Part shown: piece by piece, positions 1 to 64,000 of the stretch
Layout of the letters: each line of letters begins with the position of its first letter
Numbering within the stretch: the stretch's first letter is position 1
Source of the DNA: Escherichia phage vB_EcoM-Pr121LW
Direction: 5' to 3' (one strand)
Length of the DNA stretch: 64,000 nucleotides
Sequence record: MH752840.1
Notes under the pieces: generated by a model
Database searches by the model: none
What the model saw: only the letters and a program-made list of their open reading frames with translations
Told to the model about the DNA's origin: nothing
Program-made: the position numbers and the translations under genes

Positions 1-528
1 GACAAGTTTTTCTCCTCTTTGTCAAGTGCTGCATGAAAAATTTACAATCTTGTATGGTAGCATTTTTGCGGCCCTGTTTACATTCAGCGATGTATGTATA
101 AGCCTTGTTGTGTGGGCGTTTAGACGTCTAGACGGTCAGAAGTCCGCAGGTCAATATCTAATCTATCGGCTGCTAACTATATCCCACACAAATAGTAAGA
201 AATATAATTGTTATATGCGTAAACAGTAACTCATGTTATCAATCCCTGTATGTATCGCCAGTGGTGCGCATAATGGGTATTATGTTAAATTGCCCGTAAT
301 GATAACAGTTCTCACAATGATAGGTATTCTCATTCACTCCCACAAGAGAGGTTGCAAATGTTGTGCCATTGTGTGAACGGCCTCGCCTATTAATTTGCCT
401 CACTGCCCCGATATTTGAGAATTGTTATAAGAATGAGAAGTATTCCCATTTCGTCCGCCTGGCAGCACTCCTGTAGGACAAGCACAAAATCGTGGCATAA
501 CTGGACCTGTTCAGATATTTCTGGCTGG

Positions 529-1047
529 CTCTTCAGGTCTGTGTGGGAAAAGCCAACCTCTCCGGCGGCGGGGAGGGGGTCAATTAAAAAATTTACGGGG
601 TGTATGAAGCGCTCTTCAGGCAAGGCATGTATTATTGGATTAAACCCTCTTCAGGCAATGATATTTGTGGGCGTGATATTTGCTGGAAAGCTAGATATGA
701 CGGGACTCTCGGCGGGGCAGGGGTAGTACAGACAGGGAAAATATGGAGGATGTTGGTGGGTAAATTGATCAAGCAGGCAGGGTATGGAATATGTTACAGG
801 TATGTTAAATATGGAGGGTGAATATCTGTAGGATTTATGTGTAAAATCAAAGACTTAAGTGGTGTTGTGGTATTTTCTATAAATAATTCAAGTTTAATAG
901 GGAATATTTGTCAGAAAGGCAGGTTCAGGTTATCTAAAGTAGTATTTCAGATGCATGTTTACAGAAGCAGGTAACCCCCCTCCCCCTTCGGCTACCATTC
1001 ACCTTTTCCTCTGACTGGTACTTAAACACTTATTCAGACTCTTCAGG
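529..1047. repeat. Four copies of CTCTTCAGG (529-537, 612-620, 647-655, 1039-1047) plus G/C homopolymer-rich tracts in a ~1.4 kb region with no convincing ORF
   Basis: Direct reading; the 9-mer recurs four times; GGGGAGGGGG-like tract at 569-578 and CCCCCCTCCCCC at 977-988. Confidence 0.4.
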
Positions 1048-1397
1048 TTATCACCCATATATCATATGGCAGTGACTGGTGTCCTCCGGCCCCTCTTTCG
1101 TCACCCGTCCGCTTCGCCATGCTAATGCCATAGCCAAATGTTCGGTTGTTCACCCTGTTCACTCAGGTGTATCTCCATACCCCTTCAAACCGAAGAGAAC
1201 AGAAAACCCGAATTACTCGGTAAAAGAAAAGAGAAGAACTTAATTTTATCAGGATAGGCAAGAATGTCAAGGCATGACTGCTCACTAAACAAGCAAACAG
1301 TCATGTGTGGGAGGTAAGTGATTGTGGTGGTAGGAAATTTAGTTGAAAGATGTGTTATAGGTGCTTCCAGCACTTTAGCCTGGCAGCTAATTGTGTG

Positions 1398-1613
1398 TCA
1401 GTCCAGCGGTTCATCCTCTACTTCACTGAAATCGATGTTCATGGTCTCCTCCCAACCATCAATCTCAGCACCAGAGTAGAGATCTTTAGGACTTACTCCC
1501 AAAGCCTCAGCAACAGAGTCCATATTTAACACCTCTGGCAGGTATGATTCATCGAATTCAAGGTAAATCAGGCCACGAGTGTTGTCAGCTCCACCAAATA
1601 TTTCTATCTTCAT
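1398..1613 (-). CDS. hypothetical small acidic protein (start taken at internal MKIEIF; track ORF extends to 1679)
   Basis: ORF on minus strand; MKIEI N-terminus and acidic C-terminus like neighbouring small-protein family. Confidence 0.35.
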   Translation of the reverse strand: MKIEIFGGADNTRGLIYLEFDESYLPEVLNMDSVAEALGVSPKDLYSGAEIDGWEETMNIDFSEVEDEPLD

Positions 1614-1733
1614 GAAATCTCCTCTGGAAATGAGAATGTGAACAGGGTTTATACGTCCCAATGCACAGGAATTATGCACGTTTGCCTCTTCAGGCCATGC
1701 TTTAGCATGAGGAACCTGTGTGGGCTCGGTGCT

Positions 1734-2039
1734 TCACAGTCTACCACCCCTGAACTCTTCGTGCTCAGGCATAATAGAGAACCAGATATCTACGATGTCT
1801 TCCCACGTTAAGTCATCAGCCTCAGGATCTACCTGGAGCGAAGATGGAGAATCTTCAGAATCGAAGTTTTCCTCTTTAACTGGCTCAGCCAAGGGACATA
1901 TAGTCACTCCTTTGGATGTCTCTTCAGATGCATGTGTGTTTATCATGTTCCACCCGTGAGTATTCCTGCAACAGCCGCTATGGACGTAATGATCATCAGG
2001 ATCACCACCAAAACTTCGGACAATGTTTTCATTGTGCAC
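1734..2039 (-). CDS. hypothetical protein
   Basis: ORF in minus-strand gene block; acidic composition. Confidence 0.25.
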   Translation of the reverse strand: MHNENIVRSFGGDPDDHYVHSGCCRNTHGWNMINTHASEETSKGVTICPLAEPVKEENFDSEDSPSSLQVDPEADDLTWEDIVDIWFSIMPEHEEFRGGRL

Positions 2040-2306
2040 TCCATATTCTCCAGACTATGTGTGGATACTATCATGAGAGAGGTAATGTGTCAACAGAAAT
2101 GCCGCGAGGGTTTGGTTAAAATCCGAGCGTATGGTGATTTTGGTCAAAACGGACGTGCGTTCTCGCTACGCTCGAAATATAGAGTTGTTAGTAGGAAGCT
2201 CTTAAACGCTCTGTAATGAGATTATCTGTCCAAGGTATGCAATCGTGCACTAAATAAAGAAAAGGACGCCACAGAGCGTCCTAGGTGTCTTAAATTTGAT
2301 ATTTTG

Positions 2307-2618
2307 CTATACCCATGAGGGCTTATCAAGGTTGGAGTAGCTGAAAGGTGTCAAAAGGTGATTGTCAAAATCTCTCAAACTATCCAAATCTTTTTCCTCG
2401 TCCTGACACCATCTGTGCCTACATTTATTGTTGTAGTGCATAGAATGCATAGCGTTCTGCAACTTAACAGGCACAAGTGACTCAGGGGTAGATAGTATTG
2501 TTGGGTATGCCAGAACCACCTCAAACAGTGGAAACACATCGAAACTGAAGTCTACCTCTGCAGAGGTTGATGGCATGTAGGAGTATTTAGCCGCCTTTGT
2601 AGACATAATCCACCTCAC
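2307..2618 (-). CDS. hypothetical protein
   Basis: ORF; stop overlaps start of upstream gene. Confidence 0.35.
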   Translation of the reverse strand: MRWIMSTKAAKYSYMPSTSAEVDFSFDVFPLFEVVLAYPTILSTPESLVPVKLQNAMHSMHYNNKCRHRWCQDEEKDLDSLRDFDNHLLTPFSYSNLDKPSWV

Positions 2619-2941
2619 ACAGGTTTGATAATACCTTTACCGAATAACTCTTCGTATCTAATCTTATCCGGATCCCACTCCTGGATAATTTCGAAGACAA
2701 TATCCAACCCTGGAATAATCACTTCTCCAGTGTCAAGTTTGGCAAGAACAAAACCGGAAGGTTGGATGGTTTCCCAGTTGCGACGATTGGAATAGAAGAC
2801 CTCGAAAATATCACCGACCTTGATCTGTTGATCAAGATGTTCAAGATTCTCTTTCATGTAGACGCAGCGGATTTTTCGTGCAGGCCATAGACCACCTGCA
2901 TCACGTTCATTCAATTCTTTTACAGTGATCGGTATACCCAT
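2615..2941 (-). CDS. hypothetical protein
   Basis: ORF with ATGA-type overlap to downstream gene. Confidence 0.4.
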   Translation of the reverse strand: MGIPITVKELNERDAGGLWPARKIRCVYMKENLEHLDQQIKVGDIFEVFYSNRRNWETIQPSGFVLAKLDTGEVIIPGLDIVFEIIQEWDPDKIRYEELFGKGIIKPV

Positions 2942-2961
2942 CTCAAATCTCCTTCATAGAT

Positions 2962-2990
2962 AGTAAAAAGAGGGGCCCAAGCCCCTCTCT
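2962..2990 (-). terminator. rho-independent terminator (minus strand)
   Basis: 8-bp stem AGAGGGGC/GCCCCTCT with 4-nt loop, followed on minus strand by TTTTTACT. Confidence 0.55.
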
Positions 2991-2996
2991 TTGTCA

Positions 2997-3302
2997 TTAT
3001 TCTACAGAGCGTTTGAACAGAATGTCTGCCTCGGACATGTGCTCAACCTCTTCTTCGATTTTAGCTCGACGTTTTTCAGCCTCATATCGAATATCGAACT
3101 CGGTAGCCACCAGAGATTTGATGAATTTAGGAGAATACAGATGATCCTGCTTCTCAACAAGAATGATATCCTTGATGGCATCTTTCAGATCTTTAATCTG
3201 AAGTTGGAGTTCCACCAGTTCTTCGATTGTTTTGCGAAGGCGATCACGCTCTGCAGTGTCAGAAGGAAGAGAGGTGAACAGTTCAACTTTAGATTTAGCC
3301 AT
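2997..3302 (-). CDS. hypothetical coiled-coil protein
   Basis: ORF; charged helical composition; followed by terminator. Confidence 0.4.
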   Translation of the reverse strand: MAKSKVELFTSLPSDTAERDRLRKTIEELVELQLQIKDLKDAIKDIILVEKQDHLYSPKFIKSLVATEFDIRYEAEKRRAKIEEEVEHMSEADILFKRSVE

Positions 3303-3330
3303 AGTAAGAGTCTCCTTATGTTGTTTTAAA

Positions 3331-3582
3331 TTAACGTTCTACAAAAATACCGTTCAGTTCAATAACCAGGAATTTCTGGTCTTCACTATCGTCTCGTGCC
3401 AGCACCTCACAGACGTATCGGTCATCCCCATCATCATCGCAGTCAAATACAAGACTGAGGACTTTATCATGATAAATCTTCGACACGACTGCCTCGTAAG
3501 TATTGCCGATTGTGAATCCAAGATAATCTCCAATGCATTTGACAACAACATGATCGCCAGCATTCAAGTCAATCTTCGTCAT
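3331..3582 (-). CDS. hypothetical protein (start at internal MTKIDL; track ORF to 3648)
   Basis: ORF; acidic tail DCDDDGDD. Confidence 0.35.
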   Translation of the reverse strand: MTKIDLNAGDHVVVKCIGDYLGFTIGNTYEAVVSKIYHDKVLSLVFDCDDDGDDRYVCEVLARDDSEDQKFLVIELNGIFVER

Positions 3583-3737
3583 TACTGCGCCCCTTTGGTA
3601 ATAATACTGTATGTAAAACTTTAACCAGAGATGTGAATAACGCCCCAAAACACACCGATAGCGCTAAAACAGACAAGGCCATCATTAAAGCTTCAGTAAA
3701 ATCAGTCACTCCTCACCTCTTGTTAGTCACTATACTG

Positions 3738-4001
3738 TCATTTATCCTTGCCGTCAAGAACTTTTTTAAATCTTTCAGGGATATCGCCTGTTCTTAGATA
3801 GCTCATGACCTCACAAGGTTCCCACTTGAATTTCTTACAAAGCAGGGCGGCTGAGATTGTTTCATTGCGAAAAGAAAGGATATTAATATCCCATTCTGAG
3901 AACCCCAACTTCCGAAGGGTAGCTACAGAAATCCTCACCGCAACCCAGCAGCAAAAACATGCAACAAACGCCACTGCTATAACCCATATCAGGATGTTCA
4001 T
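3738..4001 (-). CDS. hypothetical membrane protein (one N-terminal TM helix)
   Basis: Hydrophobic N-terminus ILIWVIAVAFVACFCCWVAV. Confidence 0.35.
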   Translation of the reverse strand: MNILIWVIAVAFVACFCCWVAVRISVATLRKLGFSEWDINILSFRNETISAALLCKKFKWEPCEVMSYLRTGDIPERFKKVLDGKDK

Positions 4002-4090
4002 ACAAGCACCTCACTGAAATACAAGACACAGTGTTAAGGTTACAGACCAGCAAATAATTAACAGTGCCGTTGCAACCTTGGCAAGATTTA

Positions 4091-4378
4091 TCATAGTGCC
4101 TCTAAGATTTCATATCCTTCGGGTCGGAATACAAGCCACTCCGTGGATCCGTTTGGTCGATACGCTTTATACAGAACAACCTGATCTCGGCACATGCACA
4201 TAGCTACATAGTTTTCATCCACACCTGCAGCCTGCATTGCAGCTTCTTCTCCGGCAACTGCTTTGCTTACAACCTCCTTAGTAGGCAGGTGTGCGATCAG
4301 CTCGTCACCATCATTAATTCCAAAATGGCTGAGTTCTCCATTGGTATCTTTAATCTTAATCTTAACCAGATCTTTCAT
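4091..4378 (-). CDS. small acidic protein, paralog family A
   Basis: MK(D/I)..K.K N-terminus, acidic C-terminus; ATGA overlap with neighbour. Confidence 0.45.
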   Translation of the reverse strand: MKDLVKIKIKDTNGELSHFGINDGDELIAHLPTKEVVSKAVAGEEAAMQAAGVDENYVAMCMCRDQVVLYKAYRPNGSTEWLVFRPEGYEILEAL

Positions 4379-4707
4379 TAGTCTTCCTCCAGGTTCAAAG
4401 GCCCTAAGATTTCATATGCCAGATTAGAAGTTACCAAAGGATCTTCTGCATCTTTAGTATTGTACCACCCATGAATAACCAGGGTCCCACTTTGTTTCAT
4501 GTCCAACTGGAACTCTTCTGCCGTTTCCTCATCCAGCTCCAAGATTTCCATAAGGTATTTGATGTTAGGAAGGTATGCAGCTGTTACAGTTCCCTCCACC
4601 AAACCTTCGGGCCAACCTACATCCGGATGACAAGTAGGAACCAAGTTGGTCAGCTTAATGGTGTACGCTTTTTCTGCACGAGCTTTCAGTAACTGGTCAA
4701 TCTTCAT
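4378..4707 (-). CDS. small acidic protein, paralog family A
   Basis: ORF, overlapping stop/start with neighbours. Confidence 0.45.
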   Translation of the reverse strand: MKIDQLLKARAEKAYTIKLTNLVPTCHPDVGWPEGLVEGTVTAAYLPNIKYLMEILELDEETAEEFQLDMKQSGTLVIHGWYNTKDAEDPLVTSNLAYEILGPLNLEED

Positions 4708-5057
4708 TATTCGTCCTCCTCTTCGGTGCCTGCTTCCAGTAATAAGTTAAGAATATCTTCTGCACAAGGCTCATAGAACTCTTGGCCTTCATTATCGATG
4801 ATTTTGTAGTCATCTCCACGAATAATCAGGGGATCACTCTCAAAATTATCAAGACCTTTAACAACGACAACACGATCGATTGCCATCATTGTAAGAACTT
4901 TATCGACATCTTCCTCTGCTACACCGTACTGCAGCAGAATGTCTTTGGTAGGAGGAACAGCATCCACCACAACACCGTTACCAAAACCTTCCGGAAGATT
5001 AGCTAAAATATCTTCCGGAACCACATTAACATCAAAACCAGTAATTTCTACTTTCAT
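4707..5057 (-). CDS. small acidic protein, paralog family A
   Basis: MKVEITGFD N-terminus, acidic tail EEEDE. Confidence 0.45.
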   Translation of the reverse strand: MKVEITGFDVNVVPEDILANLPEGFGNGVVVDAVPPTKDILLQYGVAEEDVDKVLTMMAIDRVVVVKGLDNFESDPLIIRGDDYKIIDNEGQEFYEPCAEDILNLLLEAGTEEEDE

Positions 5058-5318
5058 TTACAGCACCTCTTCGTCAACTACTTCATAAAAATGGCCTGGG
5101 ATTGCAATAGCGTTCTCACCTTCACCTACAAACACAGTTCCGTCAAGAATCAACATCATAAGAATTTCTGGAATATCCTCTTCCGGAACGTTGCCAAAAC
5201 CTTTAATCAGCTTGTAGGTTGGAAGATTTACCTCTAAGATGTCACCATCTTTAGAGCGGAAATCAACACCATCCTGAATCTCTGCCATTTCAAGGTTTTT
5301 CAGTTTAATCTTCATCAA
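5058..5318 (-). CDS. small acidic protein, paralog family A
   Basis: MMKIKLKN N-terminus, C-terminus VVDEEVL. Confidence 0.45.
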   Translation of the reverse strand: MMKIKLKNLEMAEIQDGVDFRSKDGDILEVNLPTYKLIKGFGNVPEEDIPEILMMLILDGTVFVGEGENAIAIPGHFYEVVDEEVL

Positions 5319-5394
5319 TCAGTCTCCTGTCTTGTTAAGATGAAGGTATTATTTCACACAGGGTTGGTGTTGTCAACACCTGTGTGCAAGAAAA

Positions 5395-5790
5395 TTACTG
5401 AAACAGTGCGGATAAATTACCTTCTGGTGGGAACTTATCTGCCAAAAACGGTGTTAGCACAGTAGCCTTCTGAAGATCTGGGGTCCACTCGTTGTTCAGA
5501 ACATCCCAGTAGTACGCAATGTTGCTGTGTGGGTGCCGCATTACGAACTTTTTCCCTTCGTAATCATCTGAAACCTCTACAGAAGAAATAACAACAGAAT
5601 CTTCAAGGGTTTCTTCATAGAAAGATCCGCCTTCAAATTTCCAACGAGATGCAAGAGCCCCTGCCTTGAACGCTGCAGATAAAGGACTGTCGGCAAGAAC
5701 ATACATTTCTTGCACTCTGTCGCTGCGATCTTTGCTTCTTACGTTGTATACAGTATCTGAGCTATACTCGACACGGTATAGGCTTATCAT
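5395..5790 (-). CDS. hypothetical protein, paralog of 7599-8012
   Basis: Shared HP.S...YW.....WTP motif with 7599-8012 product. Confidence 0.4.
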   Translation of the reverse strand: MISLYRVEYSSDTVYNVRSKDRSDRVQEMYVLADSPLSAAFKAGALASRWKFEGGSFYEETLEDSVVISSVEVSDDYEGKKFVMRHPHSNIAYYWDVLNNEWTPDLQKATVLTPFLADKFPPEGNLSALFQ

Positions 5791-6122
5791 TACCGCACCT
5801 CCTCAATAACTTCCACATCTGAACCAACAACAAATGCAAAAGGACAGGTTTCATGAAAGACATCCGGATCGCCGCCAAGCTTGCTAACAATTTCTCCACC
5901 ATTAATAAACACAAGCTCACCGATATTCATCAGATTGCTGAAATAGTATCCATAATGATTAAAGAATGCAGCGGGGTCAGGTAGACTAGTAGCCTCAAGC
6001 ACTACATCGGTTGAGGTTACTTTCTTATCATAACCTCTCGCCTTTTGAGATGCAAGATCTGCAGAATCCTCAGGCGACCGGAGATGCACAGGAATTGTTT
6101 CACCAATAAAGCGTACTTTCAT
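5790..6122 (-). CDS. small acidic protein, paralog family B (start at MKVRF; track ORF to 6149)
   Basis: MKVRF N-terminus and SDVEVIEE C-terminus resemble 8009-8480 paralogs. Confidence 0.4.
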   Translation of the reverse strand: MKVRFIGETIPVHLRSPEDSADLASQKARGYDKKVTSTDVVLEATSLPDPAAFFNHYGYYFSNLMNIGELVFINGGEIVSKLGGDPDVFHETCPFAFVVGSDVEVIEEVR

Positions 6123-6126
6123 ATTA

Positions 6127-6390
6127 TCACCCAACAACCATAGCTTCAAAAGGAGTCATGAACGAATAAACGGCATCATCATCTGCTTCAGGGAATGCTC
6201 CCAAAGACTTCATATCTGAGCCCTTGACAAATACAAGGTTTTGATCAAAGGCTTCTTGGGGGTCAATCCGATACATATTTCGTAAAATATCGCTTACCTC
6301 CTCATCAAGAGGTGAGTATGCTGTGCACGTTTTTCCGATCAAGCTTTGAGAATCAGGGTATCCACCTGAAGTTTTAAAATAAACAATCAT
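6127..6390 (-). CDS. hypothetical protein
   Basis: ORF in operon. Confidence 0.35.
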   Translation of the reverse strand: MIVYFKTSGGYPDSQSLIGKTCTAYSPLDEEVSDILRNMYRIDPQEAFDQNLVFVKGSDMKSLGAFPEADDDAVYSFMTPFEAMVVG

Positions 6391-6481
6391 ATAGTATCAC
6401 CTCTGGTAAGAGATTGGGACTCCTTTCCCACAAATAATTACAAATCTTCCTTAGCGAGGAAGTATGCTAATCCAAGCAGGA

Positions 6482-6751
6482 TTATTCCTCTACAATCTCA
6501 TACACATCAGGAGTTACAATCAACTCTTCTCCGTTACCCGGTGCAACAAACACCACCAAGCCTTCAGGTGTGTGCTTTTTAGCCATCTCGATAACATCTT
6601 CTCGCAGAGCTGGCTCCATCAGATCAAAACCTTCACCCAGTGCATCACGAACTACCTTCATGTAGTCCACTGGTTGTGCTTCAACGATCATGCCTTCAAC
6701 CAGTCCACAGTTTTTGTCTGCCAGCTCAGTTTTGAATAATTTAATTTTCAT
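6482..6751 (-). CDS. small acidic protein, paralog family A
   Basis: MKIKLFK N-terminus, YEIVEE C-terminus. Confidence 0.45.
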   Translation of the reverse strand: MKIKLFKTELADKNCGLVEGMIVEAQPVDYMKVVRDALGEGFDLMEPALREDVIEMAKKHTPEGLVVFVAPGNGEELIVTPDVYEIVEE

Positions 6752-6888
6752 TTAGAGGTCTCCTCAATTATTTGATATTAATAGCCGTAACCTAACACAT
6801 TAACTACAACTGCGATTGCAAACATAATTTCAAAGCATGCAATCTCTACATTTGGGACTAATTTCTTAATCACGCCCATTATAGCACC

Positions 6889-7206
6889 TCATTCTCCAAA
6901 GTCAATCTTTACTTTGCCTTTCCCCTTACCTTTCTTTCCACCGCATTTAGCCAGCTGACGTGCTGCAACATCTACCATACGGTCAGTTGCCTCGTAAGCA
7001 TCGCTACCTTTAGCTTTGGCGATAACTTCTTTCCCAGAATTGTCAAAAATAAAAGCCATAACTTCCTGGTGATCATTTTCAACTTTTACACTCACACGTG
7101 CATAGTTGGCAGATGGGTGCAAACGCTCCAGTTTGGACATTTTGTGGGAAATGAAAGACACCATACCTTCAGTGATCTCTACGTTGCCAGTGATTTCAAT
7201 TTGCAT
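6889..7206 (-). CDS. hpf: ribosome hibernation promoting factor / RaiA (ribosomal S30AE family) homolog
   Basis: MQIEITGNVEITEGM... N-terminus and spacing of KLE, VKVE, AKG.D.Y.A.D, DV.ARQL match bacterial HPF/YfiA as recalled; lysine/glycine-rich tail. Confidence 0.65.
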   Translation of the reverse strand: MQIEITGNVEITEGMVSFISHKMSKLERLHPSANYARVSVKVENDHQEVMAFIFDNSGKEVIAKAKGSDAYEATDRMVDVAARQLAKCGGKKGKGKGKVKIDFGE

Positions 7207-7290
7207 AACGTGTTCCTTTTAAGGAAGAGGGAATAACTATCTCTCTTTGAAAACAATGATACTAAATCTGAAGCGTTGTGTCAACAGTTT

Positions 7291-7581
7291 TTACAGCTTG
7301 TTGTCGATAGTTTTTAAAATATCCACTGCAAGATCTGCCATTTTACGAACATACTCTGCAAACTCAACAGGATCCTTGATCAATGAGTTCACAGGGTCAT
7401 ACCCTAAAGCGTTTAAAATGGCTACAGCATCCACAACCTTCTCATCGTTTGCGAAGATCTCACCGTCAAACTTGTAGGTCCATTTTGAGTCAATCTTGGC
7501 ATGGCAGGATTGGTCCATGCTTATTACACCATCTTTTTTAGACGATTCTGTGTTATCAGTATCCAAAACTAAATCCATCAT
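7291..7581 (-). CDS. hypothetical protein
   Basis: ORF. Confidence 0.35.
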   Translation of the reverse strand: MMDLVLDTDNTESSKKDGVISMDQSCHAKIDSKWTYKFDGEIFANDEKVVDAVAILNALGYDPVNSLIKDPVEFAEYVRKMADLAVDILKTIDNKL

Positions 7582-7598
7582 GTAAGTACTCCACTATT

Positions 7599-8012
7599 TC
7601 AGCTTATCTTTTCTTCAACAACCCCATAGCTTGGGGCAGAGTCAAGAGCTTTCTGGTTCAAAAGTGGTGTAGCAGAATCTGCAAACGGTGTCCAGGTTTT
7701 TGTTCTGGCATTCCAGTAATGCTTCACTCTGGAATCAGGATGCACTATAACAAAAACTTTTTCACTTGTCAACACATTAATTTCTTCCACACCCTTACTG
7801 ACAATTTCTCCGTCATAGCCCCCAGTCTGGTATCCTTCGTACCAGGTTCTTGCATAGGCATATCCGGCCTGCCAGCATGCAGCCTCTTCAGAGGTGGAGA
7901 CTACGTAGAAGTCTTTCTCAAATTCCGGGATACGCCCTTGCTTTACGCTCCAAGCTCCGCGAATTTTCATTGTAACTTTGAACAGTTTATTTTTCACAAC
8001 AGTCCCCATCAC
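7599..8012 (-). CDS. hypothetical protein, paralog of 5395-5790
   Basis: Shared IVHPDSRVKHYWNARTKTWTP motif. Confidence 0.4.
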   Translation of the reverse strand: MMGTVVKNKLFKVTMKIRGAWSVKQGRIPEFEKDFYVVSTSEEAACWQAGYAYARTWYEGYQTGGYDGEIVSKGVEEINVLTSEKVFVIVHPDSRVKHYWNARTKTWTPFADSATPLLNQKALDSAPSYGVVEEKIS

Positions 8013-8263
8013 AGCTCTAAAATATCTGCATCTGACCCTGCCCCAAAGGCATAATACGAGTCCTCTCCGAAATAATATTCCGGGGCACCAGCCGCTATTA
8101 GGTCTGATCCCAAGATGAAAACCACATTGTGGCCTACATAGCTGTGATTTTGCCGCACAGGATCATCCCACGGCAACTCTTCGAAGTATACAGCAGGTAC
8201 GACCTTTCCCTTCAGGAAGGATTGTCCCAAGTAGACGTTAGAGTCAAGAATTTTAACTTTCAT
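8009..8263 (-). CDS. small protein, paralog family B (DLIAAGA motif)
   Basis: MKVKILDS...DLIAAGA shared with 8253-8480 and 11907-12140. Confidence 0.45.
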   Translation of the reverse strand: MKVKILDSNVYLGQSFLKGKVVPAVYFEELPWDDPVRQNHSYVGHNVVFILGSDLIAAGAPEYYFGEDSYYAFGAGSDADILEL

Positions 8264-8480
8264 GATCGTCCTCCACTACCTCCACATCCTCCCCTAGGGC
8301 AAAGTTGTAGGTCCACTGACTGTCAAAGCATTCCTGAGATGCACCAGCGGCAATAAGATCTGCCCCTTTTATTTTTAAAAGGTCAGGGTAATCTTCGTTA
8401 GGGACAGCAGTAAACACTTTCCCTACTAAAAGCTCCTGACCAATATAGAAGCTTGAATCTAAAACTCTAACTTTCATCAA
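8253..8480 (-). CDS. small protein, paralog family B (DLIAAGA motif)
   Basis: MMKVRVLDS...ADLIAAGA. Confidence 0.45.
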   Translation of the reverse strand: MMKVRVLDSSFYIGQELLVGKVFTAVPNEDYPDLLKIKGADLIAAGASQECFDSQWTYNFALGEDVEVVEDDHES

Positions 8481-8764
8481 CGGTCTCCATCAGGTGGTTG
8501 TGGGACGTAAACACTGTTACGAATATCGTCCGCAGTATAGTAATAAGTGTCTCCAACCCTATCTCTAGCTGCAATGTACTCTGCTATACCAATAAGTGCC
8601 ATTGATTTGGTGGCGTATCTTCCCAACTCGTTAGCTCCCCAGTAGAATTTAGACCAATAGGGAATAAGACCGAACAAATATACCTTTTGACGAACTTCCC
8701 AGTAAGTGCCTTTCCCGACAAGTTTAAACTCGACTTCACCACTGTTAATCTTTTTCATTATCAA
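8477..8764 (-). CDS. hypothetical protein
   Basis: ORF with 4-nt overlaps. Confidence 0.35.
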   Translation of the reverse strand: MIMKKINSGEVEFKLVGKGTYWEVRQKVYLFGLIPYWSKFYWGANELGRYATKSMALIGIAEYIAARDRVGDTYYYTADDIRNSVYVPQPPDGDR

Positions 8765-9156
8765 TCTCCCTCCACCGTGGTCGGATTGTCAGTAAGAAAT
8801 TGAGCATTAGCTGGAGGAACACCTGACATTTTCCACACAACCATAAGTTTGTAACCAGGCACTCTATTAAGTGCAGATCGAGTAGAGTTTGTGCACGTAT
8901 ACTTTCGCTTTCCAAACCCGTTCTCCATCATAATCCAGTACCCAGTATCTTTGTCACCAGGTATTGGTAGACCACCTTCATCAACCCACTGAATGGACCA
9001 CGGCACGATGGCTACAGCTTTATATTTAAACTTTTTAAACCACTGAAAAAGTTTCATAATCCAGCCTCGCATAGACATAATCACTATAAACAGGCAAACA
9101 ATGAATCCGAATGCCACGCCACCCATAAACGTTAATATTGATGCAATCATAGTCAA
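8761..9156 (-). CDS. hypothetical membrane-anchored protein
   Basis: N-terminal hydrophobic helix IASILTFMGGVAFGFIVCLFIVIM. Confidence 0.35.
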   Translation of the reverse strand: MTMIASILTFMGGVAFGFIVCLFIVIMSMRGWIMKLFQWFKKFKYKAVAIVPWSIQWVDEGGLPIPGDKDTGYWIMMENGFGKRKYTCTNSTRSALNRVPGYKLMVVWKMSGVPPANAQFLTDNPTTVEGD

Positions 9157-9338
9157 TCAGCCTCGCTTGGCAACTCTTCTACCTTAACATGCCGAAAAGT
9201 GTTACCGTAATGGTTGATCCATGACATCAGCTCGCTTTCTTGCTCTTCCTCTGGAATGCACTCTCGAATGCTGACAAGTTTTAAGAAAACCCAATCGCAA
9301 TCTGCACCCATTCTACCAGATAGACAATAGTGCTTCAT
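9153..9338 (-). CDS. hypothetical small protein
   Basis: ORF, overlaps neighbour. Confidence 0.3.
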   Translation of the reverse strand: MKHYCLSGRMGADCDWVFLKLVSIRECIPEEEQESELMSWINHYGNTFRHVKVEELPSEAD

Positions 9339-9357
9339 AAAAACCCTCTACCTTGGT

Positions 9358-9558
9358 TTAGAATACTGCCTCTTTTAATGATCCAAGGAGCAGTAGGTGT
9401 GAAATCTGATCCACATTCATGGTAGATTCAATCTCCTCTTTTTTGAAAGGTTCTCGGCAAAACAGTACTACATTTGGGTTTTCGCTACGCACTATATAAT
9501 ACAGATCGTTCAAATCATTCTCATAGTAGGTATTAAATTTAAGAATTTTGTCACTCAT
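9358..9558 (-). CDS. hypothetical small protein
   Basis: ORF. Confidence 0.3.
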   Translation of the reverse strand: MSDKILKFNTYYENDLNDLYYIVRSENPNVVLFCREPFKKEEIESTMNVDQISHLLLLGSLKEAVF

Positions 9559-9842
9559 TTTCTAATCCTCTTCTTAGATTTTTGGGGAGAAACGCTTTCT
9601 GCAATACGAGACAAACGTTCTTCTGAAGCCTTTCCTATTCCAGGTTTTTTGAGTGGATTATCTTTATGACCACAATCCAATTGGATATTGGACACCTCTC
9701 CCACTTTGTAAGCCAATTCTAGCAAAAGGTTGTCGTCCTTGTCAAATGTTTTTACGATAAATTTTTTATCGTCCTCCTGAACCTCATATCTGGTACCTGC
9801 AGTATACAGCATGGTGCCATCAGTATAGGATATCCAGATCAT
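9555..9842 (-). CDS. hypothetical protein
   Basis: ORF. Confidence 0.35.
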   Translation of the reverse strand: MIWISYTDGTMLYTAGTRYEVQEDDKKFIVKTFDKDDNLLLELAYKVGEVSNIQLDCGHKDNPLKKPGIGKASEERLSRIAESVSPQKSKKRIRK

Positions 9843-10186
9843 TGAGCCTCCTTCTGCTGTAACAGCATTAACTCTTTGTTAGAGATCTTTACTGCTGTTT
9901 TTATTGTTCCATCTTCACGGAACCACGACCAGAACTCTACAGTGTCACCACTATCAAGCAAAGCATGCCCATGGTAAAAATCTTTGTCCTTAGACAGTTT
10001 CTCATCTATATCTGCATCAACACATTCGTGATCCATAGCGTTTTGCCTGAACGCATCGGTTATGCCAATACACGCCTTGCTCTCAAGACTGGTATATCCG
10101 ATATCTTTTAATTCAGTTTCCCAAACCCAGTACCCTATAAAAGCCACAACAGCTACCCACATTAATATCGATTTAATCTTTGGCAT
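9839..10186 (-). CDS. hypothetical membrane-anchored protein
   Basis: N-terminal TM/signal segment ILMWVAVVAFIGYWVW. Confidence 0.35.
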   Translation of the reverse strand: MPKIKSILMWVAVVAFIGYWVWETELKDIGYTSLESKACIGITDAFRQNAMDHECVDADIDEKLSKDKDFYHGHALLDSGDTVEFWSWFREDGTIKTAVKISNKELMLLQQKEAQ

Positions 10187-10246
10187 TCTCTCTACCTCTT
10201 TCTTAGTTTATTTAGTTATGGCACATCCTTTGTGCCTTATTGTGCA

Positions 10247-10708
10247 CTACTTAAACAACAGTTCAAGATAGTGCAAAATTAACAGAAGTTGAATTACGCC
10301 CAGCACAACGGCAAGTATGTTAATCTTAGAATCAAAAAACTTCTTAACTTTTACCCTAAAAGGTTCCTTAATGTCCTTTACGATCCTATCTATAGATGAC
10401 CTCATATCTCTGATTACCATCCTGAACATTAAAGACGGATGCTCCCTCTCTGTAACGGAATCGAAAACATACTCTCTTCGGTCATAAGGGCCGCCAGCTC
10501 TGCGTATTAACCTCTCCACAGATACCTCGAACGTCACACCTGTAACGTAATCATCTATAACAAGTAGTGACGGGTCTTTACTGTCAAGAGGCACCAAAGT
10601 TATCTTTCCAGATTTTGTTAAAATTTCTCCTTTTTCAAGCAAGGTATACCAATGCTCTCTGCCAAGGCTATTGAGGCACGTTTTTACATATTTAACAAAC
10701 ATCGTCAC
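10247..10708 (-). CDS. hypothetical protein (C-terminal TM helix)
   Basis: ORF; hydrophobic C-terminus. Confidence 0.35.
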   Translation of the reverse strand: MTMFVKYVKTCLNSLGREHWYTLLEKGEILTKSGKITLVPLDSKDPSLLVIDDYVTGVTFEVSVERLIRRAGGPYDRREYVFDSVTEREHPSLMFRMVIRDMRSSIDRIVKDIKEPFRVKVKKFFDSKINILAVVLGVIQLLLILHYLELLFK

Positions 10709-10908
10709 CCCTCATCGCACGTCTGATATAACCACTCTATAAAATCTTGATACCATTCACCCTCTGAGCGCTCCGTAGGCCAATAATCTTCACCCTCTCG
10801 TGCATTAAAATCTGAGTATTCAACTTTCCACTCCTTTACCAGCTCGTGGAGAAGGTTTTCAGCCTGCTCTAAAGATTTATTTTTTACCATTGCTGTCTCC
10901 TTTTTCAA
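10705..10908 (-). CDS. hypothetical small protein
   Basis: ORF. Confidence 0.3.
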   Translation of the reverse strand: MKKETAMVKNKSLEQAENLLHELVKEWKVEYSDFNAREGEDYWPTERSEGEWYQDFIEWLYQTCDEG

Positions 10909-11109
10909 GATAGTTATACATCAGAACTGCACCACCTAAGATGGTTACCAGTAACAATACCCCAGATAGCATTTCAATAAACATGGCTTGAAACACCGGA
11001 AGATCTCCCTAAATTAATGCACCATTTTAAATACATGCTCTTTTCCCATAAAGGTGCCCGGCTAAGATCTGCGTAGAACGCAATCTCTTTAAGAACAGTA
11101 TAAACAGTT

Positions 11110-11346
11110 TTAGGTGCAGTCTCCATTCCTGCTCTCCTTTTTCTCCTTACGGGTATTCTTGTAGTAATCCACCAGGCACATTATCACTATGAAGATAACA
11201 ACAGGCCAAAAAGGTGCAGCAGTGATGATAGTGATAAAATCATCAAACTTCACCCTTCGTGTGGACACGATGCATACACCTGCCAAGAATACTGCCGTTA
11301 TAACGGCTATTACCAGGTAGCCTATTAGCACAACATCTATACTCAT
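11110..11346 (-). CDS. small membrane protein with two predicted TM helices
   Basis: Two hydrophobic segments then a basic tail. Confidence 0.35.
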   Translation of the reverse strand: MSIDVVLIGYLVIAVITAVFLAGVCIVSTRRVKFDDFITIITAAPFWPVVIFIVIMCLVDYYKNTRKEKKESRNGDCT

Positions 11347-11376
11347 TAGTCCTCCCTTTGTAGGTTAAATTATATA

Positions 11377-11910
11377 CTACAGATGGTTGCTGATGGTGTC
11401 AAGAAAATTATCTCGTTCTTTCTTGGAGTTTTCACTGGTGTAGTTGAAAAACATATCTAGAATAACCTTATTGATATATTCCAGCTCCTCTGTGTTCAGG
11501 TACTTAGCAGGATCTACAATGACATCCCAAGTCTCATACAGACCACACTCATGATACCCCCAACGCTGCTCAATTGTCAAGCTGATCGGCAAAGCTTTAC
11601 CGTCACAAACAACCTTCCATCTGCAAATGCTGGTATCTGGGCGTACCTGTGCACGGTATACCTGCACAAAATCCAATTTGAATTTGAGATACTCGTCATA
11701 CAATTTAAGTACAAAGCTCTCGATTTGTGGAGACACTTTTGCAGCAAACTGTGCGTATTTGTACTTGCACTGGATAATCTTTCTGCGTTTCGCAGTTAAA
11801 TTTTTTGCAGCCAGTTGTTCTTCAGTATATCTCCATCTACGATCAACAAACGCAACAGGGTCTTTGTCCCCATAGAGGTCTTCCCAGTTAATCAGAAGCA
11901 TACCTGTCAC
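11377..11910 (-). CDS. hypothetical protein
   Basis: ORF. Confidence 0.4.
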   Translation of the reverse strand: MTGMLLINWEDLYGDKDPVAFVDRRWRYTEEQLAAKNLTAKRRKIIQCKYKYAQFAAKVSPQIESFVLKLYDEYLKFKLDFVQVYRAQVRPDTSICRWKVVCDGKALPISLTIEQRWGYHECGLYETWDVIVDPAKYLNTEELEYINKVILDMFFNYTSENSKKERDNFLDTISNHL

Positions 11911-12140
11911 TCCTCCACAACTTCAAGGCCTTTACCGCCTCGCTCTGGCAGATTACTTAAAGATAGGTAATACATATAATCAGGAGAGATCCTGCCAGAC
12001 TCTGCACCTGCAGCTAGTAAATCCTTCCCTTTAACCAGGACAACATTATCGTTTGCAGATAGTCGTTTTGCTTCCACAATTTTACCAACGCAGTCAACCA
12101 AGGAAGGGTACCCTAAATCTGTAAGAAATTTAACTTTCAT
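11907..12140 (-). CDS. small protein, paralog family B (start at MKVKF; track ORF to 12161)
   Basis: MKVKFLTD...DLLAAGA. Confidence 0.4.
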   Translation of the reverse strand: MKVKFLTDLGYPSLVDCVGKIVEAKRLSANDNVVLVKGKDLLAAGAESGRISPDYMYYLSLSNLPERGGKGLEVVEE

Positions 12141-12179
12141 GCTACCTCCTACTTCTACCATCCCTGGTAAGATAAATTA

Positions 12180-12578
12180 TTACTGAACAGAGCGCGGAGC
12201 TGGGAAGGATAACTCTTCTAAAGAGAAGATTTCATTCCCCACAATCCATGTTGCAGGATCATCTGGGTTGACTGGATAGATAATCATCACCTCGTCAGTG
12301 TTACATACCCGCTTTTTACCTGTGGAGTCATCAGCAACCAGCATGCGCGGTTCTTCAGAAATGCACAGGTAGCCTCCTCGGCCCACTGTTCCTTCCACGG
12401 GATCCTGCCCTTTGACCACAATGAATACCTTCTCTCCTGTGGAGATATTACTTTTCACACTAACAGTTTGACCAACTTTAGATGTACCGATCTTGGTGGC
12501 TTCAAACATTAAATCCCGAATTACTGTTGCATAGTTGCCGGACACTTTCTTACCTTCTTTAGTAATCTCAATCTTCAT
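12180..12578 (-). CDS. hypothetical protein
   Basis: ORF; MKIEITKEG N-terminus. Confidence 0.4.
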   Translation of the reverse strand: MKIEITKEGKKVSGNYATVIRDLMFEATKIGTSKVGQTVSVKSNISTGEKVFIVVKGQDPVEGTVGRGGYLCISEEPRMLVADDSTGKKRVCNTDEVMIIYPVNPDDPATWIVGNEIFSLEELSFPAPRSVQ

Positions 12579-12850
12579 AATCTAGGCTCCTTAAATGAAT
12601 CTATGTAATCAATTAAATCCCAAGCATCGCGATGGGCTGTCAGAGGGTATACTTCTCCGAGAGGGATCATAGCAATAAGTCTATCAAAAACCCAGTCTGG
12701 ACGCAACATTTTATGGTGATATTCCCACTCACCTTCCACAGATTTTTTCTGAGTGATCAGGATCTCTGTGTAGTGTTTCGCCTGTCTTGAGTAGATTGAA
12801 AATGACTTGTACATAAATGACCCCCTCTTGTTGAAAACAACAATACACAA
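12575..12850 (-). CDS. hypothetical protein
   Basis: ORF. Confidence 0.35.
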   Translation of the reverse strand: MCIVVFNKRGSFMYKSFSIYSRQAKHYTEILITQKKSVEGEWEYHHKMLRPDWVFDRLIAMIPLGEVYPLTAHRDAWDLIDYIDSFKEPRL

Positions 12851-13135
12851 CTACCAGGTTACTGTCAAGTAGGCAACCGTATTATTTTTCTCTGGGGAGA
12901 TGCCAACAACATCTACCTGCAGACCTCCTGCCCTTAAATCTCCAACAATGTGCGGGAAGTAATCTGAGAGATGCGAGGGTAGATTTATCGAAAATCCGCA
13001 CCCCAGAAAGCCTGCTAACGCTTTATTTTGTATCTCCCCTACAATCGCATCATAAATGGAGTTAAGCTCGTCAGGAAGCGTTACAGGACGTTTTAGCGCT
13101 AACTGGTGTAATTTGTCCTTAGCACTCATTTTCAT
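12851..13135 (-). CDS. hypothetical protein (start at MKMSAKDK)
   Basis: ORF. Confidence 0.3.
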   Translation of the reverse strand: MKMSAKDKLHQLALKRPVTLPDELNSIYDAIVGEIQNKALAGFLGCGFSINLPSHLSDYFPHIVGDLRAGGLQVDVVGISPEKNNTVAYLTVTW

Positions 13136-13665
13136 TTCAGGTCTACCTCTGGAGGTGCCAACCACATAAACGGCGGCAAGTCTAAACGGTTTTTCTTATC
13201 CCACACAAAATATGCATATGCTTGCCCGTCAGTTCTGCCATTTGATTGAAATGATGGACGCTTAGATATTGTGATCACAGTAGTAGGTGCATTATTAAGC
13301 CACCATTCAAATCTGGCTTTGCTTTCCAGAAAATTAAGACGTAAAAGCATAATAACTACGTCAGCATCTTTCAACGCCTTGTCTACGAACTCACGGGCCA
13401 GACTGTATGGTGGGTTGGTGATAATACAGTCAACATGGTTGTATTCTGTATTCAGATAGTCAACACCTTCTTGGATTTCTCCCCATGCAGATCCTAACGG
13501 CATACGGGAGTAGAACACACCTGAGGCACTATTCCTGCAAGGCTCTAAATAGGTCCAGTCCTCTGGGAACGGAATAAGGTCATACAGTCCTTCTGCACAC
13601 CACTCCGGTGTCACATACTCATCGTATGCGTTACGTTGTTCATCAGGTTTTCTAGCACAAGTCAT
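13132..13665 (-). CDS. DNA N6-adenine methyltransferase (small, NPPY class)
   Basis: IITNPPYS catalytic motif with upstream YVTPEW. Confidence 0.6.
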   Translation of the reverse strand: MTCARKPDEQRNAYDEYVTPEWCAEGLYDLIPFPEDWTYLEPCRNSASGVFYSRMPLGSAWGEIQEGVDYLNTEYNHVDCIITNPPYSLAREFVDKALKDADVVIMLLRLNFLESKARFEWWLNNAPTTVITISKRPSFQSNGRTDGQAYAYFVWDKKNRLDLPPFMWLAPPEVDLK

Positions 13666-13680
13666 GCAAATCTCCAGATC

Positions 13681-13703
13681 ATAAAAGCCCTCCGAAGAGG
13701 GCT
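13681..13703 (-). terminator. rho-independent terminator (minus strand) after ClpP-like gene
   Basis: GCCCTC-CGAA-GAGGGC hairpin followed on minus strand by TTTTAT. Confidence 0.55.
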
Positions 13704-13716
13704 TTAGAATTAATGT

Positions 13717-14766
13717 TTAAGCTTCTTCGACAATTCCTGCACCCAGGATTTTTTCATTGAGCTCTTTTGCTGTTTTAATGATATTGTCCATCAGACGCTT
13801 GCGGGTCTTGTCTTTCACCTTAACCTCTTCACCGCCGTTCAGAGTAGTCTTCAATTGAGACAGAATATCCTGAAGTTCGACGACAGAGAATCGCTGCAGA
13901 TCTTCTGAAGTAATTTCACCCAGGGCGATCCGGACGGTCTCACCACTTTCCATCTGCAGATTCAGGAACACAGTGTGAACATCGTCTTTCATACCATTTG
14001 CTTTTGCAGACTCAACAGCATGAACCAGCTCGTCCAGAGATGTGCATTGGTGAATCTCTGGCAGGCCTGCTTCGCCTAGCACACCTTCTTCATCACTTTT
14101 TGCCAAAAGCTTTTTCGGTTTCTGTCCATTCTGAATGCGCTGAATGTTTTCATCGTCCAGAATGATAGCACCAGTTCTAGATGCCAGCTCTTCTCCATCT
14201 AACCACACTTCACCGCCAGCTGTGATGGATGCGATCTCATCTTCTGTCAGCACCCCACCGTAGTATTTTTCGATCAGGCGTTCAAAACGTTTTTTCCAGT
14301 AGCTGACCTGAGTATTCATGTTCACACCGTTACCATAAGTGCCACCTTGATAGTAGTGGAACATAAATTCTGTGTCCGGAGCCACAGTACGTTCTTTGCA
14401 ACCAAGCCATAAGATTGTTCCAGCAGAGCAGCACATCCCTTCAGCATGTGCAACAACGCTTGCCTGAGACTCTCGGAATGCCTGCAGATAAGCCATTGCA
14501 ATGTGCACGCAACCCCCAGGGCTATTGATGATCACCCGAATGCTTTCTTCCGGCTGAGCCATACGGATCGTCTGCAGACGAGACATATGATCTTGTAAGT
14601 CTTCCAAATCGTCGATATAAAGAACGTGGTCAACAACAGGTGTTGGGTAGCTGTATGTTTCCATGATACCGCCCGGCATACCAAACATTTTATTACTCAT
14701 AGGTTCGAAACCGTTCTGTTTTTCTTTCATGCCGTGTACCATGGTGCTGCGAGGTGTTAAATTCAT
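13717..14766 (-). CDS. ClpP-like serine peptidase (S14 family) with ~150-aa C-terminal extension
   Basis: INSPGG oxyanion motif and GMCCSAG serine motif spaced as in ClpP; long acidic helical C-terminus. Confidence 0.6.
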   Translation of the reverse strand: MNLTPRSTMVHGMKEKQNGFEPMSNKMFGMPGGIMETYSYPTPVVDHVLYIDDLEDLQDHMSRLQTIRMAQPEESIRVIINSPGGCVHIAMAYLQAFRESQASVVAHAEGMCCSAGTILWLGCKERTVAPDTEFMFHYYQGGTYGNGVNMNTQVSYWKKRFERLIEKYYGGVLTEDEIASITAGGEVWLDGEELASRTGAIILDDENIQRIQNGQKPKKLLAKSDEEGVLGEAGLPEIHQCTSLDELVHAVESAKANGMKDDVHTVFLNLQMESGETVRIALGEITSEDLQRFSVVELQDILSQLKTTLNGGEEVKVKDKTRKRLMDNIIKTAKELNEKILGAGIVEEA

Positions 14767-14826
14767 GAGAAATCCTTAATATTGGAAGTTGAAAGCTATT
14801 TATTTAAACCTGATTCACATTTACCT

Positions 14827-15138
14827 TTATTTAGCAATCACTAGGGAATACTTACGATTGTCAGAAGCATCACAGCTCAATGATTGCCAGTCTACCACAT
14901 ACCACGTATCATTGTCAACAATTACTTTATCGCCTGTTCTGTAGCAGGTGCTGCTTTCAATAATCCGAGACTCGATAAAGAATCTGTGTCGGCGCTCACG
15001 TAGCAACGCTAAGTTGATTATATTACCACCGCTGTCCTTGATCCACACATTCTTGGATCCTTTATTTGCCAAAATTGTCTCTCCGTTATAGACAAACAGG
15101 CAGTATATTTTATTCAGTCTCTCTTGTATTGTAGCCAT
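14827..15138 (-). CDS. hypothetical protein
   Basis: ORF. Confidence 0.35.
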   Translation of the reverse strand: MATIQERLNKIYCLFVYNGETILANKGSKNVWIKDSGGNIINLALLRERRHRFFIESRIIESSTCYRTGDKVIVDNDTWYVVDWQSLSCDASDNRKYSLVIAK

Positions 15139-15168
15139 ACTATCTCCTTCTCCTTGTCTTGTCCGGTA

Positions 15169-15197
15169 ATAATATCTAAATCTTACCTGTTTGTCAA
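15169..15197 (-). promoter_or_regulatory. sigma70-like promoter (minus strand) TTGACA-17-TATTAT
   Basis: Reverse complement reads TTGACAaacaggtaagatttagaTATTAT upstream of 14827-15138. Confidence 0.45.
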
Positions 15198-15241
15198 CAA
15201 CTGTTTTAGATATCTAAGGGTGGAATAACCACCCTTCTGTA

Positions 15242-16030
15242 TTACTCGGAAACAGGGGTCCAAATATGATTTGCACGATCCTCAATAAGATTGAGTGCAA
15301 TCTGACGACCCAACCCGGAACGAACAACATCGTCTGGACTATCAAAGCTGATCATTCCAACCTCAGGATCTGGATGACGAGTAAAGAAATCCGTCACCCA
15401 TGCAAGGCCAGATTTACCAGGGATGTCACGTTGGCTATTATCGCCCATAATTACAAGGGTGGCCTGATCAGAGATCCTTGTGATAATTGACAACATTTCT
15501 TCAGGGTTAGTTTGCTGTGCCTCGTCAATCAGGACAAAGCATCGCTCATCGAAACTACGACCACGAATGCTTTCAACCTCACAAATCTCGATACGGCTGT
15601 TCTGACCGTCTCCCAGCATTGCGGCAAAAGCACCTTTGCCAACACGACGACAAATCGTGTCCATCATGCTTCGAAGATAGGGCCACAGTTTCTGCATTGC
15701 ATTTCCAGGTTTAAATCCTGAAGTCTTTCCTGTCTGAACGTAAGGACGTGCAACAATGATCTTATCAATCTCGTTCTTACGCAGAAGATCACCTGCATAG
15801 GCAGATGCCATGAATGTCTTACCAGATCCAAACACACCGTTTACAATGATAATCTTACGTGACCCTAGATAATCAAGATACTTTTGCTGCTTCTTATTCA
15901 TTGGTCGGAGAGCTGGAGCGGTGTGCTCTCTTTCGTCAGCAAATTTCTCAGCAGCCTTACGCAGGCGATCAGATTTGCGAGCCTCTCTAGCTTCATCACG
16001 CATGCGTTTTGTTTCTTTAGCTCGACCCAT
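15242..16030 (-). CDS. phoH: PhoH-like ATPase
   Basis: Walker A GVFGSGKTFMA and overall PhoH-like layout; basic N-terminus. Confidence 0.75.
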   Translation of the reverse strand: MGRAKETKRMRDEAREARKSDRLRKAAEKFADEREHTAPALRPMNKKQQKYLDYLGSRKIIIVNGVFGSGKTFMASAYAGDLLRKNEIDKIIVARPYVQTGKTSGFKPGNAMQKLWPYLRSMMDTICRRVGKGAFAAMLGDGQNSRIEICEVESIRGRSFDERCFVLIDEAQQTNPEEMLSIITRISDQATLVIMGDNSQRDIPGKSGLAWVTDFFTRHPDPEVGMISFDSPDDVVRSGLGRQIALNLIEDRANHIWTPVSE

Positions 16031-16067
16031 GTGGGACTCCTTTCAGATTGAGATGTGCCAAGTACTT

Positions 16068-16418
16068 TTACTGCAACAGTTTTTCAATAGCCGCTTCCAT
16101 GCTGCTTGCAACAGCCTGAACTCGGATATTCATCTCTTCTTGGTGGATCAGCTCCTTAAGCTCTTTAATGGTAAATTCTTTAGAGAAACCTTCCACCATA
16201 ATCTTGTGTAAGGCTTCTTGCGTGTCTACTTGCAAGAACTTTTCCAGTTTGTTGGCAGAGGCTTCTAAATCAGCCCGAATACGAGGGTCATCTGTGCGAT
16301 TCAGCATTAGGCGTAAGCCATCAAGATTAGTAGAAATAGCGTCTGCATGTTGAGTAACTAACCGTGGCAAAATGAGATCTACAAACTTATTAGCCAAATC
16401 GATACGTTCTTGTGTCAC
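16068..16418 (-). CDS. hypothetical protein (GTG start)
   Basis: ORF. Confidence 0.35.
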   Translation of the reverse strand: MTQERIDLANKFVDLILPRLVTQHADAISTNLDGLRLMLNRTDDPRIRADLEASANKLEKFLQVDTQEALHKIMVEGFSKEFTIKELKELIHQEEMNIRVQAVASSMEAAIEKLLQ

Positions 16419-16528
16419 TGTTGCACCCCCTCTTCATCCTCATGATGTTTCTTTTCCCGCTTGTGTTTTTTCTTAAGCTCAAGCGCAATTTCTTTTTTGT
16501 ACGCCTTCTTCAAGGCTTTTTTAGCCAT
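16415..16528 (-). CDS. small lysine-rich protein, 37 aa (MAKKALKKAYKKEIALELKKKHKREKKHHEDEEGVQQ)
   Basis: AGGAGG 6 nt upstream of ATG; stop overlaps GTG start of downstream gene (GTGA). Confidence 0.3.
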   Translation of the reverse strand: MAKKALKKAYKKEIALELKKKHKREKKHHEDEEGVQQ

Positions 16529-16592
16529 TTGGCACCTCCTCTGCTTTCATTTTACGATAATTATACCTATCTAAACAAAGCTTTGTCAACAG

Positions 16593-17066
16593 CTAGTCTA
16601 CCTGAACCCAACCGCCTGATACTTTTTTAAACATTCTTTGGTTATCACTGCCTCGGAACGGTTTCTTGGTTGGTAAATCTTTTACATACTTACCGTCAAT
16701 GATGATATCAGCCAGTTTAAGAACATCACTAGAGATATGGTCAAATGTGAACCCAGTATATACAAGAATAGTTTTCTTGTCACCAAATTTTTCCTTAATT
16801 TTCTCCATCAGGCTAATAATATCTGGCTCATTATAGTATGCTAAGGGTTCTCCACCCAGCAGAGAGATACCGCACACAGACGGGTTATCTAAATCTGACA
16901 AGATTTTTTGCAAGTCTTCTTCAGTAAACTCTCTCCCCTTATCTTTTGACCAAAATGCCTGATTAAAGCAACCAGGGCAAGCGTGTGGGCACCCAGATAC
17001 CCATAAGGCAGTTCTAATACCTGGCCCTTCGGTGTAAGATATTTCTGTGTATCCGACAATATTCAT
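16593..17066 (-). CDS. nrdG: anaerobic ribonucleotide reductase activating protein (radical SAM)
   Basis: CPHACPGC cysteine cluster near N-terminus; directly downstream of nrdD. Confidence 0.8.
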   Translation of the reverse strand: MNIVGYTEISYTEGPGIRTALWVSGCPHACPGCFNQAFWSKDKGREFTEEDLQKILSDLDNPSVCGISLLGGEPLAYYNEPDIISLMEKIKEKFGDKKTILVYTGFTFDHISSDVLKLADIIIDGKYVKDLPTKKPFRGSDNQRMFKKVSGGWVQVD

Positions 17067-17179
17067 AGATACTCCGCATCACATTCAGGGCAATGCCAAA
17101 TAAAATCGTCCAGTGCCTTGCACCAACGAAGATTGCAACGACAACCACACTTGCAAATTTTATAAATACCTGTAGACAT
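17063..17179 (-). CDS. small cysteine-rich protein, 38 aa (MSTGIYKICKCGCRCNLRWCKALDDFIWHCPECDAEYL), putative zinc ribbon
   Basis: GGAGG RBS; stop overlaps nrdG ATG (ATGA); 8 Cys in 38 aa; below the track length cut-off. Confidence 0.4.
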   Translation of the reverse strand: MSTGIYKICKCGCRCNLRWCKALDDFIWHCPECDAEYL

Positions 17180-17242
17180 ACTGTACCTCCTAGCTCACTG
17201 TGTGTCAATAATATGCCACATCCTTGTGGCTTTTGTCAAGTA

Positions 17243-19366
17243 TCAGCAACCACAACTTCCGTAGTGCTTAACCCGTTCTATAACTTCCGCTTGCTTACCT
17301 TTATTGTAAGGACGGGAGTTTGGACTAGACAGGTACCCGGATACACGTCTGATCACACTGATCGTTCCCTCTTCATGGTTTCCACACTCTGGGCATACAA
17401 AGCCTTTAGCTGTTGCACTGAACTCACCAGAAAAACCACACTTGAGACATTTATCCACAGGCTGGTTGATACCAAAATACATAATGTGTTTATATCCGAA
17501 ATCAACAAGAGCTTCCAAAGCATCTAAGTTGTTTTTCAGATTTGGTGTCTCTACGTATCCGATGTTGCCACCAGAGGAGATCATAGCAAAACCTTCCTCA
17601 TACTCCCACTTATCAAAAGGAGAGCTATTGATCCATACTGGCTGATGGAAACTGTTGGTGAGATATTCATGCTCGTGCTTCAACACTTCAGGATATTCAC
17701 GATCCAGACAGGTTGCAGCTTTATAGCATAGACTCTCAGAAGGGGTGCCGTACAAGCTAAACGCTAGTCTACTTTCCTTCTTGTATCGCTCACAAACATC
17801 TCTCATGTGCTGGAGTATTCCAAGAGCTAAAGCCTTGTCACCCTCCCTGCCCAAAATCTGACAGGTTTCATACACACCAATATACCCAATACTGATGGAA
17901 GCGTACCCGTCATAGAAGAGTTTATCAATACTCTCTTCAGGATCCAGGCGAGCAAGAGCGCCTTCACACCACATGATTGGGTTCTGCCCTGCCTTTGTTC
18001 CTTTTAGACGGTTAACCCTTACAAGGTGAGCCTCGTATGCAAGATCCAGGTATTCGTCAAGAACTGCAAAGAAATCAACACCTTCCGTTTTAGCTTTTGC
18101 CGCAATCATTGGCAGGTTAAGGCTAACAACGCCTAAGTTAAATCTACCAAGGTATTTCTCCTCGCCTGTTTCCAAGTCATTGTATTTGCTAAGAAAACTC
18201 CGGCAACCCATGCTCGTTACTTTACCATCTGTCGAGCCTGTCACTTTACGATTTAGTGGAACAGAAACAAAGTCAGGATAAATCCGCTCTGCAGAGCATT
18301 CCAGAGCTAATCGTTTCAAATCATAGTTAGGATCTCCAGGGTTCATGTTGACACCCTCTTCTAGGAAGAACAGCACTTTAGGGAACACAGGTGTGATACG
18401 TTCTTCACCAAGACCCATTTTGTGGACTTTCAAGTAGTTTTTGGTAATCATTCTACCAAAGACCGAGGTATCCAGTCCTAAACTTAATGTGATGAATGGA
18501 GTTTGCCCGTTGACAGAGGTTAACGTATTGATTTGATAGAGCAAAGTCTGCATGCTGTCAAATACGTCTTTATCTGTCATTTGCATTGCAACAGTCTCAG
18601 CATCTGGCAACCAATGTTCCTGGCAAAATTTAAGGTTCTTCTCATAGGTTGCTTCAGCATACTGTGCCAGATAATGATCAATATGGCTCATAGTCTGACC
18701 TCCATATTGAGCACTAGCTACTGCACTAGAGATTTGGCTAAGGATTGTTGTTGCAACCCCTATTGACTTCGGCTTACTGACATGGGCGTTGCCAATGTTG
18801 AATCCGTTTTCCAACATATCTGGATAATTTACCAAACAACAGTTTGTTAACGGACTGATCAAGTAGTCAAGATCATGCACATGGATGAAGCCTTTATTGT
18901 GCTCTTCTGAGACACGGTCTGGCAGGATCTGTGTTGATGCAAGGTGTTTGCTAAGGATGCCTGCAAGCAGGTCACGATGAGTGTGTACATGATTGGTAGG
19001 CTTATTTGCGTTTTCTTTTGTAAATTCATCACAAGTGCGATCCAAGAAGCCACTAATATCTGCAAGCAGTTTTCCACCTGCCTCTCTGTTATTATCTCTT
19101 GTCTGCCTATACTGGATGTATTCTCTGGCTGCGCATTTTAAACCCATATCCATAAGAGCGTCTTCAACAAGGATATGGATATTTTTTACAGAGATCGTGC
19201 ACTGGTCGGTTGGTAGATTGTTAGCAACAACTTCATTAACCGCGCAGGCGATCCGGTAAGCTTCTTCTTCAGTATGTCCAGACTCAAGTAAGGCGGACTC
19301 TGCCGCCTTGATCACCTTAATTCCGTTATAGACCTCTTCTCTACCGTCCCGTTTTACAACTTTCAC
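17243..19366 (-). CDS. nrdD: anaerobic ribonucleoside-triphosphate reductase (class III)
   Basis: 707 aa; C-terminal glycyl-radical region RRVSGYL and C-terminal Cys cluster. Confidence 0.9.
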   Translation of the reverse strand: MKVVKRDGREEVYNGIKVIKAAESALLESGHTEEEAYRIACAVNEVVANNLPTDQCTISVKNIHILVEDALMDMGLKCAAREYIQYRQTRDNNREAGGKLLADISGFLDRTCDEFTKENANKPTNHVHTHRDLLAGILSKHLASTQILPDRVSEEHNKGFIHVHDLDYLISPLTNCCLVNYPDMLENGFNIGNAHVSKPKSIGVATTILSQISSAVASAQYGGQTMSHIDHYLAQYAEATYEKNLKFCQEHWLPDAETVAMQMTDKDVFDSMQTLLYQINTLTSVNGQTPFITLSLGLDTSVFGRMITKNYLKVHKMGLGEERITPVFPKVLFFLEEGVNMNPGDPNYDLKRLALECSAERIYPDFVSVPLNRKVTGSTDGKVTSMGCRSFLSKYNDLETGEEKYLGRFNLGVVSLNLPMIAAKAKTEGVDFFAVLDEYLDLAYEAHLVRVNRLKGTKAGQNPIMWCEGALARLDPEESIDKLFYDGYASISIGYIGVYETCQILGREGDKALALGILQHMRDVCERYKKESRLAFSLYGTPSESLCYKAATCLDREYPEVLKHEHEYLTNSFHQPVWINSSPFDKWEYEEGFAMISSGGNIGYVETPNLKNNLDALEALVDFGYKHIMYFGINQPVDKCLKCGFSGEFSATAKGFVCPECGNHEEGTISVIRRVSGYLSSPNSRPYNKGKQAEVIERVKHYGSCGC

Positions 19367-19641
19367 TTTTTCTCTCCAAAACCATTCTTAACAAAAGAGA
19401 TGAAATCGTCGGCACCACCTACATGGACACTATCAAGATCGCTTTCTAAGAAGATCTGCGGTAACGTTCTTGGGACGATTGGACTACACTTCTCAATAAG
19501 CTCTTCTTTTGTGTATCCCTCTCCAAGTGTCTTATATACAAAAGGCAGACCTTTACTGACTGCAAATTCTTTTGCTCTTACACAATGTGGGCAGTTATCT
19601 TTACCGTAAATAATAAAGAAAAAAGATTTTTCACAGCTCAT
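19363..19641 (-). CDS. glutaredoxin/NrdH-like redoxin
   Basis: CPHC active-site motif in a ~90-aa protein between nrdB and nrdD. Confidence 0.7.
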   Translation of the reverse strand: MSCEKSFFFIIYGKDNCPHCVRAKEFAVSKGLPFVYKTLGEGYTKEELIEKCSPIVPRTLPQIFLESDLDSVHVGGADDFISFVKNGFGEKK

Positions 19642-19644
19642 ATA

Positions 19645-20733
19645 TTAAAACTCCCAAATTTCTTCTTCAGCGTCGTTAACAGTTGTGTTGACTCGGTAGT
19701 CGGTGTTCGACATTTCCTGGTTAGCCGTCTGTTGCAATGAAGGTTTCATCCACACCTGCATAAACGGTAGCGGGTCCTTTGTTGGCGGCACAAAATCTTT
19801 GTCGATGTCGTAGTAATCATAAATCGGTGAGCAGTTATAGTCAACCCATTCTTTAAGCAACGGTGAGTTAAGACCTATAATCGCTCTTCCTTCGCTGAAA
19901 ATATAGTCACTCCAACCGTACTCCTTGGTTCGTACTTCATCAAGAATCTCTTTTAACTCTCCCTTTATCTCAAGGAAGCTTTTCTCCCATGCTGGATCAT
20001 TAAGCAGGATATCAATGATGGCAAAATCACCTTTCGAATGCAGCATTTCGTCAAGCATGATTTTTTGAACAAGCTGCGCCACCTGAACAAAAATACCCTG
20101 TTCAGCTACTGCGAAAGTGCATGCAAAACTTGCAATAAACTCAATACTTTCTAGAGCTAAAAGTGCAAAAAGCGCTCTAAGAATGCATTTCCGCACAGTA
20201 TCTTCTTCAACACTAGAAGGATCCAGTCGATATTTTGCACCAATAATCTCAAGCTCTTGCATGTATTTGACAATAACTCCAGATCTGCTCAGTACGTTCT
20301 GGTTTTCCTGAATCTCTTCTATAATCTCCCGAGCATTAGGAAGGCATTGTCTAACAATCTCTGAGTAGGTTAGTGCGTGAAGAACTTCAATCTCTGACTG
20401 TTTCATCAATAGAGTGAAAAGCTCACTATTAGTGATGAATGGTGAAAAGAGGCAGATGATCGATCTTGCCGCAACGCTATCAGCCTCCCATTGCCACATC
20501 AAGGTCTGCACCATCACGTCATAAGTTGACTTGGAGCATGTTACAAAATCTGAAATAGATTGCGACAAATCCACTTCATCCTCTGCCCAGTCTTGTTCTT
20601 TTTGTTTTTTGTACAGTTCGAACAGTTGTGGATATTTTTTGTTAATAGAGTCGTACATACCCATTTGCTGTCCTAAAAACAGCGGATAGTCACCAGTTTT
20701 ATGAGCAGTGTTCTCAGCATTAAATACAGCCAT
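19645..20733 (-). CDS. nrdB: ribonucleotide reductase class I beta subunit
   Basis: 362 aa, immediately downstream of nrdA; composition and length typical of R2 subunit. Confidence 0.8.
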   Translation of the reverse strand: MAVFNAENTAHKTGDYPLFLGQQMGMYDSINKKYPQLFELYKKQKEQDWAEDEVDLSQSISDFVTCSKSTYDVMVQTLMWQWEADSVAARSIICLFSPFITNSELFTLLMKQSEIEVLHALTYSEIVRQCLPNAREIIEEIQENQNVLSRSGVIVKYMQELEIIGAKYRLDPSSVEEDTVRKCILRALFALLALESIEFIASFACTFAVAEQGIFVQVAQLVQKIMLDEMLHSKGDFAIIDILLNDPAWEKSFLEIKGELKEILDEVRTKEYGWSDYIFSEGRAIIGLNSPLLKEWVDYNCSPIYDYYDIDKDFVPPTKDPLPFMQVWMKPSLQQTANQEMSNTDYRVNTTVNDAEEEIWEF

Positions 20734-20744
20734 TATTCTACCTC

Positions 20745-20766
20745 TAAGACAGGGGCCGAAGCCCCT
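20745..20766 (-). other. nrdA-nrdB intergenic hairpin without U-tract
   Basis: AGGGGC-CGAA-GCCCCT stem-loop; on the minus strand it is followed by GTCTTAG, not a U-run. Confidence 0.35.
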
Positions 20767-20772
20767 TTAAAA

Positions 20773-23088
20773 TTACAGTGCACAGCTTTCGCAATACGGA
20801 TCTTCAACTGAACTATCTGCAATCAAAGGATAGTTCTTTCTGGTTTCATCTTCAGCCTGTTTCTTGGCATGAAGTTCCTCTGCCAAGGAGTCACCAGCAC
20901 CAACCCTGGAGTTTAAATAATACCATGTCTTCATCCCGAATTTAGTGGCACGGATAAGGTACCCTAGCTGCTCCTTCATTGAAATTTTACCATCTTTCAA
21001 CTTGGTGTAGTCTATGTATAAATCCGCGCTGATTGCCTGGCCTGTGAATTTTTGAATCACAGCATACATATCGATCATGTCGTTAGTATCAACGTCCCAA
21101 GCCGAAGTGTAATACTCTTTCAGCTCATCGTATTCAGGAACGATAAACAGCACCTGCCCTTGTGGCGACTTTTTAAAGATAATGTGCTCACGGACAGGAT
21201 AAACCCCGTTAGTGGTGTTTGTTGCCAGCGAAGAGCTTTCATTAGGCATATATGCTTCAAGAACGCTATTACGTAGCCCACCATTTTCAATGATTTCTTT
21301 ACGTAACCCTTCCCAATCCTGTTTAAGAGAAGGATCTTTCACCACGCTATCGACCTCTTTGTTATAGGTGTCGATTGGTAACCAACCTTCTGGATATTTT
21401 GTTTTATGCATCCACTCGCAGACACCACGCTCTTTTGCCAACCGTAAACTTGCCTTATGCAAGCTGTAGCTGTGAAGTTCTGCAAGATCGTGAACGAGCT
21501 GTTTACTTTCAGGAGATCCGTAAGTAACCTTGTGGCTGGCAATAAAATGTGCAACATTGGTAAGGCCAACCCCGATGGATCTGCGTTTTTTAACTGTGCT
21601 TTCCATATTTTCATACGGATATGTCATGATTTCCATAACATTGTCAATCATAAGCACCGTGTAGTATGCAACATCCTCATACTCCTCTGGAGTAACCCTT
21701 CCAGCTACAAGGGATGACAGGAAGCACAATGCAACCTCTCCATCATCAGCATCGTACTTGAAGATATTACGCATATCTGAATAGCCTTTTGTCGGGAGGG
21801 CTATTTCTGCACACAGGTTACTTGAATAGATCACATCTTTAAAAGGTGTATGTCTATTCATCTCATCTGTCCAGTATACATACAGCCTACCCACCTCAGT
21901 ACGCTGCGTGATCAGTTCAACAGCAAGATCTCTGGCTCGGATCCATGTTTTAGGAATACTGTCATCTTTAGCAATACGATCAACCTCTGCATCAAACTCC
22001 TCCATAGACATGGTGAAGATACCCTCATGCAGTTGAGGAGCGTGCTTATAAGAAACAAGAATCCAATCTAAATTCTTAGCCACACGGTTGATAAACGACC
22101 TATTAATACCGATGGAATAGTCCATGGTGTTGATTCTTTTTGAAGCAACAGTCATAGGGTTTCTCAAACGGATTAGCTCATCAATCTGCGGGTCCAGTGC
22201 AAGGAATGATACTGTTGCAGAACCGCCACGTGATTGTTGTCTGTTCTCCTTAACACCAGCATCAATACCTCGATAATACGGAATCTTACCCATATGTTTA
22301 ATAGTGTTACCACGAACACCATCGCCTGCAGATCTTGAGGATAAGTAGTAGCCGATGCCTGCTTGGTTAACCGTCATCGTGTACGCAACTTCACGTGCCA
22401 CACCAATAGATTTTGCTGTATCGTCAGCTTTTATTACACAACAAGATGCATACCCTGTCTTACCTGTGCGCAGCCCGTTTAAGTACGGTGTCGGAGCATT
22501 GATCTTTAAGTCGGACAGATAATTGTATAGTTTTACAACATCGTCGATACGACGTTCTTTCGGCATATTCTTCATGACAGCCATTGCTATCCCCATAAAC
22601 ATCATCTGGGGAGATTCAAACAGGGTGTCTTTAAGAGTATCCTTGATCCCGTATTTGTCGCGAAACTGTTTAAGGACTGCATAGCCGTAACCGAGATCTT
22701 TACTGTGGTCAATAACAGCGCCTAAAGTATTTAGCTCGGTAAAGCTATAACCCATATCCTCCCAATACCCTTTCTCAACCATGGTATTGTAAAATGATGG
22801 TAATGAAGGGATCTTTGTAAACCCTCCAAAAGCCTCTTTATAAATCTGACCAATAAGAACACGACCAGCCATACGGGAATGTGCTTCGTCTTTACGGCTA
22901 ACACAGGAGTCTATGATAGCTTGGTTAACTTCTTTGGTCGTACATCCATCATACAGTCGTTTGTATGCATCCAGTGCAATGTGTGACCAATTGCCGTTAC
23001 CGTCGTCACCGAAAATAGCTGCCTTATTTAAACGTTCTGGATCGAATGCCACTTCACATCCGTTGCTTTTAATTACCTTGGTGATCAA
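20773..23088 (-). CDS. nrdA: ribonucleotide reductase class I alpha subunit
   Basis: 771 aa; active-site SSNLCAEI motif; N-terminal ATP-cone-like region. Confidence 0.9.
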   Translation of the reverse strand: MITKVIKSNGCEVAFDPERLNKAAIFGDDGNGNWSHIALDAYKRLYDGCTTKEVNQAIIDSCVSRKDEAHSRMAGRVLIGQIYKEAFGGFTKIPSLPSFYNTMVEKGYWEDMGYSFTELNTLGAVIDHSKDLGYGYAVLKQFRDKYGIKDTLKDTLFESPQMMFMGIAMAVMKNMPKERRIDDVVKLYNYLSDLKINAPTPYLNGLRTGKTGYASCCVIKADDTAKSIGVAREVAYTMTVNQAGIGYYLSSRSAGDGVRGNTIKHMGKIPYYRGIDAGVKENRQQSRGGSATVSFLALDPQIDELIRLRNPMTVASKRINTMDYSIGINRSFINRVAKNLDWILVSYKHAPQLHEGIFTMSMEEFDAEVDRIAKDDSIPKTWIRARDLAVELITQRTEVGRLYVYWTDEMNRHTPFKDVIYSSNLCAEIALPTKGYSDMRNIFKYDADDGEVALCFLSSLVAGRVTPEEYEDVAYYTVLMIDNVMEIMTYPYENMESTVKKRRSIGVGLTNVAHFIASHKVTYGSPESKQLVHDLAELHSYSLHKASLRLAKERGVCEWMHKTKYPEGWLPIDTYNKEVDSVVKDPSLKQDWEGLRKEIIENGGLRNSVLEAYMPNESSSLATNTTNGVYPVREHIIFKKSPQGQVLFIVPEYDELKEYYTSAWDVDTNDMIDMYAVIQKFTGQAISADLYIDYTKLKDGKISMKEQLGYLIRATKFGMKTWYYLNSRVGAGDSLAEELHAKKQAEDETRKNYPLIADSSVEDPYCESCAL

Positions 23089-23336
23089 TTTGCTTCCTCC
23101 ACTTCATTAACGTATTTATCAAGGCAGGTATCAGTATCTTGCTGGATAAAGGTATCCTCTTCTACAGAGATATTTATAATTTTACCTGTATACTCGTCAT
23201 AATAAACATCATCATACATTTTAATATCGTTTGTCAGACCGTTGAACCAAAGCCAACCAACATACTCTGCCCGACTTGCAAAACCAAGATCCTTCCACTT
23301 GGAGCTATGACTCATCTTCACCACCTTAGCTTTCAA
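23085..23336 (-). CDS. hypothetical protein
   Basis: ORF, 4-nt overlap with nrdA. Confidence 0.35.
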   Translation of the reverse strand: MKAKVVKMSHSSKWKDLGFASRAEYVGWLWFNGLTNDIKMYDDVYYDEYTGKIINISVEEDTFIQQDTDTCLDKYVNEVEEAN

Positions 23337-23826
23337 TACCGAATAATTTTTCTAGGCGATGCAGATCTTCAAAATTGAAAGGTTCATCAACAATATGAAT
23401 ATCTTCAGCCTTTTCAGATTGTTTTGTATACTTTCTTACATTAACACGATCTTCTACTGGGATATCATACGGAAGATCTTGAACAAGCATTGCCTCACCA
23501 GGTGCTTTATCTACATCTAAAATATCTACACCGTTATACATTTGTGGGTATCTAAAGTCTGCACGCATGACACCAGCAAATACATCTGCCTTTCGATAAT
23601 GGGTTGGCTTATTTTTGCATCGAACGTTTTTTCCACGGAGAACATCAATATTTTTTAAATCAAAGCCTACGGCGAAGAGTGCAGCTCGGAGACCGTTTCG
23701 TGTGCGAACGTTAAACCCAGGTACTGTAGATAGGAAATCTAAAGTAACTGAAATAAATGTCTTTTTAGGAATCATAACATTACTCATATCTGTCTCCATT
23801 TCTGGCTCACCAACAAAGTGAGCCAT
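23326..23826 (-). CDS. hypothetical protein
   Basis: ORF; no recognisable motif. Confidence 0.35.
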   Translation of the reverse strand: MAHFVGEPEMETDMSNVMIPKKTFISVTLDFLSTVPGFNVRTRNGLRAALFAVGFDLKNIDVLRGKNVRCKNKPTHYRKADVFAGVMRADFRYPQMYNGVDILDVDKAPGEAMLVQDLPYDIPVEDRVNVRKYTKQSEKAEDIHIVDEPFNFEDLHRLEKLFGIES

Positions 23827-23885
23827 TATTATAGATTATCTGATAATATTAGTCAACACAAAAGTTACCTATCGCTGTGATAGGA

Positions 23886-24869
23886 TTAACCTTTCACGAA
23901 GTGGTTATTAAGCAGTTGTCTGTGCTGAACCCACCCACAAAAGTTGGCAGACCAGAATTTACCATCACGGTCTTGATGGGTTACACCTTCCTGCCAAACA
24001 CAGCTGTCTTGTGTGATTTCACATGAAGATAGATAGTAGTTTAAACGTTCCATTGCGTTATCGTGATCCATAGGTGTTGCTTGGTGCTCGTAAGGGCTTG
24101 CATGAATACGATCCCCACCAATCAATTTTTTAGCCACACTGTCTGCCTTTTCAAACGTGCTGTCAATATTTCGATAAGATACTTGTGCACAGCAACTAGC
24201 ACTAATAGACAGAGCTTCTCCAGTATCGAGAATGCAAAGCTTTCCTTCTGTGTCACGTACAGCATAGTTAAACTCGCCGTCCAAATAAACGTGCTCTACA
24301 TATGGTGTGTGCCATTGACCAGGTTTAAGGATTTCAGGAGTGCTATTCATAAGAGCATCCCACATGCAATTAGCCAACATCTGAATAGTAGGGTCCGCAT
24401 CGTGCCAGCAACGGAGATGGAAGAAATTATTCCACTCTGTGCTTGTTACAACTGTTTTCATGCGCTGAAACGGCTCCACTAAGCGGTTACATACTTGCTT
24501 ATGGTAACCCGCAAGGGCGAACTTCTCTGCATGCCAAGCTGCGTTTTTTGCAGCTTCTTTCCAAAACTCTTCAGGAGTTAACTCCATGTCAGTGTACTCT
24601 ACACGGATCTTTTGATCGTGTTCTCCACCATCTTCCATCCCCCGCTTATTTACACCGAAGCGGACGGGCATTGCCGGATTCTCCACAATCTGTTGCAGCA
24701 TCTTGCCGACAGGCACTGCACGGGAAGACATGGCGTTTCGGCTGAACACTCGGTGCGTCATAAGCTCTGAGTGAATAATTCGAGGATACTCCAGCTCAAA
24801 AGTGGTGATACGCTTACCTTTCTCGGAAATGCTGTCAGCAATGATCTTTGCAGTGCACAGTTTTAGCAT
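23886..24869 (-). CDS. thyX: flavin-dependent thymidylate synthase (ThyX)-like
   Basis: THRVFSRNAMSSRA resembles the ThyX RHRxxSxNxxSxR signature; length suits a ThyX homolog. Confidence 0.55.
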   Translation of the reverse strand: MLKLCTAKIIADSISEKGKRITTFELEYPRIIHSELMTHRVFSRNAMSSRAVPVGKMLQQIVENPAMPVRFGVNKRGMEDGGEHDQKIRVEYTDMELTPEEFWKEAAKNAAWHAEKFALAGYHKQVCNRLVEPFQRMKTVVTSTEWNNFFHLRCWHDADPTIQMLANCMWDALMNSTPEILKPGQWHTPYVEHVYLDGEFNYAVRDTEGKLCILDTGEALSISASCCAQVSYRNIDSTFEKADSVAKKLIGGDRIHASPYEHQATPMDHDNAMERLNYYLSSCEITQDSCVWQEGVTHQDRDGKFWSANFCGWVQHRQLLNNHFVKG

Positions 24870-25069
24870 TATTTAGCTCTCCTTGTTTTAATTTTGGAAA
24901 TTTCGTCTGGGCTTATGTTAGCCTTAAATGCAAGGTATCTGTTAAACATATCAGAGCACATGTCTTGGGTGATCCTGGAGGCATACACTAGCTTGCCCCC
25001 CAGATCATATACCTCCAGCCAGTCACCGTATCTGACTACAGGATCGCCACCTTTAGAACATCTGCCCAT
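24869..25069 (-). CDS. hypothetical small protein
   Basis: ORF. Confidence 0.3.
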   Translation of the reverse strand: MGRCSKGGDPVVRYGDWLEVYDLGGKLVYASRITQDMCSDMFNRYLAFKANISPDEISKIKTRRAK

Positions 25070-25070
25070 T

Positions 25071-25664
25071 TCAAATACCTTCTAAAAACTTCCCTATTTT
25101 ATACCAGCTATTAGCGGTATAGTCAACACTGACCTTTAACTCCTCGAATTGCTCATAAGGTGTGTCTTTTAGGATTTTAATAACTTCAGGTCGTGAAGCG
25201 AATTGGTTCAGGTATTCATGCCTGTCGTCAATTATAACATCTACAGCCACATTACCTTTGAAATGTGTGGCGTAGAAGCCGTGACCCTGGGTGTGATCAT
25301 CCAGATCCATAAAATCACTGGTCCAACGCTTTAAGAACCTTGATTTAGATGCCAGGTGACCTTTCTTGCATACCGAGATAAATGCGAGCTTGTGACCGCG
25401 AGCCACCAAATCTTTCATAACCTCAATAGCCCCCTCTTCAGGCTTAAGAAAGTCGTAGAGGAACGGATCACTCCAGAAATCAAAAGGTCCTATGATGTTT
25501 TCTTTGGGGCGATCAGGCCAATACTTTGACAGATCGTAATACATCAGCCCATTAGAAGGTTTAACGACTGTCTTACTGGCTGGACCATACAAACGCTCCA
25601 ACCACTCCCACCATGCTGTTCCTGAATCTACCAGTGTCAAATCTACATCAATTCCGATTAACAT
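25071..25664 (-). CDS. HAD-superfamily hydrolase, likely 5'(3')-deoxyribonucleotidase
   Basis: N-terminal IGIDVDLTL (DxDxT) motif. Confidence 0.5.
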   Translation of the reverse strand: MLIGIDVDLTLVDSGTAWWEWLERLYGPASKTVVKPSNGLMYYDLSKYWPDRPKENIIGPFDFWSDPFLYDFLKPEEGAIEVMKDLVARGHKLAFISVCKKGHLASKSRFLKRWTSDFMDLDDHTQGHGFYATHFKGNVAVDVIIDDRHEYLNQFASRPEVIKILKDTPYEQFEELKVSVDYTANSWYKIGKFLEGI

Positions 25665-26275
25665 TCTTCTTGGGCCTCTTTAGCATCAATATACTTGCAC
25701 ACAATCTCCGATGCACATTCCCAAGGTGCACCTTCAGGATTTACAACATCGAACTCAATCCCTTTTATTCCGTTATTTTCCAGACTTAGATAGGTTCTGG
25801 AATCATTTCCCCAGTCATATCCGACACGGTGAATACGGAACAACAACAGATCTCCACCTGTGCTGTATGCGTACTCACTAAGGCATGCCAGCTCCTCTTT
25901 GAATCCACCATCGGAGTAAACAACAACCCCTTTACCTTTAGGGAAATCTTTCTTCAAGGATGTGACTGCGGCCTTACCGAAAGCATCTTCACCAAAGATA
26001 GGTTTAATCAGATTTTCACTACAATGGATCATCCACTCTCGCGGAGAAACATGCTTGCCGTCTATCATTAAGAAAGGGCAAGGATCTTCTTTGTAGTGGC
26101 GGTCATAAAGTGCATTCCAGAGTTGAGGAGTTACACCAGCTGCCTTAATTGCCACACTGAAGAGCATCTCCTTAACCTCACGGTGGTGTGAGTTAGGAAT
26201 AGCTTCCAACAAGAGATCTGCAATGTGATCCTTACCACTGCTGGGTGGGGCGTTAAGAACAATAATATCCATCAA
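25658..26275 (-). CDS. P-loop nucleotide kinase, dNMP kinase-like
   Basis: N-terminal IVLNAPPSSGKDHIADLL resembles the phage dNMP kinase P-loop. Confidence 0.45.
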   Translation of the reverse strand: MMDIIVLNAPPSSGKDHIADLLLEAIPNSHHREVKEMLFSVAIKAAGVTPQLWNALYDRHYKEDPCPFLMIDGKHVSPREWMIHCSENLIKPIFGEDAFGKAAVTSLKKDFPKGKGVVVYSDGGFKEELACLSEYAYSTGGDLLLFRIHRVGYDWGNDSRTYLSLENNGIKGIEFDVVNPEGAPWECASEIVCKYIDAKEAQEEC

Positions 26276-26475
26276 AAACCTCCGTGGTATTCTTCAACTG
26301 CATCAATAATACTTTTACACTTATCTACTAGCTCGTTAGCCACTACAGCATCGTCTTCCCAAACAGCTTCCTCAATCTGATCAAGCAATGATCGCATCTT
26401 ACCCATCATTTCTGGGATAAAGTTTTCTGAAAAGCTGTCTGGAATTGTTAACTTTAGTGTCATTGTAGTCTCCAA
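26272..26475 (-). CDS. hypothetical small acidic protein
   Basis: ORF. Confidence 0.3.
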   Translation of the reverse strand: METTMTLKLTIPDSFSENFIPEMMGKMRSLLDQIEEAVWEDDAVVANELVDKCKSIIDAVEEYHGGF

Positions 26476-26490
26476 TCATACTATGCGTTA

Positions 26491-26949
26491 TTAGAAGTTT
26501 GTTTTTACACGTCCCTTTTCATCAACTTCGTTGTTAGCTAAAAGCGTTACAAAGTCTGTGAAACGGACATGAAGAACTCTTTTCTTATCAAGGTATCCTA
26601 AAGCCACCCCTGAGAAATTTAGCATCAAAGGGGCTAAAGAAGCTCTAGCGCTGAAATGCTGTTGCTCTACCCTTCCAACACCCTTAGTATAGGATGGGTT
26701 GAGATTGTAAGTTCTGAATCCAAGTTTTGTTGGGGCTTTAGAATTAAAAACAACTTTGTAGCGTTTCTTACTCAACTTATGCTCCAGGATAAGCATTCCC
26801 TTATCACCTTTGATAAGTTGAAAATCTGTAAAGTGCTCTTTTAAGACGAAAGGTAGTGCCAGTCCCATCGCCTGGCCTCTTTGTACCGCTGTCTCACCAA
26901 AAGCTTTTGCATCAGTAAGTTCTTTTGTCAAGTCTATGCTTTTGATCAT
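26491..26949 (-). CDS. hypothetical protein
   Basis: ORF. Confidence 0.35.
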   Translation of the reverse strand: MIKSIDLTKELTDAKAFGETAVQRGQAMGLALPFVLKEHFTDFQLIKGDKGMLILEHKLSKKRYKVVFNSKAPTKLGFRTYNLNPSYTKGVGRVEQQHFSARASLAPLMLNFSGVALGYLDKKRVLHVRFTDFVTLLANNEVDEKGRVKTNF

Positions 26950-27730
26950 ACCAGGTCTCCAAAATGTATTGTAGTTCTTTCTTGCCTATACTCTTCATTC
27001 CAGCAGTCTTACCTGCTTCTTCTTGAAAAGAAGAATAGCATTCAGCAAACACTCTGTCAACACCGTCAACTAAAGATTTTATGAAATACGTAGATTCTTC
27101 AGATTTTGGATCATCATCACCCAATACTTTTCCAGCGTTATACCCAACACGTCTTACACAGAAGTCGTAGTCATCCGGTGTGCTAAAAGAAAATAACTTA
27201 TTCTCTCCAATCTCTACAGGATCCCTATTGCACGCCTTTTTCTCCCAAATTTGGAAAACACATGGCACGTCGTAAGGTTTGCCATTAAGTAAAAACGAGT
27301 TCTTAGGGCACCTTTCGCTGTAGACAAGGTGCATAGACATGTCCAGTTTGTTTGCAAAAAATATTTTTTCAAATGTCCGTGGCAAGATGAAGGCTATAGC
27401 CCCGCCAAGCTCTAGCAATGATGCACAATGGTTAAAGAATTTGCAAGCTAAAGATGAATTCTTGCCAAATGGTGGGTTACCTATGAAGACATCTGCCTTA
27501 GGATGCACCTCCAAGAAGTTTGCCTGAATGCACTGTGTTGGTCCTTCAAATTCAGGATCTGGTACTAGATCGTACGACAGTATCTCTGAAAATAGTTTTG
27601 AAAAAGAACCCCTTCCAGCAGAAGGCTCAACGTATGCACAATTCCCATACTTGTCTTTTACTTTACCAACAAGATATTCTGCATACTTAGGGTTTGTGTA
27701 ATATTTGTCGTTGGACTCTTTCTTGCTCAA
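26912..27730 (-). CDS. DNA N6-adenine methyltransferase (probable TTG start; track ORF to 27760)
   Basis: EPSAGRGSF (SAM-binding motif I) and IGNPPF (motif IV); GGAGG 4 nt before TTG. Confidence 0.6.
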   Translation of the reverse strand: MSKKESNDKYYTNPKYAEYLVGKVKDKYGNCAYVEPSAGRGSFSKLFSEILSYDLVPDPEFEGPTQCIQANFLEVHPKADVFIGNPPFGKNSSLACKFFNHCASLLELGGAIAFILPRTFEKIFFANKLDMSMHLVYSERCPKNSFLLNGKPYDVPCVFQIWEKKACNRDPVEIGENKLFSFSTPDDYDFCVRRVGYNAGKVLGDDDPKSEESTYFIKSLVDGVDRVFAECYSSFQEEAGKTAGMKSIGKKELQYILETWYDQKHRLDKRTY

Positions 27731-27739
27731 AGTGCCTCC

Positions 27740-27767
27740 AAAAGGAAAAGGGAGGCGCAAGCCTCCC
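27740..27767 (-). terminator. rho-independent terminator (minus strand)
   Basis: GGGAGGC-GCAA-GCCTCCC hairpin followed on minus strand by TTTTCCTTTT. Confidence 0.5.
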
Positions 27768-27775
27768 TATAATTG

Positions 27776-28759
27776 TTAGATTATCTGAATCAGGGTGTTT
27801 TTCATTTCTTCTCTGGTACGGATGTTGTTACGGTCACGAACAACAGATCCACAACCTTCACAGCGGTATGTTTTAAATGCACTCAGCTGAGTATATGCCA
27901 AAGCTTCTTCCTCGTGAAAGTGTTCTCCACCACAGCGTGGGCAACGAACCTTTGGCTCCTCGTCTTGGTAGTACAATGACATGTTTGGGTGCTGCTTAGC
28001 AAACGGGCGAGCCAGCAAATACAGTCCTTCCAGAGACAGGATATCACCAACATTATACTCTCGCATCTGTTTAAATGCCTCAAGATCGCCATGGACACAC
28101 TTGATCCACATTTCAAATGTGTGATCAATCAGTTTCTGTCGGGCCAGTTGGAAGTATTTGCATGCATACTCCAAAGTGTTTGCATTCAAACGGAATGCCT
28201 TCTTGATCATTTTAAGGGTGTCGACCTCTTTGTAAGGGCTTGTTGGGGGCAACCCGTGAAATGCAAATCGTTGGTTGGCCCACCCGCAGTCAAAACCTGA
28301 ATTGTGGGCTACTGCGACATCGCATTTATCCAGATAATACCACAAATCCTGAATCAATTCGAGATCATTGTGAATATCTTCATCCCACATTTTGTAATCT
28401 GGAAGAGCGCAGTCAACCACACTAGGGCTGTCTAACCACTTACCTGCGAAAGTTAGCATATAGGGCATAACTTCAATACCGCAGGTTTGAATGTTGGTCT
28501 TATAGTGCCCAAAGAACCAGCCGTTTGTTGGGGATGTCTCTGTATCATACACCCAAACTTTAGCACCTTTGTGCTCTTCAAGGAAGCGCTCCGTTGCTTC
28601 TCCTACAATCTCTGACATATTATCTTGTGCACGTTTAAGCTGTAGTCGGATCCAGCTCTCACGTGACTCACGGCCTAAAAATTCACGAGCAATTTGTCTA
28701 TTAGTGTATCCCTGTTGCTTTAGTGTTAAAATTTGCTCAAGAGTTAACTTTGTCATCAT
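27776..28759 (-). CDS. DnaQ-like 3'-5' exonuclease with N-terminal HTH and C-terminal zinc ribbon
   Basis: VYDTETS (Exo I), AHNSGFDCGW (Exo II), C-terminal CPRCGG...CEGCG. Confidence 0.55.
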   Translation of the reverse strand: MMTKLTLEQILTLKQQGYTNRQIAREFLGRESRESWIRLQLKRAQDNMSEIVGEATERFLEEHKGAKVWVYDTETSPTNGWFFGHYKTNIQTCGIEVMPYMLTFAGKWLDSPSVVDCALPDYKMWDEDIHNDLELIQDLWYYLDKCDVAVAHNSGFDCGWANQRFAFHGLPPTSPYKEVDTLKMIKKAFRLNANTLEYACKYFQLARQKLIDHTFEMWIKCVHGDLEAFKQMREYNVGDILSLEGLYLLARPFAKQHPNMSLYYQDEEPKVRCPRCGGEHFHEEEALAYTQLSAFKTYRCEGCGSVVRDRNNIRTREEMKNTLIQII

Positions 28760-28771
28760 CGTTAAGATTCC

Positions 28772-28993
28772 TTAGTAAAACTGAAGAATGTCTTTTAAAG
28801 CGAAGTCACGATATTCGCCCTTGTCTACATCGAAGGCACGCATCAACCACTGCTCTTCTTTATGATACTCTGTAGAGCCAAACCATAAATTAGGCTCAGT
28901 AACGCAGCGATCTGCAACAACACCTTTCCAGTTACGGTATTTCATCCTGATCAGGACTGAGTCGCAAGGATTGAATACCTTTTTCATCCCCAT
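28772..28993 (-). CDS. hypothetical small protein
   Basis: ORF. Confidence 0.3.
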   Translation of the reverse strand: MGMKKVFNPCDSVLIRMKYRNWKGVVADRCVTEPNLWFGSTEYHKEEQWLMRAFDVDKGEYRDFALKDILQFY

Positions 28994-29537
28994 AGAAATC
29001 TCTCTCCTCAGTTTTCTTTATAAACTCCTGCATGTAGAACTCAATAGCCTCATGCTTGGTGCACTCCGGATTAATGACAAGATTGAGATCTGATTCTGCT
29101 CGTGCAATAATCGTAGCTTTAGAGCATCTCCTCAAGAACTTTGTCATATCATCTCTGTAGTTTTTGTGGAGTGGGAAGTCGCTGTAGTCTTTCTCCAAAT
29201 AGTCAGCCATCCGGCGCAACGCCTCTGATAAACTGCAATCTGTATACTCGTTACAGTATTTCATCCAGTATTTAAGCACATACCCCTCAAAGGTATTAGT
29301 GCATTGAGACAAAACACCCCTGCAACGACCAGTCAGATGATCATGATCTAAACAAGGCTTACGAAGTGGCTCGCACAAGATCGGATCAAGACCATCCTGC
29401 TCCTCTGACAATTCTTTTCGAAAGTTGGCTATGTCCTTAGAATCTTTTAACCACCCGTTATGAACTGGGGCTTTGACAGCTTTCTTTCTTATTTTACGCT
29501 TTGCGATAATCCCTCCAGATGAGCCCTGCCTATCCAA
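28932..29537 (-). CDS. recombination endonuclease VII-like
   Basis: CEPLRKPCLDHDHLTGRCRGVLSQCTN matches the Endo VII zinc/active-site signature. Confidence 0.7.
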   Translation of the reverse strand: MDRQGSSGGIIAKRKIRKKAVKAPVHNGWLKDSKDIANFRKELSEEQDGLDPILCEPLRKPCLDHDHLTGRCRGVLSQCTNTFEGYVLKYWMKYCNEYTDCSLSEALRRMADYLEKDYSDFPLHKNYRDDMTKFLRRCSKATIIARAESDLNLVINPECTKHEAIEFYMQEFIKKTEERDFYGDEKGIQSLRLSPDQDEIP

Positions 29538-30118
29538 TAAGCATCTGCGAGATCGGCCTTACCTTGTACCAAATTGATCCCGTCTAGGAACCCAGGTTCA
29601 GATACTTCGCAGGCCTTAACCATCAACTTTTTATCCATTGTAACAGGTTTCTTCACAGTATGCTCTTTACCTGTCTTTTTGTCAAGCTTTTTCTTCTCCT
29701 CAAAAGCAAGTTCTTCAGGAAGATGACTACGAGCAAACTTTTTGGCAGTTGTTGGTGTCACTGTGTGGACCTTAAACAGGCCGTCATTTGCACAATCAGC
29801 TAAGGCATCCCAAAGCATAATTTCAAGACCGTAAAACAACCCGGCCAGTTCACGTGTGGCATCCCCGCGTGATCCAAAGGAAAGCCCTTCCATAACCACG
29901 GTGTCAACTCCGTGCGTGTGGATATAATATCTGACCTGTTTGCAGATCCAGTCAATACGCTCAGCAGCTGTTGCAAAAGAAACCGTCCCTGGTTTCTTTT
30001 CTTTTGCAGATGAGCTTTGAGTTCGTAACACAACCTTATGAACAGGCTTTCCATCGTCCCATACAACGCAGGCTGTGTGGGTAAGAGACTGATCTATAGA
30101 CAGCAGTCTTTCTCTCAT
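29489..30118 (-). CDS. RuvC-like Holliday junction resolvase (phage type)
   Basis: LSIDQSLTHTACVVWDDG N-terminus, VMEGLSF, DLADAYWIGRA consistent with RNase-H-fold resolvase. Confidence 0.45.
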   Translation of the reverse strand: MRERLLSIDQSLTHTACVVWDDGKPVHKVVLRTQSSSAKEKKPGTVSFATAAERIDWICKQVRYYIHTHGVDTVVMEGLSFGSRGDATRELAGLFYGLEIMLWDALADCANDGLFKVHTVTPTTAKKFARSHLPEELAFEEKKKLDKKTGKEHTVKKPVTMDKKLMVKACEVSEPGFLDGINLVQGKADLADAYWIGRAHLEGLSQSVK

Positions 30119-30441
30119 ACTGTTTCCTCTTCATCTAGGGAATAAGCTTTGTCTTTGAACAGCACAAGAGAGCAAAGCTTAACGTCTGTTTCCACGCTGG
30201 TAAACATGCATAGCCGCTCGCCCTCAATCAGCTCACAATCCTCTTTTAACACAGCAGACCATACACGATCATCTGCGTAATCATCAGTATACAAGATGTA
30301 TGCAATAGTGTCATCTTCATACAACCGCCACATACCTGTGGCAACAATAAATGTATTTTTTGTTTTAATGGTCCCTGTTGTATGATCATCCTCAAAAACA
30401 GCTTCCATAATTGCACTATCTACAGAATTTTTAGTCATCAA
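30115..30441 (-). CDS. hypothetical protein
   Basis: ORF. Confidence 0.35.
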   Translation of the reverse strand: MMTKNSVDSAIMEAVFEDDHTTGTIKTKNTFIVATGMWRLYEDDTIAYILYTDDYADDRVWSAVLKEDCELIEGERLCMFTSVETDVKLCSLVLFKDKAYSLDEEETV

Positions 30442-31577
30442 ATTGCTCCAACATTTCTAAGAACGTTAACAAGTTTTGTTTGATCATTGAATGTTCGCTT
30501 CATATACAAACAGTCAAAAATTATACTCATCCATTGACCTACGGAAATTCTACGATCAATACCATTGAAGTCAGTATACTTAACAACACCTTTCGGGAAC
30601 CACTTCTTGTACTGATCAATAATAGCCACCCACATCTCTTTTGGAGTGCTGCACTGAGACAGCAGGTAGAATGCTGAGGCATCCCCGAACTTACCTTTAC
30701 CGATAAGTCCTTGATACGGCTTGATATTGTCAGCAGAGTCACCACACAGCATTTGGTATCCGAAGAACAGCATTCCGTAACCACCAACCTCTCCATTAGG
30801 CTTCATGAAGATGTTCCCCATACCGTTATCGATCAGCATAGGGGTTTCCCTTACAAAATCTCCCTTATCGTTTCGCATAGGATCGAACACAAGCCCCGGT
30901 AGTGTTCTTTGGTCCTTATCAATAGAGATAATAAACTTGTTGAACTTACCTGTTTTTTGGTAGTGGTTCCAACCTTCAAATTGCTGGATAGCTAACCAGT
31001 CGTCAGCCTCGATACCGTTGATCACTTGAGCATTATACTGCTTTTGGAGATACTGTCTTGCATCTCCAAGCAGCAGTGGTCGAAGGGTATTGTTACGGTT
31101 GGCTTTGTATCTTTCCGGCATTGGAAGATCTAGTCTGAAGTTACCTGTGCCTCCCAACACCCCGACACATCGCTCCTCCGGAATACCAAGATAGTTAAGA
31201 ACTGCATTTGCCTTACATTTTATTGTGTGCAAGCAGTTCTCTACTGGGTCAGGTGTTTGGATATCCAAGACATCAAAATCTTCACGTGTCCACGGAATAA
31301 ACTCCTTACCAGACTTTTTACATGCGGCTTCACGGTTGGTATTCTCAGCTTTTAACCAACCACCAACGGTGTTCTTCTGCCGACCCCAGAACTCTGTTCG
31401 TGTTTTAAACATCTTCTTACGTCCGGAGGCTTTGTGTGTTACCTCAATTGTCCTTTTTTCACAACTTGCCGCAGCTTGATATGCAACCTGGTCGAAGTCA
31501 TAATAAACTATAGCGTCAGGTTCGAGAAGATCAGCAAGACAATCTACAGATTCAATAAGTGGATATTCTCTACTCAA
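30438..31577 (-). CDS. 5'-3' exonuclease / flap endonuclease (FEN / RNase H family)
   Basis: GIEADDWLA and LCGDSADNIKPYQG (H3TH) motifs. Confidence 0.7.
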   Translation of the reverse strand: MSREYPLIESVDCLADLLEPDAIVYYDFDQVAYQAAASCEKRTIEVTHKASGRKKMFKTRTEFWGRQKNTVGGWLKAENTNREAACKKSGKEFIPWTREDFDVLDIQTPDPVENCLHTIKCKANAVLNYLGIPEERCVGVLGGTGNFRLDLPMPERYKANRNNTLRPLLLGDARQYLQKQYNAQVINGIEADDWLAIQQFEGWNHYQKTGKFNKFIISIDKDQRTLPGLVFDPMRNDKGDFVRETPMLIDNGMGNIFMKPNGEVGGYGMLFFGYQMLCGDSADNIKPYQGLIGKGKFGDASAFYLLSQCSTPKEMWVAIIDQYKKWFPKGVVKYTDFNGIDRRISVGQWMSIIFDCLYMKRTFNDQTKLVNVLRNVGAI

Positions 31578-31878
31578 AGCCCCTCCTGTTAGTTATTCTG
31601 CAAGATGGTTGGATGCTGTAATGAAATGCATCATCACTCTCTGCAATAAGTGACTCAACATCCCAATACTTTTCAAAAAGGAACGGATTAGACCCCCAGT
31701 GGTGGGTTATTTTCATCAAGGAGTCTGGTATCATATAACCACAGATCTTAATTACATCACCCGGTTGAATTGTGTTTTCATGAAGGTTTTTTGCCTTCTT
31801 CAGAATCATACCTTTGTGATTCTCGTTTGCATACAACTGGACGATATCTTTATCTTCAACAATAAAAATTTTAAGCAT
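31570..31878 (-). CDS. hypothetical protein
   Basis: ORF. Confidence 0.35.
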   Translation of the reverse strand: MLKIFIVEDKDIVQLYANENHKGMILKKAKNLHENTIQPGDVIKICGYMIPDSLMKITHHWGSNPFLFEKYWDVESLIAESDDAFHYSIQPSCRITNRRGFE

Positions 31879-31937
31879 ACCTAGTTCTCCTAGTTAATAA
31901 ATAGTTAACTGATAATATCAGATCAGAGACTCATTTG

Positions 31938-32231
31938 TCAAGACTTTTTAGTCTTTCTTGGAGAGCTTTTTGTTGATCTTTTTCTTTTGTGGTAAATTCC
32001 AAGTGCAGCATTTTCTTGGGCACACGTTTTAACGGTTTTTAGATCAGAGCTTTCAGCTTTAGGTAGATTAAGCTCCCACCAACCCAACCAGTAAAGCTCT
32101 GATTCCGACAGCTGCTCAGATTCAGACTTCCGATACAAGGCTTGCATACCTCTGATGATATCGTCCAAAGGTGTATCGAATACAAAAGCTGTCTTATCAA
32201 ATTTCTCTTTTACAGGTTTCTTAGCCATCAA
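31938..32231 (-). CDS. hypothetical protein with basic C-terminus
   Basis: ORF. Confidence 0.3.
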   Translation of the reverse strand: MMAKKPVKEKFDKTAFVFDTPLDDIIRGMQALYRKSESEQLSESELYWLGWWELNLPKAESSDLKTVKTCAQENAALGIYHKRKRSTKSSPRKTKKS

Positions 32232-32685
32232 GGTAACCCTCTATCCACGAAAAGTCAGTCTTCCATTCTGGAACTTTACTAAGCTCACGCCACTCTGCAA
32301 AGCAGTCTCGGTAATAGGCCTCCGCCATACCCTTGGTGATCTTATTCACCTTAGCTAACTGACTAACTGCCTGAGCATACTTCCCACGGATATTTGCTAA
32401 ACCAGGATGCACCGATGTGTGACAATCCGGGCACAACGCTATCAGTCCGACAAGCCGGATCACTCCCTCTTCGAAAGTGTAAAGTTCATGACACTCAACT
32501 GGATGTTTGCTGCCTTTACCTCCGCACACCTCGCAAGTGTAGTTTGCTTCTCTGTAGCACTTCTTACGGATCTTATCCCACTCACTCTTCTTCACAGCGT
32601 TTCGGAGGTTATTATACCAAGCTGTTTCTGGGATCAGTTGCACAATAAGCCTGCGTTCAGACTTCATTAAACGTCCGTCTTCCAC
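32221..32685 (-). CDS. putative HNH-family endonuclease (free-standing)
   Basis: CEVCGG...HPVECHELY...CPDCH metal-binding pattern. Confidence 0.4.
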   Translation of the reverse strand: MEDGRLMKSERRLIVQLIPETAWYNNLRNAVKKSEWDKIRKKCYREANYTCEVCGGKGSKHPVECHELYTFEEGVIRLVGLIALCPDCHTSVHPGLANIRGKYAQAVSQLAKVNKITKGMAEAYYRDCFAEWRELSKVPEWKTDFSWIEGYLDG

Positions 32686-32694
32686 GTATTCTCC

Positions 32695-32901
32695 TCATTC
32701 AAAGAAATGGGTGCGAGGACAAGATCCAGCCTCGCCTTGTTTCACAAGCTCGTAGAGCTCACCTTGACTTGTCTCATAAAGGCAAATACGTTTACCATTG
32801 TCCCGATATACATCGACAAGATACGCTGTTTCACCTGCAAACACGACACCACAGGCCAGACATGCTGCCATGAACAAAATTGCCAACAGAAAATCTTTCA
32901 T
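32695..32901 (-). CDS. small secreted or membrane protein
   Basis: N-terminal hydrophobic signal-like segment LLAILFMAACLACGVVFA. Confidence 0.35.
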   Translation of the reverse strand: MKDFLLAILFMAACLACGVVFAGETAYLVDVYRDNGKRICLYETSQGELYELVKQGEAGSCPRTHFFE

Positions 32902-32906
32902 GGTTA

Positions 32907-32935
32907 AGCCCTCCTAAACATTTTATGAGGTAACA
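32907..32935 (-). promoter_or_regulatory. sigma70-like promoter (minus strand) TTGACA-17-TATTGT
   Basis: Reverse complement TTGACAtaaccacacggacgtggTATTGT upstream of 32695-32901; shares CATAACCACAC with the region upstream of the endolysin gene. Confidence 0.4.
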
Positions 32936-32964
32936 ATACCACGTCCGTGTGGTTATGTCAATGA

Positions 32965-33435
32965 TCAATCAAGGACAACACCGCCTGCCTTTTTAAACAC
33001 CTCGATCAACTTCTCGATCTTCTGTTCATGCTGACCATATCCAGCACCAGGTAACGAAGCCCAGCGGGAACGGCATTTATGGATAGCCTCGTGGATACGC
33101 CCTTCGTCAATGTCGGCGAGAGCCTTGCACTCACGGATAAGTTGCAACGCAATCTTGTCCTGACTGGCAGGGCCAAAATCTGGCAATCCTAACTGTTCCA
33201 TGTAGTGTTTAGCAAACTTCTCCAAAACCTGGTAACGACCAGCAGCGGAGGAGGTAAGTTTAGCATTTAGCTTAACGTACACACCTGGATGCTTGCTGTA
33301 ATCGCTAAACAGCTTGCCACCAACTATGACATCGTATCCACGATCCTTAGTGGGTTGCCTACCATTATCTGTGCCTTCCGAATATGCGATCATATCCAAG
33401 AAAGCTTTTCGTTGAACATTTTTATCAAGTTTCAT
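32965..33435 (-). CDS. endolysin, lambda R-like lytic transglycosylase
   Basis: QRKAFLDMIAYSEGTDNGRQ...GYDVIVGG...AGRYQ...WASLPGAGYGQ closely follows lambda R as recalled. Confidence 0.85.
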   Translation of the reverse strand: MKLDKNVQRKAFLDMIAYSEGTDNGRQPTKDRGYDVIVGGKLFSDYSKHPGVYVKLNAKLTSSAAGRYQVLEKFAKHYMEQLGLPDFGPASQDKIALQLIRECKALADIDEGRIHEAIHKCRSRWASLPGAGYGQHEQKIEKLIEVFKKAGGVVLD

Positions 33436-33558
33436 TTTTCATACTCTCCAGTTTACTCATAACTAACACGATCAACAACACTACACAGTGTGGTTATGTA
33501 TGTGCCGATTGAAAACCATCATTCAATTGGCTACCGTTACCTACTGAACCTTCCTACA

Positions 33559-34842
33559 TCATTCAAGCACCTCCCAAGTGTCTGGGTTAACATTTCGGAC
33601 GCAGATACCGACAGGGAATTGGTAGTTGTTGTCTTCTGTCCTTGCTTGGTATTTGAAGGTGACAAACTTGCCGATCATTTCCTGCATCCTGTCATAGCTA
33701 CGCTCCTCGTGCGTGCCTTTCATCTTCATTTTAACAACAACACCTTCCTTGTCAACACAGATAAGAACACCTTCATCATTCTTATCTTTCTCAACGTCAA
33801 TAACTTTCACCTCTGCGTCGTTGAACTTTTTCCATTTCAATGCTTCAGATGTTCGCTGACCGTACTCGTATTTACCGCAGAAATTACGCATGATAGTACC
33901 TTCATATCCTTCGGACATGAATATACCAACAGATTCTTCGCAATGATCAACTGTGTACGCAAGCTCTGCGTCAACAACCTTGATATGATCAAGCATCAGA
34001 GTGGTAACGGTATCCTCTGCATCCATAAGATCCTTGCAGCGTCCAGACTCTGTTTCTGGATCCCACCACACCTTGTCGCTAGGAATATCAAAAATGTGAT
34101 ACTCCAGATCGTAGCTACAGTACCCACCGTAACGCAAATCATCACGAACAGGCTCAACATCGACAGGAATATCTACCTTGTTGAAGTTTTTGTATGTTGA
34201 TAAGCCTGCCTTAATTGCGGCATGACGGCGTTTTTTATCTGCCTCATAGTCTTTATCGATCTCGGCCTGAATCTCTTCCTGTGTGCGCCACCGTTTAGCA
34301 AGAGACACTATTTTCTGCAAAGGAAGACCATGAATGTATAGTTCCCCATCAAGTTGTTTAATACCAGTGGTAGAATGGAAAGAACGAAGTTGCTCTAAAA
34401 GCTTTCCTTGAATAGGGTAGGACTTATTACCACGGGAAATAAATTTAGGCTCACCATTTTGGAAAACAACAAGCAGACGAAGGCCATCTAACTTACGCAA
34501 GATCCAGCAAGGTAATTTAAGTGCCTTGCCACGCTTCAGGTAGTCATGCACCAGCATGGGTAAAAGGTCAACACCCTGCTCGCAATCTTCCATGTTTTCA
34601 ACATACCCCAGACGGACTTGTTTTTCCCACTTGCTGATAGCCTCAAGCTCGGCCTGTTGCTCAGCTGTAGTCTCATTGGCACGACCTACGTTCTTAGGTG
34701 TGCATACCGTCTCTTTGTACTGCAATTTACCGTCAAGCTTGCCAAACTCTACGATAACCTTTTCGCCATCAGTGAATACTTTCCACTGTTGGTAGCTGCC
34801 ATCTTTGTTCAGTGCGTACAGTGTTGTTTTGATTTGATGCAT
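33559..34842 (-). CDS. ATP-dependent DNA ligase
   Basis: KLDGLR (motif I), EGYEGTIMRN (motif IV), LKWKKF (motif V). Confidence 0.8.
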   Translation of the reverse strand: MHQIKTTLYALNKDGSYQQWKVFTDGEKVIVEFGKLDGKLQYKETVCTPKNVGRANETTAEQQAELEAISKWEKQVRLGYVENMEDCEQGVDLLPMLVHDYLKRGKALKLPCWILRKLDGLRLLVVFQNGEPKFISRGNKSYPIQGKLLEQLRSFHSTTGIKQLDGELYIHGLPLQKIVSLAKRWRTQEEIQAEIDKDYEADKKRRHAAIKAGLSTYKNFNKVDIPVDVEPVRDDLRYGGYCSYDLEYHIFDIPSDKVWWDPETESGRCKDLMDAEDTVTTLMLDHIKVVDAELAYTVDHCEESVGIFMSEGYEGTIMRNFCGKYEYGQRTSEALKWKKFNDAEVKVIDVEKDKNDEGVLICVDKEGVVVKMKMKGTHEERSYDRMQEMIGKFVTFKYQARTEDNNYQFPVGICVRNVNPDTWEVLE

Positions 34843-35111
34843 TACTCGGCCTCTTCCTTAAAAATTTTAAACATCTCTTCTTTACTCATTACCAACCAGT
34901 CTCCCATAAAGTCAACTAGCCAATCCCCCTGGTACAAGACAAGGTTACCAAAAGGCTCGACAAGCTCACACATGCGACGAAGATCTCTGGTCCGAACAGG
35001 TGACGATGTAAACACACCTGTATCAATCCACCGTTGCAGATCAGATACTGATGAAGAGCTTCCGTCAAACTGGTGGGCTTCTACAGGTTTAGCAAGATTA
35101 AATAACGGCAT
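34842..35111 (-). CDS. hypothetical protein
   Basis: ORF. Confidence 0.35.
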   Translation of the reverse strand: MPLFNLAKPVEAHQFDGSSSSVSDLQRWIDTGVFTSSPVRTRDLRRMCELVEPFGNLVLYQGDWLVDFMGDWLVMSKEEMFKIFKEEAE

Positions 35112-35406
35112 TGCAGTCCTCCTTCTGTAGTAGGTCTTTTATAGGATAAACAAGTAAGTGTGGATCGGAATAACGTATAGTCTTATTCTGCCACACTATG
35201 AACTTTATTACAACCAAATTTACAATATCTTTATCACCATGTAGCCCAACACACACATTTGTCCATATTTTGTGGTTGAAGATCTTGCTATCGATGTAGA
35301 TTTTAGTGTCAAACTTATCTTCCATTCTACCTATAAGTTTGATCAGCTCCTTCATCTGGTCGCCAAACACAGCATCTTTTTCAAGATCTCTGGAATGCTT
35401 GTACAT
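35098..35406 (-). CDS. hypothetical protein
   Basis: ORF. Confidence 0.3.
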   Translation of the reverse strand: MYKHSRDLEKDAVFGDQMKELIKLIGRMEDKFDTKIYIDSKIFNHKIWTNVCVGLHGDKDIVNLVVIKFIVWQNKTIRYSDPHLLVYPIKDLLQKEDCNAVI

Positions 35407-35468
35407 AACTAACTACCTCGCTGCATACTTTCCATAATAAGTAAAGCCGGGATTACCCGGCTATGTTG

Positions 35469-36182
35469 TCAAATAGACTCTGTTACATCCTTGAAGCTCG
35501 AAGGCTTCATGATCTTACCTTTACTGTCAAGGAATATGATAACTTTATTACCGTTGTAGAACTCTTCCTTAGCAACAAAACCTTCGTAGCGACCACCAAA
35601 ACGACGCTCAAGATCTTTAATCTCCAACTCGATGAGTTGTTCAGCAGGCATATCTGCACTGGCACCGTGTGAATGCCGTAGATGGTTGATCCGTGCAAAC
35701 TTACTGTCATTAGATTTGAGAACCTTCCGCATCATCCCACACACATCGCCGCGAAGCTGGAACAGCAAAGCTGTTGACAACTCCGCTAAGCGGTAAGCTG
35801 ACGCTCTTTGCTTGGATGTGTTTTTCGCAGCGATCAGTGTATCATAGAACTCACCAATCTTGAACTTAAGACCTCGTGGATTATCAAACAGGTTTGACCA
35901 CTTTTCGTGATTGTCATTAACAAGATAGGCGGCATAACTTGTGACAACGTGAAGATCGCAGGCCTCTTTTAACAGGTGATCTCCACCATCACCTTTCTCC
36001 AGCTCTTCCAAAACCTCATTGAACTCTTCCTCAATGAAGCTAAGCTGTAATTCGAATGGTGTGTATGATTTTTTCACTTTAGCTGCCACACGGTTCCAGT
36101 TTTCCACCCAGTTGGCAGACCAAAGGTAGTTTTCAGGCTGAGACAGTTTTTCCAGGTTGTCGATCAGTTTAGTATTCAGCAT
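35469..36182 (-). CDS. putative MazG-like nucleotide pyrophosphohydrolase
   Basis: FIEEEFNEVLEELEKGD...LLKEACDL resembles the MazG EExxE...D metal-binding helices. Confidence 0.35.
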   Translation of the reverse strand: MLNTKLIDNLEKLSQPENYLWSANWVENWNRVAAKVKKSYTPFELQLSFIEEEFNEVLEELEKGDGGDHLLKEACDLHVVTSYAAYLVNDNHEKWSNLFDNPRGLKFKIGEFYDTLIAAKNTSKQRASAYRLAELSTALLFQLRGDVCGMMRKVLKSNDSKFARINHLRHSHGASADMPAEQLIELEIKDLERRFGGRYEGFVAKEEFYNGNKVIIFLDSKGKIMKPSSFKDVTESI

Positions 36183-36195
36183 TAAAGGTCTCCTT

Positions 36196-36957
36196 TTAAA
36201 GTTCCATAAAGTTTTCTACAGTTTCAATAAATGCTTTATCAGAGAAAGCGTCAACAGCACCGTTAAACCATACAGGGATCCCGCGATCCTCATATTGATA
36301 AAGGTCGCTACGTGAAATGCCACTTCCATCTGCACTCTGCGAGTCATACTTGTTTACAATCAGCAGTTTTGTGCCTTTACAAGTAGCAGGAAACAATTCC
36401 CAGTTAAAATTAATAACTGTGTTAGAACAACCTACCAGGATCACCATATCATTGCTTGTGAGAGATGTCAACAGGTCATACATGTCTGTATACTTAGGAG
36501 CAACCTCACCGAAGAACACTACATTAGGCTTAACCCAGGTATACTTGCCTGTATCTACCTCCGTATATCCGATATTTTTAATTACATCGTTACCTTCAGC
36601 ATCTTCGTAGGTGATTTCAGGCAAATACCCGTGGACATGTAAAATATCTTCATGTTTTACACCAGCACGCTCCAGCAAATCATCTACATTGGTGGTAAGG
36701 TTGATCACACGACCAGACCAGCGGGAATACCACTCAGCGATCCGAAGATGTGCAAGGTTAGGATCAACACTGCCCAGAGCTACACGACGTGCATTGTAAA
36801 AGTCATGCACCTTATAGTAGTTCTTGGCAAAGGTGTGGATGTTGCACACCTCATCGATGCTGAAATTCTCCCACATTGCAGTGCTACCAGATCGGAAAGT
36901 GGGAATACCAGATTCAGCGCTCAAACCGGCACCGGAGATAATAATCAGTCGTCGCAT
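36196..36957 (-). CDS. Sir2/CobB-family NAD-dependent protein, lacking the zinc-binding cysteines
   Basis: GAGLSAESGIPTFR, FYNARR, NLTTNVDDLLERAG, HVHG and VVFFGE motifs in sirtuin order; no CxxC pairs. Confidence 0.7.
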   Translation of the reverse strand: MRRLIIISGAGLSAESGIPTFRSGSTAMWENFSIDEVCNIHTFAKNYYKVHDFYNARRVALGSVDPNLAHLRIAEWYSRWSGRVINLTTNVDDLLERAGVKHEDILHVHGYLPEITYEDAEGNDVIKNIGYTEVDTGKYTWVKPNVVFFGEVAPKYTDMYDLLTSLTSNDMVILVGCSNTVINFNWELFPATCKGTKLLIVNKYDSQSADGSGISRSDLYQYEDRGIPVWFNGAVDAFSDKAFIETVENFMEL

Positions 36958-36965
36958 AAGTGTCC

Positions 36966-37316
36966 TCAGTAGATGTTTTGTTTAATCTCTATTCCAAACT
37001 TCTTGAATGAGTCAGCAGCAAGCATAAATTTACGAGCTGCCGATGGATTAGAAGTATGTACGAAAATCTTCACGTTGTCAATCACTGGAGGCTTACCGAA
37101 TACAAATTTTTCCTCCAACATGGATAGGCAATCGTATCCTTCGAATACTTCTCCTAGGTCGTTGTCCATATGCCACTCAGAAACGCGTCTGTAGAGCTTT
37201 CCCTTATCGTTAATAAAATCCATAAACTCTGAGGAATTCTTCAGCCAAATAGCGTCTGGGAGTCCATAATTTGACGGATCTCTCAAATCATCCAGCCACA
37301 CAATCCACTTCTTCAT
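36966..37316 (-). CDS. hypothetical protein, possibly co-functional with the Sir2-like gene
   Basis: ORF with 4-nt overlap to RNA ligase gene. Confidence 0.35.
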   Translation of the reverse strand: MKKWIVWLDDLRDPSNYGLPDAIWLKNSSEFMDFINDKGKLYRRVSEWHMDNDLGEVFEGYDCLSMLEEKFVFGKPPVIDNVKIFVHTSNPSAARKFMLAADSFKKFGIEIKQNIY

Positions 37317-38248
37317 TGCATATAGTCCTCGTTGTGGAAATAGTAGTCCAGTATCTCACGACGCTCCTGCTCTAATAAGCAATTCCACACATCTTCTGTA
37401 TAGTTGCTACGAATAAATTTTACCATACCGTAAAACTCTTCGTCAACACGTTTAAAGATATCATCATCCCAAATCTTCCAAGCTTTACCCCTCATTACTG
37501 CCTTCCGTGCCAGATAGTATGGAGACTTGATCTTCAGCTGCAGATCATAAGGGTAGTAAGGCTTACGAATCATATACCCTTCACCTCTTGTTTCTGCAGC
37601 TAATTCTTTTGCATAGCTGAACGGAATTTCACGCACAGTGTGAGGACGTTTTGCACCAAGGTATTTGGCAATCCCATCTAAAGCTGCTTCTGGTAGCATT
37701 ATTCCAGAATCATTATATCTGCAACCTATCAAATATGCGCCATGATCTTCCTGAACAATATGCGGATCTGAAGGGTGGCAAATTTCAAACATGAATGTCA
37801 TGTTTTCATTGCCCATAACCTTCTTGATAAGATCTAAATTACCACATTGCTCCTTGATGGTTTCTTTTGCGAGGTTACAATATGGGGAATCAAGAGACCC
37901 GGTTGTTGAGAACAATAGTTCACCTTTATGAGATGATACCACACCGAGGAATCCGTTCTTTTTCTCTACCGCAGTAACAAGTTTACTGTCCGGTAGGTTG
38001 GTGGAGTTTTCTCCTAAGTTGAATACTTTTGTGAAAGGCCATGCCACAACATTCCCCTCATTGCCAACAACAATACCTCGGCACTCCAGTAAACGCGGAG
38101 ACAAATGCCACAGATCGTTGTAGAATACTTTTCTGGCATATTTATAGATCTTTAATCCAAGATCTGGATAATACCGACTGGTTACAAGACCTTTGTCTAC
38201 TAGGTCATCTGCATTAAAATACTTCATCATACGTTCCTCATTTGTCAT
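37313..38248 (-). CDS. RNA ligase (Rnl2-like nucleotidyltransferase)
   Basis: EKKNGF (motif I-like KxNG), EGYMIRKP (motif IV), LKIKSPYY (motif V). Confidence 0.5.
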   Translation of the reverse strand: MTNEERMMKYFNADDLVDKGLVTSRYYPDLGLKIYKYARKVFYNDLWHLSPRLLECRGIVVGNEGNVVAWPFTKVFNLGENSTNLPDSKLVTAVEKKNGFLGVVSSHKGELLFSTTGSLDSPYCNLAKETIKEQCGNLDLIKKVMGNENMTFMFEICHPSDPHIVQEDHGAYLIGCRYNDSGIMLPEAALDGIAKYLGAKRPHTVREIPFSYAKELAAETRGEGYMIRKPYYPYDLQLKIKSPYYLARKAVMRGKAWKIWDDDIFKRVDEEFYGMVKFIRSNYTEDVWNCLLEQERREILDYYFHNEDYMQ

Positions 38249-38291
38249 TTTGTCAGTCTATCCTGCCACACAAATAACCTAGTGTCAACAC

Positions 38292-38320
38292 TTGAAATTA
38301 ACAAAACAGTTAGGTATACT
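38292..38320 (+). promoter_or_regulatory. sigma70-like promoter TTGAAA-17-TATACT
   Basis: Hexamers at 38292-38297 and 38315-38320 in the divergent intergenic region. Confidence 0.5.
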
Positions 38321-38348
38321 ATCATTAAAATTAAAACGGAGGATTGCT

Positions 38349-38759
38349 ATGTCTAAAATGCTATATATCGTGCGTGGTCTGCCAGGGTCTGGCAAATCAA
38401 CACTGGCAAATGCGCTATCTTTAGAAGGTCTGTATCCACATTTTGAGAATGACATGTTTTGGTATGACGATGACGGCAATTACAACTGGGATGCAAGTAA
38501 AGTAACACTCGCAGCAAAATGGTGCAAAGATAACGTAGAAGATATGATGCGTATGGGATACGACCGTATCGTGGTAAGTAATACGTTTACAAAAGAAAAA
38601 CATGTGCAGGAATATGTTGACATGGCAATCAGTCATGGGTATAGTTATACCGTAATCGTGGTTGAAAACCGCCACGGTAATAAAAGCATTCATGATGTTC
38701 CAGACAAGGTTGTGGATCGTATGGAACGCCAGCTTAAAAACTGCATTAAACTTAAATGA
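38349..38759 (+). CDS. P-loop kinase, polynucleotide-kinase-like
   Basis: GGAGG RBS 6 nt before ATG; Walker A GLPGSGKST; track ORF starts at a TTG that is the promoter -35. Confidence 0.5.
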   Translation: MSKMLYIVRGLPGSGKSTLANALSLEGLYPHFENDMFWYDDDGNYNWDASKVTLAAKWCKDNVEDMMRMGYDRIVVSNTFTKEKHVQEYVDMAISHGYSYTVIVVENRHGNKSIHDVPDKVVDRMERQLKNCIKLK

Positions 38760-38766
38760 GGAATGT

Positions 38767-39321
38767 ATGAAATACTTTGTAACAAGCGATACGCACTTTC
38801 TCCACCAGCGGGTCATGGAGTTTGATTCATGTCAAAAACACAGATCTCAATATGATCACAATCTTGACAGTATGAATGCGGGAATCATCACCGAGTGGAA
38901 CTCCGTTGTGTCACCTGCAGACACTGTGTTCCACCTGGGAGATATTGCGTGCACTAATGATAAGAATATCAACAACTTACTTCCAGATATTCTAAATATG
39001 TTGAACGGACATATTATTCTTGTTCGTGGCAACCATGACACAAGGACGACTGTCAGAATTATGAAAGAGTTCGGTCATGAGGTTGTAGATTATTACGAGC
39101 TTCGCCACAACAAGAATTTGATCTGTATGAGCCATTACCAGTTTGCAAAGTGGAACAGAAAGCCTCACGGATCAGTCCAACTGTTCGGTCATGCTCACGG
39201 AACCACACAACAGTTGTTTGGCAGGCAGCTTGATGTCGGTTGGGATGTGTGGGGGAGACTCTTACCATTAGAAGAGGCATACCGTATTGCAATGAGTTTT
39301 GATATTGACAGCAGGGAGTAA
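38767..39321 (+). CDS. calcineurin-like metallophosphoesterase
   Basis: DTHF (motif I), GDIACTND (II), GNHD (III), GHAH. Confidence 0.7.
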   Translation: MKYFVTSDTHFLHQRVMEFDSCQKHRSQYDHNLDSMNAGIITEWNSVVSPADTVFHLGDIACTNDKNINNLLPDILNMLNGHIILVRGNHDTRTTVRIMKEFGHEVVDYYELRHNKNLICMSHYQFAKWNRKPHGSVQLFGHAHGTTQQLFGRQLDVGWDVWGRLLPLEEAYRIAMSFDIDSRE

Positions 39322-39368
39322 TCCCTGCTATTTTAAAGAAAATTGCCACACAAGGAGAATCAGGAGAT

Positions 39369-39719
39369 ATGAAAGATGGGGATAAGCTGCTATATCTTAA
39401 AGTCCCCCTTGAAATACTATCTATGTCAAAAGTTTTGAATGACACAACTGGGGAGGTTGTTGTTCTTGACTTGTATGACAAGATTGTATACTGCTACCTG
39501 CACAACTGGTATAAGCTTGGAGGAAATTCCCGCTTCACACCAAGCACAAGGAAAATTGCAGCAGATGTTGGGATAAAGAAAACAAAAGCAGCAGCGTGCG
39601 TTAAAACTTTAGAATGTGCAGGAGTGGTTGAAACATCCACACAAGGGAGAGGTAAAAGATGCACATTTTCCAAAGTTTTGCCACCAGAAGAAGTTATTCG
39701 AATGTCAACAACTGGTTAG
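39369..39719 (+). CDS. putative DNA-binding protein (HTH)
   Basis: TRKIAADVGIKKTKAAACVKTLECAGVVE helix-turn-helix-like segment; immediately upstream of palindrome array. Confidence 0.4.
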   Translation: MKDGDKLLYLKVPLEILSMSKVLNDTTGEVVVLDLYDKIVYCYLHNWYKLGGNSRFTPSTRKIAADVGIKKTKAAACVKTLECAGVVETSTQGRGKRCTFSKVLPPEEVIRMSTTG

Positions 39720-39794
39720 ACCAGTAAAAACTTAAATATCTGTACTATAAGGGTTTGTATGTTTTATGTTCACCATGGAACAGAAACTATTAAC

Positions 39795-39875
39795 TGTCCG
39801 TGATACGGACACCACTGTCCGTCACGCGGACACATCTGCCCGTAATACGGACACTAACTGTCCGTGATACGGACA
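39795..39875. repeat. Four phased copies of a 17-bp palindrome TGTCCG-N5-CGGACA (39795-39811, 39816-39832, 39837-39853, 39859-39875)
   Basis: Direct reading; centre-to-centre spacing 21/21/22 bp; copy 3 has one substitution (TGCCCG). Confidence 0.7.
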
Positions 39876-39914
39876 CATAAAGAATATAACTAAAATAACT
39901 AAATAATAAAAAAT

Positions 39915-40000
39915 AAAAGATCTAGTACTTATGGTACTAAGTACATATACTTAACTTATGTAGAATATACTAGATCCTAAGTACCATGTTTTAAATTTAT
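39915..40000. promoter_or_regulatory. AT-rich region with nested inverted repeats (candidate origin or regulatory site)
   Basis: AGATCTAGTA...TACTAGATC and ATGGTACTAAG...CTAAGTACCAT inverted repeats in an AT-rich stretch. Confidence 0.35.
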
Positions 40001-40019
40001 TACTTTCTATAGGTAGTGT

Positions 40020-40260
40020 CGGCCCTTCATTGGCACTCGCCTACGAGGGGCGAGATGCCGGGCCTCCATAGTGCACACATGCAGGTCTGTTAACATGTGT
40101 GGGAGCGAAGCGGCGCAGGCCAAAGGCCGAGCACTAATGTGGACCACCGACGAAAGCTTGCCAGCGCCGTAAGGAGTCGGTTGAGAGCCTCCCGCGCGAG
40201 TTTGGATAAAGTTTATGTGTGGAAACGGACAATGAGGCCCCTAAATCGCTCCACAGCCAT
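40020..40260 (+). ncRNA. GC-rich structured noncoding island (candidate structured RNA, class unknown)
   Basis: No ORF of 60 aa or more; several perfect hairpins (CTCGCC/GGCGAG, CACACATG/CATGTGTG, GGCC-AAA-GGCC); GC content well above neighbours. Confidence 0.25.
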
Positions 40261-40358
40261 ATAAACTATACCAAGTAAGGCAATCGCACCAGTTTGATAG
40301 AAAAGCTCGTTACAAAGCGATACAGCGAGTTTTTCTATAACTTGAAGAGGAGGCAGCT

Positions 40359-40937
40359 ATGAGTCCACGCAAAGATGACCGTGAAAAGATTGCAAAACGT
40401 TATCAGAATGAAGAACAGATGGAGAAAACTTTCAAGTGGAAGCCAGGTTTCCAGCGTAATCATTCTAACGCTCGTGATCGTAAGCATCCGGATAAGTGGT
40501 TAACACCGCCAAATGATGGCATGCAGGTTGGTGATGAGAAGGAGCTGTCACCTGGAAAAGATGGCAACTACATTCGCACTAAGGAAGCAGGTCCAAAGGA
40601 TGACAGCTATCTTGTAGATAAGGTTCTTGATGGTATTGATGTGGATGTTGACACTGCACGAAACCTTTTTCTTGGTTGGTATCGTACAGGGTTTTTCGAC
40701 ATCAAGGCTATTCGTCGTGTTTGCGATATTAAAAAGTCTGCCTATGATGATGACTCTCTACATCGCACTCTGAGACAATACTCAGAGAGATACGGTCATC
40801 CAGTCATCACTATTGACGATATTAACGAAGTGATGTATCATGCAGAGGTTGTTGCAGGTAGATTCGGTGATGCATATCTCGGTATTCTTTCTGCAAAAGA
40901 TGAGGTAATGTTAAATAAAATTTACTATGAACGCTGA
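40359..40937 (+). CDS. hypothetical protein
   Basis: AGGAGG RBS; ORF. Confidence 0.45.
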   Translation: MSPRKDDREKIAKRYQNEEQMEKTFKWKPGFQRNHSNARDRKHPDKWLTPPNDGMQVGDEKELSPGKDGNYIRTKEAGPKDDSYLVDKVLDGIDVDVDTARNLFLGWYRTGFFDIKAIRRVCDIKKSAYDDDSLHRTLRQYSERYGHPVITIDDINEVMYHAEVVAGRFGDAYLGILSAKDEVMLNKIYYER

Positions 40938-41136
40938 GGAGCGCTTAATGAACAACCCGGTAGCAAAGAACTGTAATAAGTTCAACAAGTCTGCAATTCA
41001 CACTGACAGGAAAAAGAGCTGGTCTCCTGACATTGACGAGGAGCTTGAGAGTTACTTTGAAGACCTGGTCACTAATGCAGATGAGGTTGCGATTAAAGAA
41101 TACGCAGACAGGAAGGATAAGGCCGGAATCTGTTGA
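40927..41136 (+). CDS. hypothetical small protein
   Basis: ORF overlapping previous stop. Confidence 0.3.
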   Translation: MNAEERLMNNPVAKNCNKFNKSAIHTDRKKSWSPDIDEELESYFEDLVTNADEVAIKEYADRKDKAGIC

Positions 41137-41212
41137 CAAAAATAGTGTTACCTGATAAGATCTGCAATATGATGTGATGCAATTTTAACTTACGAGGTCT
41201 ACAGGTAATGCT

Positions 41213-41455
41213 ATGTTTAAGGTTAAGCTCGTTTTTCGTTCCATGAATGAGGATTATTTAGAAGATGAAGGTGAATTTCGTGCACTGGATGATGCAATAG
41301 ATTTTGCCAACGACTTAGCTTGTATGAATACAGGTTATGGGCTATGCTGTTGGGATGGTGGTGTTCAGATCGGTGATAGCAAGATCTTCTACTTCTACCC
41401 TGAGCCTGATAACAAACAAATTAAGTATGTTTTATTTATTTGTGCTTTACAATGA
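41213..41455 (+). CDS. hypothetical small protein
   Basis: ORF. Confidence 0.35.
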   Translation: MFKVKLVFRSMNEDYLEDEGEFRALDDAIDFANDLACMNTGYGLCCWDGGVQIGDSKIFYFYPEPDNKQIKYVLFICALQ

Positions 41456-41479
41456 GGTTGTTTTCGTGTATCATGATGA

Positions 41480-41740
41480 ATATCCAATTTAAAGATGAAT
41501 TTGATGGCTTTATCTCCGGATGCTTTGAAACAGGGTTCGGAGAAGACTGAGTTCCCCTCAGAGGGCTTGATAGTGCACCACACTTAAAATGGTAGGGGCA
41601 GCCAGCACATGACGATGTGACCCCAGCCAACCTGTAACAAGGTCGAGCCGAAGCGCGGGTAATAGGCCTCTGGTAACCCACTTGTTGGGTCTTGCTGGTC
41701 CAGGACGCTGGACAAGTCGCAGGGAATACCACCCTGCGGC
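41480..41740 (+). ncRNA. second GC-rich structured noncoding island (candidate structured RNA)
   Basis: Only low-quality ORFs overlap; GC-rich with multiple complementary segments; ends at a consensus promoter. Confidence 0.2.
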
Positions 41741-41744
41741 GAAC

Positions 41745-41773
41745 TTGACAATCAGTATTTGCTATGATAAAAT
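41745..41773 (+). promoter_or_regulatory. sigma70-like promoter TTGACA-17-TAAAAT
   Basis: Consensus hexamers with 17-nt spacer upstream of 41802 gene. Confidence 0.55.
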
Positions 41774-41801
41774 CCACCTATCACGTGATAATGGAGGAAA
41801 C

Positions 41802-42140
41802 ATGGCGGATACAACTAAAAAGCGTCGCCGTAGAGGCAGACCTCTGAAAGAGGAGTCCAACGCCATTCAGCTAGAGAAGAACATCCTTGATATGAAGGAA
41901 TCTTTTATAGCGATGGTTCCAGAAGCTCACAAAGTTTTAAGAGAGCTGATGTTGGACCCGAAAACCAAACAAAATATTCGTCAAAGCATTGCAGAGTATG
42001 TTCTTGATAAGGCAGACCGAATGCAGGAAGAATATGATGAGATGTTTGGTGAAGAGGAAGAGGTGGTAGTAGAAGAGGCTGAAAAACCAGCACCTTTTAT
42101 GCCATTTACCACAGAAATACAACCTGTTAGCAATAGCTAA
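41802..42140 (+). CDS. hypothetical protein with basic N-terminus and acidic C-terminus (possible small terminase or DNA-binding protein)
   Basis: GGAGG RBS; MADTTKKRRRRGRPLK N-terminus. Confidence 0.4.
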   Translation: MADTTKKRRRRGRPLKEESNAIQLEKNILDMKESFIAMVPEAHKVLRELMLDPKTKQNIRQSIAEYVLDKADRMQEEYDEMFGEEEEVVVEEAEKPAPFMPFTTEIQPVSNS

Positions 42141-42149
42141 AATATTTTC

Positions 42150-42178
42150 TTGACAAACTTTGCTTAACAGTGTAATAT
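42150..42178 (+). promoter_or_regulatory. sigma70-like promoter TTGACA-17-TAATAT driving the tRNA cluster
   Basis: Consensus -35 with 17-nt spacer ~60 nt upstream of first tRNA. Confidence 0.55.
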
Positions 42179-42236
42179 TGTAAACATGGTCTCCCACCTT
42201 TTCTGGCGGCTAAGGTGTAAAAGAAAGCCACCCAGT

Positions 42237-42311
42237 GCCCTGTTAGCTTAGTGGATAAAGCAGCGGCCTTCTAAGCCGTTGACACTGGTTCGAGTCCAGT
42301 ACGGGGTGCCA
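42237..42311 (+). tRNA. tRNA-Arg (anticodon TCT)
   Basis: Manual cloverleaf: 7-bp acceptor stem, D-stem GCTT/AAGC, anticodon loop CTTCTAA, T-loop TTCGAGT, encoded CCA. Confidence 0.75.
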
Positions 42312-42442
42312 AGTTCTTTTTAATGTAGCTTACTTTAGCAGAGTAAATCTTCGGCAAGTGGCGGTAACCACTTTTACCGATACCTCATAGTTAGTGGTGA
42401 GAACACTAGCTATTTTAAAAAGAATTTAAATATTAGTATTTA

Positions 42443-42530
42443 GGTGAGTTAATTCCGTAGGGGTAGCGGGGCAGACTGTAAATCTGTTATCATTGCGATT
42501 CGGGTGGTTCGACTCCATCACTCACCACCA
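42443..42530 (+). tRNA. tRNA-Tyr (anticodon GTA), long variable arm
   Basis: Perfect 7-bp acceptor stem GGTGAGT/ACTCACC, anticodon arm GCAGA-CTGTAAA-TCTGT, T-loop TTCGACT, CCA; 88 nt. Confidence 0.7.
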
Positions 42531-42644
42531 AATTTATATTTTTAAATGCATAAATTATACAGATAATGGCATTGATATTTATCGTCGTTTATACTAGTCA
42601 CTAACTGCTCGAAAATCAGTGTCATTATCAGTATTGTTTATAAA

Positions 42645-42735
42645 AGAGGGTAGGGAGCAATGGTGCTCAAGCGGTCTTGAAAACCGTCCCGTTGAGGATG
42701 ACTCGATGATGGTTCGATTCCATTACCCTCTGCCA
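42645..42735 (+). tRNA. tRNA-Ser (anticodon TGA), long variable arm
   Basis: Perfect 7-bp acceptor stem AGAGGGT/ACCCTCT, anticodon loop CTTGAAA, T-loop TTCGATT, CCA; 91 nt. Confidence 0.7.
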
Positions 42736-42833
42736 TATTGTTGACCTTGTAATTAAGCGAAAGCCGGAAGCAGAACCGGATTATCAAATGTTACAGTCGT
42801 CATCGCCGACTAGCAACATTGTCAACATACTGA

Positions 42834-42932
42834 GCTAGGTAAGCCCTTTGGCAAGGGCGAGGATTTTTAATCCTGAAAATAGACGAGGTAGTCGTTGAAT
42901 ACATAGGTGGTTCGATTCCACCACCTAGCACC
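42834..42932 (+). tRNA. atypical tRNA-like gene (anticodon loop TTTTTAA, possibly Lys-TTT), ~30-nt extra region, no full CCA
   Basis: Acceptor GCTAGGT/ACCTAGC, D-arm GCCC-TTTGGCAA-GGGC, T-arm GGTGG-TTCGATT-CCACC are clean; anticodon stem and variable region are irregular. Confidence 0.35.
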
Positions 42933-42937
42933 TTTTT

Positions 42938-43013
42938 GCTGATGTAGCACAATTGGTAGTGCAATTGATTTGTAATCAATAGGTTGCAGGTTCAAGTCCT
43001 GCCATCAGCACCA
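42938..43013 (+). tRNA. tRNA-Thr (anticodon TGT)
   Basis: Acceptor GCTGATG/CATCAGC, D-stem GCAC/GTGC, anticodon arm ATTGA-TTTGTAA-TCAAT, T-loop TTCAAGT, CCA. Confidence 0.8.
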
Positions 43014-43014
43014 T

Positions 43015-43089
43015 GGCCCTGTAGCTGGAAGGTTCAAGCAAGCGACTCATAATCGCCAGACGGTGGTTCAATTCCACCCAGGGCCACCA
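43015..43089 (+). tRNA. tRNA-Met or tRNA-Ile2 (anticodon CAT), elongator type
   Basis: Acceptor GGCCCTG/CAGGGCC with G1-C72 pair, anticodon loop CTCATAA, T-arm GGTGG-TTCAATT-CCACC, CCA. Confidence 0.7.
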
Positions 43090-43100
43090 AATAGTAAATA

Positions 43101-43177
43101 CTCCGCGTAGCTCAGCTTGGTAGAGCGCCTGATTTGGGATCAGGAGGTCGAGTGTTCGAATCACTCCGTGGAGACCA
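43101..43177 (+). tRNA. tRNA-Pro (anticodon TGG)
   Basis: C1-G72 acceptor pair as in bacterial tRNA-Pro, D-stem GCTC/GAGC, anticodon arm CCTGA-TTTGGGA-TCAGG, T-loop TTCGAAT, CCA. Confidence 0.8.
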
Positions 43178-43223
43178 CTTTCAGTTATACTTTAAACATA
43201 TACACACAAAAGGAACCTTTAAA

Positions 43224-43493
43224 ATGTATACACTTAAAATTGTAGAGCGTGTAAATCCAACAAATACTGTAGATTTTCGTGACGATTTCAATCCTCTGGC
43301 TGTAAATCTTCGAGAGTCATATCATGAACTCAGCTGCGATGCAGTGGTGGTCTTTTTTGAAGACAACTCTGAAGGGGCGGTAGCTTGTGTTGTTGATAGT
43401 GAGCAGAAGTTTTATATTTACAGAGATGTAGATGCATACTTGATGAATGAAAATGCAGTTACTGTTAGAATCATCCACCGAGTGCCTCGATAA
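43224..43493 (+). CDS. hypothetical protein
   Basis: ATG with AGGAA RBS; followed by terminator. Confidence 0.4.
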   Translation: MYTLKIVERVNPTNTVDFRDDFNPLAVNLRESYHELSCDAVVVFFEDNSEGAVACVVDSEQKFYIYRDVDAYLMNENAVTVRIIHRVPR

Positions 43494-43548
43494 GTATTAG
43501 TCTCCTTTTAGTTAGTTTCGATCTATTTAGGTTACTAAATTTTAACCC

Positions 43549-43580
43549 GCCCCGTTAGCTGTATAGCTGCGGGGTTTTTT
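43549..43580 (+). terminator. rho-independent terminator
   Basis: CCCCG...CGGGG stem followed by TTTTTT. Confidence 0.55.
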
Positions 43581-43598
43581 CGTTTCTGGAGCCTTAAA

Positions 43599-43997
43599 AT
43601 GATTTCAGGTTTAACATGGCTTAGTAGGTATAGAGGGATCATAAAAGGTTTAGTTTTTGCAGCGGCTATAGGTACAGCTTATCTTGGGGCCGTGTATTGG
43701 TTTAACTCTAAGCTTAATGATGCCTACCAAGAGGGTGTGTCAGCAACAGAGTTAAAGTGGGAACGGATCCTTGATCAGCAACAAAAGCAGGCCGACAAAA
43801 TTAAAATGGGCCACGCAGAGGAGGTTAAAAACCTTGAAAAATCTCTTTCTGATCTGCAGGATAAATTAAATATAGCTGAGAGGGCAGGTAGAGAAAAGCA
43901 GATTATCTACCTCCAATCACCTGAAGGTAAGAAGTCAACACTCCCTGATCAGCTTATAGATATTTATAATGAGAGTATCAATCAGGAGGATCTATGA
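43599..43997 (+). CDS. i-spanin (Rz-like): N-terminal TM anchor plus coiled coil
   Basis: TM segment GLVFAAAIGTAYLGAVYWF followed by charged helical region; downstream overlapping lipoprotein gene. Confidence 0.5.
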   Translation: MISGLTWLSRYRGIIKGLVFAAAIGTAYLGAVYWFNSKLNDAYQEGVSATELKWERILDQQQKQADKIKMGHAEEVKNLEKSLSDLQDKLNIAERAGREKQIIYLQSPEGKKSTLPDQLIDIYNESINQEDL

Positions 43998-44281
43998 GAG
44001 TTGCTGCACTGTTTATTGTGTGCTTTTTATTATGCGGGTGTGCAACCAGCGTTGAGAGAGAATACAAGATTGACCCTCCTGATGTAGGAAGGTTGATTGT
44101 TAAACCCCCGGAAGGTGCCATGAAACCACCTGCTAAAGCTATGCCTTTGAAGAAAGGTGCGCCAGATGCAGTGAATTCTGGCATTATGAGGGATAATAAT
44201 CTGTCTTGTAGCAATGATAGAGCTAAATTGATCATTTTGCAAGACTATATTAGAACACTGTTTCCAAAGGAGAGAGGTTAA
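43994..44281 (+). CDS. o-spanin (Rz1-like) outer-membrane lipoprotein
   Basis: Signal peptide with lipobox-like LLCGCAT, proline-rich mature region; 4-nt overlap with previous gene. Confidence 0.5.
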   Translation: MRVAALFIVCFLLCGCATSVEREYKIDPPDVGRLIVKPPEGAMKPPAKAMPLKKGAPDAVNSGIMRDNNLSCSNDRAKLIILQDYIRTLFPKERG

Positions 44282-44706
44282 TGTCTAAGATTTACGGACC
44301 GTGTTCTGAAAAGCAGAAGATGATCCTCGAAAACGATGCAGATATTTTGGTAATCGGCGGTGCCGCAGGGTCTGGCAAGTCGTTCCTCTTGCAGTTGATG
44401 CCGCTTAAAATTATCGATGACCCCCACAGCTCTGTGGTTATGTTCCGAAGAACAACCCCACAGTTGGAAGGTGAGGGTGGACTATGGCCTAAAGCAGTAG
44501 CTATTTATAGCGATCTGCCTGAAAACATTAAGCCAAAGTTCAGAGAGAAGGATCATAAGTTCATTTTTCCACGGTTTGATCCGAACACTGGCAAGTGGGA
44601 TAGAAGCAAAAAGGGAGCTGTTGTAAAATACTGCCACATGGAGTATGTACAAGATAAGCTTAACCATCAAGGGCTTGAGTACACCATGGTTTGCTTCGAT
44701 GAGGGT
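44281..44706 (+). CDS. terminase large subunit, exon 1 (ATPase N-terminal part)
   Basis: Walker A GGAAGSGKS and Walker B MVCFDE; frame closes with TAA right at the intron start. Confidence 0.7.
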
Positions 44707-45026
44707 TAATTTGTAGCTCTCGTAAAACCTCCCTAATTGCGGGGAAATCTTTACTATTAATACCACCAACCTGTCATGGTAACATGATAGAGGCTTCGAA
44801 GAGAGATCGAAGGTATGGTAACAGTGTGTTAATTTAGATAATCCGCAGCGAAGCATCCGAGAGGATGAACGTTCAACGACTAGTCGAAAGACGTAGAATC
44901 AAGCGATTCGAAACGGGAGGGTAAGCGGTTGTTGTCGCTTATAAGATATAGTCTGGTCTGCATGGAGACATGCAGCTGCCTGAAAAATGGCGGGGCAAGA
45001 CTAGCGACCTTGCCCGAACATAGACG
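44707..45026 (+). ncRNA. group I self-splicing intron (ORF-less) in the terminase large subunit gene; boundaries approximate
   Basis: Conserved elements in order: P AATTGCGGGGAAA (~44737), Q AATCCGCAGC (~44842), R GTTCAACGACTAGTC (~44870), S AAGATATAGTC (~44940); intron begins GGT|TAATT like T4 td; no ORF inside. Confidence 0.65.
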
Positions 45027-46148
45027 ACACAATTCGAATGGGAGCAGATAGACTATCTGATGTCTCGTCTGCGATCTCAGTCAAAGTATCCATCAAGGAT
45101 GGTTATCAGCTGTAACCCTGATTCAGAACACATGCTTGCCAAACTGGTTAGATGGTGGTTGGACGATGAAGGGTATCCAGATCCGGAGAAATGTGGTAAG
45201 AAAAGATATTTTATCCGACGCGACGGTGAATTTATTTGGGGGGACTCTAAGGAGGAGTTGATAGAGAAATACACCACGGTTAACGGACTGGGTGTAGAGA
45301 TCAAGCCAAGACCGTTGTCATTCTCGTTCATAGGCGCAACAATATTCGATAATCCTGTCTGTTTGAGAGACAACCCAGAATACCTTGCTTTCCTCGAAGG
45401 TCTACCAGAGCTGGAAAAAGCTCAGCTTCTCCATGGTAACTGGTTTGCAAAGCCTGAGGGTGCAAACTATTTTCAAAGATCTTTCCTTCGTGATGCCGAT
45501 AGAGTACCCCTTGGATCAGTATCTTGCAGGGCATGGGATAAGGCAGGAACCGAGAGAACTTCTGGCAATAAATTTCCTGACTTTACTGCCAGTATTAAGG
45601 TAAGTAAAGATAGCGACGGCTTTTATTACCTGTCAGGGGATTATTGTCCTGAAAACGTGGATGACGGGAGGTATTCCACAGGTCTGGAAGGCAAGTTCTG
45701 TAAAAAGGCTGGTGAACGAGATGTGATCATCAGGAAACAGGCGCAGTTTGATGGTGATGATTGCATAATCGTATTCTCTGTGGACCCTGGTCAGGCAGGT
45801 AAGAGTGAGTTCTTAACCTCATCCAGATCCTTGCTCGCAGAAGGGTTCAGGGTTGAAGAAGACCCAATGCCTTCCAACAAGTCTAAACTGACAAGGTTCT
45901 CACCTTTTGCCAATCTTGCCCAACAAGGGATGGTGAGGATTGTAAAATCCAGTTTCCATCCTGATACTCTGGAAGCATTTCTGACCGAACTTGAAAAATT
46001 CAACGGGGAAAGATCAACATTTAACAGAAAAGACGACTGGGCTGACTGTGTAGCTTCTGCAATTAATTTCCTGGAGAAAGAGGAGGTAGCACTTCCTTGT
46101 GTGATTCCATCAATCTCATCACCTTCTATGTTCAAGCGTTTTATCTAG
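45027..46148 (+). CDS. terminase large subunit, exon 2 (nuclease domain); exon start uncertain within 45027-45060
   Basis: Frame open from 45024; 45027 follows a G and restores frame with exon 1; product size and position before the putative portal gene. Confidence 0.6.
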   Translation, partial: TQFEWEQIDYLMSRLRSQSKYPSRMVISCNPDSEHMLAKLVRWWLDDEGYPDPEKCGKKRYFIRRDGEFIWGDSKEELIEKYTTVNGLGVEIKPRPLSFSFIGATIFDNPVCLRDNPEYLAFLEGLPELEKAQLLHGNWFAKPEGANYFQRSFLRDADRVPLGSVSCRAWDKAGTERTSGNKFPDFTASIKVSKDSDGFYYLSGDYCPENVDDGRYSTGLEGKFCKKAGERDVIIRKQAQFDGDDCIIVFSVDPGQAGKSEFLTSSRSLLAEGFRVEEDPMPSNKSKLTRFSPFANLAQQGMVRIVKSSFHPDTLEAFLTELEKFNGERSTFNRKDDWADCVASAINFLEKEEVALPCVIPSISSPSMFKRFI

Positions 46149-46198
46149 GTGTTGCCAATCTTAATTAGATGTGGTAGAATAGATTAATCGGAGATACT

Positions 46199-46223
46199 AG
46201 CCCTCTAACACGAGGGCTATTTT
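46199..46223 (+). terminator. rho-independent terminator
   Basis: AGCCCTC-TAACAC-GAGGGCT hairpin followed by ATTTTG. Confidence 0.5.
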
Positions 46224-46250
46224 GTTATACTGTTTTGAGGGGTAAAGCTT

Positions 46251-47807
46251 GTGTCCAAAAAGAACCGCAGGAAACACAACGCCACAGCCAAAACTGTGAA
46301 TAAATCTGGGAACGCAGGCGCACCAACTCATAATGTTCGTATGAGTGAGATCGGTTCTGGCGCACTTTCCCAAATTATGGCAGAATCGCAATCTATGATG
46401 GTTGAGGAATTGCGTTGGCCTCAGCTGATTGCCACAGTGGAGACTATGAAATGTGATTCCACAGTTGCTACTGCCTTAGATACAAAATACGTTTTCATCA
46501 CGAAAGCATTTAATGATTTTAAGATCCTTTATAATGTTAAAAGTGAAGACTCTAAGAAAGCTGCCGAGCTTATAGAGTATTCTTTGCGTAATTTGGCAAA
46601 CCAACAAACCCTTCGGGATATTGCAAGAAGCGCAGCTACCTTTAACGAGTATGGTTTTTCACTGTTTGAGAAAGTATACCGCAGAGAGAAAGAAGGTAAA
46701 TATGCTGGGATGCTTCTTATTGATAAAATTGCATTCCGACCTCAGGCCAGTCTGTCTAGATCAGAGCCGTTTGTCTTTGACAAGAATAGTAGAACGCTGA
46801 CAGGTATTTATCAGTCACCTAATGCATTTCTAAACACTCAGAATGCACGCTGGGCTGGACCTCTTGCTGCAATGCCTTCAAAAGGCTTTAATGAGCCTGA
46901 AATTTTCATCCCTGCTAAAAAGCTTATGCTCATGACCCTGTCAGGAACAGAATCTAACCCTGCAGGTGTGTCACCTATGATAGGTTGCTACAGATCTTTC
47001 CGTGAGAAAGTTCTGATTGAAAACCTTGAGGTTGTTGGCTGTTCCAAAGACCTTGGTGGTGTACTTGAGCTGAAAATTCCTTCCAATATTTTGAACAAGG
47101 CCAGCATTGACCCGAATTCAATGGAAGGGAGAATGGTTGCAGATCTTATGCTTGACGCAGCAAACGCCCATAGTGGTGAGCAAAGTTTCTTTATACTTCC
47201 GTCTGATAGAGATAAGTCTGGTAAAGAGCTTTACTCCATGACCCTGAAGGGGGTTGACGGTATGGGTAAGCAGTATTCCACTAAAGATTTGATTGATGCC
47301 CGTAAGAAGGCGATTCTTGACCGTTTCGGTGCTGGCTTTATTAACCTCGGTAACGATAACGTTGGATCCTTCTCTCTGTCTGAGTCAAAACAGTCTATCC
47401 ATGGTCATTTTGTTCAGCGTGATATAGATATTATCACTGAAGCCTTCAATAAAGATCTTATTCCACAGCTTCTGGCATTGAATGGTATCATCCTTGAAGA
47501 TGATGATATGCCTAAACTGAAACCTGGTCTGATTGAAGAGGTGGACATGGAGAGCTTCTCCAAGTTTGTCCAGAGGATCGGTGCTGTAGGTTACTTGCCA
47601 AAAACTCCTGCAGTAATTAATAAGATTCTTGAAGTAGGTGGGTTTGATGAAAGATTTGACGAGGACATGGATCAGGAAGAGCTGATGAAGCTCTTGGGCC
47701 AGGACATCAGTAGAGCTGGTGATGGAATGGCTGCAGGATCCACTGGTAACGGCACTTCTAAGATGTCATCAACCAGAGATAATTCCATATCCAACATGGA
47801 AAATTAA
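46251..47807 (+). CDS. putative portal protein (GTG start)
   Basis: 518 aa, immediately downstream of terminase; position and size only. Confidence 0.45.
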   Translation: MSKKNRRKHNATAKTVNKSGNAGAPTHNVRMSEIGSGALSQIMAESQSMMVEELRWPQLIATVETMKCDSTVATALDTKYVFITKAFNDFKILYNVKSEDSKKAAELIEYSLRNLANQQTLRDIARSAATFNEYGFSLFEKVYRREKEGKYAGMLLIDKIAFRPQASLSRSEPFVFDKNSRTLTGIYQSPNAFLNTQNARWAGPLAAMPSKGFNEPEIFIPAKKLMLMTLSGTESNPAGVSPMIGCYRSFREKVLIENLEVVGCSKDLGGVLELKIPSNILNKASIDPNSMEGRMVADLMLDAANAHSGEQSFFILPSDRDKSGKELYSMTLKGVDGMGKQYSTKDLIDARKKAILDRFGAGFINLGNDNVGSFSLSESKQSIHGHFVQRDIDIITEAFNKDLIPQLLALNGIILEDDDMPKLKPGLIEEVDMESFSKFVQRIGAVGYLPKTPAVINKILEVGGFDERFDEDMDQEELMKLLGQDISRAGDGMAAGSTGNGTSKMSSTRDNSISNMEN

Positions 47808-47827
47808 AAATTATCAACACAGGGGGG

Positions 47828-47856
47828 TTGCAAAACCTCCTTTGGCGTGATAAAAT
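47828..47856 (+). promoter_or_regulatory. sigma70-like promoter TTGCAA-17-TAAAAT
   Basis: Hexamers with 17-nt spacer; the track TTG start at 47828 is the -35. Confidence 0.45.
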
Positions 47857-47875
47857 AATCCACATGGGGAATAAG

Positions 47876-48295
47876 ATGCCACAGGAAGAAATGATTTCCT
47901 ACGAAATCATCTACGAACCTGACACTAAAGATGCTCACGGTGAGTGGATGAGTAAAGACACCATCAAAAAGGCTAAAGATAACTGGGACGCAGCATACGC
48001 CGCAGGCCTAGTTTCTGAGAACCTTTTCCACTTGACCTCTACAGATGCTTTCACCATTGAAAAGACGTGGATTCAAGAAGAGTTTGATGTTGTAGTGATT
48101 GGCACTGAGCAGGTCATCAAGGCTGGCTCTTGGGTTGCTAAAGTTAAATACAATAATCCTGAATTATGGGAAGCTAAGAAGGCTGGCATTGTTGGTGGCC
48201 TAAGCATTCAGGCAACAGGTAATGTTGATGAAGAAACTGGTGAAATTACCAACGTAAACTTCGGGATCAGTGTTGTAGAAGAGGGCAATGAATAA
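47876..48295 (+). CDS. hypothetical head morphogenesis protein (possible prohead protease)
   Basis: GGGGA RBS then ATG (MPQEEM...); lies between portal and scaffold. Confidence 0.35.
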   Translation: MPQEEMISYEIIYEPDTKDAHGEWMSKDTIKKAKDNWDAAYAAGLVSENLFHLTSTDAFTIEKTWIQEEFDVVVIGTEQVIKAGSWVAKVKYNNPELWEAKKAGIVGGLSIQATGNVDEETGEITNVNFGISVVEEGNE

Positions 48296-49272
48296 TGTCT
48301 GAAAAAACGATTACTATTAAAGAGAAGGGGATTGCCCTGTGCCACAAGGCGCAAGGCTATAGCGCTAACAACAGACCTGTATCTCTTTTGATGAAGAGTG
48401 ATCTTAAGCCTGAGCAGTTAACAGACGATATTGTTAAGGCACTTCGTCAAGTTACTGTGGAGCTTAGTTTTGAAGAATACCTGCGTCGTTTCTTCGATAT
48501 GTGGTATGATGATGCTAAAGCACTTGCACATATGCTTGGCTTTGAGATTGAAGAAGAGGCTTGGGCTAAAGAGCATCCTGATTGGGAATGGGCGCAAGCT
48601 GACGCAGAGTCTTGTATTGCATGGCTGGAAGAGCGTTGTGATAACGTGACCATTCATAAAGCTGCAAAAGAAGGCAAGCAGCTTAGTGTGGTAGATCAGT
48701 ACAGTCTGTTAAAAACACAACAGATTTTTGAACAAGTAACCGCTGATCTCTTCGATAAAGAAGGGAACCTGATTAAGGCGGTACAGGAACCTGCTGAGGT
48801 GGATAAAACTACCGAGGTGGATGATGTTGCAAAATCCGCAAATACCGAGGAGAATCCGGTGGACGTAACCAAAACTAAAGAGTATCTGGATCTGCTGAAG
48901 CAAGTAGAAGAGCTGAAAGCAACCCAGAGTAAAGCTGAAGAAATCATCAAGGCCCAAGTTGAAGTTGAAAAAGCTAAAATGCTGACTAAGGCTCAAGCTT
49001 TAAGCTTTGTTGGTGAAGAAGATCATGCAACCCTGGTTGACTTCATGCTGGAAAAAGCTAACGAACCTATCGTAGCTATGCTGGAGAAAGCTCAAGCCAA
49101 AATTAAAGAGCTGGAAGCAGAGGTGCATAAAACCAAAGAAGAGTTTGCCACCACTGAACATGGTAATGATGGCGAACCTGTTGTGGATGATATTGCAAAA
49201 TCCGCAGAAGAAATTCTTGCTGAAAACGTTGCAAAAGCACTTGCTCGTGCACGTGCAGAATCTGCCAAATAA
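48295..49272 (+). CDS. putative scaffolding protein
   Basis: Acidic, helix-rich, coiled-coil-like; between portal and capsid genes. Confidence 0.4.
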   Translation: MSEKTITIKEKGIALCHKAQGYSANNRPVSLLMKSDLKPEQLTDDIVKALRQVTVELSFEEYLRRFFDMWYDDAKALAHMLGFEIEEEAWAKEHPDWEWAQADAESCIAWLEERCDNVTIHKAAKEGKQLSVVDQYSLLKTQQIFEQVTADLFDKEGNLIKAVQEPAEVDKTTEVDDVAKSANTEENPVDVTKTKEYLDLLKQVEELKATQSKAEEIIKAQVEVEKAKMLTKAQALSFVGEEDHATLVDFMLEKANEPIVAMLEKAQAKIKELEAEVHKTKEEFATTEHGNDGEPVVDDIAKSAEEILAENVAKALARARAESAK

Positions 49273-49292
49273 GACATTAACGGGGGAAATAA

Positions 49293-49682
49293 ATGATTAC
49301 CGCTCAATATTCTGATATCGTGCTCGGCAAAGTTGATTCTAGCGATGCTGGCTACAATTTTAAAGAGATTAAGGTAACACTGACAGAGCATCACCACGCT
49401 GGCACTGTTGTAACAAAAACAGGTACCATCGCTAACGCAGACGGTTCTGATGTGTACGGCGTTCTTGTTGACCGTGCTCTTGTCAAAGATGCTGGTACGG
49501 TTCATCTTGCAAAACCTTTAGAAGTAGGTCAATCCTATAACCTGGTTGTTGCCGTCCATGGTGTTACCTTTGCAAAAGACATGCTGTTAGGTGCAGGTGG
49601 AACTAAAGCAGACCAAAGAATTCTGGATAAGTTGGAAGCTTTAGGTAACAAAGTTCACGTCCAGACTCTTGGTGATGAGTAA
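49293..49682 (+). CDS. hypothetical head protein (possible decoration protein)
   Basis: ORF with GGGGGA RBS; strong codon bias. Confidence 0.35.
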   Translation: MITAQYSDIVLGKVDSSDAGYNFKEIKVTLTEHHHAGTVVTKTGTIANADGSDVYGVLVDRALVKDAGTVHLAKPLEVGQSYNLVVAVHGVTFAKDMLLGAGGTKADQRILDKLEALGNKVHVQTLGDE

Positions 49683-49730
49683 GCCCTAAATTGTTCGGGA
49701 AAATATTTAAGTTTTACTTTGGAGAAATAA

Positions 49731-50741
49731 ATGATTACTCGTAAAGATGAATTTGGCATTGTTGATTTAGGTGCTACTCTGGACCTTGTTCCGCGCCAAT
49801 TCCGACTGATTACCGGTATGGATCTGTTCGAAACCCGTCTCGGCACCTCAACGATTGCTCAGATCGAGCGTGTTGATGAAGTTGTAACCGACATTCCGGC
49901 ACGCCGTCGTGGTGGTGAGCGTAACTACGTTGGTAATGAACGTGCTCAGGTTAAAAACCTGAACATCCCGTTCTTCCCTCTGGACAAAGGCATCACCGCC
50001 GCAGATGTTCAGAACTTCCGTCGTTACTTCACCCCTGATGCTCCGAAAACTGTTCAGGACGTAGTAACCCGAGTTGTTCGCCGTATCCGTGTTTCCCATG
50101 AAGCACTGCGTGAGAAAGCGCTGTTCCAGGCTATTCTGGGTAAATCCTATGCACCTGGTGACGCTACCTGCCAGTATGATTACTACACTCTGTGGGGTGT
50201 GTCTCAGAAATCTGTAGAAATCGATCCAGCAAAAGCAGATCAGGACCCGATGGAAGTTCTGGAAGACGCTCGTCTGCATATCGCTCTGCAAGCTGGTGAC
50301 AACGCTGCTGGCTACCGTATCGTGGCTCTGTGCTCTCCTGAGTTCTTCAGTGCAGTCACTCACCACCCGCTGGTAGAGCTGGCATACACCTACTACGGCT
50401 CTGCTCAGGAACCTCTGCGTCGTCGTCTGGGTGCTGGCGGTCAGGACAGCGTTTATCGTGTGTTCGAACATAAAGGTATCACCTTTATCGAAGATATCTC
50501 TGGCAATATTCCTAAGAAAGAAGCTCGCATTCTGCCGATGGGTATTGATCAGATGTTCCAGCTGCACTTTGCTCCGGCAGATGATGTTAACGAAGCAAAT
50601 ACCCCAGCACAGGAACTGTATATGTGGTATAAACACTCTGCATACCTGCGTGAAGAGAAGATTGAATCTGAAACTTCTATGCTGGCAGTTAACACCCGTC
50701 CAGAGCTGGTTGTTAAAGCAACTCTGAAAGGTGGTGAATAA
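49731..50741 (+). CDS. putative major capsid protein
   Basis: 336 aa; codon usage shifts to CTG/CGT/GGT-type codons; strong terminator downstream. Confidence 0.5.
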   Translation: MITRKDEFGIVDLGATLDLVPRQFRLITGMDLFETRLGTSTIAQIERVDEVVTDIPARRRGGERNYVGNERAQVKNLNIPFFPLDKGITAADVQNFRRYFTPDAPKTVQDVVTRVVRRIRVSHEALREKALFQAILGKSYAPGDATCQYDYYTLWGVSQKSVEIDPAKADQDPMEVLEDARLHIALQAGDNAAGYRIVALCSPEFFSAVTHHPLVELAYTYYGSAQEPLRRRLGAGGQDSVYRVFEHKGITFIEDISGNIPKKEARILPMGIDQMFQLHFAPADDVNEANTPAQELYMWYKHSAYLREEKIESETSMLAVNTRPELVVKATLKGGE

Positions 50742-50765
50742 TCACTGAGGTGATTCATCCCATAT

Positions 50766-50798
50766 GGGGAGGGGGTTCTCCCCCTCCCCTTTTTATTT
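50766..50798 (+). terminator. rho-independent terminator
   Basis: Perfect 10-bp stem GGGGAGGGGG/CCCCCTCCCC with TTCT loop then TTTTT. Confidence 0.8.
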
Positions 50799-50822
50799 AT
50801 TAGGGTTTAACAGGAGTGCCCC

Positions 50823-51653
50823 GTGAAGAGAGCCGTATATCCAGTTGAGTATGATCCTCTATTAAGAGTTTTCAACAATCAGTTAAGTTTTTATCAATTT
50901 TTAGCACAATATAATCCAGAAATCAATGTTGGTTTATCAGCCCTTCTGCCACCAACAGAATTCGTTATTGGCAGTGTTCACTATCCATGTAGAACGATTG
51001 TAGACTTCTTCGAGAAGATTGCAAAACATACAGGCCTGCCAATTGATACTGGTATTTCAACTATCCGTATGGGTGTTATTCTTCTGTTCTTCACAGAAAA
51101 CCTTGATGAAAGCACTTTAACACTTCAAAGTGGTGATGTCAACATTACACTTACCCCTTCAGTGTTTAAAGAGGTAGATGCTGCTTTCAAGGTTTCCGTG
51201 GCAGAGGGCCATCTATGGGACCCTGCAGGAATGCCTAAAAAAGTGACCATAAACGATGAGCAATGCAACATTGTTTATGAAGAAGATACCCAAACTTTCA
51301 CCATTGAGTGGCCTAAGAAACGTTCTCAGGTTATAAATCTGGGTTTGACTTCTACAGTAGCACCTGAACCAGAACCTGAGCCTGAACCTGAACCAGAGCC
51401 TGAGCCGCCTGGAGAGGGTGACGGTGAAGGTCCTGCAGCAGATCCACAAGATGTGGCTGTAGCCTCTTTCGCATCTGCAGCTGTTGAGAATAAGGATGAA
51501 ATCCTTAAACAGGCCGCAGCTCTTAACAACGAAGATGACAAAAGTGGTTCAAAAGATGCACTCCAAACCTTCGCTAAAGAGTACGGTGTTACCTTAAGTA
51601 AGGCAAAAACTTTCCAAAATATGATGAAAGATTTTGAGGCTGCACTGGCATAA
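50823..51653 (+). CDS. hypothetical head-associated protein with (EP)n linker (GTG start)
   Basis: EPEPEPEPEPEPEPP encoded by GAACCTGAGCCT-type repeats at ~51366-51410. Confidence 0.4.
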   Translation: MKRAVYPVEYDPLLRVFNNQLSFYQFLAQYNPEINVGLSALLPPTEFVIGSVHYPCRTIVDFFEKIAKHTGLPIDTGISTIRMGVILLFFTENLDESTLTLQSGDVNITLTPSVFKEVDAAFKVSVAEGHLWDPAGMPKKVTINDEQCNIVYEEDTQTFTIEWPKKRSQVINLGLTSTVAPEPEPEPEPEPEPEPPGEGDGEGPAADPQDVAVASFASAAVENKDEILKQAAALNNEDDKSGSKDALQTFAKEYGVTLSKAKTFQNMMKDFEAALA

Positions 51654-51662
51654 TTTTGTTAA

Positions 51663-51697
51663 GGCCCCTTCCAAATCAGGAATGGGGCTTTATTTTT
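51663..51697 (+). terminator. putative rho-independent terminator
   Basis: GCCCC...GGGGC stem with long loop followed by TTTATTTTT. Confidence 0.4.
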
Positions 51698-51712
51698 ACG
51701 AGGTATTTTCAA

Positions 51713-52333
51713 ATGGCATGGTATGAAGATGAAGAGATTATCCCGTCCCCGCCTAACCATGATGGTGTAGTCGATACCCCAGCAGAGCCACCAAAAGAAG
51801 ATCCTGTACCTCCGGAACATGATCCAGACCAACCTCTTATTAATATTATGAGGTTGTTGCTTGGCAATGTTGATGAGGAAACCCTCCCTGATGAGGTAAT
51901 TAAAACATTCCTTGACATGGAGAAGTTAAAACTAAATTATCCGGCAGATCCTGATAAGCTTCCCCTACTTAAGTACAATGTGCTTGTGCAGCTTGTGCGG
52001 TGGCTGATGATGCAGGAAGTGTCCAGCGGTAATGCAAGTATAACTTCCCGTCTGGAAAAAATAGGTGATGAGACCATAGAGATTCGTGGTGGATCTTCCT
52101 ACGCCCAATGGAAAGATTTCCTTGATTGGCTGCTGGCACACCCAGACTATGTAGATTCTGAGCTAGATGCTTACAGCAGAATGATTATTATTGGTGGTGT
52201 TCGTGTAGATGAAGGAATTCGGGTTAAATTTAATGAAAACAGCAACGGGCCGTTCGATGTCCAGGGTATTACACCTATCAGTGGTCTAAATAACCAACCT
52301 CCTCGCCACCCAAGACGCAAACGCAGTTTTTAA
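51713..52333 (+). CDS. hypothetical structural protein (start at MAWYEDEE)
   Basis: GAGG RBS; proline/acidic-rich N-terminus. Confidence 0.4.
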   Translation: MAWYEDEEIIPSPPNHDGVVDTPAEPPKEDPVPPEHDPDQPLINIMRLLLGNVDEETLPDEVIKTFLDMEKLKLNYPADPDKLPLLKYNVLVQLVRWLMMQEVSSGNASITSRLEKIGDETIEIRGGSSYAQWKDFLDWLLAHPDYVDSELDAYSRMIIIGGVRVDEGIRVKFNENSNGPFDVQGITPISGLNNQPPRHPRRKRSF

Positions 52334-52339
52334 AAATTG

Positions 52340-52368
52340 TTGCTTTTGATGTATCTTTGTGGTAAAAT
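52340..52368 (+). promoter_or_regulatory. sigma70-like promoter TTGCTT-17-TAAAAT
   Basis: Hexamers with 17-nt spacer upstream of 52387 gene. Confidence 0.4.
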
Positions 52369-52386
52369 ACATTAGTGAGGGATATA

Positions 52387-52845
52387 ATGCTAAAGGTTAA
52401 ATGTCAAACAAGGTTCAACCTAAAGCGTTTAGATAGCTTCTACAAAGAACTTGTGAGACTTGAAAGTAAAACAATAACCTACGGCTTTTATGACGAACCT
52501 CACCCGTCAGGCTTAAATATGGCAACATTGGCAGCCATTCACAACTTTGGTTGGAACGGGCTGCCTGTTCGCAATTTCATGGAGACAGCCTTTGCATTTC
52601 ACAGCACTCAACTGCAGACCTTGACAGAAAAATTGTTGAGAGCTATGGCGAGAGGATCAAGTGCAGAGGCTATTCTTAAGCAGATGGGGGACACAGGGGC
52701 CAAAGCTATCCAGTTTGTTATTGAGGCTGGTCAGTTTAGTAATCCTACTGTTAGTGAGCAGTGGGCACAAGAAAAGGGCTTCAACGAGGCTATGCGGCAT
52801 TACGATGTGCTGCTTGAATCTGCAACCTTTAAAATCGGACAGTAA
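52387..52845 (+). CDS. hypothetical head-tail connector/neck protein
   Basis: ORF in structural module; position. Confidence 0.35.
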   Translation: MLKVKCQTRFNLKRLDSFYKELVRLESKTITYGFYDEPHPSGLNMATLAAIHNFGWNGLPVRNFMETAFAFHSTQLQTLTEKLLRAMARGSSAEAILKQMGDTGAKAIQFVIEAGQFSNPTVSEQWAQEKGFNEAMRHYDVLLESATFKIGQ

Positions 52846-52861
52846 AAATAAGGGGGGTTGA

Positions 52862-53287
52862 GTGGCAGCAGGTTATAAGCTGATAGGAAAGAACAGACTA
52901 ATACCTCGTAAAACATTCAAAGGTCGCCACAGAGTGTATAACAAAACAGTTGGTGGTCCTTTTGTCAACGAGGGGTTAGAGCTTGAGTATGAAGAGTTTG
53001 ATGTCTTAGAGTGTGTTGTGCAGCCGTTGACAGGAAGGGCAGCTAAAGATTACTCCTCTCAAATAAACCCTGAAGGTGACAGACAGTACGAGGCTTTTAC
53101 AGTTTACTCCTCAACCAAGTTGTATAGTCCGGACGAAGGAACATATGCAATGGCTGACCAAATTCAGCTGCCTGACATCCGTGGTGACTTGAAATGGTTT
53201 ACCGTTTTAAAATGCGATGCATATGTTACCTCTGGTGGTGGGAGATATAGATTTTTTGTGGTAGAAGAGCCTGAAGGAGAGAACTGA
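52862..53287 (+). CDS. hypothetical structural protein (GTG start)
   Basis: ORF in structural module. Confidence 0.35.
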   Translation: MAAGYKLIGKNRLIPRKTFKGRHRVYNKTVGGPFVNEGLELEYEEFDVLECVVQPLTGRAAKDYSSQINPEGDRQYEAFTVYSSTKLYSPDEGTYAMADQIQLPDIRGDLKWFTVLKCDAYVTSGGGRYRFFVVEEPEGEN

Positions 53288-53838
53288 TGGAAGCTTTCGA
53301 AAAAGTTTTTTCTGATCTTGAAACAACCATTGCTAAGCTCGTCAAGGTTGCCACAGGAAGAACTGTAGTTCTGGCAGAAAGCTCGACCATACCGAAGCCG
53401 GAAGGTGAGTTTGTACTTTTACAAACCTTGGCGATCAATCCCACCACTTGGGAAGATAATGAGTTTCAAGATGCGGAGGGTAATGCTTACGTCACCCACA
53501 GCTACACTGTTACTTATCTATTAACAGCTTATCGTGGCAGGGCATATGCTGCACTTAGCAGAGTATTGCAAGCAATAAACCTTCCAATGTTTTATGACAA
53601 GTATTTCCCTTTGGGATCGTGCTTTGCCTACTCTAACAATTCAACAATCTCACCTCAAAGAGTGCCGTTGAATAAGCAGACGTATGAAAATAGAGCCACT
53701 GTGATGCTGACATTTAACGTAAGGTTTGTTGAAACAGACATTGGGGCTTTTGAGGATCTTCAGGGAATTAAGGCTGAAATAACCACACACTTCCCTTCAC
53801 CCAATTCTGGTAAAGCGGTTACAGACAGTGGTCAGTAA
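53287..53838 (+). CDS. hypothetical tail completion/terminator-type protein
   Basis: Start overlaps previous stop (ATGA); position before sheath. Confidence 0.35.
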   Translation: MEAFEKVFSDLETTIAKLVKVATGRTVVLAESSTIPKPEGEFVLLQTLAINPTTWEDNEFQDAEGNAYVTHSYTVTYLLTAYRGRAYAALSRVLQAINLPMFYDKYFPLGSCFAYSNNSTISPQRVPLNKQTYENRATVMLTFNVRFVETDIGAFEDLQGIKAEITTHFPSPNSGKAVTDSGQ

Positions 53839-53910
53839 TCGTTATAATTGTGTAGTGTAATGATTACACTGCGTGTTTGATATCCGTGCACAGATATTAA
53901 GAGGAAACAA

Positions 53911-55287
53911 ATGCCATATTTAGATAAAGTGGTAGATGTTACAGTTAACCTCGGAACCCAGCCTATCGACACTGTAGGTTTCGAAACTCCCCTGTTCATC
54001 GCTATCCACAATAACTTTACTGAGCGAGCTCGCGTATATGCGGAGCTGGATCAGATGGTGGAAGATGGTTTCGCACAAGGCTCTGCAGCGTATGAGTTTG
54101 CAGCAAAAGCTTTTGGTGGTGTATTCCCTCCACAATACGTTATGATCGGCAGACAGGCCAAAGAAAAGACCACTGTAGATTTTAAAGGTATTGCTGCCGC
54201 AGCTGATACCGATGTTGTAATGACTATTGCAAAAGGTGACTACAATACTGCCTTGATAGTCCCTATCTCTGGTGGAACAGGGGCAACCCAGATCGCAGAG
54301 GCAATGAAGGAAAAAATTGAGGCTGATGATAGCTTAGACGGTATCACCGTACAGGCCGAAGAAGGTGTTATCACCATCACTGGTGATTGTACTGTTGGTT
54401 ATCATACTGGTAACTACACGATCAAAAACATTGCTAATAGTGAAAAACCTTCTACCGTGATCGACAAGATCAACGCTGAGCAGGATAATTGGTACTTCTT
54501 GTGCCATGAAGACCACACAGATATTGAAGCATGTGCTAAGTGGGCTCAGGCTAACTACAAACTGCATGTCTACTCTACTGCAGAAGATGTGACTGGCAAA
54601 GACAGCAACATTGCCACTAAACTGAAAGCTGCAAAATATGACAGTATTGGTATGTACGACCCTCGCGCCGACAAAGACTTCCCAGAGGGCGGTATTATCG
54701 GTGCTATGGCATCCAACGATCCGTCCTACGGCGACAGCTTACACTTAAAACAGATGCCTGGTGTTCTTGCACCATCCCTGACCTTGACCCAGCGCATGGC
54801 GATTTGGGAGAACAACATTAACTTCTACAGAACAATCAACGGTGTTGGTGCTTTCTGGGAAGGTAAATGTGCTTCTGGTCAGTATGCAGATGCTATCCGC
54901 TTCGCCCACTGGATTAAATTCAGATCCGAAGAGTCTATGTTTGGATACATGCATCGCCGATCTAATATGGGTCTGAGCATGAAGATGTCTGATGATGATC
55001 TTCCGGTTATCAAGTCTGTCCTGATGAACAACCCAATTAATACTGGCATTAAGAATGGTGCGATCCTGACAGGTTTCGACGAAGACAATAATGTATTCTA
55101 CGACCCGATCATCACAGTTCCTAAACGTGCAGAAATCCCAACCAATCAGTTGGCTGCTCGTGTTCTGGAAGGTGTGAAAGTAGAACTGGTGTACAATAAC
55201 GCCCTGCACTTCGTTCGTATCCGGATCAACGTCCTTCTGGACAAAGTTGGTTCTAAATCCACCAATGCTGTTGCAATGACTGAATAA
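53911..55287 (+). CDS. putative tail sheath protein
   Basis: 458 aa; strong codon bias; followed by 157-aa tube candidate, chaperones and tape measure. Confidence 0.45.
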   Translation: MPYLDKVVDVTVNLGTQPIDTVGFETPLFIAIHNNFTERARVYAELDQMVEDGFAQGSAAYEFAAKAFGGVFPPQYVMIGRQAKEKTTVDFKGIAAAADTDVVMTIAKGDYNTALIVPISGGTGATQIAEAMKEKIEADDSLDGITVQAEEGVITITGDCTVGYHTGNYTIKNIANSEKPSTVIDKINAEQDNWYFLCHEDHTDIEACAKWAQANYKLHVYSTAEDVTGKDSNIATKLKAAKYDSIGMYDPRADKDFPEGGIIGAMASNDPSYGDSLHLKQMPGVLAPSLTLTQRMAIWENNINFYRTINGVGAFWEGKCASGQYADAIRFAHWIKFRSEESMFGYMHRRSNMGLSMKMSDDDLPVIKSVLMNNPINTGIKNGAILTGFDEDNNVFYDPIITVPKRAEIPTNQLAARVLEGVKVELVYNNALHFVRIRINVLLDKVGSKSTNAVAMTE

Positions 55288-55297
55288 GGAAGCCTAG

Positions 55298-55771
55298 ATG
55301 GAAACTCAAATTTTAACTCCTTATGCGTATGACCCTAAAAAGGTCAAACTGTATCTGATGCAGCAGCGTGTCACTGGCTTCGCTGCTGACACCAAGATTG
55401 TTGTTTCAAGAAACGAAGACAACATTTATCCTCACGTCGGTGTGGATGGTGAAATGTCTGCGGCTCTGTCCCGTAACCAATCTGGTGTTATGACTGTGTC
55501 TTTGCAGAACACTTCTGTATGGAACGCTTACCTTTCTGACTGGCAGAAACAGGCATCGATTACTGGTCTGGTATTCTTCCCAGTTCTGCTGGAAGGTAGC
55601 CAGGGCCCTGGTATTTCCACAATTGGTTGGATCCAGAAACAGCCTGACCTGACTTACGGAACCGAAGTAGGTCAGCTGGACTGGGATATCGGTATTCTGG
55701 ATGCATGGCTCAACCGTGATAACATCACTGGTGCTCTTACTGGCCTCGCAGGTCTTGCAGGTATTATCTAA
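55298..55771 (+). CDS. putative tail tube protein
   Basis: 157 aa, strong codon bias, terminator downstream. Confidence 0.4.
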   Translation: METQILTPYAYDPKKVKLYLMQQRVTGFAADTKIVVSRNEDNIYPHVGVDGEMSAALSRNQSGVMTVSLQNTSVWNAYLSDWQKQASITGLVFFPVLLEGSQGPGISTIGWIQKQPDLTYGTEVGQLDWDIGILDAWLNRDNITGALTGLAGLAGII

Positions 55772-55788
55772 GGGCACACTTTAGCATA

Positions 55789-55815
55789 AGCCTCACCTTC
55801 GGGTGGGGCTTTTTG
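55789..55815 (+). terminator. rho-independent terminator
   Basis: CCTCACC-TTCG-GGTGGGG hairpin then CTTTTT. Confidence 0.65.
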
Positions 55816-55861
55816 CTTTTATGGTTTTGACACACGTTCTTGAATTGCTTGAAAGGTTAAA

Positions 55862-55890
55862 TTGACAATGCACCATAATCATGGTAAAAT
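55862..55890 (+). promoter_or_regulatory. sigma70-like promoter TTGACA-17-TAAAAT
   Basis: Consensus hexamers with 17-nt spacer upstream of tail chaperone gene. Confidence 0.5.
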
Positions 55891-55933
55891 ACACAAATAT
55901 GGTGCACAACATGACTAATAAGGATGCTATAAA

Positions 55934-56407
55934 ATGGCTATAAACTTTAGACCTACAACAGAGATTGATTTAGCAGGGCACAACTTTGTGATCACCCACT
56001 GGGGACCGATGAAAGCAATGAAAAACATGCCTAAAATCGGTAAGATTGTGGCTGTCCCGCTAGGTGCTATCGGTGGATCTATTATCTCTGGTGGTCAGAA
56101 TATGGCAGAGGTCCTTCCTACTGCTCTGGCTTACCTGTTCCAAGAACTTGATGATAGCTCTATTGAAGAGTTATTTAAAATCTTGTTCGAAGATATTACC
56201 GTAGATGGTGTGGATAAGCTTAACCCAGATGTTGTGTTTGCAGGGCATCTGCTGGAGATGATTAAGCTGGCAGGTAAGGTTCTGGAGGTTAACTACGGCT
56301 GTTTTTTCACACAAGACGGTTTAGGAAGCCTTCTGGAGATGTTACAGCAGATGGGTATGATTCAGCAGGTGAACAACCTGGATCAGACTCCGGAAGAGCA
56401 GGAATAA
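55934..56407 (+). CDS. tail assembly chaperone (zero-frame product)
   Basis: Position directly upstream of tape measure; slippery site near 3' end. Confidence 0.5.
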   Translation: MAINFRPTTEIDLAGHNFVITHWGPMKAMKNMPKIGKIVAVPLGAIGGSIISGGQNMAEVLPTALAYLFQELDDSSIEELFKILFEDITVDGVDKLNPDVVFAGHLLEMIKLAGKVLEVNYGCFFTQDGLGSLLEMLQQMGMIQQVNNLDQTPEEQE

Positions 56408-56667
56408 GCAAGGTTGTTGTGAGGGCCAGTGAGTGGGCAGCCAAGAACAGTTCACTCAACTGGTTCGACTTTCTTTGGTGCAGGGTGCTCAAGAATTTCA
56501 AAGGGGAAAATTTTGAATCGCTAAATCTTGCAGATATGGCGTATTTCCTGAAGCTCTGTGAGTATCTTGATATTGAAGAATTCCTAGATACCGTCCAAAA
56601 CAGGGAAATGGAGCGGGAGCAGAAGGCTGCCGCAGCTGCTGCGAAAGCTAAGCGCAGGAGAGGATAA
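56293..56667 (+). CDS. -1 frame extension of tail assembly chaperone (fusion via programmed frameshift at 56302-56308)
   Basis: T_TTT_TTC heptamer in the zero frame; -1 frame open from 56293 to 56667; conserved chaperone architecture. Confidence 0.45.
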   Translation, partial: LRLFFHTRRFRKPSGDVTADGYDSAGEQPGSDSGRAGISKVVVRASEWAAKNSSLNWFDFLWCRVLKNFKGENFESLNLADMAYFLKLCEYLDIEEFLDTVQNREMEREQKAAAAAAKAKRRRG

Positions 56668-56672
56668 TCTAA

Positions 56673-56708
56673 GGGCCGGATTCCTTTTCTGGGATCTGGC
56701 CCTTTTTA
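56673..56708 (+). terminator. putative rho-independent terminator
   Basis: GGGCC...GGCCC stem followed by TTTTTATT. Confidence 0.45.
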
Positions 56709-56721
56709 TTATGAGGAAACC

Positions 56722-59061
56722 ATGGCTACAAACAAAATAGTTGCCACAACAGTCAACAAGATTGGCTTTGAGATAGAGAACTCCTCCTACAAAAAAGCTG
56801 TAGAGAAAATTCGCAGTATTGGGAGGGAGTTCAGGAAACTAGGCGAGGATTTTAACTCAGCCAACCCCATGGGTAGATGGCAGGCGGTAGCTGTTAAAAC
56901 CCAGCAGACAATGCAGAGGGTTGCCAGACAGCAATCCCAGGCAAATGCTAAACTGCACAGGGAGAGCGTAACACAGGCTAAGAAAGAGGCTGCAGTAAGG
57001 GCTGCAATAGAACGTAGGGAGAATGCGAGACGTAAACAAGCTGTAGGTAATCTTACCGCTAAAAATCCAGAAATGGTTAGGATGCGTAAGTTCTATCAGC
57101 AGCAAGCTAAAGAGGCCAAAAAGGCTGCCAAATCTGCACCAGTGTCTTACGGTGGTTATAAGGCACCTAAGGCAAGAGTTCTGGCTAATGCCAAATCTTT
57201 CAAATATATCCCCGGTAACCCTAATATGGGTGGTGTGGCTTCCGACCCTAATCTTGTGAAAGCGCAGACAGCCGCTATGAATCGTTATCATAGACAGCTA
57301 AGAAGGGACGGTAAGGCTGGCATGGATAATAGGCTTATGTCGGATCGTGAGGCAAGGAGAACCCACCTCTACAACTCAGCGATAAGACTTTCTGCCAAGT
57401 ATGGTGCCGGATTCCGTGGAAGCTTGCCAGGATACTCAGAGTTAGAGTCCAGGTTTGCTCGTGGGGAGATGAAAAAGTCAACATTTAACGCCCACTTGTC
57501 AGCGCTGCAGTCTGGATTTAAAAGCGCCACCAGTCAAACGCTTACACTAGGCGATGCCATGAGAGACCTACGTAGGTCTGTTATTAATGCAACAGCTGCG
57601 TATACGGCTTTTTCTGGATTTACTGCTGTTAACAGATCCGGTCACATGATGGAGGGTGCAAGTGCTGCTCTTACTGCTGTTACTGGAGATCCAAACAAAG
57701 CCAACAGTGAGGTTGCGTTTGTCCAGCAAGAGGCTATGCGTCTTGGTTTTGATCTCAAATCTGGTCTTCAAGGTTACGCCCAGATGGCGGTAAACGCCAA
57801 AAACCAGATGACAAATCAGGAGGTTCATGAGCTGTTCTCTGCATACTCCCAGTATGCTGCTGCTTATGGTGCCGATGAGGTAAAATACCAGCGTGGTATC
57901 ATGGCAATCCAACAGATGCTAGGCAAGGGACAAGTAATGTCCGAAGAACTGAAGCAACAACTTGCTGAAGCATTGCCTGGTGCATACGAACCTTTTATCA
58001 AGGCCACCAAAGAGGCTTTTGGTCTTTCTGAACTCTCCATGGATCAGTTCATGGACATGATGAAGAAAGGTGAGGTTAAAACAGCTAAGATCATGAAGTA
58101 TGTGGCTAAGTACATGAACGAGGCATCTGCAGCTGGTTATGAAAGAATGCAGAAGTCTAACGTACTGGCAGAAAACAGACTGAAAACCTTCATCGAACTG
58201 TCTCGTCAGAAACTGTTCACCCGTTGGGCAGATGAATTGACAGAGTTCTACTACACCCTGATCCGCACAGGTGAGACTCTGCAATTTGTGTGGGATGCCT
58301 CAGGTGATTTTGTTAGCGGATTTATTAGAGGCCTTAACTGGGTTGTTGGTGAGCTAAACAACACTATAGTTAAGATCCGCCTGTTTTTCCTTGAGTGGGG
58401 CATCAAATGGGGGTTCATAACAGCTAAGACGAAGGAGTATTCCGAAGAGCTGCATGACACCTTCAGCACTGCCAAATGGGCAGGGTATGCTGCTGCCATT
58501 ATGCTGGTAGTGCACGCTCTTACAAAAGGGTTTGTCATGGCATCCATGCTTGTAAAAACTTTTAAGTTCCTTAGCACCCTGAAAGGTGCAGCTGGAGCTG
58601 CTGGCGCTGGTGCCATCACCACAGGGGGTTCTGTAGGTGGCGCAGCAGGAAAAGGTGGTGGAATAAAAGCACCAGGCATCAAAGGTACCGGTATGTTAGG
58701 CAAGTTGGGGATACTTGGGACATTATTGAGTGCTGGGGCTATGGTTAATGATCGTTTCAACCCTTTCAGTGAGAGAAATCAACAGCTGGATACTATTAGT
58801 GACATGATCCGCAAAGATATAGTATCGGGTGGCAACGGGTTTGTTAATCCTCTAGACACTTTACCTGGTGGAACCCTTCCGCTACCCGGTGGTCCTGGTT
58901 TTGCCTCTCAACTGAGAACCATGGAAATGTTACCTTTGGAGATCAGCGATGGTAAAATCACCATTTCGATAGATGAAGGTGAGTTTAGCAAAATACTTGA
59001 TGCAAAACTTGAGTGGGAGAATAGCAAAGATATTAACTTTATGTCAACAGATCTTTGGTAA
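56722..59061 (+). CDS. tail tape measure protein
   Basis: 779 aa, helix-rich, glycine-rich segment GAAGAAGAGAITTGGSVGGAAGKGGG, follows chaperone pair. Confidence 0.65.
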   Translation: MATNKIVATTVNKIGFEIENSSYKKAVEKIRSIGREFRKLGEDFNSANPMGRWQAVAVKTQQTMQRVARQQSQANAKLHRESVTQAKKEAAVRAAIERRENARRKQAVGNLTAKNPEMVRMRKFYQQQAKEAKKAAKSAPVSYGGYKAPKARVLANAKSFKYIPGNPNMGGVASDPNLVKAQTAAMNRYHRQLRRDGKAGMDNRLMSDREARRTHLYNSAIRLSAKYGAGFRGSLPGYSELESRFARGEMKKSTFNAHLSALQSGFKSATSQTLTLGDAMRDLRRSVINATAAYTAFSGFTAVNRSGHMMEGASAALTAVTGDPNKANSEVAFVQQEAMRLGFDLKSGLQGYAQMAVNAKNQMTNQEVHELFSAYSQYAAAYGADEVKYQRGIMAIQQMLGKGQVMSEELKQQLAEALPGAYEPFIKATKEAFGLSELSMDQFMDMMKKGEVKTAKIMKYVAKYMNEASAAGYERMQKSNVLAENRLKTFIELSRQKLFTRWADELTEFYYTLIRTGETLQFVWDASGDFVSGFIRGLNWVVGELNNTIVKIRLFFLEWGIKWGFITAKTKEYSEELHDTFSTAKWAGYAAAIMLVVHALTKGFVMASMLVKTFKFLSTLKGAAGAAGAGAITTGGSVGGAAGKGGGIKAPGIKGTGMLGKLGILGTLLSAGAMVNDRFNPFSERNQQLDTISDMIRKDIVSGGNGFVNPLDTLPGGTLPLPGGPGFASQLRTMEMLPLEISDGKITISIDEGEFSKILDAKLEWENSKDINFMSTDLW

Positions 59062-59068
59062 TAAACTG

Positions 59069-59095
59069 CGGGGGGCTCCGGCCCCCTTTATTTTT
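59069..59095 (+). terminator. rho-independent terminator
   Basis: GGGGGC-TCCG-GCCCCC hairpin then TTTATTTTT. Confidence 0.65.
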
Positions 59096-59102
59096 ATCGG
59101 TG

Positions 59103-59131
59103 TTGTAAAAACAGCTATTTTATGATACAAT
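59103..59131 (+). promoter_or_regulatory. sigma70-like promoter TTGTAA-17-TACAAT
   Basis: Hexamers with 17-nt spacer; track ATG at 59138 is too close to the -10. Confidence 0.4.
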
Positions 59132-59164
59132 ATCTAAATGGTATCGGAGTGTCCTGGAGAGGTT

Positions 59165-60049
59165 ATGCCAAATAATATAGTTGATGAAAAAGATCTGTAC
59201 AAGCCTCAAGAGGTTAAGTCTCCAAAGGCTGAAAAGGCTGAGCAGCAAACTGAAGGTGATGTAAAGTACACTATGTTTGTCAGCGGTCTTAACTATGGTG
59301 GTCGCAATACGGAGATGAAGGGTAAAAACTTTACTAACGATCTTGCTATTATCTTCGACCAGGTTGAGAACTATTCTTTCAAACATTCTGTTGATAAAAC
59401 TGGTTTTGCAGTGGAAGATAAATCTACCATGTCAGACCACGCTGTAATTAAAGATGGTGTATTTTCTTTTACTGGTAGGGTAAATACATCCCCACATATA
59501 ATTTATGAGCAAAACTACATTGATAGGAATACTGACTCTAAAAACCCTGCAGCATCTATGAGACCAGGCGCTGCATTGGAGGCTTTGACTGAGATTATCA
59601 ATAAGCGACAGTTGGTTTCCTTGGTTACCGAGGAGAGACTCCTTGAGAACTATATCATAACCAGCCTTTCTGCCAACAAGTCTGTTGGTGAAGGCGCTGC
59701 AATGGTGTTTGATGTGGAACTTACAGAGTTCCGCACATTCTACTTGAATAAGGTTGTTAATGCAACAGTGTACAGCAATCCTAAAAAAGTTGGGAAGACC
59801 CAGCAAAAAGGTGCTGTCAACGATTGCAAGAATGGTAGTAATGTAGGTAACAAGAGAGATACAGGGGCATTTGCAGACACTGCATCCACAAATGCTGCAG
59901 AAGAGTGGCAGCCATACAAGTCTATGATGTGGACAGATGAAAACGGTGTTACCCAGTCCGCTGCCGATTGGTACTATCAGGAATATGGAAGACCTTCCAC
60001 TATAGTTCCGTCAGAGCAGGGAAACTACGACAAAGTTAACGGAAAATAA
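59165..60049 (+). CDS. putative tail/baseplate protein (start at MPNNIVDEK)
   Basis: GGAGAGG RBS; position after tape measure. Confidence 0.4.
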   Translation: MPNNIVDEKDLYKPQEVKSPKAEKAEQQTEGDVKYTMFVSGLNYGGRNTEMKGKNFTNDLAIIFDQVENYSFKHSVDKTGFAVEDKSTMSDHAVIKDGVFSFTGRVNTSPHIIYEQNYIDRNTDSKNPAASMRPGAALEALTEIINKRQLVSLVTEERLLENYIITSLSANKSVGEGAAMVFDVELTEFRTFYLNKVVNATVYSNPKKVGKTQQKGAVNDCKNGSNVGNKRDTGAFADTASTNAAEEWQPYKSMMWTDENGVTQSAADWYYQEYGRPSTIVPSEQGNYDKVNGK

Positions 60050-60060
60050 GGGGAACAGTA

Positions 60061-60441
60061 ATGGAGCTTAAAGATTGGTGTGTAATCACTTTTGTGTGGG
60101 ACATTGATGGCTTTCCTGATCAAACCATGCGTGTTGTTTTAGATAACGAAACGTATGAAATGCGTATGCAGTGGAATGAAAGAGATGAGTCCTGGTGGCT
60201 ATCCCTTGGTCCGGTAGGGGATAGTCCTCTAGTAACCAGAAAGGTAACAGCTTGCCAAGATATTTTAGACGGTCTGCATTACAGAGACGATTTACCGAAA
60301 GGTAGATTGATGGCTTTGTCGTTTAAAGACGATCAATATTGGGGCAGGGTTGGAAGGTACAACCTTGGTGCGAGATCTGAGTTACAACTTGTGTACGGCA
60401 CCCCAGTTGATCTTTACAAGGAACAGCAAGGGTTAGACTAA
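60061..60441 (+). CDS. putative tail/baseplate protein
   Basis: ORF; position. Confidence 0.35.
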   Translation: MELKDWCVITFVWDIDGFPDQTMRVVLDNETYEMRMQWNERDESWWLSLGPVGDSPLVTRKVTACQDILDGLHYRDDLPKGRLMALSFKDDQYWGRVGRYNLGARSELQLVYGTPVDLYKEQQGLD

Positions 60442-61445
60442 TGGCAGAGTACAGACGTAGAACATGGCGATTATTGTTTGGTCGTCCTGTAGAGCACGGT
60501 GGAAAATCAAAAACCAATATTCCGAAATCTGTTGAAAAGAAAGGTGAGAGTGATTCTGGAGTCTATGAGATTAGCTCAGACACAGGCGCTGCCAACATAG
60601 AGTTCGACATACAAAAGGATAATACAAAAGAGCCAAACAAAGGTTATGTGACAGTTTACAACCTGTCTGACGATACAGTTAACTATTTGGATATGCATCA
60701 GGCTGATGCCCTTGCAGTTATGTTTGAAGCTGGCTATGATAATGAGAACCAGTTGATATTCTCCGGAACTGTGGAGTTTGTTGAAGACAGATGGGAAGGT
60801 CCGACCAGAAAAACTAAGTTCATCTTTGGGGATGGCACTGAGAACATCATTAAGTGCCAAAGCACAAGATCGTATCAGAAAGGCACACCTCTGAACTCTG
60901 TGCTTAATGACCTACTGAAGGATATGAACTTGCCAAAGGGTAGGGTTGTTGGTTTTGGAAACCAGACTTTGCAATACTCTATGGCTTTCTCTGGAAACAC
61001 TGCAGAGAACCTCCGCAGGTTTGCAAGGCTGACCAACTCAACATTCAGCGTTCAGGATGGGGCTTTGTATTGGACCAAGGTTGGAAAAAGGTTCAAGGAC
61101 TCTGTGTTTGAAATAAGTGCAGAGTCTGGGATGCACGGATCTCCTACCCCTAAAAACCCAGAACCTGCTAAAAAACGAAAAGCTAAAGCTGCTGCCAAAG
61201 GTGGTTCGACATCTAAAAAGAAAAAGAAAAACCCGAGAGAGGATGTTGGCCTTACTGTAACCACATGCCTTAACGGGGCCATTCTTCCAGAATCCACCAT
61301 TTACCTTAAAAGCAGGCAATACACAGGTTTCTATAAGGTGATCACGGTGCATCATAAAGGTACCATAGAAGGTGGTGATTACACTACAGAGCTCGGCCTT
61401 GGGGAAACAGTGGGTGGAGTTGTTGACAAAACTGAGGAGGTATAA
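60441..61445 (+). CDS. putative baseplate hub protein
   Basis: 334 aa, start overlaps previous stop; position after tape measure. Confidence 0.35.
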   Translation: MAEYRRRTWRLLFGRPVEHGGKSKTNIPKSVEKKGESDSGVYEISSDTGAANIEFDIQKDNTKEPNKGYVTVYNLSDDTVNYLDMHQADALAVMFEAGYDNENQLIFSGTVEFVEDRWEGPTRKTKFIFGDGTENIIKCQSTRSYQKGTPLNSVLNDLLKDMNLPKGRVVGFGNQTLQYSMAFSGNTAENLRRFARLTNSTFSVQDGALYWTKVGKRFKDSVFEISAESGMHGSPTPKNPEPAKKRKAKAAAKGGSTSKKKKKNPREDVGLTVTTCLNGAILPESTIYLKSRQYTGFYKVITVHHKGTIEGGDYTTELGLGETVGGVVDKTEEV

Positions 61446-62122
61446 TGGCAATAAACAGGAAAGATGCTGCTGTAAGATCCTTTATAGAAAAAATAATGAG
61501 GGACTACCACACCAGCATCAGGGCCAGAGTTGTCAGCGTAGATTACAGTATCCCCTCTGCAGCCGTGCAGCCAATAGCTGAAACCACGTTTGATGACGGA
61601 GATGTGGAGAGATACCCGCTTATCTATGACGTTCCAATTCAGGTGATGTCTGCAAACAGTGGGAAGGCAAGGTTAACACTTCCTATTAAGGCTGGAGATG
61701 TTGTAGGGCTGCAGTTTTCAGAGAGAAATGAAAACAATAACGATGATCAACAAACTCACGGCCTGTTTCCTGGGTGGGCAATCACCTCTGTTCATTCAGA
61801 CTCAAACGCTTTACAGATCGATCCTGATAACGTAGAGTTATGGAATGATAGGGTTTATTTTAAACTGACACCTTCTGGCGATTTTGAGCTTCAAACACCG
61901 GGTGGAACATTACGGTGCGACAGTAGCGGGGAGTTTTCTTTCACTAACGGTGCTGCCAATTTGCGAGCTGCTGTGGATGGAAATATCAGAATGAATGGTG
62001 CCACAATAGACCCATCTGGTAGAATTATAACTGCTGCTGGTGTGGATTTGGATTCATTCTATGCAGAATATAAAGGTCATACCCACTCTTGCCCTGATGG
62101 CGAGACAAGTGGACCGCACTAA
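61445..62122 (+). CDS. putative baseplate central spike (gpV-like)
   Basis: C-terminal HTHSCPDGETSGPH resembles the spike-tip metal-binding HxH motif; position. Confidence 0.45.
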   Translation: MAINRKDAAVRSFIEKIMRDYHTSIRARVVSVDYSIPSAAVQPIAETTFDDGDVERYPLIYDVPIQVMSANSGKARLTLPIKAGDVVGLQFSERNENNNDDQQTHGLFPGWAITSVHSDSNALQIDPDNVELWNDRVYFKLTPSGDFELQTPGGTLRCDSSGEFSFTNGAANLRAAVDGNIRMNGATIDPSGRIITAAGVDLDSFYAEYKGHTHSCPDGETSGPH

Positions 62123-62134
62123 TAGAGGGCTTTC

Positions 62135-62851
62135 ATGGCTACGCTTTATAGTGATATATTAATGGACCCACAGACAGGCGATTTGGCGATAGACAAAGGT
62201 CTTGAGTTGATAGATTCAAACCAGGTAAGTCTGCGCCAGCGCTTGTGGATGAGGTTTAATACGTGGAAGGGGAGCTGGTACTTTGACGAGTTGTTTGGCT
62301 TCCCTTATATGGACTTTCTCAGTAAGAAGGTCATGAAGACTGTTCTTGATAACAAGATTATGGAAGTGGCAAGACAAGAGCCGGATGTGCTAAACATCAT
62401 AAACTTCCAGTCTACCATGGATCGAAGATCGAGAACATACCAAGCGTTCTTTGAGGTTGTTACCAAAGAGAACGAGATTGTAAGGCTGGCTTTCGTAGGT
62501 CTTGATCAGTTTACCTACCCACAGCCTGATTCTGGGACAACCTCTCTCTGTGATGATGAAGGTTGGATTAAGTGGGCTAATAAACTGTACTATCTGATCA
62601 ACTTCAGATTGCCCAGAACCGGAGATGCCACATGGTGGAACCAGTATGCTGGTCCTGAGATGGAAAACCCGATCCCTGTAGGCTCTCTGTTGACTCAGGA
62701 TAAAGATCTGCTGATGACTGAGGCAGAACAAACCATTAACCGCAATACCTGGACGCTTGCTCCAGATGAGCGCGAATACTCTGGTGTTATTGCTACCTCC
62801 AATGATGAGGCTATTGCCAACCAGTCTGGTCGTGCTATTGATGTTAACTAA
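62135..62851 (+). CDS. putative baseplate wedge protein
   Basis: ORF; position. Confidence 0.3.
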   Translation: MATLYSDILMDPQTGDLAIDKGLELIDSNQVSLRQRLWMRFNTWKGSWYFDELFGFPYMDFLSKKVMKTVLDNKIMEVARQEPDVLNIINFQSTMDRRSRTYQAFFEVVTKENEIVRLAFVGLDQFTYPQPDSGTTSLCDDEGWIKWANKLYYLINFRLPRTGDATWWNQYAGPEMENPIPVGSLLTQDKDLLMTEAEQTINRNTWTLAPDEREYSGVIATSNDEAIANQSGRAIDVN

Positions 62852-62860
62852 GGAGAAACC

Positions 62861-63529
62861 ATGGCTGTAGCTTATCCTACAATACCAATTCCAGATCTTG
62901 AAGATGCAGAAACAGTCCTGAGTGATGACTTCTTGGTTGTCAACCAGACTGATGGGACAAGAAAGGCTAAGATTGACGATGTTGTCAACGATCTTAGCAT
63001 CACTAAGATAGTCTATTTCACAGAGGGTGGTTATCTTAAGAGTAAGAAGGACTTTGCTTATGATCCAGAAACTAAGCGCTACTACACGTGGAACGGGGAT
63101 TATCCTAAAATAATCCTCCCAGACTCCACTGTAGAGGGTGCTGGAGGTGTGTCTGCAAATGCCTGGTCTGTTTTTGGTGAGCTTGCTGCAACTTCTTCTG
63201 GCAGAATAGTTGATTACGGATCTATCGGCGGTCAGCTTGATATGGATCTTGAAGTTGCGGATACTTTTAAGGTTCGACTAACTTCAAATACCACAATCTC
63301 TTTTGAAAATCAAACAGAAGGTCTTGAAGGGGTGGCGAGAACTATAACCGTATGCATTACTCAGACCTCTGGCGGCAACAAAGTCTATTGGCCTGGTAAT
63401 GTTAAATGGTCCTACGGAAGAGATCCTATCCTAACATTTACAGCTGGTGCAACAGATATTTTCAAGTTGGAAACCTACGACAACGGGTTAACTTGGTACG
63501 GGGCACTGATTATCGCAGGAGCTATCTAA
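62861..63529 (+). CDS. putative baseplate/tail protein
   Basis: ORF; position. Confidence 0.3.
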   Translation: MAVAYPTIPIPDLEDAETVLSDDFLVVNQTDGTRKAKIDDVVNDLSITKIVYFTEGGYLKSKKDFAYDPETKRYYTWNGDYPKIILPDSTVEGAGGVSANAWSVFGELAATSSGRIVDYGSIGGQLDMDLEVADTFKVRLTSNTTISFENQTEGLEGVARTITVCITQTSGGNKVYWPGNVKWSYGRDPILTFTAGATDIFKLETYDNGLTWYGALIIAGAI

Positions 63530-63530
63530 G

Positions 63531-64000
63531 ATGCGTATTCAACATAACATTGATAACGTATTTCAGATGATTGAGGGGCACAGGAAGTGCCTCGATAACA
63601 ACACAGGTATTACCAACACCCCTACACAAAATAAGCTAGTAAACCCTGATGGTCTTATAGCTGCAGGGTGGGCAGGTAATAAGATAAATAATGATTGGGC
63701 GATGCATGAGCCCCAAGCTGTGTTGATTCTGGGATACATTGAAGCATACAGGGCATCGAAAAGCGATTTCTATCTGGATAGGGCAAAAGATGCTTGGGAA
63801 GCTTACAATAGCCATCTTCTAGGTGCATATGCAGTAGAAAGTAAAATGCAAAGATTGTCCCACTACCCTCTATCTACAGATGGGGTTCCATCACATGGTG
63901 GGTTTAAAGATGTGGTGGTGTCTTTTACCAATGGTAGAGGAAAAATCCCAGCTGGATCTCCGACATGGGGGGAATACCTGGACAAGGCATTCCAAGCGTA
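63531..64000 (+). CDS. putative tail fiber/baseplate protein, 3' end beyond window
   Basis: ATG at 63531 right after previous stop; frame open to window end; absent from track because no stop. Confidence 0.35.
   Translation, partial: MRIQHNIDNVFQMIEGHRKCLDNNTGITNTPTQNKLVNPDGLIAAGWAGNKINNDWAMHEPQAVLILGYIEAYRASKSDFYLDRAKDAWEAYNSHLLGAYAVESKMQRLSHYPLSTDGVPSHGGFKDVVVSFTNGRGKIPAGSPTWGEYLDKAFQA

Follow-up and report, generated by a model that had tools for sequence, protein, structure and literature searches.

Among genes for the large subunit of terminase, that of Lactobacillus phage LL-H was the first in which a group I intron was described (Mikkonen & Alatossava 1995, as cited in PMC3606486 and PMC8785237). 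LL-H, whose host is Gram-positive, is an unrelated siphovirus, and PMC8785237 uses it as an example of a homing-endonuclease-encoding intron. The paper on phage rV5 (Kropinski et al. 2013; PMC3606486) includes a section entitled 'Introns in terminase', and the gene (DQ832317, 'ORF64ABC') is deposited as a joined CDS; for phage LL12, both the record and the paper annotate terL as an 'intron-containing gene', again with a joined CDS (MH491969, CPT_LL12_064; PMC6658697). No secondary structure, subgroup or experimental test of splicing is given in either paper (PMC3606486, PMC6658697). In the Pectobacterium phages CB7 and phiTE (Certrevirus, the same subfamily), a td-like group I intron occupies the orthologous Walker B motif of terL, and splicing of the CB7 intron in vivo has been demonstrated by RT-PCR, with Sanger sequencing of the products (PMC7344957).

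We analyzed the terL locus in a window of 64 kb (the whole stretch of DNA under study) from a Vequintavirus, i.e., an rV5-like myovirus of E. coli. The same element is found at the same site in rV5, with 96.9% identity over 320 nt, and in LL12, with 99% identity across the locus. The intron is therefore already known, having been published for rV5 in 2013 and annotated in GenBank for rV5 and LL12, and the finding raises no new question. We consider it very likely that terL in this window is interrupted, inside its Walker B block, by an ORF-less, td-like group I intron that would be spliced out to give a 515-aa TerL, and that this insertion is selfish and optional. It should be noted that the intron of CB7 lies 6 nt upstream (GAT/GAA, i.e., D/EGTQF, compared to DEG/TQF in the window; the slash marks the splice site here and below) and has an HNH endonuclease aboard; because of this offset, we regard it as a distinct insertion. 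A sequence match that was initially taken for the terL intron of phiTE proved to be the RNR intron of that phage, and the terL intron of CB7 was located separately.

The divided terL gene and its junction

The gene is read on the plus strand from the ATG at 44281 to the stop codon at 46146-46148. Exon 1 (44281-44706; 142 codons, the last of them GGT) encodes Walker A, GGAAGSGKS, at 44356-44382 and closes with Walker B, MVCFDEG, the final base of which is 44706. Exon 2 (45027-46148; 373 codons and the stop) encodes the remainder of the ATPase domain and an RNaseH-like nuclease domain. In the Pfam search, the first ORF matched positions 2-104 of Terminase_6N, and the second matched positions 110-211 together with Terminase_6C; these matches are complementary, indicating that the ORFs are halves of one protein. 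An earlier note, made from the letters of this DNA, had claimed both Walker motifs and placed the end of the ATPase domain at 44706, with the frame resuming about 320 nt later. All of the note's statements on the sequence were confirmed, both motifs being encoded in exon 1, and comparison with intron-less alleles sets the gap at exactly 320 nt.

The limits of the insertion, 44707-45026, were fixed using intron-less relatives, namely Logan contig L006 and seven further phage genomes that were compared by sequence. The intron splits terL between G142 and T143, and the spliced protein junction is therefore expected to be ...FDEG/TQFEW..., with the exact join 44281..44706 + 45027..46148. The predicted RNA junction is GAGGGU/ACACAA, i.e., GAUGAGGGU/ACACAAUUC, and the peptide that spans it is ...CFDEGTQFEWEQ... 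The predicted product of 515 aa is 100% identical, with 100% query coverage, to a homologue of 515 aa (P0001; BLASTP) in which, as in other homologues, the two exons are contiguous. Uninterrupted 515-aa homologues are present in close and distant relatives; those with 47-71% identity align across the junction from end to end, in the kind of alignment that the earlier note had suggested. The junction falls inside a D-E-G-T-x-F block that is invariant in homologues down to 47% identity.

The bases flanking the insertion differ between the two classes of alleles. All eight intron-bearing alleles that were examined end exon 1 with GGT, so that U, the wobble base of P1, is at position -1, and all eight clean intron-less alleles have GGC, with C at -1. 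These synonymous exon states are strictly linked across the site: GGT / ACA CAA in intron-bearing alleles and GGC / ACG CAG in intron-less ones. Contig L006 was considered as a possible spliced transcript and rejected on two grounds: three synonymous positions around the junction set it apart from the intron-bearing alleles, and complete phage genomes contain intron-less junctions identical to its own.

At the 3' end, the window intron has two candidate terminal guanosines, 45023 and 45026. We place the 3' splice site directly after G45026 (omega-G), which is conserved in 8/8 intron-bearing alleles and yields the DEG/TQFEW of the intron-less alleles. A site after G45023, which would produce DEG-T-TQF and a protein of 516 aa, was rejected: the other seven intron-bearing alleles have A at this position, and the intron-less alleles encode DEGTQF. 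The first three bases of the intron (44707-44709) form an in-frame TAA, which would halt the translation of unspliced RNA. No plausible ORF was found in the intron, as the earlier note had stated; stop codons are present in all three forward frames, and the longest ORF is 40 aa, with a TTG start, and runs on into exon 2.

Helix model and subgroup

The Rfam model Intron_gpI (RF00028), the search recommended by the earlier note, matched 44697-44975 over its full length (model positions 1-253 of 253) with 84.1 bits and an E-value of 6e-20; the gathering score of this model is 50 bits. The core elements P (44735-44747), Q (44840-44849), R (44871-44885) and S (44943-44953), which the note had listed in canonical order, were located by reading the sequence, P/Q forming P4 with 6 bp and R/S forming P7 with 5 bp. 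For the S motif, the window contains a single exact copy; with at most one mismatch allowed, there are five matches compared to 1.2 expected, and the other near-matches are isolated.

Helix P1 (44699-44723) consists of 10 bp between the exon bases AUGAGGGU plus intron UA (44699-44708) and an internal guide (44714-44723), with a U44706•G44716 wobble at the 5' splice site and the cut predicted after U44706; the Rfam alignment, the MFE fold and the allele pattern at -1 all point to this helix. P2 is missing, being deleted in the Rfam alignment. P3 pairs CCUCCC (44728-44733) with GGGAGG (44915-44920); compensatory changes are seen at four of its six pairs, and all cells (100%) are paired. P4 pairs UGCGGG (44738-44743) with UCCGCA (44842-44847), with a compensation from G-C to U-A in 3/7 sequences. 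The MFE fold provides P5 (44747-44750/44836-44839) and a three-way extension specific to this intron, composed of P5a (44756-44768/44816-44833), P5b (44771-44778/44783-44790, with a GUAA loop) and P5c (44794-44799/44807-44812); among alleles, there are two compensatory double substitutions in P5a and one in P5b. P6 (44848-44850/44870-44872) and P6a (44854-44858/44863-44867) are based on the Rfam alignment, the fold and covariation; the GAGA loop of P6a is GAAA in EcoIv14a, and the GNRA form is maintained.

The P7 pseudoknot, assigned manually, pairs GACUA (44878-44882) with UAGUC (44949-44953), all five pairs being invariant and paired in 7/7 introns; consequently, P7 carries no covariation information even though it is 100% paired. 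Its G44878-C44953 pair, invariant in all seven aligned introns, would occupy the expected guanosine-binding position. Two hairpins follow, P7.1 (44883-44885/44890-44892, with a GAAA loop) and P7.2 (44896-44900/44905-44909), both predicted by the fold and both with compensatory changes. In the P8 hairpin (44921-44928/44935-44942), five of the eight pairs are compensatory. The fold and covariation also give P9 (44958-44964/44969-44975, with a GAGA loop), a weak P9.1 (44978-44980/44989-44991) and P9.2 (44993-44999/45009-45015). For P10, we found at most 4 bp, between exon positions +3 to +6 (ACAA) and intron UUGU (44711-44714); this pairing is non-canonical, with an offset of 2 nt, and the U to C change at 44714 in LL12 would disrupt it. 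A canonical P10 is unconvincing. In many group I introns, P10 is dispensable.

In the window copy, each of the 98 modelled pairs is canonical. The intron has an MFE z-score of -5.1, and none of 100 shuffled sequences was equally stable; together with the Rfam score, this lies well outside chance expectation. Across seven introns from four host genes, 91.7% of the cells are paired, compared to 37-39% when the partners are slid; both sides have changed in 27 of the 72 pairs, and 0/500 shuffles reach the observed pairing. Within the alleles of the terL intron, in addition to the three compensatory double substitutions, there are six pair-preserving single changes at five positions, and both tetraloop changes retain the GNRA form. 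Since MAFFT misplaced the insertion in the endonuclease-bearing alleles around P8-P9, the alignment rows of these alleles were left out in that region in favour of the coordinates of BLAST blocks. The helix model, with P1, P3-P9.2 and the P7 pseudoknot, is supported by covariation.

In the Michel-Westhof classification, the subgroup IA criterion is the presence of the extra hairpins P7.1 and P7.2 between the 5' strand of P7 and the 3' strand of P3, and the td intron of phage T4 belongs to subgroup IA2. As both hairpins were found, along with similarity to td, we place the intron in subgroup IA and, in our own reading, describe it as td-like, IA2. The resemblance in the 5' ends, GGT/TAATT, had been pointed out in the earlier note and is borne out when the ends are set side by side: td starts CTTGGGT/TAATTGAGG, likewise GGGU/UAAUU with an in-frame UAA. 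The two introns agree in their P, Q, R and S cores, in a 3' end of ...GAACAUA..G/ and in the layout of the 3' domain; from the 3' strand of P7 to P9.2, the identity is 81% over 79 nt (td matches in many T4-like genomes). They differ in that td possesses P2 and carries I-TevI in an extension of P6, whereas the window intron lacks P2 and has the three-way P5 extension; the td host gene functions in nucleotide metabolism, while that of the window intron is terL. More distant matches are the introns in the phiKZ RNA-polymerase, phiNIT1 RNR and phiAGATE terL genes, which are full-length Rfam group I matches (87.6, 94 and 60.2 bits, respectively). Their cores are 68-73% identical to the window intron over 53-58% of its length, and they have the core helices in common with it, with compensatory changes. 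They all have a short P5 and reside in other host genes or sites; the phiAGATE terL intron is upstream of Walker B.

Presence, absence and endonuclease content among relatives

We sampled 50 terL genes of Vequintaviruses systematically and verified representatives by sequence; 26 were intron-free, one had only the second terL intron, and 23 had the intron described above, ORF-less in 10 cases and with a homing endonuclease gene (HEG) in 13. In the HEG-bearing form (HeinrichReichert, HdK5, JES2013 and Murica-type phages), the P8 stretch corresponding to 44923-44937 is replaced by a longer stem with an ORF for a 196-aa Endonuclease_7 protein (PF02945), the ATG of which is in the 5' strand of P8 and the TAG stop within the S element. 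Outside P8 the ribozyme is identical, and the splice sites are the same; the window copy differs in being ORF-less.

A second group I intron interrupts terL in rV5, RudolfGeigy, HdK5 and others; in rV5, it holds an HNH homing endonuclease at ~45340 in window coordinates, and in L003 (1634-1860), it scores 95.6 bits with Rfam. The window has an empty site at 45340-45344. We found no homologues of either endonuclease in the 64-kb window, nor any further group I intron at a Rfam E-value of 0.1 or below. The DNA polymerase intron reported in LL12 has no counterpart in the window, the DNA polymerase gene probably being outside it.

The presence, absence and HEG content of the two terL introns are freely mixed among these relatives. 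With respect to mobility, a presence/absence polymorphism at a precise site was found, and an intron-encoded homing endonuclease was not found in the window copy. The Endonuclease VII-type gene located in P8 of the relatives probably drove the spread of the ribozyme. Given that the first intron is missing in 27/50 of the sampled genes, the exons of which are 95-99% identical, it behaves as a dispensable, selfish insertion rather than as something that the control of packaging requires.

A more specific scenario is possible, although we think that it probably does not hold: the ORF-less copy could be more than a decayed remnant, namely a stage of an ongoing cycle of intron gain, HEG loss and intron loss at the two terL sites of Vequintaviruses, in which the endonuclease VII-type enzyme supplied by co-infecting relatives would mobilise it in trans. 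If so, the difference between GGT / ACA CAA and GGC / ACG CAG would represent a very short tract of co-conversion, which would also adapt P1 and give protection from cleavage, and the wholly different P8 stems would mean that a HEG independently entered a ribozyme that was already in place. At two sites in one gene, ~120 near-identical genomes have alleles that are empty, ORF-less or endonuclease-bearing, and this mix might serve as a natural data set on the turnover of introns and homing endonucleases.

Predicted splicing and the state of the gene

We found no splicing experiments on Vequintavirus terL in the literature searched, and the splicing proposed for the window intron therefore rests on homology and structure. 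According to this model, terL would be transcribed as a single pre-mRNA, and the intron would fold into the P3-P9 core, with P1 presenting U44706 paired to G44716. An external guanosine would attack after U44706, and the freed 3'-OH of exon 1 would then attack after the terminal G45026, joining GAG GGU to ACA CAA in an mRNA for the 515-aa TerL. Ribosomes on unspliced RNA are expected to stop at the TAA at the start of the intron.

The intron could instead be dead, with TerL made as two polypeptides (residues 1-142 and the product of the ORF starting with the ATG at 45060) that are assembled after translation. Many depositors annotate two separate terL CDSs, an ATG is available at 45060, and a precedent for a non-splicing split gene, NrdA of phage Aeh1 (split by mobE), is cited in PMC7344957. 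However, a protein started at this ATG would lose the invariant T143, F145, Q149 and Y152, and the split would fall at Walker B and cut the ATPase fold in two; the sole Shine-Dalgarno-like sequence, GGGAG, ~15 nt 5' of the ATG, is present equally in the intron-less alleles. Moreover, all core elements of the intron are intact and under purifying and compensatory selection, and none of the intron-bearing alleles departs from U at -1 or from the terminal G. We consider a dead intron very improbable. Slightly less probable still is an adaptive regulatory intron, kept for timing or gating terminase production, with packaging dependent on it: the location in an essential late gene and the in-frame TAA, which couples translation to splicing, would suit such a role, but nearly identical relatives do without the intron, the free mixing of intron and HEG states fits a neutral or selfish element better, and an invariant catalytic motif is the usual target of homing endonucleases.

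A selfish intron that is spliced from terL remains the preferred reading, and the claim of the earlier note that packaging would depend on a ribozyme holds within this genome but fails as a general requirement. The intron adds to the cases in which a selfish ribozyme occupies the best-conserved motif of a gene that is essential to a phage. The practical use of the observation is in annotation: these phages are candidates for use in therapy and biocontrol, and in many of their GenBank records terL is still split into two or three 'terminase' ORFs.

Boundaries of the terL intron

The interruption of the large terminase subunit gene (terL) is best explained by a splicing-competent group I intron, and sequence comparison together with the modelled structure makes it very probable that its removal rebuilds a TerL of 515 aa. 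The sequence statements of the earlier note, which had proposed such an intron, all hold: exon 1 is a 142-codon ORF running from ATG 44281 through Walker A (GGAAGSGKS, 44356-44382) to ...MVCFDEG at 44706, with TAA directly after it, and the core elements P (44735-44747), Q (44840-44849), R (44871-44885), and S (44943-44953) were located. The covariance-model search suggested in that note gave a strong match of Rfam Intron_gpI at 44697-44975 on the plus strand (84.1 bits versus a gathering score of 50, E = 6e-20) that spans the whole model (positions 1-253), and the fold energy of the region is -113.6 kcal/mol, compared to -85.3 ± 5.5 for shuffles (z = -5.1). As claimed, the intron has no ORF, stops being abundant in all three forward frames; a permissive Rfam scan (E <= 0.1) found no second group I intron in the whole 64-kb window.

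Using the conceptually spliced protein as a BLASTP query, we retrieved a 100% identical protein of 515 aa (P0001), which a Logan contig (L006) encodes in a single gene without interruption. Alignment of this contig to the window left only 44707-45026 unmatched; thus, the gap of about 320 nt is exactly 320 nt. The possibility that the contig represents spliced RNA was rejected, because its junction reads GAG GGC ACG CAG versus GAG GGT / intron / ACA CAA in the window, and because the same intron-less junction is found in the complete genomes of phages I29, 10C2, EmilHeitz, EduardKellenberger, SYGMH1, C9, and rV5_ev147. Judged from these sequences, the contig is a genomic intron-less allele. The last codon of exon 1 is GGT in 8 of 8 intron-bearing alleles and GGC in 8 of 8 clean intron-less alleles, and the last intron base is G in all eight alleles that have one. 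The terminal G is placed at 45026; the upstream candidate, G45023, was rejected because the seven other alleles with the intron have A there. The correct join, 44281..44706 + 45027..46148, yields 515 aa. The junction DEG/TQF falls inside the block D140 E141 G142 T143 x F145, which does not vary among uninterrupted homologues with identities as low as 47%; in Pfam terms, exon 1 covers Terminase_6N positions 2-104, and exon 2 covers positions 110-211 as well as Terminase_6C.

Structure, covariation, and translation

The structure model combined the Rfam alignment, an MFE fold, and a manually placed P7 pseudoknot; all 98 of its pairs are canonical in the window. P1 has 10 bp, with U44706 opposite G44716 as a U•G wobble, P2 is absent, and the P5 extension is three-way (P5a, P5b, P5c). 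The 3' domain consists of P9, a weak P9.1, and P9.2, in this order, and the intron ends in ...GAACAUAGACG. Both P7.1 and P7.2 are found; by general classification criteria, these hairpins, together with a 5' start and a 3' end like those of the T4 td intron (CTTGGGT/TAATTGAGG and ...GAACATAATG/, respectively), point to subgroup IA2.

Variation among ORF-less alleles (LL12, rV5, RudolfGeigy, and HMD-6, compared with the window) respects the helix model. Compensatory double substitutions affect three pairs (44758/44831 and 44760/44829 in P5a, 44775/44786 in P5b), and six single changes at five positions (44759, 44761, 44775, 44928, 45015) preserve pairing. Two tetraloop changes, one of them in EcoIv14a, which carries a homing endonuclease gene (HEG), still give GNRA, and the only two pair breaks belong to LL12 and lie at weak ends of helices. 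We also aligned the window intron with RudolfGeigy intron 2 and the introns of phiKZ (RNA polymerase), phiNIT1 (RNR), phiAGATE (terL), HMD-6, and rV5, the Rfam group I match being confirmed for all except HMD-6. Across these seven introns 91.7% of cells were paired, versus 37-39% with partners slid by 1-3 columns, a measure favoured by the derivation of the structure from the window sequence, which affects counts of compensatory pairs less. Changes on both sides were seen in 27 of 72 pairs, the observed pairing or covariation score was reached by none of 500 shuffles, and P7 was invariant and 100% paired.

Alternatively, TerL could be made as separate polypeptides, the second starting at ATG 45060. 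This is unlikely: the intron core is intact and compensatory evolution is still seen, neither the U at -1 nor the terminal G varies among the intron-bearing alleles, and a start at this ATG would remove four invariant residues; the only upstream signal is a poorly spaced GGGAG common to intron-less alleles. The first three intron positions form an in-frame TAA, as they do in td, and this codon would halt ribosomes where the intron begins. In td, such a stop protects ribozyme folding.

Intron alleles among Vequintaviruses and other terL introns

We sampled 50 full-length terL loci of Vequintaviruses systematically (even-step), classed them by matched-span length, and checked representatives at the sequence level. 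No intron was present in 26 loci; six had an ORF-less intron at the window site (intron 1), and nine had intron 1 with a HEG. A second intron (intron 2) occurred alone and ORF-less in one locus, with intron 1 and both ORF-less in three, with an HNH gene beside an ORF-less intron 1 in one (the rV5 type), and with HEGs in both introns in four. Since intron 1 is missing from 27 of the 50, an adaptive regulatory role is not supported, and the dependence of packaging on a ribozyme suggested in the earlier note would apply within this genome only.

In HEG-bearing intron 1, a different, longer stem replaces the P8 hairpin (44923-44937) and holds a 196-aa ORF for Endonuclease_7 (PF02945, 75.5 bits); this ORF has its ATG in the 5' strand of P8, and its stop coincides with the TAG of the S element AAGATATAGTC. 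Intron 2 (Rfam 95.6 bits; 1634-1911 of relative L003) lies at ~45340 within GATIFDNP, with U at -1 and a terminal G, and measures ~270 nt when ORF-less and ~980 nt with an HNH_3 endonuclease (L002, 1641-2622), the form found in rV5. The window is an empty site for intron 2 (45340-45344), and no homologues of either HEG were found anywhere in its 64 kb.

The intron-less terL of Escherichia phage V18 (NC_041937) contains 9 duplicated nt (GGTTTGCTT) and lacks one G precisely where intron 1 inserts, equivalent to window ~44690-44706; the reading frame is broken, and the gene is annotated as two CDSs. Sequencing error could explain the lesion, as could a scar left by repair at the homing site. It should also be noted that GenBank MG0656xx records labelled as Campylobacter jejuni phages (C2, C9, C12, A12a, and others), of which at least one carries the flag UNVERIFIED, match E. 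coli Vequintaviruses in terL at 97-99.9% identity, and this host assignment looks doubtful.

The feature is real and was read correctly in the earlier note. It has been published before and is annotated in sequence records: 'Introns in terminase' is the heading of a section in Kropinski et al. 2013 (PMC3606486), terL is a three-part join in GenBank DQ832317, the LL12 record states 'intron-containing gene; intron splice site predicted based on homology to AKU44155', and BASEL phage records also use joined CDSs. No experiments on the Vequintavirus terL intron itself were found in the literature searched. Introns in terL are known for LL-H (cited in PMC3606486 and PMC8785237) and for CB7/phiTE, where splicing was shown by RT-PCR (PMC7344957). 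The td-like intron of CB7, a Pectobacterium phage of the sister genus Certrevirus, scores 35.2 bits in Rfam despite its HEG insert (L023, 384-1347) and is inserted at GAT/GAA (D/EGTQF), 6 nt upstream of the Vequintavirus site DEG/TQF; therefore, one Walker B motif contains two independent insertion sites. A related group I intron in terL of Bacillus phage phiAGATE (L020, 468-734; Rfam 60.2 bits; 68% identity over 57% of the window intron) occupies a different site, upstream of Walker B. In Aeromonas phage 2L372X (MK813938, 65199-66023), the TerL N-terminal 193 aa match in two pieces that span ~260 nt beyond expectation beneath two 'terminase' CDSs, which could reflect a further ORF-less intron, located in the same part of a distant terL. 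To this record we add the join to the nucleotide, a model of the individual helices that covariation supports, the finding that the HEG of relatives sits in P8, the strict association of GGT at the splice site with presence of the intron and of GGC with its absence, and the distance of 6 nt that separates this insertion from that in Certrevirus.

Gene neighbourhood

The 2-kb terL region shares 99.0% identity with Escherichia phage LL12 and 97-98% with rV5, slur phages, several BASEL phages, and many other Vequintavirus members. The i-spanin (43599-43997) and o-spanin (43994-44281) genes, overlapping at 43994-43997, precede terL (from 44281), and a Mu-type portal gene follows (46251-47807). The o-spanin stop and the terL start share TAATG (44278-44283); from these overlaps, the lysis genes appear to be translationally coupled to the packaging gene. 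An antisense ORF of 124 aa (44482-44856, minus strand) straddling the exon 1/intron boundary is without support and probably spurious.

A tRNA cluster adjoins the upstream side (42237-43177). A tRNA-like gene of 99 nt within it (42834-42932, plus strand), in which the extra arm is long, was reported by ARAGORN as 'tRNA-???' with a 4-base anticodon and by Rfam as tRNA at 37 bits; its LL12 homologue is annotated as tRNA-Lys, 'isotype prediction inconsistent'. The segment 42443-42527, tRNA-Tyr in LL12, was called by Rfam only and not by ARAGORN, and a tRNA-Ser at threshold (42645-42735) was called by ARAGORN only and not by Rfam.

What the first reader, a model, noticed from the sequence alone, without database searches (positions are those of the whole stretch)
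55934..56667. Programmed -1 frameshift site in the tail assembly chaperone gene
The heptamer T_TTT_TTC (56302-56308) lies in the zero frame ~100 nt before the stop of 55934-56407, and the -1 frame is open from 56293 to 56667, directly upstream of the tape measure gene. This matches the conserved chaperone frameshift of tailed phages.
Basis: partly seen in the sequence, partly recalled or inferred. Interest (0 to 1): 0.4.

Follow-up and report, generated by a model that had tools for sequence, protein, structure and literature searches.

The report
Tail chaperone −1 frameshift, rV5-like phage
An rV5-like E. coli phage almost certainly makes a second, longer tail-assembly chaperone by letting a small share of ribosomes slip back one base at T_TTT_TTC; this is the standard trick of tailed phages, but none of the public records I inspected for this phage group annotates it as a frameshift.

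Summary
The window is a Vequintavirus (98.7% identical to Escherichia phage LL12). Its gene order is sheath, tube, tail assembly chaperone (TAC, 55934-56407, Pfam PF21822), an 82-aa "hypothetical" ORF, then tape measure.

T_TTT_TTC (56302-56308) is the only in-phase X_XXY_YYZ heptamer in the TAC gene. It lies inside a 115-nt overlap with a −1 frame that stays open to 56667.

- **Heptamer conservation:** it is invariant in 41 distinct relatives down to 28% protein identity. Codons 123-125 show 0% synonymous differences, against about 53% elsewhere in the gene.
- **Slip-site replacement:** two outlying lineages carry other slippery heptamers, G_GGA_AAG and A_AAT_TTT.
- **−1 frame is coding:** it carries a conserved R-F-R motif written with different codons, a variable linker and a conserved C-terminal domain.
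- **No alternative start:** 42 of 43 distinct relatives have no ATG, GTG or TTG upstream of the conserved domain.
- **No stimulator found:** there is no conserved downstream RNA structure.

No inspected record annotates a join, and no fused protein appears in a 5.8-billion-cluster search. This is a new, unannotated member of a textbook mechanism. The frameshift product itself has not been shown. Interest is low to moderate.

The parts
55298..55771 (+). Tail tube gene (context). It is the upstream neighbour and, by analogy with lambda, the presumed partner of the T domain.
   Evidence: Pfam KPP10_Orf10 7e-9 and phrog_280 2e-41. Annotated as tail tube protein in BASEL-collection records.
55788..55811 (+). 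Terminator-like hairpin plus T tract after the tube gene.
   Evidence: 10-bp stem with 6 GC pairs, followed by TTTGCTTTT. A terminator is annotated at the same place in phage Murica.
55862..55890 (+). Sigma-70-like promoter (TTGACA, 17 nt, TAAAAT, with TG) 44 nt upstream of the chaperone start.
   Evidence: 11 of 12 consensus matches. The rV5 RefSeq record annotates 'Sigma70-type promoter; P51' at the equivalent place.
55934..56407 (+). Zero-frame tail assembly chaperone ORF (the 'G' or TAC-N product, 157 aa).
   Evidence: PF21822 Phage_TAC_15 3.3e-23 and phrog_3840 6.5e-69. In the AF2 model the folded core covers residues 8-125 and confidence collapses after residue 126.
56284..56288 (+). SD-like GGAGG 13 nt upstream of the heptamer; a possible but unproven stimulator.
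   Evidence: GGAGG, GAGG or GGAG lies 13-14 nt upstream in 28 of 39 distinct relatives and is absent in 11. The distance falls within the 6-17 nt window used by Sharma et al. 2014 (PMC4066793).
56302..56308 (+). Slippery heptamer T_TTT_TTC, with tRNA-Phe in both the P and A sites.
   Evidence: It is in phase. It is invariant in 41 distinct relatives: TTT 41/41, TTC 41/41, and the preceding codon always ends in T (TGT, CCT, AGT or TCT). All 117 Vequintavirus records are at least 99% identical over 56281-56330.
56308..56407 (+). Dual-coding overlap: the zero-frame C-terminal tail of G and the −1-frame start of the extension (HTRRFRKPSG...).
   Evidence: Synonymous variation is depressed over codons 120-132. 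The −1-frame R-F-R motif (56317-56325) is kept with different codons in different lineages.
56308..56667 (+). −1-frame extension (119 codons plus stop). Joined to codons 1-125 it gives a predicted 244-aa fusion ('GT' or TAC-NC).
   Evidence: An extension of 74-98 aa beyond the G stop is present in every relative.
56338..56403 (+). Gly/Ser/Asp-rich linker in the −1 frame; it varies in length and sequence between lineages.
   Evidence: Alignment of fusion proteins. Almost no start codon occurs in it in any relative.
56404..56664 (+). Conserved C-terminal ('T') domain: ISKVVVRASEWAAKNSSLNWFDFLW... It begins upstream of the annotated GTG at 56419.
   Evidence: It matches phrog_10409, phrog_8811 and phrog_16039, all labelled 'unknown function'. 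It was annotated 'hypothetical protein' or not at all in nearly all of 60 sampled records, and never as a chaperone.
56419..56421 (+). GTG used as the start of a separate 82-aa CDS in most public annotations; probably not the functional start.
   Evidence: Only AAGG precedes it, 5 nt upstream. The codon is Leu or Gln in other genera.
56671..56704 (+). Terminator-like hairpin between the end of the extension and the tape measure gene.
   Evidence: 14-bp stem with 8 GC pairs, followed by a T tract. Annotated as a Rho-independent terminator in rV5 and Murica.
56722..59061 (+). Tape measure protein gene (context); the presumed client of the chaperones.
   Evidence: Pfam TMP_3 3.7e-18; phrog_5255 E=0.

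Best explanation
This is a programmed −1 ribosomal frameshift of the lambda G/GT type.

1. Ribosomes start at ATG 55934 and translate the 125-residue folded chaperone domain.
2. With tRNA-Phe on UUU (P site) and UUC (A site) at 56303-56308, a minority of ribosomes slip back one base onto UUU-UUU and continue in the −1 frame from CAC 56308 to TAA 56665-67. This gives a 244-aa fusion made of the G domain, an RFR motif, a Gly/Ser-rich linker and a conserved roughly 85-aa T domain.
3. The majority stay in frame and finish the 157-aa short form.
4. By analogy with lambda, many copies of the short form plus a few of the long form coat the tape measure protein. The T domain then recruits the tube protein to start tail-tube polymerisation, and neither chaperone form remains in the virion.

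Shown here: the sequence anatomy, TAC family membership, selection on the heptamer, and protein-level conservation of the −1 frame starting right after the slip site. Inferred: that slippage occurs, its efficiency, and the roles of the two products. The site seems to work without a conserved downstream structure, possibly helped by an upstream SD-like GGAGG.
For: **Gene identity and position.** The gene is a TAC between tube and tape measure.

**The heptamer.**
- It is the only in-phase X_XXY_YYZ in the gene and lies inside the 115-nt overlap.
- It is present in 13 of 14 GenBank loci from 28-100% protein identity, in 32 of 32 distinct IMG/VR loci and in 4 of 4 metagenome loci.
- It is also present in the Ounavirinae phage Zyzzx.

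**Selection on the nucleotides.**
- F124 is TTT in 41/41 and F125 is TTC in 41/41, while other conserved Phe columns are mixed (17/22 and 26/14).
- The preceding Cys, Pro or Ser codon always ends in T.
- Pairwise synonymous difference is 0.00 at codons 123-125 (2,045 comparisons), against 0.52-0.55 upstream.

**Slip-site replacement.** Rheinheimera phages carry G_GGA_AAG three codons downstream, and Vibrio 5P1b carries A_AAT_TTT. Both feed the homologous −1 ORF.

**The −1 frame is translated.**
- R-F-R after the slip site is written as CGG TTT AGG, CGG TTT CGC or AGG TTC AGA in different lineages. In the window lineage the zero-frame residue changed (F to L) while the −1 RFR was kept.
- 42 of 43 distinct relatives have no ATG, GTG or TTG between the slip site and 10 residues before the KNSSL motif. 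The one exception is a GTG without an SD.
- Annotated starts of the small ORF are scattered and cut into the conserved domain.

**Other support.**
- U_UU.U_UU.C is among the efficient E. coli motifs, and UUUUUUU is avoided in genes (PMC4066793).
- The AF2 model places the slip site exactly at the end of the folded G core.
- Sister families were recently argued to use the same device with a GTTTTT motif (PMC12846349).
Against: - There is no direct evidence for the fusion protein. The rV5 proteomics paper mentions neither a frameshift nor a chaperone.
- No conserved downstream hairpin or pseudoknot was found. Alifold gave 0 pairs, the local fold had z = +0.32, and a long-range helix at 56328-56398 had only z = −1.8 and is not conserved.
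- The upstream SD-like element is missing in 11 of 39 distinct relatives.
- In the window itself a GTG with a weak AAGG 5 nt upstream exists, so some independent initiation cannot be excluded.
- A run of six T could also allow rare RNA-polymerase slippage.
Confidence: 0.9

Rival explanations
1. These are two independent genes. The small ORF is translated only from its own GTG at 56419, by initiation or by termination-reinitiation after the TAA 12 nt upstream, and the T_TTT_TTC is incidental.
For: GTG 56419 is preceded by AAGG 5 nt upstream. Most public records annotate it this way. The GTG is conserved within the genus, but so is everything else at 94-99% identity.
Against: - The GTG lies inside the conserved 'ISKVV-V-RA' block and is Leu or Gln in other genera.
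- 42 of 43 distinct relatives have no NTG codon upstream of the conserved domain.
- The −1 frame is conserved as protein for about 37 codons upstream of the GTG, including the RFR motif with synonymous codon changes.
- The heptamer is frozen at three synonymous sites.
Confidence: 0.04
2. The shift is made by transcriptional slippage. RNA polymerase adds one extra U at the T6 run, so a minority of mRNAs carry the chaperone and the extension in a single frame.
For: A one-base insertion in the run gives the same fusion. Only a few percent of long form is needed in lambda (PMC5009743). Runs of T are known to be slippage-prone.
Against: - The run is only six bases.
- The seventh base is C in 41/41 relatives, although TTT-TTT would lengthen the run without changing the protein.
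- The motif is always in the ribosomal X_XXY_YYZ phase.
- Two outlying lineages replaced it with the non-homopolymeric heptamers G_GGA_AAG and A_AAT_TTT.
Confidence: 0.05
3. It is a chance juxtaposition or a sequencing artefact: a spurious open −1 frame, or an indel in the T run of this assembly.
For: Homopolymer runs are common sites of sequencing error.
Against: The same 50-nt segment is at least 99% identical in 117 independent genome records. The two-frame arrangement holds in every lineage examined. No in-frame fused homologue exists among 73 hits from 5.8 billion protein clusters.
Confidence: 0.01

Closest known systems
Phage lambda gpG/gpGT tail assembly chaperones (Levin, Hendrix & Casjens 1993; Xu, Hendrix & Duda 2004, 2013, 2014, as cited in PMC5009743)
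   Same: Two overlapping ORFs sit immediately upstream of the tape measure gene. [quoted passage not shown] The long form is the whole chaperone domain plus a C-terminal extension. No conserved downstream structure is seen here, and from memory lambda's site also needs none. Rheinheimera relatives even use lambda's heptamer, G_GGA_AAG.
   Different: The heptamer here is T_TTT_TTC. The phage is a large contractile-tailed myovirus, so the partner is a tube protein inside a sheath. The chaperone belongs to Pfam PF21822, and I did not test for sequence similarity to lambda gpG. The short form keeps a conserved 32-aa tail of its own after the slip site. The product ratio is unknown.
TAC-N/TAC-NC −1 frameshift proposed for Vandenendeviridae (Pakpunavirus Adele) and Andersonviridae (PMC12846349, Dec 2025)
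   Same: The virion module is related and syntenic. The downstream ORF is routinely annotated 'hypothetical protein'. The −1 frame is uninterrupted across all genomes, and a conserved GTTTTT motif lies at the 3' end of TAC-N. The window has G-TTTTTT-C. I found T_TTT_TTC in the Ounavirinae phage Zyzzx and the RFR motif in Pseudomonas phage KIL3b.
   Different: In the passages retrieved, that paper applied its TAC-locus analysis to Vandenendeviridae and Andersonviridae, not to Vequintavirinae or Stephanstirmvirinae. In KIL3b the site is an imperfect G_GTT_TTT rather than a full heptamer. tblastn with the window or Rheinheimera chaperone does not reach those families. The claims there are also purely computational.
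Myovirus chaperone frameshifts: P2 E/E+E' and the Mu tail chaperone pair (recalled from Christie et al. 2002 and Xu et al. 2004; not checked here)
   Same: These are contractile-tailed phages with a −1 shift on a T-rich heptamer (P2: T_TTT_TTG, from memory) between the tube and tape measure genes.
   Different: Sequence relationship was not tested. The last base of the heptamer differs. The P2 case is experimentally shown, while this one is not.
dnaX and IS3/IS911-type bacterial −1 frameshift signals (PMC4066793)
   Same: The slippery-heptamer logic is the same. U_UU.U_UU.C is used by some IS elements and ranks among the efficient E. coli motifs. An SD-like element lies 13 nt upstream, as in dnaX.
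   Different: Those signals depend on a downstream hairpin or pseudoknot. None is conserved here, and the SD-like element is not universal.

Membership tests
Conserved tail-assembly-chaperone frameshift of tailed phages (lambda G/GT type) | Two overlapping ORFs located between the major tail/tube gene and the tape measure gene. | tested here: met
   Tube 55298-55771, TAC 55934-56407, −1 ORF open to 56667, TMP 56722-59061.
Conserved tail-assembly-chaperone frameshift of tailed phages (lambda G/GT type) | The upstream ORF is a tail assembly chaperone. | tested here: met
   [not shown]
Conserved tail-assembly-chaperone frameshift of tailed phages (lambda G/GT type) | A slippery sequence in the correct phase inside the overlap, leading into the longer frame. 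| tested here: met
   T_TTT_TTC at 56302-56308 is the only in-phase heptamer of the gene.
Conserved tail-assembly-chaperone frameshift of tailed phages (lambda G/GT type) | The slip site and the open shifted frame are conserved across diverged relatives beyond what the protein sequence requires. | tested here: met
   41 of 41 distinct sequences keep TTT-TTC with a preceding T. Synonymous difference is 0.00 there against about 0.53 elsewhere. Alternative heptamers occur in two outlying lineages.
Conserved tail-assembly-chaperone frameshift of tailed phages (lambda G/GT type) | The downstream segment lacks its own conserved translation start. | tested here: met
   42 of 43 distinct relatives have no NTG codon upstream of the conserved domain. 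The window's GTG is Leu or Gln elsewhere.
Conserved tail-assembly-chaperone frameshift of tailed phages (lambda G/GT type) | A fusion protein is made at a low, fixed ratio to the short form. | not testable with these tools
   This needs mass spectrometry, western blots or a reporter assay. No proteomic mention was found.
Conserved tail-assembly-chaperone frameshift of tailed phages (lambda G/GT type) | Both products are required for tail assembly and absent from the virion. | not testable with these tools
   There is only an indirect hint: the phiTE (Certrevirus) virion structure paper never uses the word 'chaperone'.
dnaX/IS3-type −1 frameshift signal | A stimulatory hairpin or pseudoknot 5-9 nt downstream of the heptamer. 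| tested here: not met
   The local fold has z = +0.32. RNAalifold finds 0 pairs across 11 lineages. There is no Rfam match.
dnaX/IS3-type −1 frameshift signal | An SD-like element 6-17 nt upstream. | tested here: inconclusive
   GGAGG lies 13 nt upstream in the window, and an SD-like element is present in 28 of 39 distinct relatives. It coincides with Leu-Glu-Val codons, so coding constraint could explain it.
Programmed transcriptional slippage | A long homopolymer run (typically 8-9 or more A/T, from memory of Baranov et al. 2005) whose length rather than phase is conserved. | tested here: not met
   The run is six T. The seventh base is invariably C, the phase is invariant, and the replacement heptamers are not homopolymers.

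The most novel reading that the evidence does not exclude
The roughly 36-nt block frozen at synonymous sites (AAC TAC GGC TGT TTT TTC ... GGT TTx, codons 120-132) may be more than a heptamer plus dual coding. It could be a compact, structure-free frameshift stimulator, for example through upstream mRNA or E-site context, the SD-like GGAGG, or the nascent or −1-encoded Arg-Phe-Arg peptide. Such an element would be shared by several large myovirus groups (Vequintavirinae, Stephanstirmvirinae, Ounavirinae, Flaumdravirus). That would explain how a fixed low ratio is set without any RNA structure.
Probability: 0.12. Interest if true: 0.5.

Novelty: new member of a known kind. Interest (0 to 1): 0.3.

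Why it matters
The practical value is in annotation.

- None of the roughly 85 GenBank/RefSeq records whose annotation I inspected joins the two ORFs. They come from the 490 records with a homologous chaperone, spanning Vequintavirinae, Stephanstirmvirinae and neighbouring groups, many of them therapy candidates.
- The T segment is instead listed as a stray 'hypothetical protein', or as nothing.
- Three PHROG families of 'unknown function' (10409, 8811, 16039) appear to be fragments of it.
- Correct annotation gives a 244-aa long chaperone and removes a false small gene.

Biologically, this extends the conserved chaperone frameshift to another major clade of contractile-tailed phages. It also gives a clean example of slip-site turnover (T_TTT_TTC, G_GGA_AAG, A_AAT_TTT) and of a site that seems to need no RNA structure. 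It does not change any principle.

Tried and rejected
- **Downstream stimulatory structure.** A 52-nt fold had z = +0.32. A 102-nt fold showed a long-range helix with z = −1.8 that is not conserved. RNAalifold over 11 lineages gave 0 pairs. Rejected as a conserved feature.
- **Rfam scan of 55700-56800.** Only a chance GcvB match at E = 0.55.
- **PDB sequence search with the fusion.** No hits.
- **Search for naturally fused or already annotated long forms.** Among 5.8 billion protein clusters, all 73 hits are 149-159 aa and cover only the G part.
- **Reaching Felix O1-like or Pakpunavirus chaperones by tblastn.** This failed from both the window and the Rheinheimera protein. I reached neighbours only through the tube protein.
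- **Literature.** I found no paper in the held library that describes this frameshift for rV5-like, phi92-like or phAPEC8-like phages. Subscription-only papers could not be searched.
- **Second T_TTT_TTC in the window.** It lies in ORF 19362-19641(−) at codon 6, far from any overlap. Dismissed.

Full report
**What the window is.** The region 53911-59061 is 98.7% identical to Escherichia phage LL12 and 94-95% identical to more than 100 other Vequintavirus (rV5-like) genomes. The local gene order is:
- tail sheath, 53911-55287 (DUF3383; phrog_205)
- tail tube, 55298-55771 (KPP10_Orf10; phrog_280)
- a 157-aa ORF, 55934-56407, which is a tail assembly chaperone (Pfam Phage_TAC_15 PF21822, 3.3e-23; phrog_3840, 6.5e-69)
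- an 82-aa ORF, 56419-56667, with no Pfam match and only 'unknown function' PHROGs
- the 779-aa tape measure protein, 56722-59061

**Checking the observation.** The sequence is exactly as described. Zero-frame codons are TGT TTT TTC at 56300-56308, so T_TTT_TTC (56302-56308) is in the X_XXY_YYZ phase. The −1 frame has TAA at 56290-92 and is then open to the TAA at 56665-67. The overlap with the chaperone ORF is 115 nt, and the heptamer ends 97 nt before the zero-frame stop. A −1 slip would join 125 zero-frame codons to 119 −1-frame codons and give a 244-aa protein.

**Is it more than chance?** In-phase XXXYYYZ heptamers occur at 0.0030 per codon in the window's genes, so about 0.11 are expected in this overlap. 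T_TTT_TTC occurs twice in 18,161 codons. Seven of 146 ORFs combine a long −1 overlap with a long extension. Only this one, plus a small ORF lying inside the 771-aa ORF 20773-23088, has an in-phase heptamer in the overlap.

**Comparative evidence for the heptamer.** I collected homologous loci at three levels:
- GenBank phages spanning 28-100% protein identity: PVP-SE1, Klebsiella, Erwinia, W70, PBES02, phAPEC8, phi92-like Eryne and FKP3, Aeromonas phiA009, Rheinheimera Barba5A and 18-1-2
- IMG/VR: 36 loci, 32 of them distinct
- metagenome contigs

Every locus has a −1 frame that overlaps the 3' end of the chaperone gene by 85-157 nt and extends 74-98 aa beyond its stop. All except Rheinheimera have T_TTT_TTC in phase at the homologous position. 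The IMG/VR scan was seeded on the peptide around 'FF', so the presence of Phe-Phe there is not independent. The codon choice is.

Across 41 distinct sequences, F124 is TTT in 41/41 and F125 is TTC in 41/41. The preceding codon always ends in T, whether it encodes Cys (TGT), Pro (CCT) or Ser (AGT, TCT). Other conserved Phe columns are mixed (17 TTC/22 TTT and 26/14), as are Tyr, Gly, Pro and Asp columns. The pairwise synonymous-difference fraction is 0.52-0.55 over codons 1-115. It falls to 0.00 at codons 123-125 (2,045 comparisons) and 0.27 at codons 126-135, then recovers to about 0.5 by codon 134. Within the genus, the 50 nt around the site are at least 99% identical in 117 records.

**Slip-site turnover.**
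- Rheinheimera phages lack the Phe-Phe. They carry lambda's G_GGA_AAG three codons downstream, feeding the same −1 peptide (CLTSGK|VFRIPSG against CFF|HERRFRRPSG).
- Vibrio phage 5P1b, found through its tube protein, has A_AAT_TTT at the equivalent place, and its −1 frame runs to the end of its annotated 'hypothetical protein'.
- The Felix O1-like Hafnia phage Zyzzx has T_TTT_TTC.
- Pseudomonas phage KIL3b has an imperfect G_GTT_TTT.

Replacement of one slippery heptamer by another argues that the shift itself is what selection maintains.

**The −1 frame is translated from the slip site.** The aligned fusion proteins show three parts after the slip: a conserved R-F-R-(K/R)-P-S-G segment, a Gly/Ser/Asp-rich linker of variable length, and a conserved C-terminal domain (ISKVVxRAxxYAxKNSSLxWFDYLW...).

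The R-F-R motif is written CGG TTT AGG in the window, CGG TTT CGC in PVP-SE1 and AGG TTC AGA in KIL3b. That is synonymous variation in the −1 frame. In the window lineage the zero-frame residue changed (Phe to Leu) while the −1 RFR was retained.

The GTG at 56419 that most records use as a start falls inside the conserved block (ISKVV-V-RA) and is Leu or Gln in other genera. Of 43 distinct relatives, 42 have no ATG, GTG or TTG anywhere between the slip site and ten residues before the KNSSL motif. The single exception is a GTG without a Shine-Dalgarno sequence. Annotated starts of the small ORF in other genera are scattered and truncate the conserved domain to 43-60 aa.

**Stimulatory elements.** I found no conserved downstream structure.
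- The 52 nt after the site fold no better than shuffles (z = +0.32).
- A long-range helix (56328-38 with 56388-98) gives z = −1.8 but is not conserved.
- RNAalifold over 11 lineages predicts no pairs.
- Rfam has nothing.

An SD-like GGAGG lies 13 nt upstream. GGAGG, GAGG or GGAG sits at 13-14 nt in 28 of 39 distinct relatives, but it coincides with Leu-Glu-Val codons and is absent from whole genera. Sharma et al. 2014 place U_UU.U_UU.C among the efficient E. coli heptamers (H_HH.U_UU.Y), list it among motifs with more than 0.1% shifting without a stimulator, and note that UUUUUUU is avoided in genes (PMC4066793). This fits a low-level, structure-independent shift and explains why the last base is kept as C.

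**Transcription context.** The chaperone pair is bracketed by terminator-like hairpins at 55788-55811 and 56671-56704. It is preceded by an 11/12 sigma-70-like promoter at 55862-55890. The rV5 and Murica records annotate matching promoter and terminators.

**State of knowledge.** None of the inspected GenBank or RefSeq records joins the two ORFs.
- LL12, Murica, JLBYU08, PVP-SE1, phAPEC8 and others list two separate CDS.
- The rV5 reference record starts ORF50 at a CTG three bases before the heptamer, as a separate overlapping CDS.
- In 60 records sampled across 279, the T region is labelled 'hypothetical protein' in most, unannotated in others, and never annotated as a chaperone.
- A search of 5.8 billion protein clusters with the fusion returned 73 hits, all 149-159 aa and covering only the G half. 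No fused homologue, natural or annotated, turned up.
- The rV5 genome/proteome paper mentions neither a frameshift nor a chaperone, and the phiTE virion structure paper does not mention a chaperone.
- A December 2025 paper argues, computationally, for the same device with a GTTTTT motif in the related Vandenendeviridae and Andersonviridae (PMC12846349).

**Verdict.** The rivals are independent initiation at the GTG (0.04), transcriptional slippage (0.05) and artefact (0.01), and the comparative data disfavour each. This is a new, so far unannotated member of a textbook class rather than a new mechanism. What is missing is direct detection of the 244-aa product and a measurement of its proportion.

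Noticed in passing
L056 (NC_011041 rV5) 719-1087, equivalent to window 56299-56667: The rV5 reference record annotates ORF50 as a separate CDS that starts at a CTG three bases before the heptamer and overlaps the chaperone gene by 109 nt. The annotators evidently saw the long −1 ORF but did not call a frameshift.
   Followed up: yes
window 55788-55811, 55862-55890, 56671-56704: The chaperone pair looks like its own small transcription unit: a terminator after the tube gene, a near-consensus sigma-70 promoter with an extended −10, and another terminator before the tape measure gene. This may help set the ratio of chaperone and tape measure to sheath and tube.
   Followed up: partly
L011 (Rheinheimera Barba5A) 1530-1536; L060 (Vibrio 5P1b) 3155-3161; L059 (Pseudomonas KIL3b) about 3918-3924: Different lineages use different slip sites at the homologous spot: G_GGA_AAG, A_AAT_TTT and an imperfect G_GTT_TTT. 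All lead into homologous −1 extensions. In Barba5A a reverse-strand 'DNA binding protein' gene also sits between the extension and the tape measure gene.
   Followed up: partly
L009, L012, L013 (phAPEC8, Eryne, FKP3) at the slip site: Stephanstirmvirinae have C_CCT_TTT_TTC. This is two in-phase slippery heptamers (C_CCT_TTT and T_TTT_TTC) overlapping by four bases, which may raise efficiency.
   Followed up: no
GenBank MG0656xx 'Campylobacter phage' records: About 20 records labelled Campylobacter phage with host C. jejuni are 94-100% identical to E. coli rV5-like and phi92-like phages. They are probably mislabelled or contaminant assemblies.
   Followed up: no
L052 1-1397 and L053 1-1444 (human-gut metagenome relatives, 74% chaperone identity): A large extra gene (512-621 aa, DUF723) sits immediately upstream of the chaperone gene where the window has only the promoter region. 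It is possibly a mobile or homing-endonuclease-like insertion.
   Followed up: no
window 56419-56667; PHROG families 10409, 8811, 16039: Three PHROG families of 'unknown function' match the small ORF and appear to be fragments of the chaperone T domain split by inconsistent start calls.
   Followed up: partly
L061 (deep-sea thermophilic phage D6E) 2609-3528: There is an unannotated 920-nt gap between the tube and tape measure genes. It contains an 87-aa ORF (MAFQPKQKEF...) that is probably an unannotated chaperone.
   Followed up: no
[not shown]
   Followed up: no
window 19362-19641 (− strand): A second in-phase T_TTT_TTC sits at codon 6 of a 92-aa ORF upstream of the 707-aa ORF. It is not inside any frame overlap, so it was judged incidental.
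   Followed up: partly
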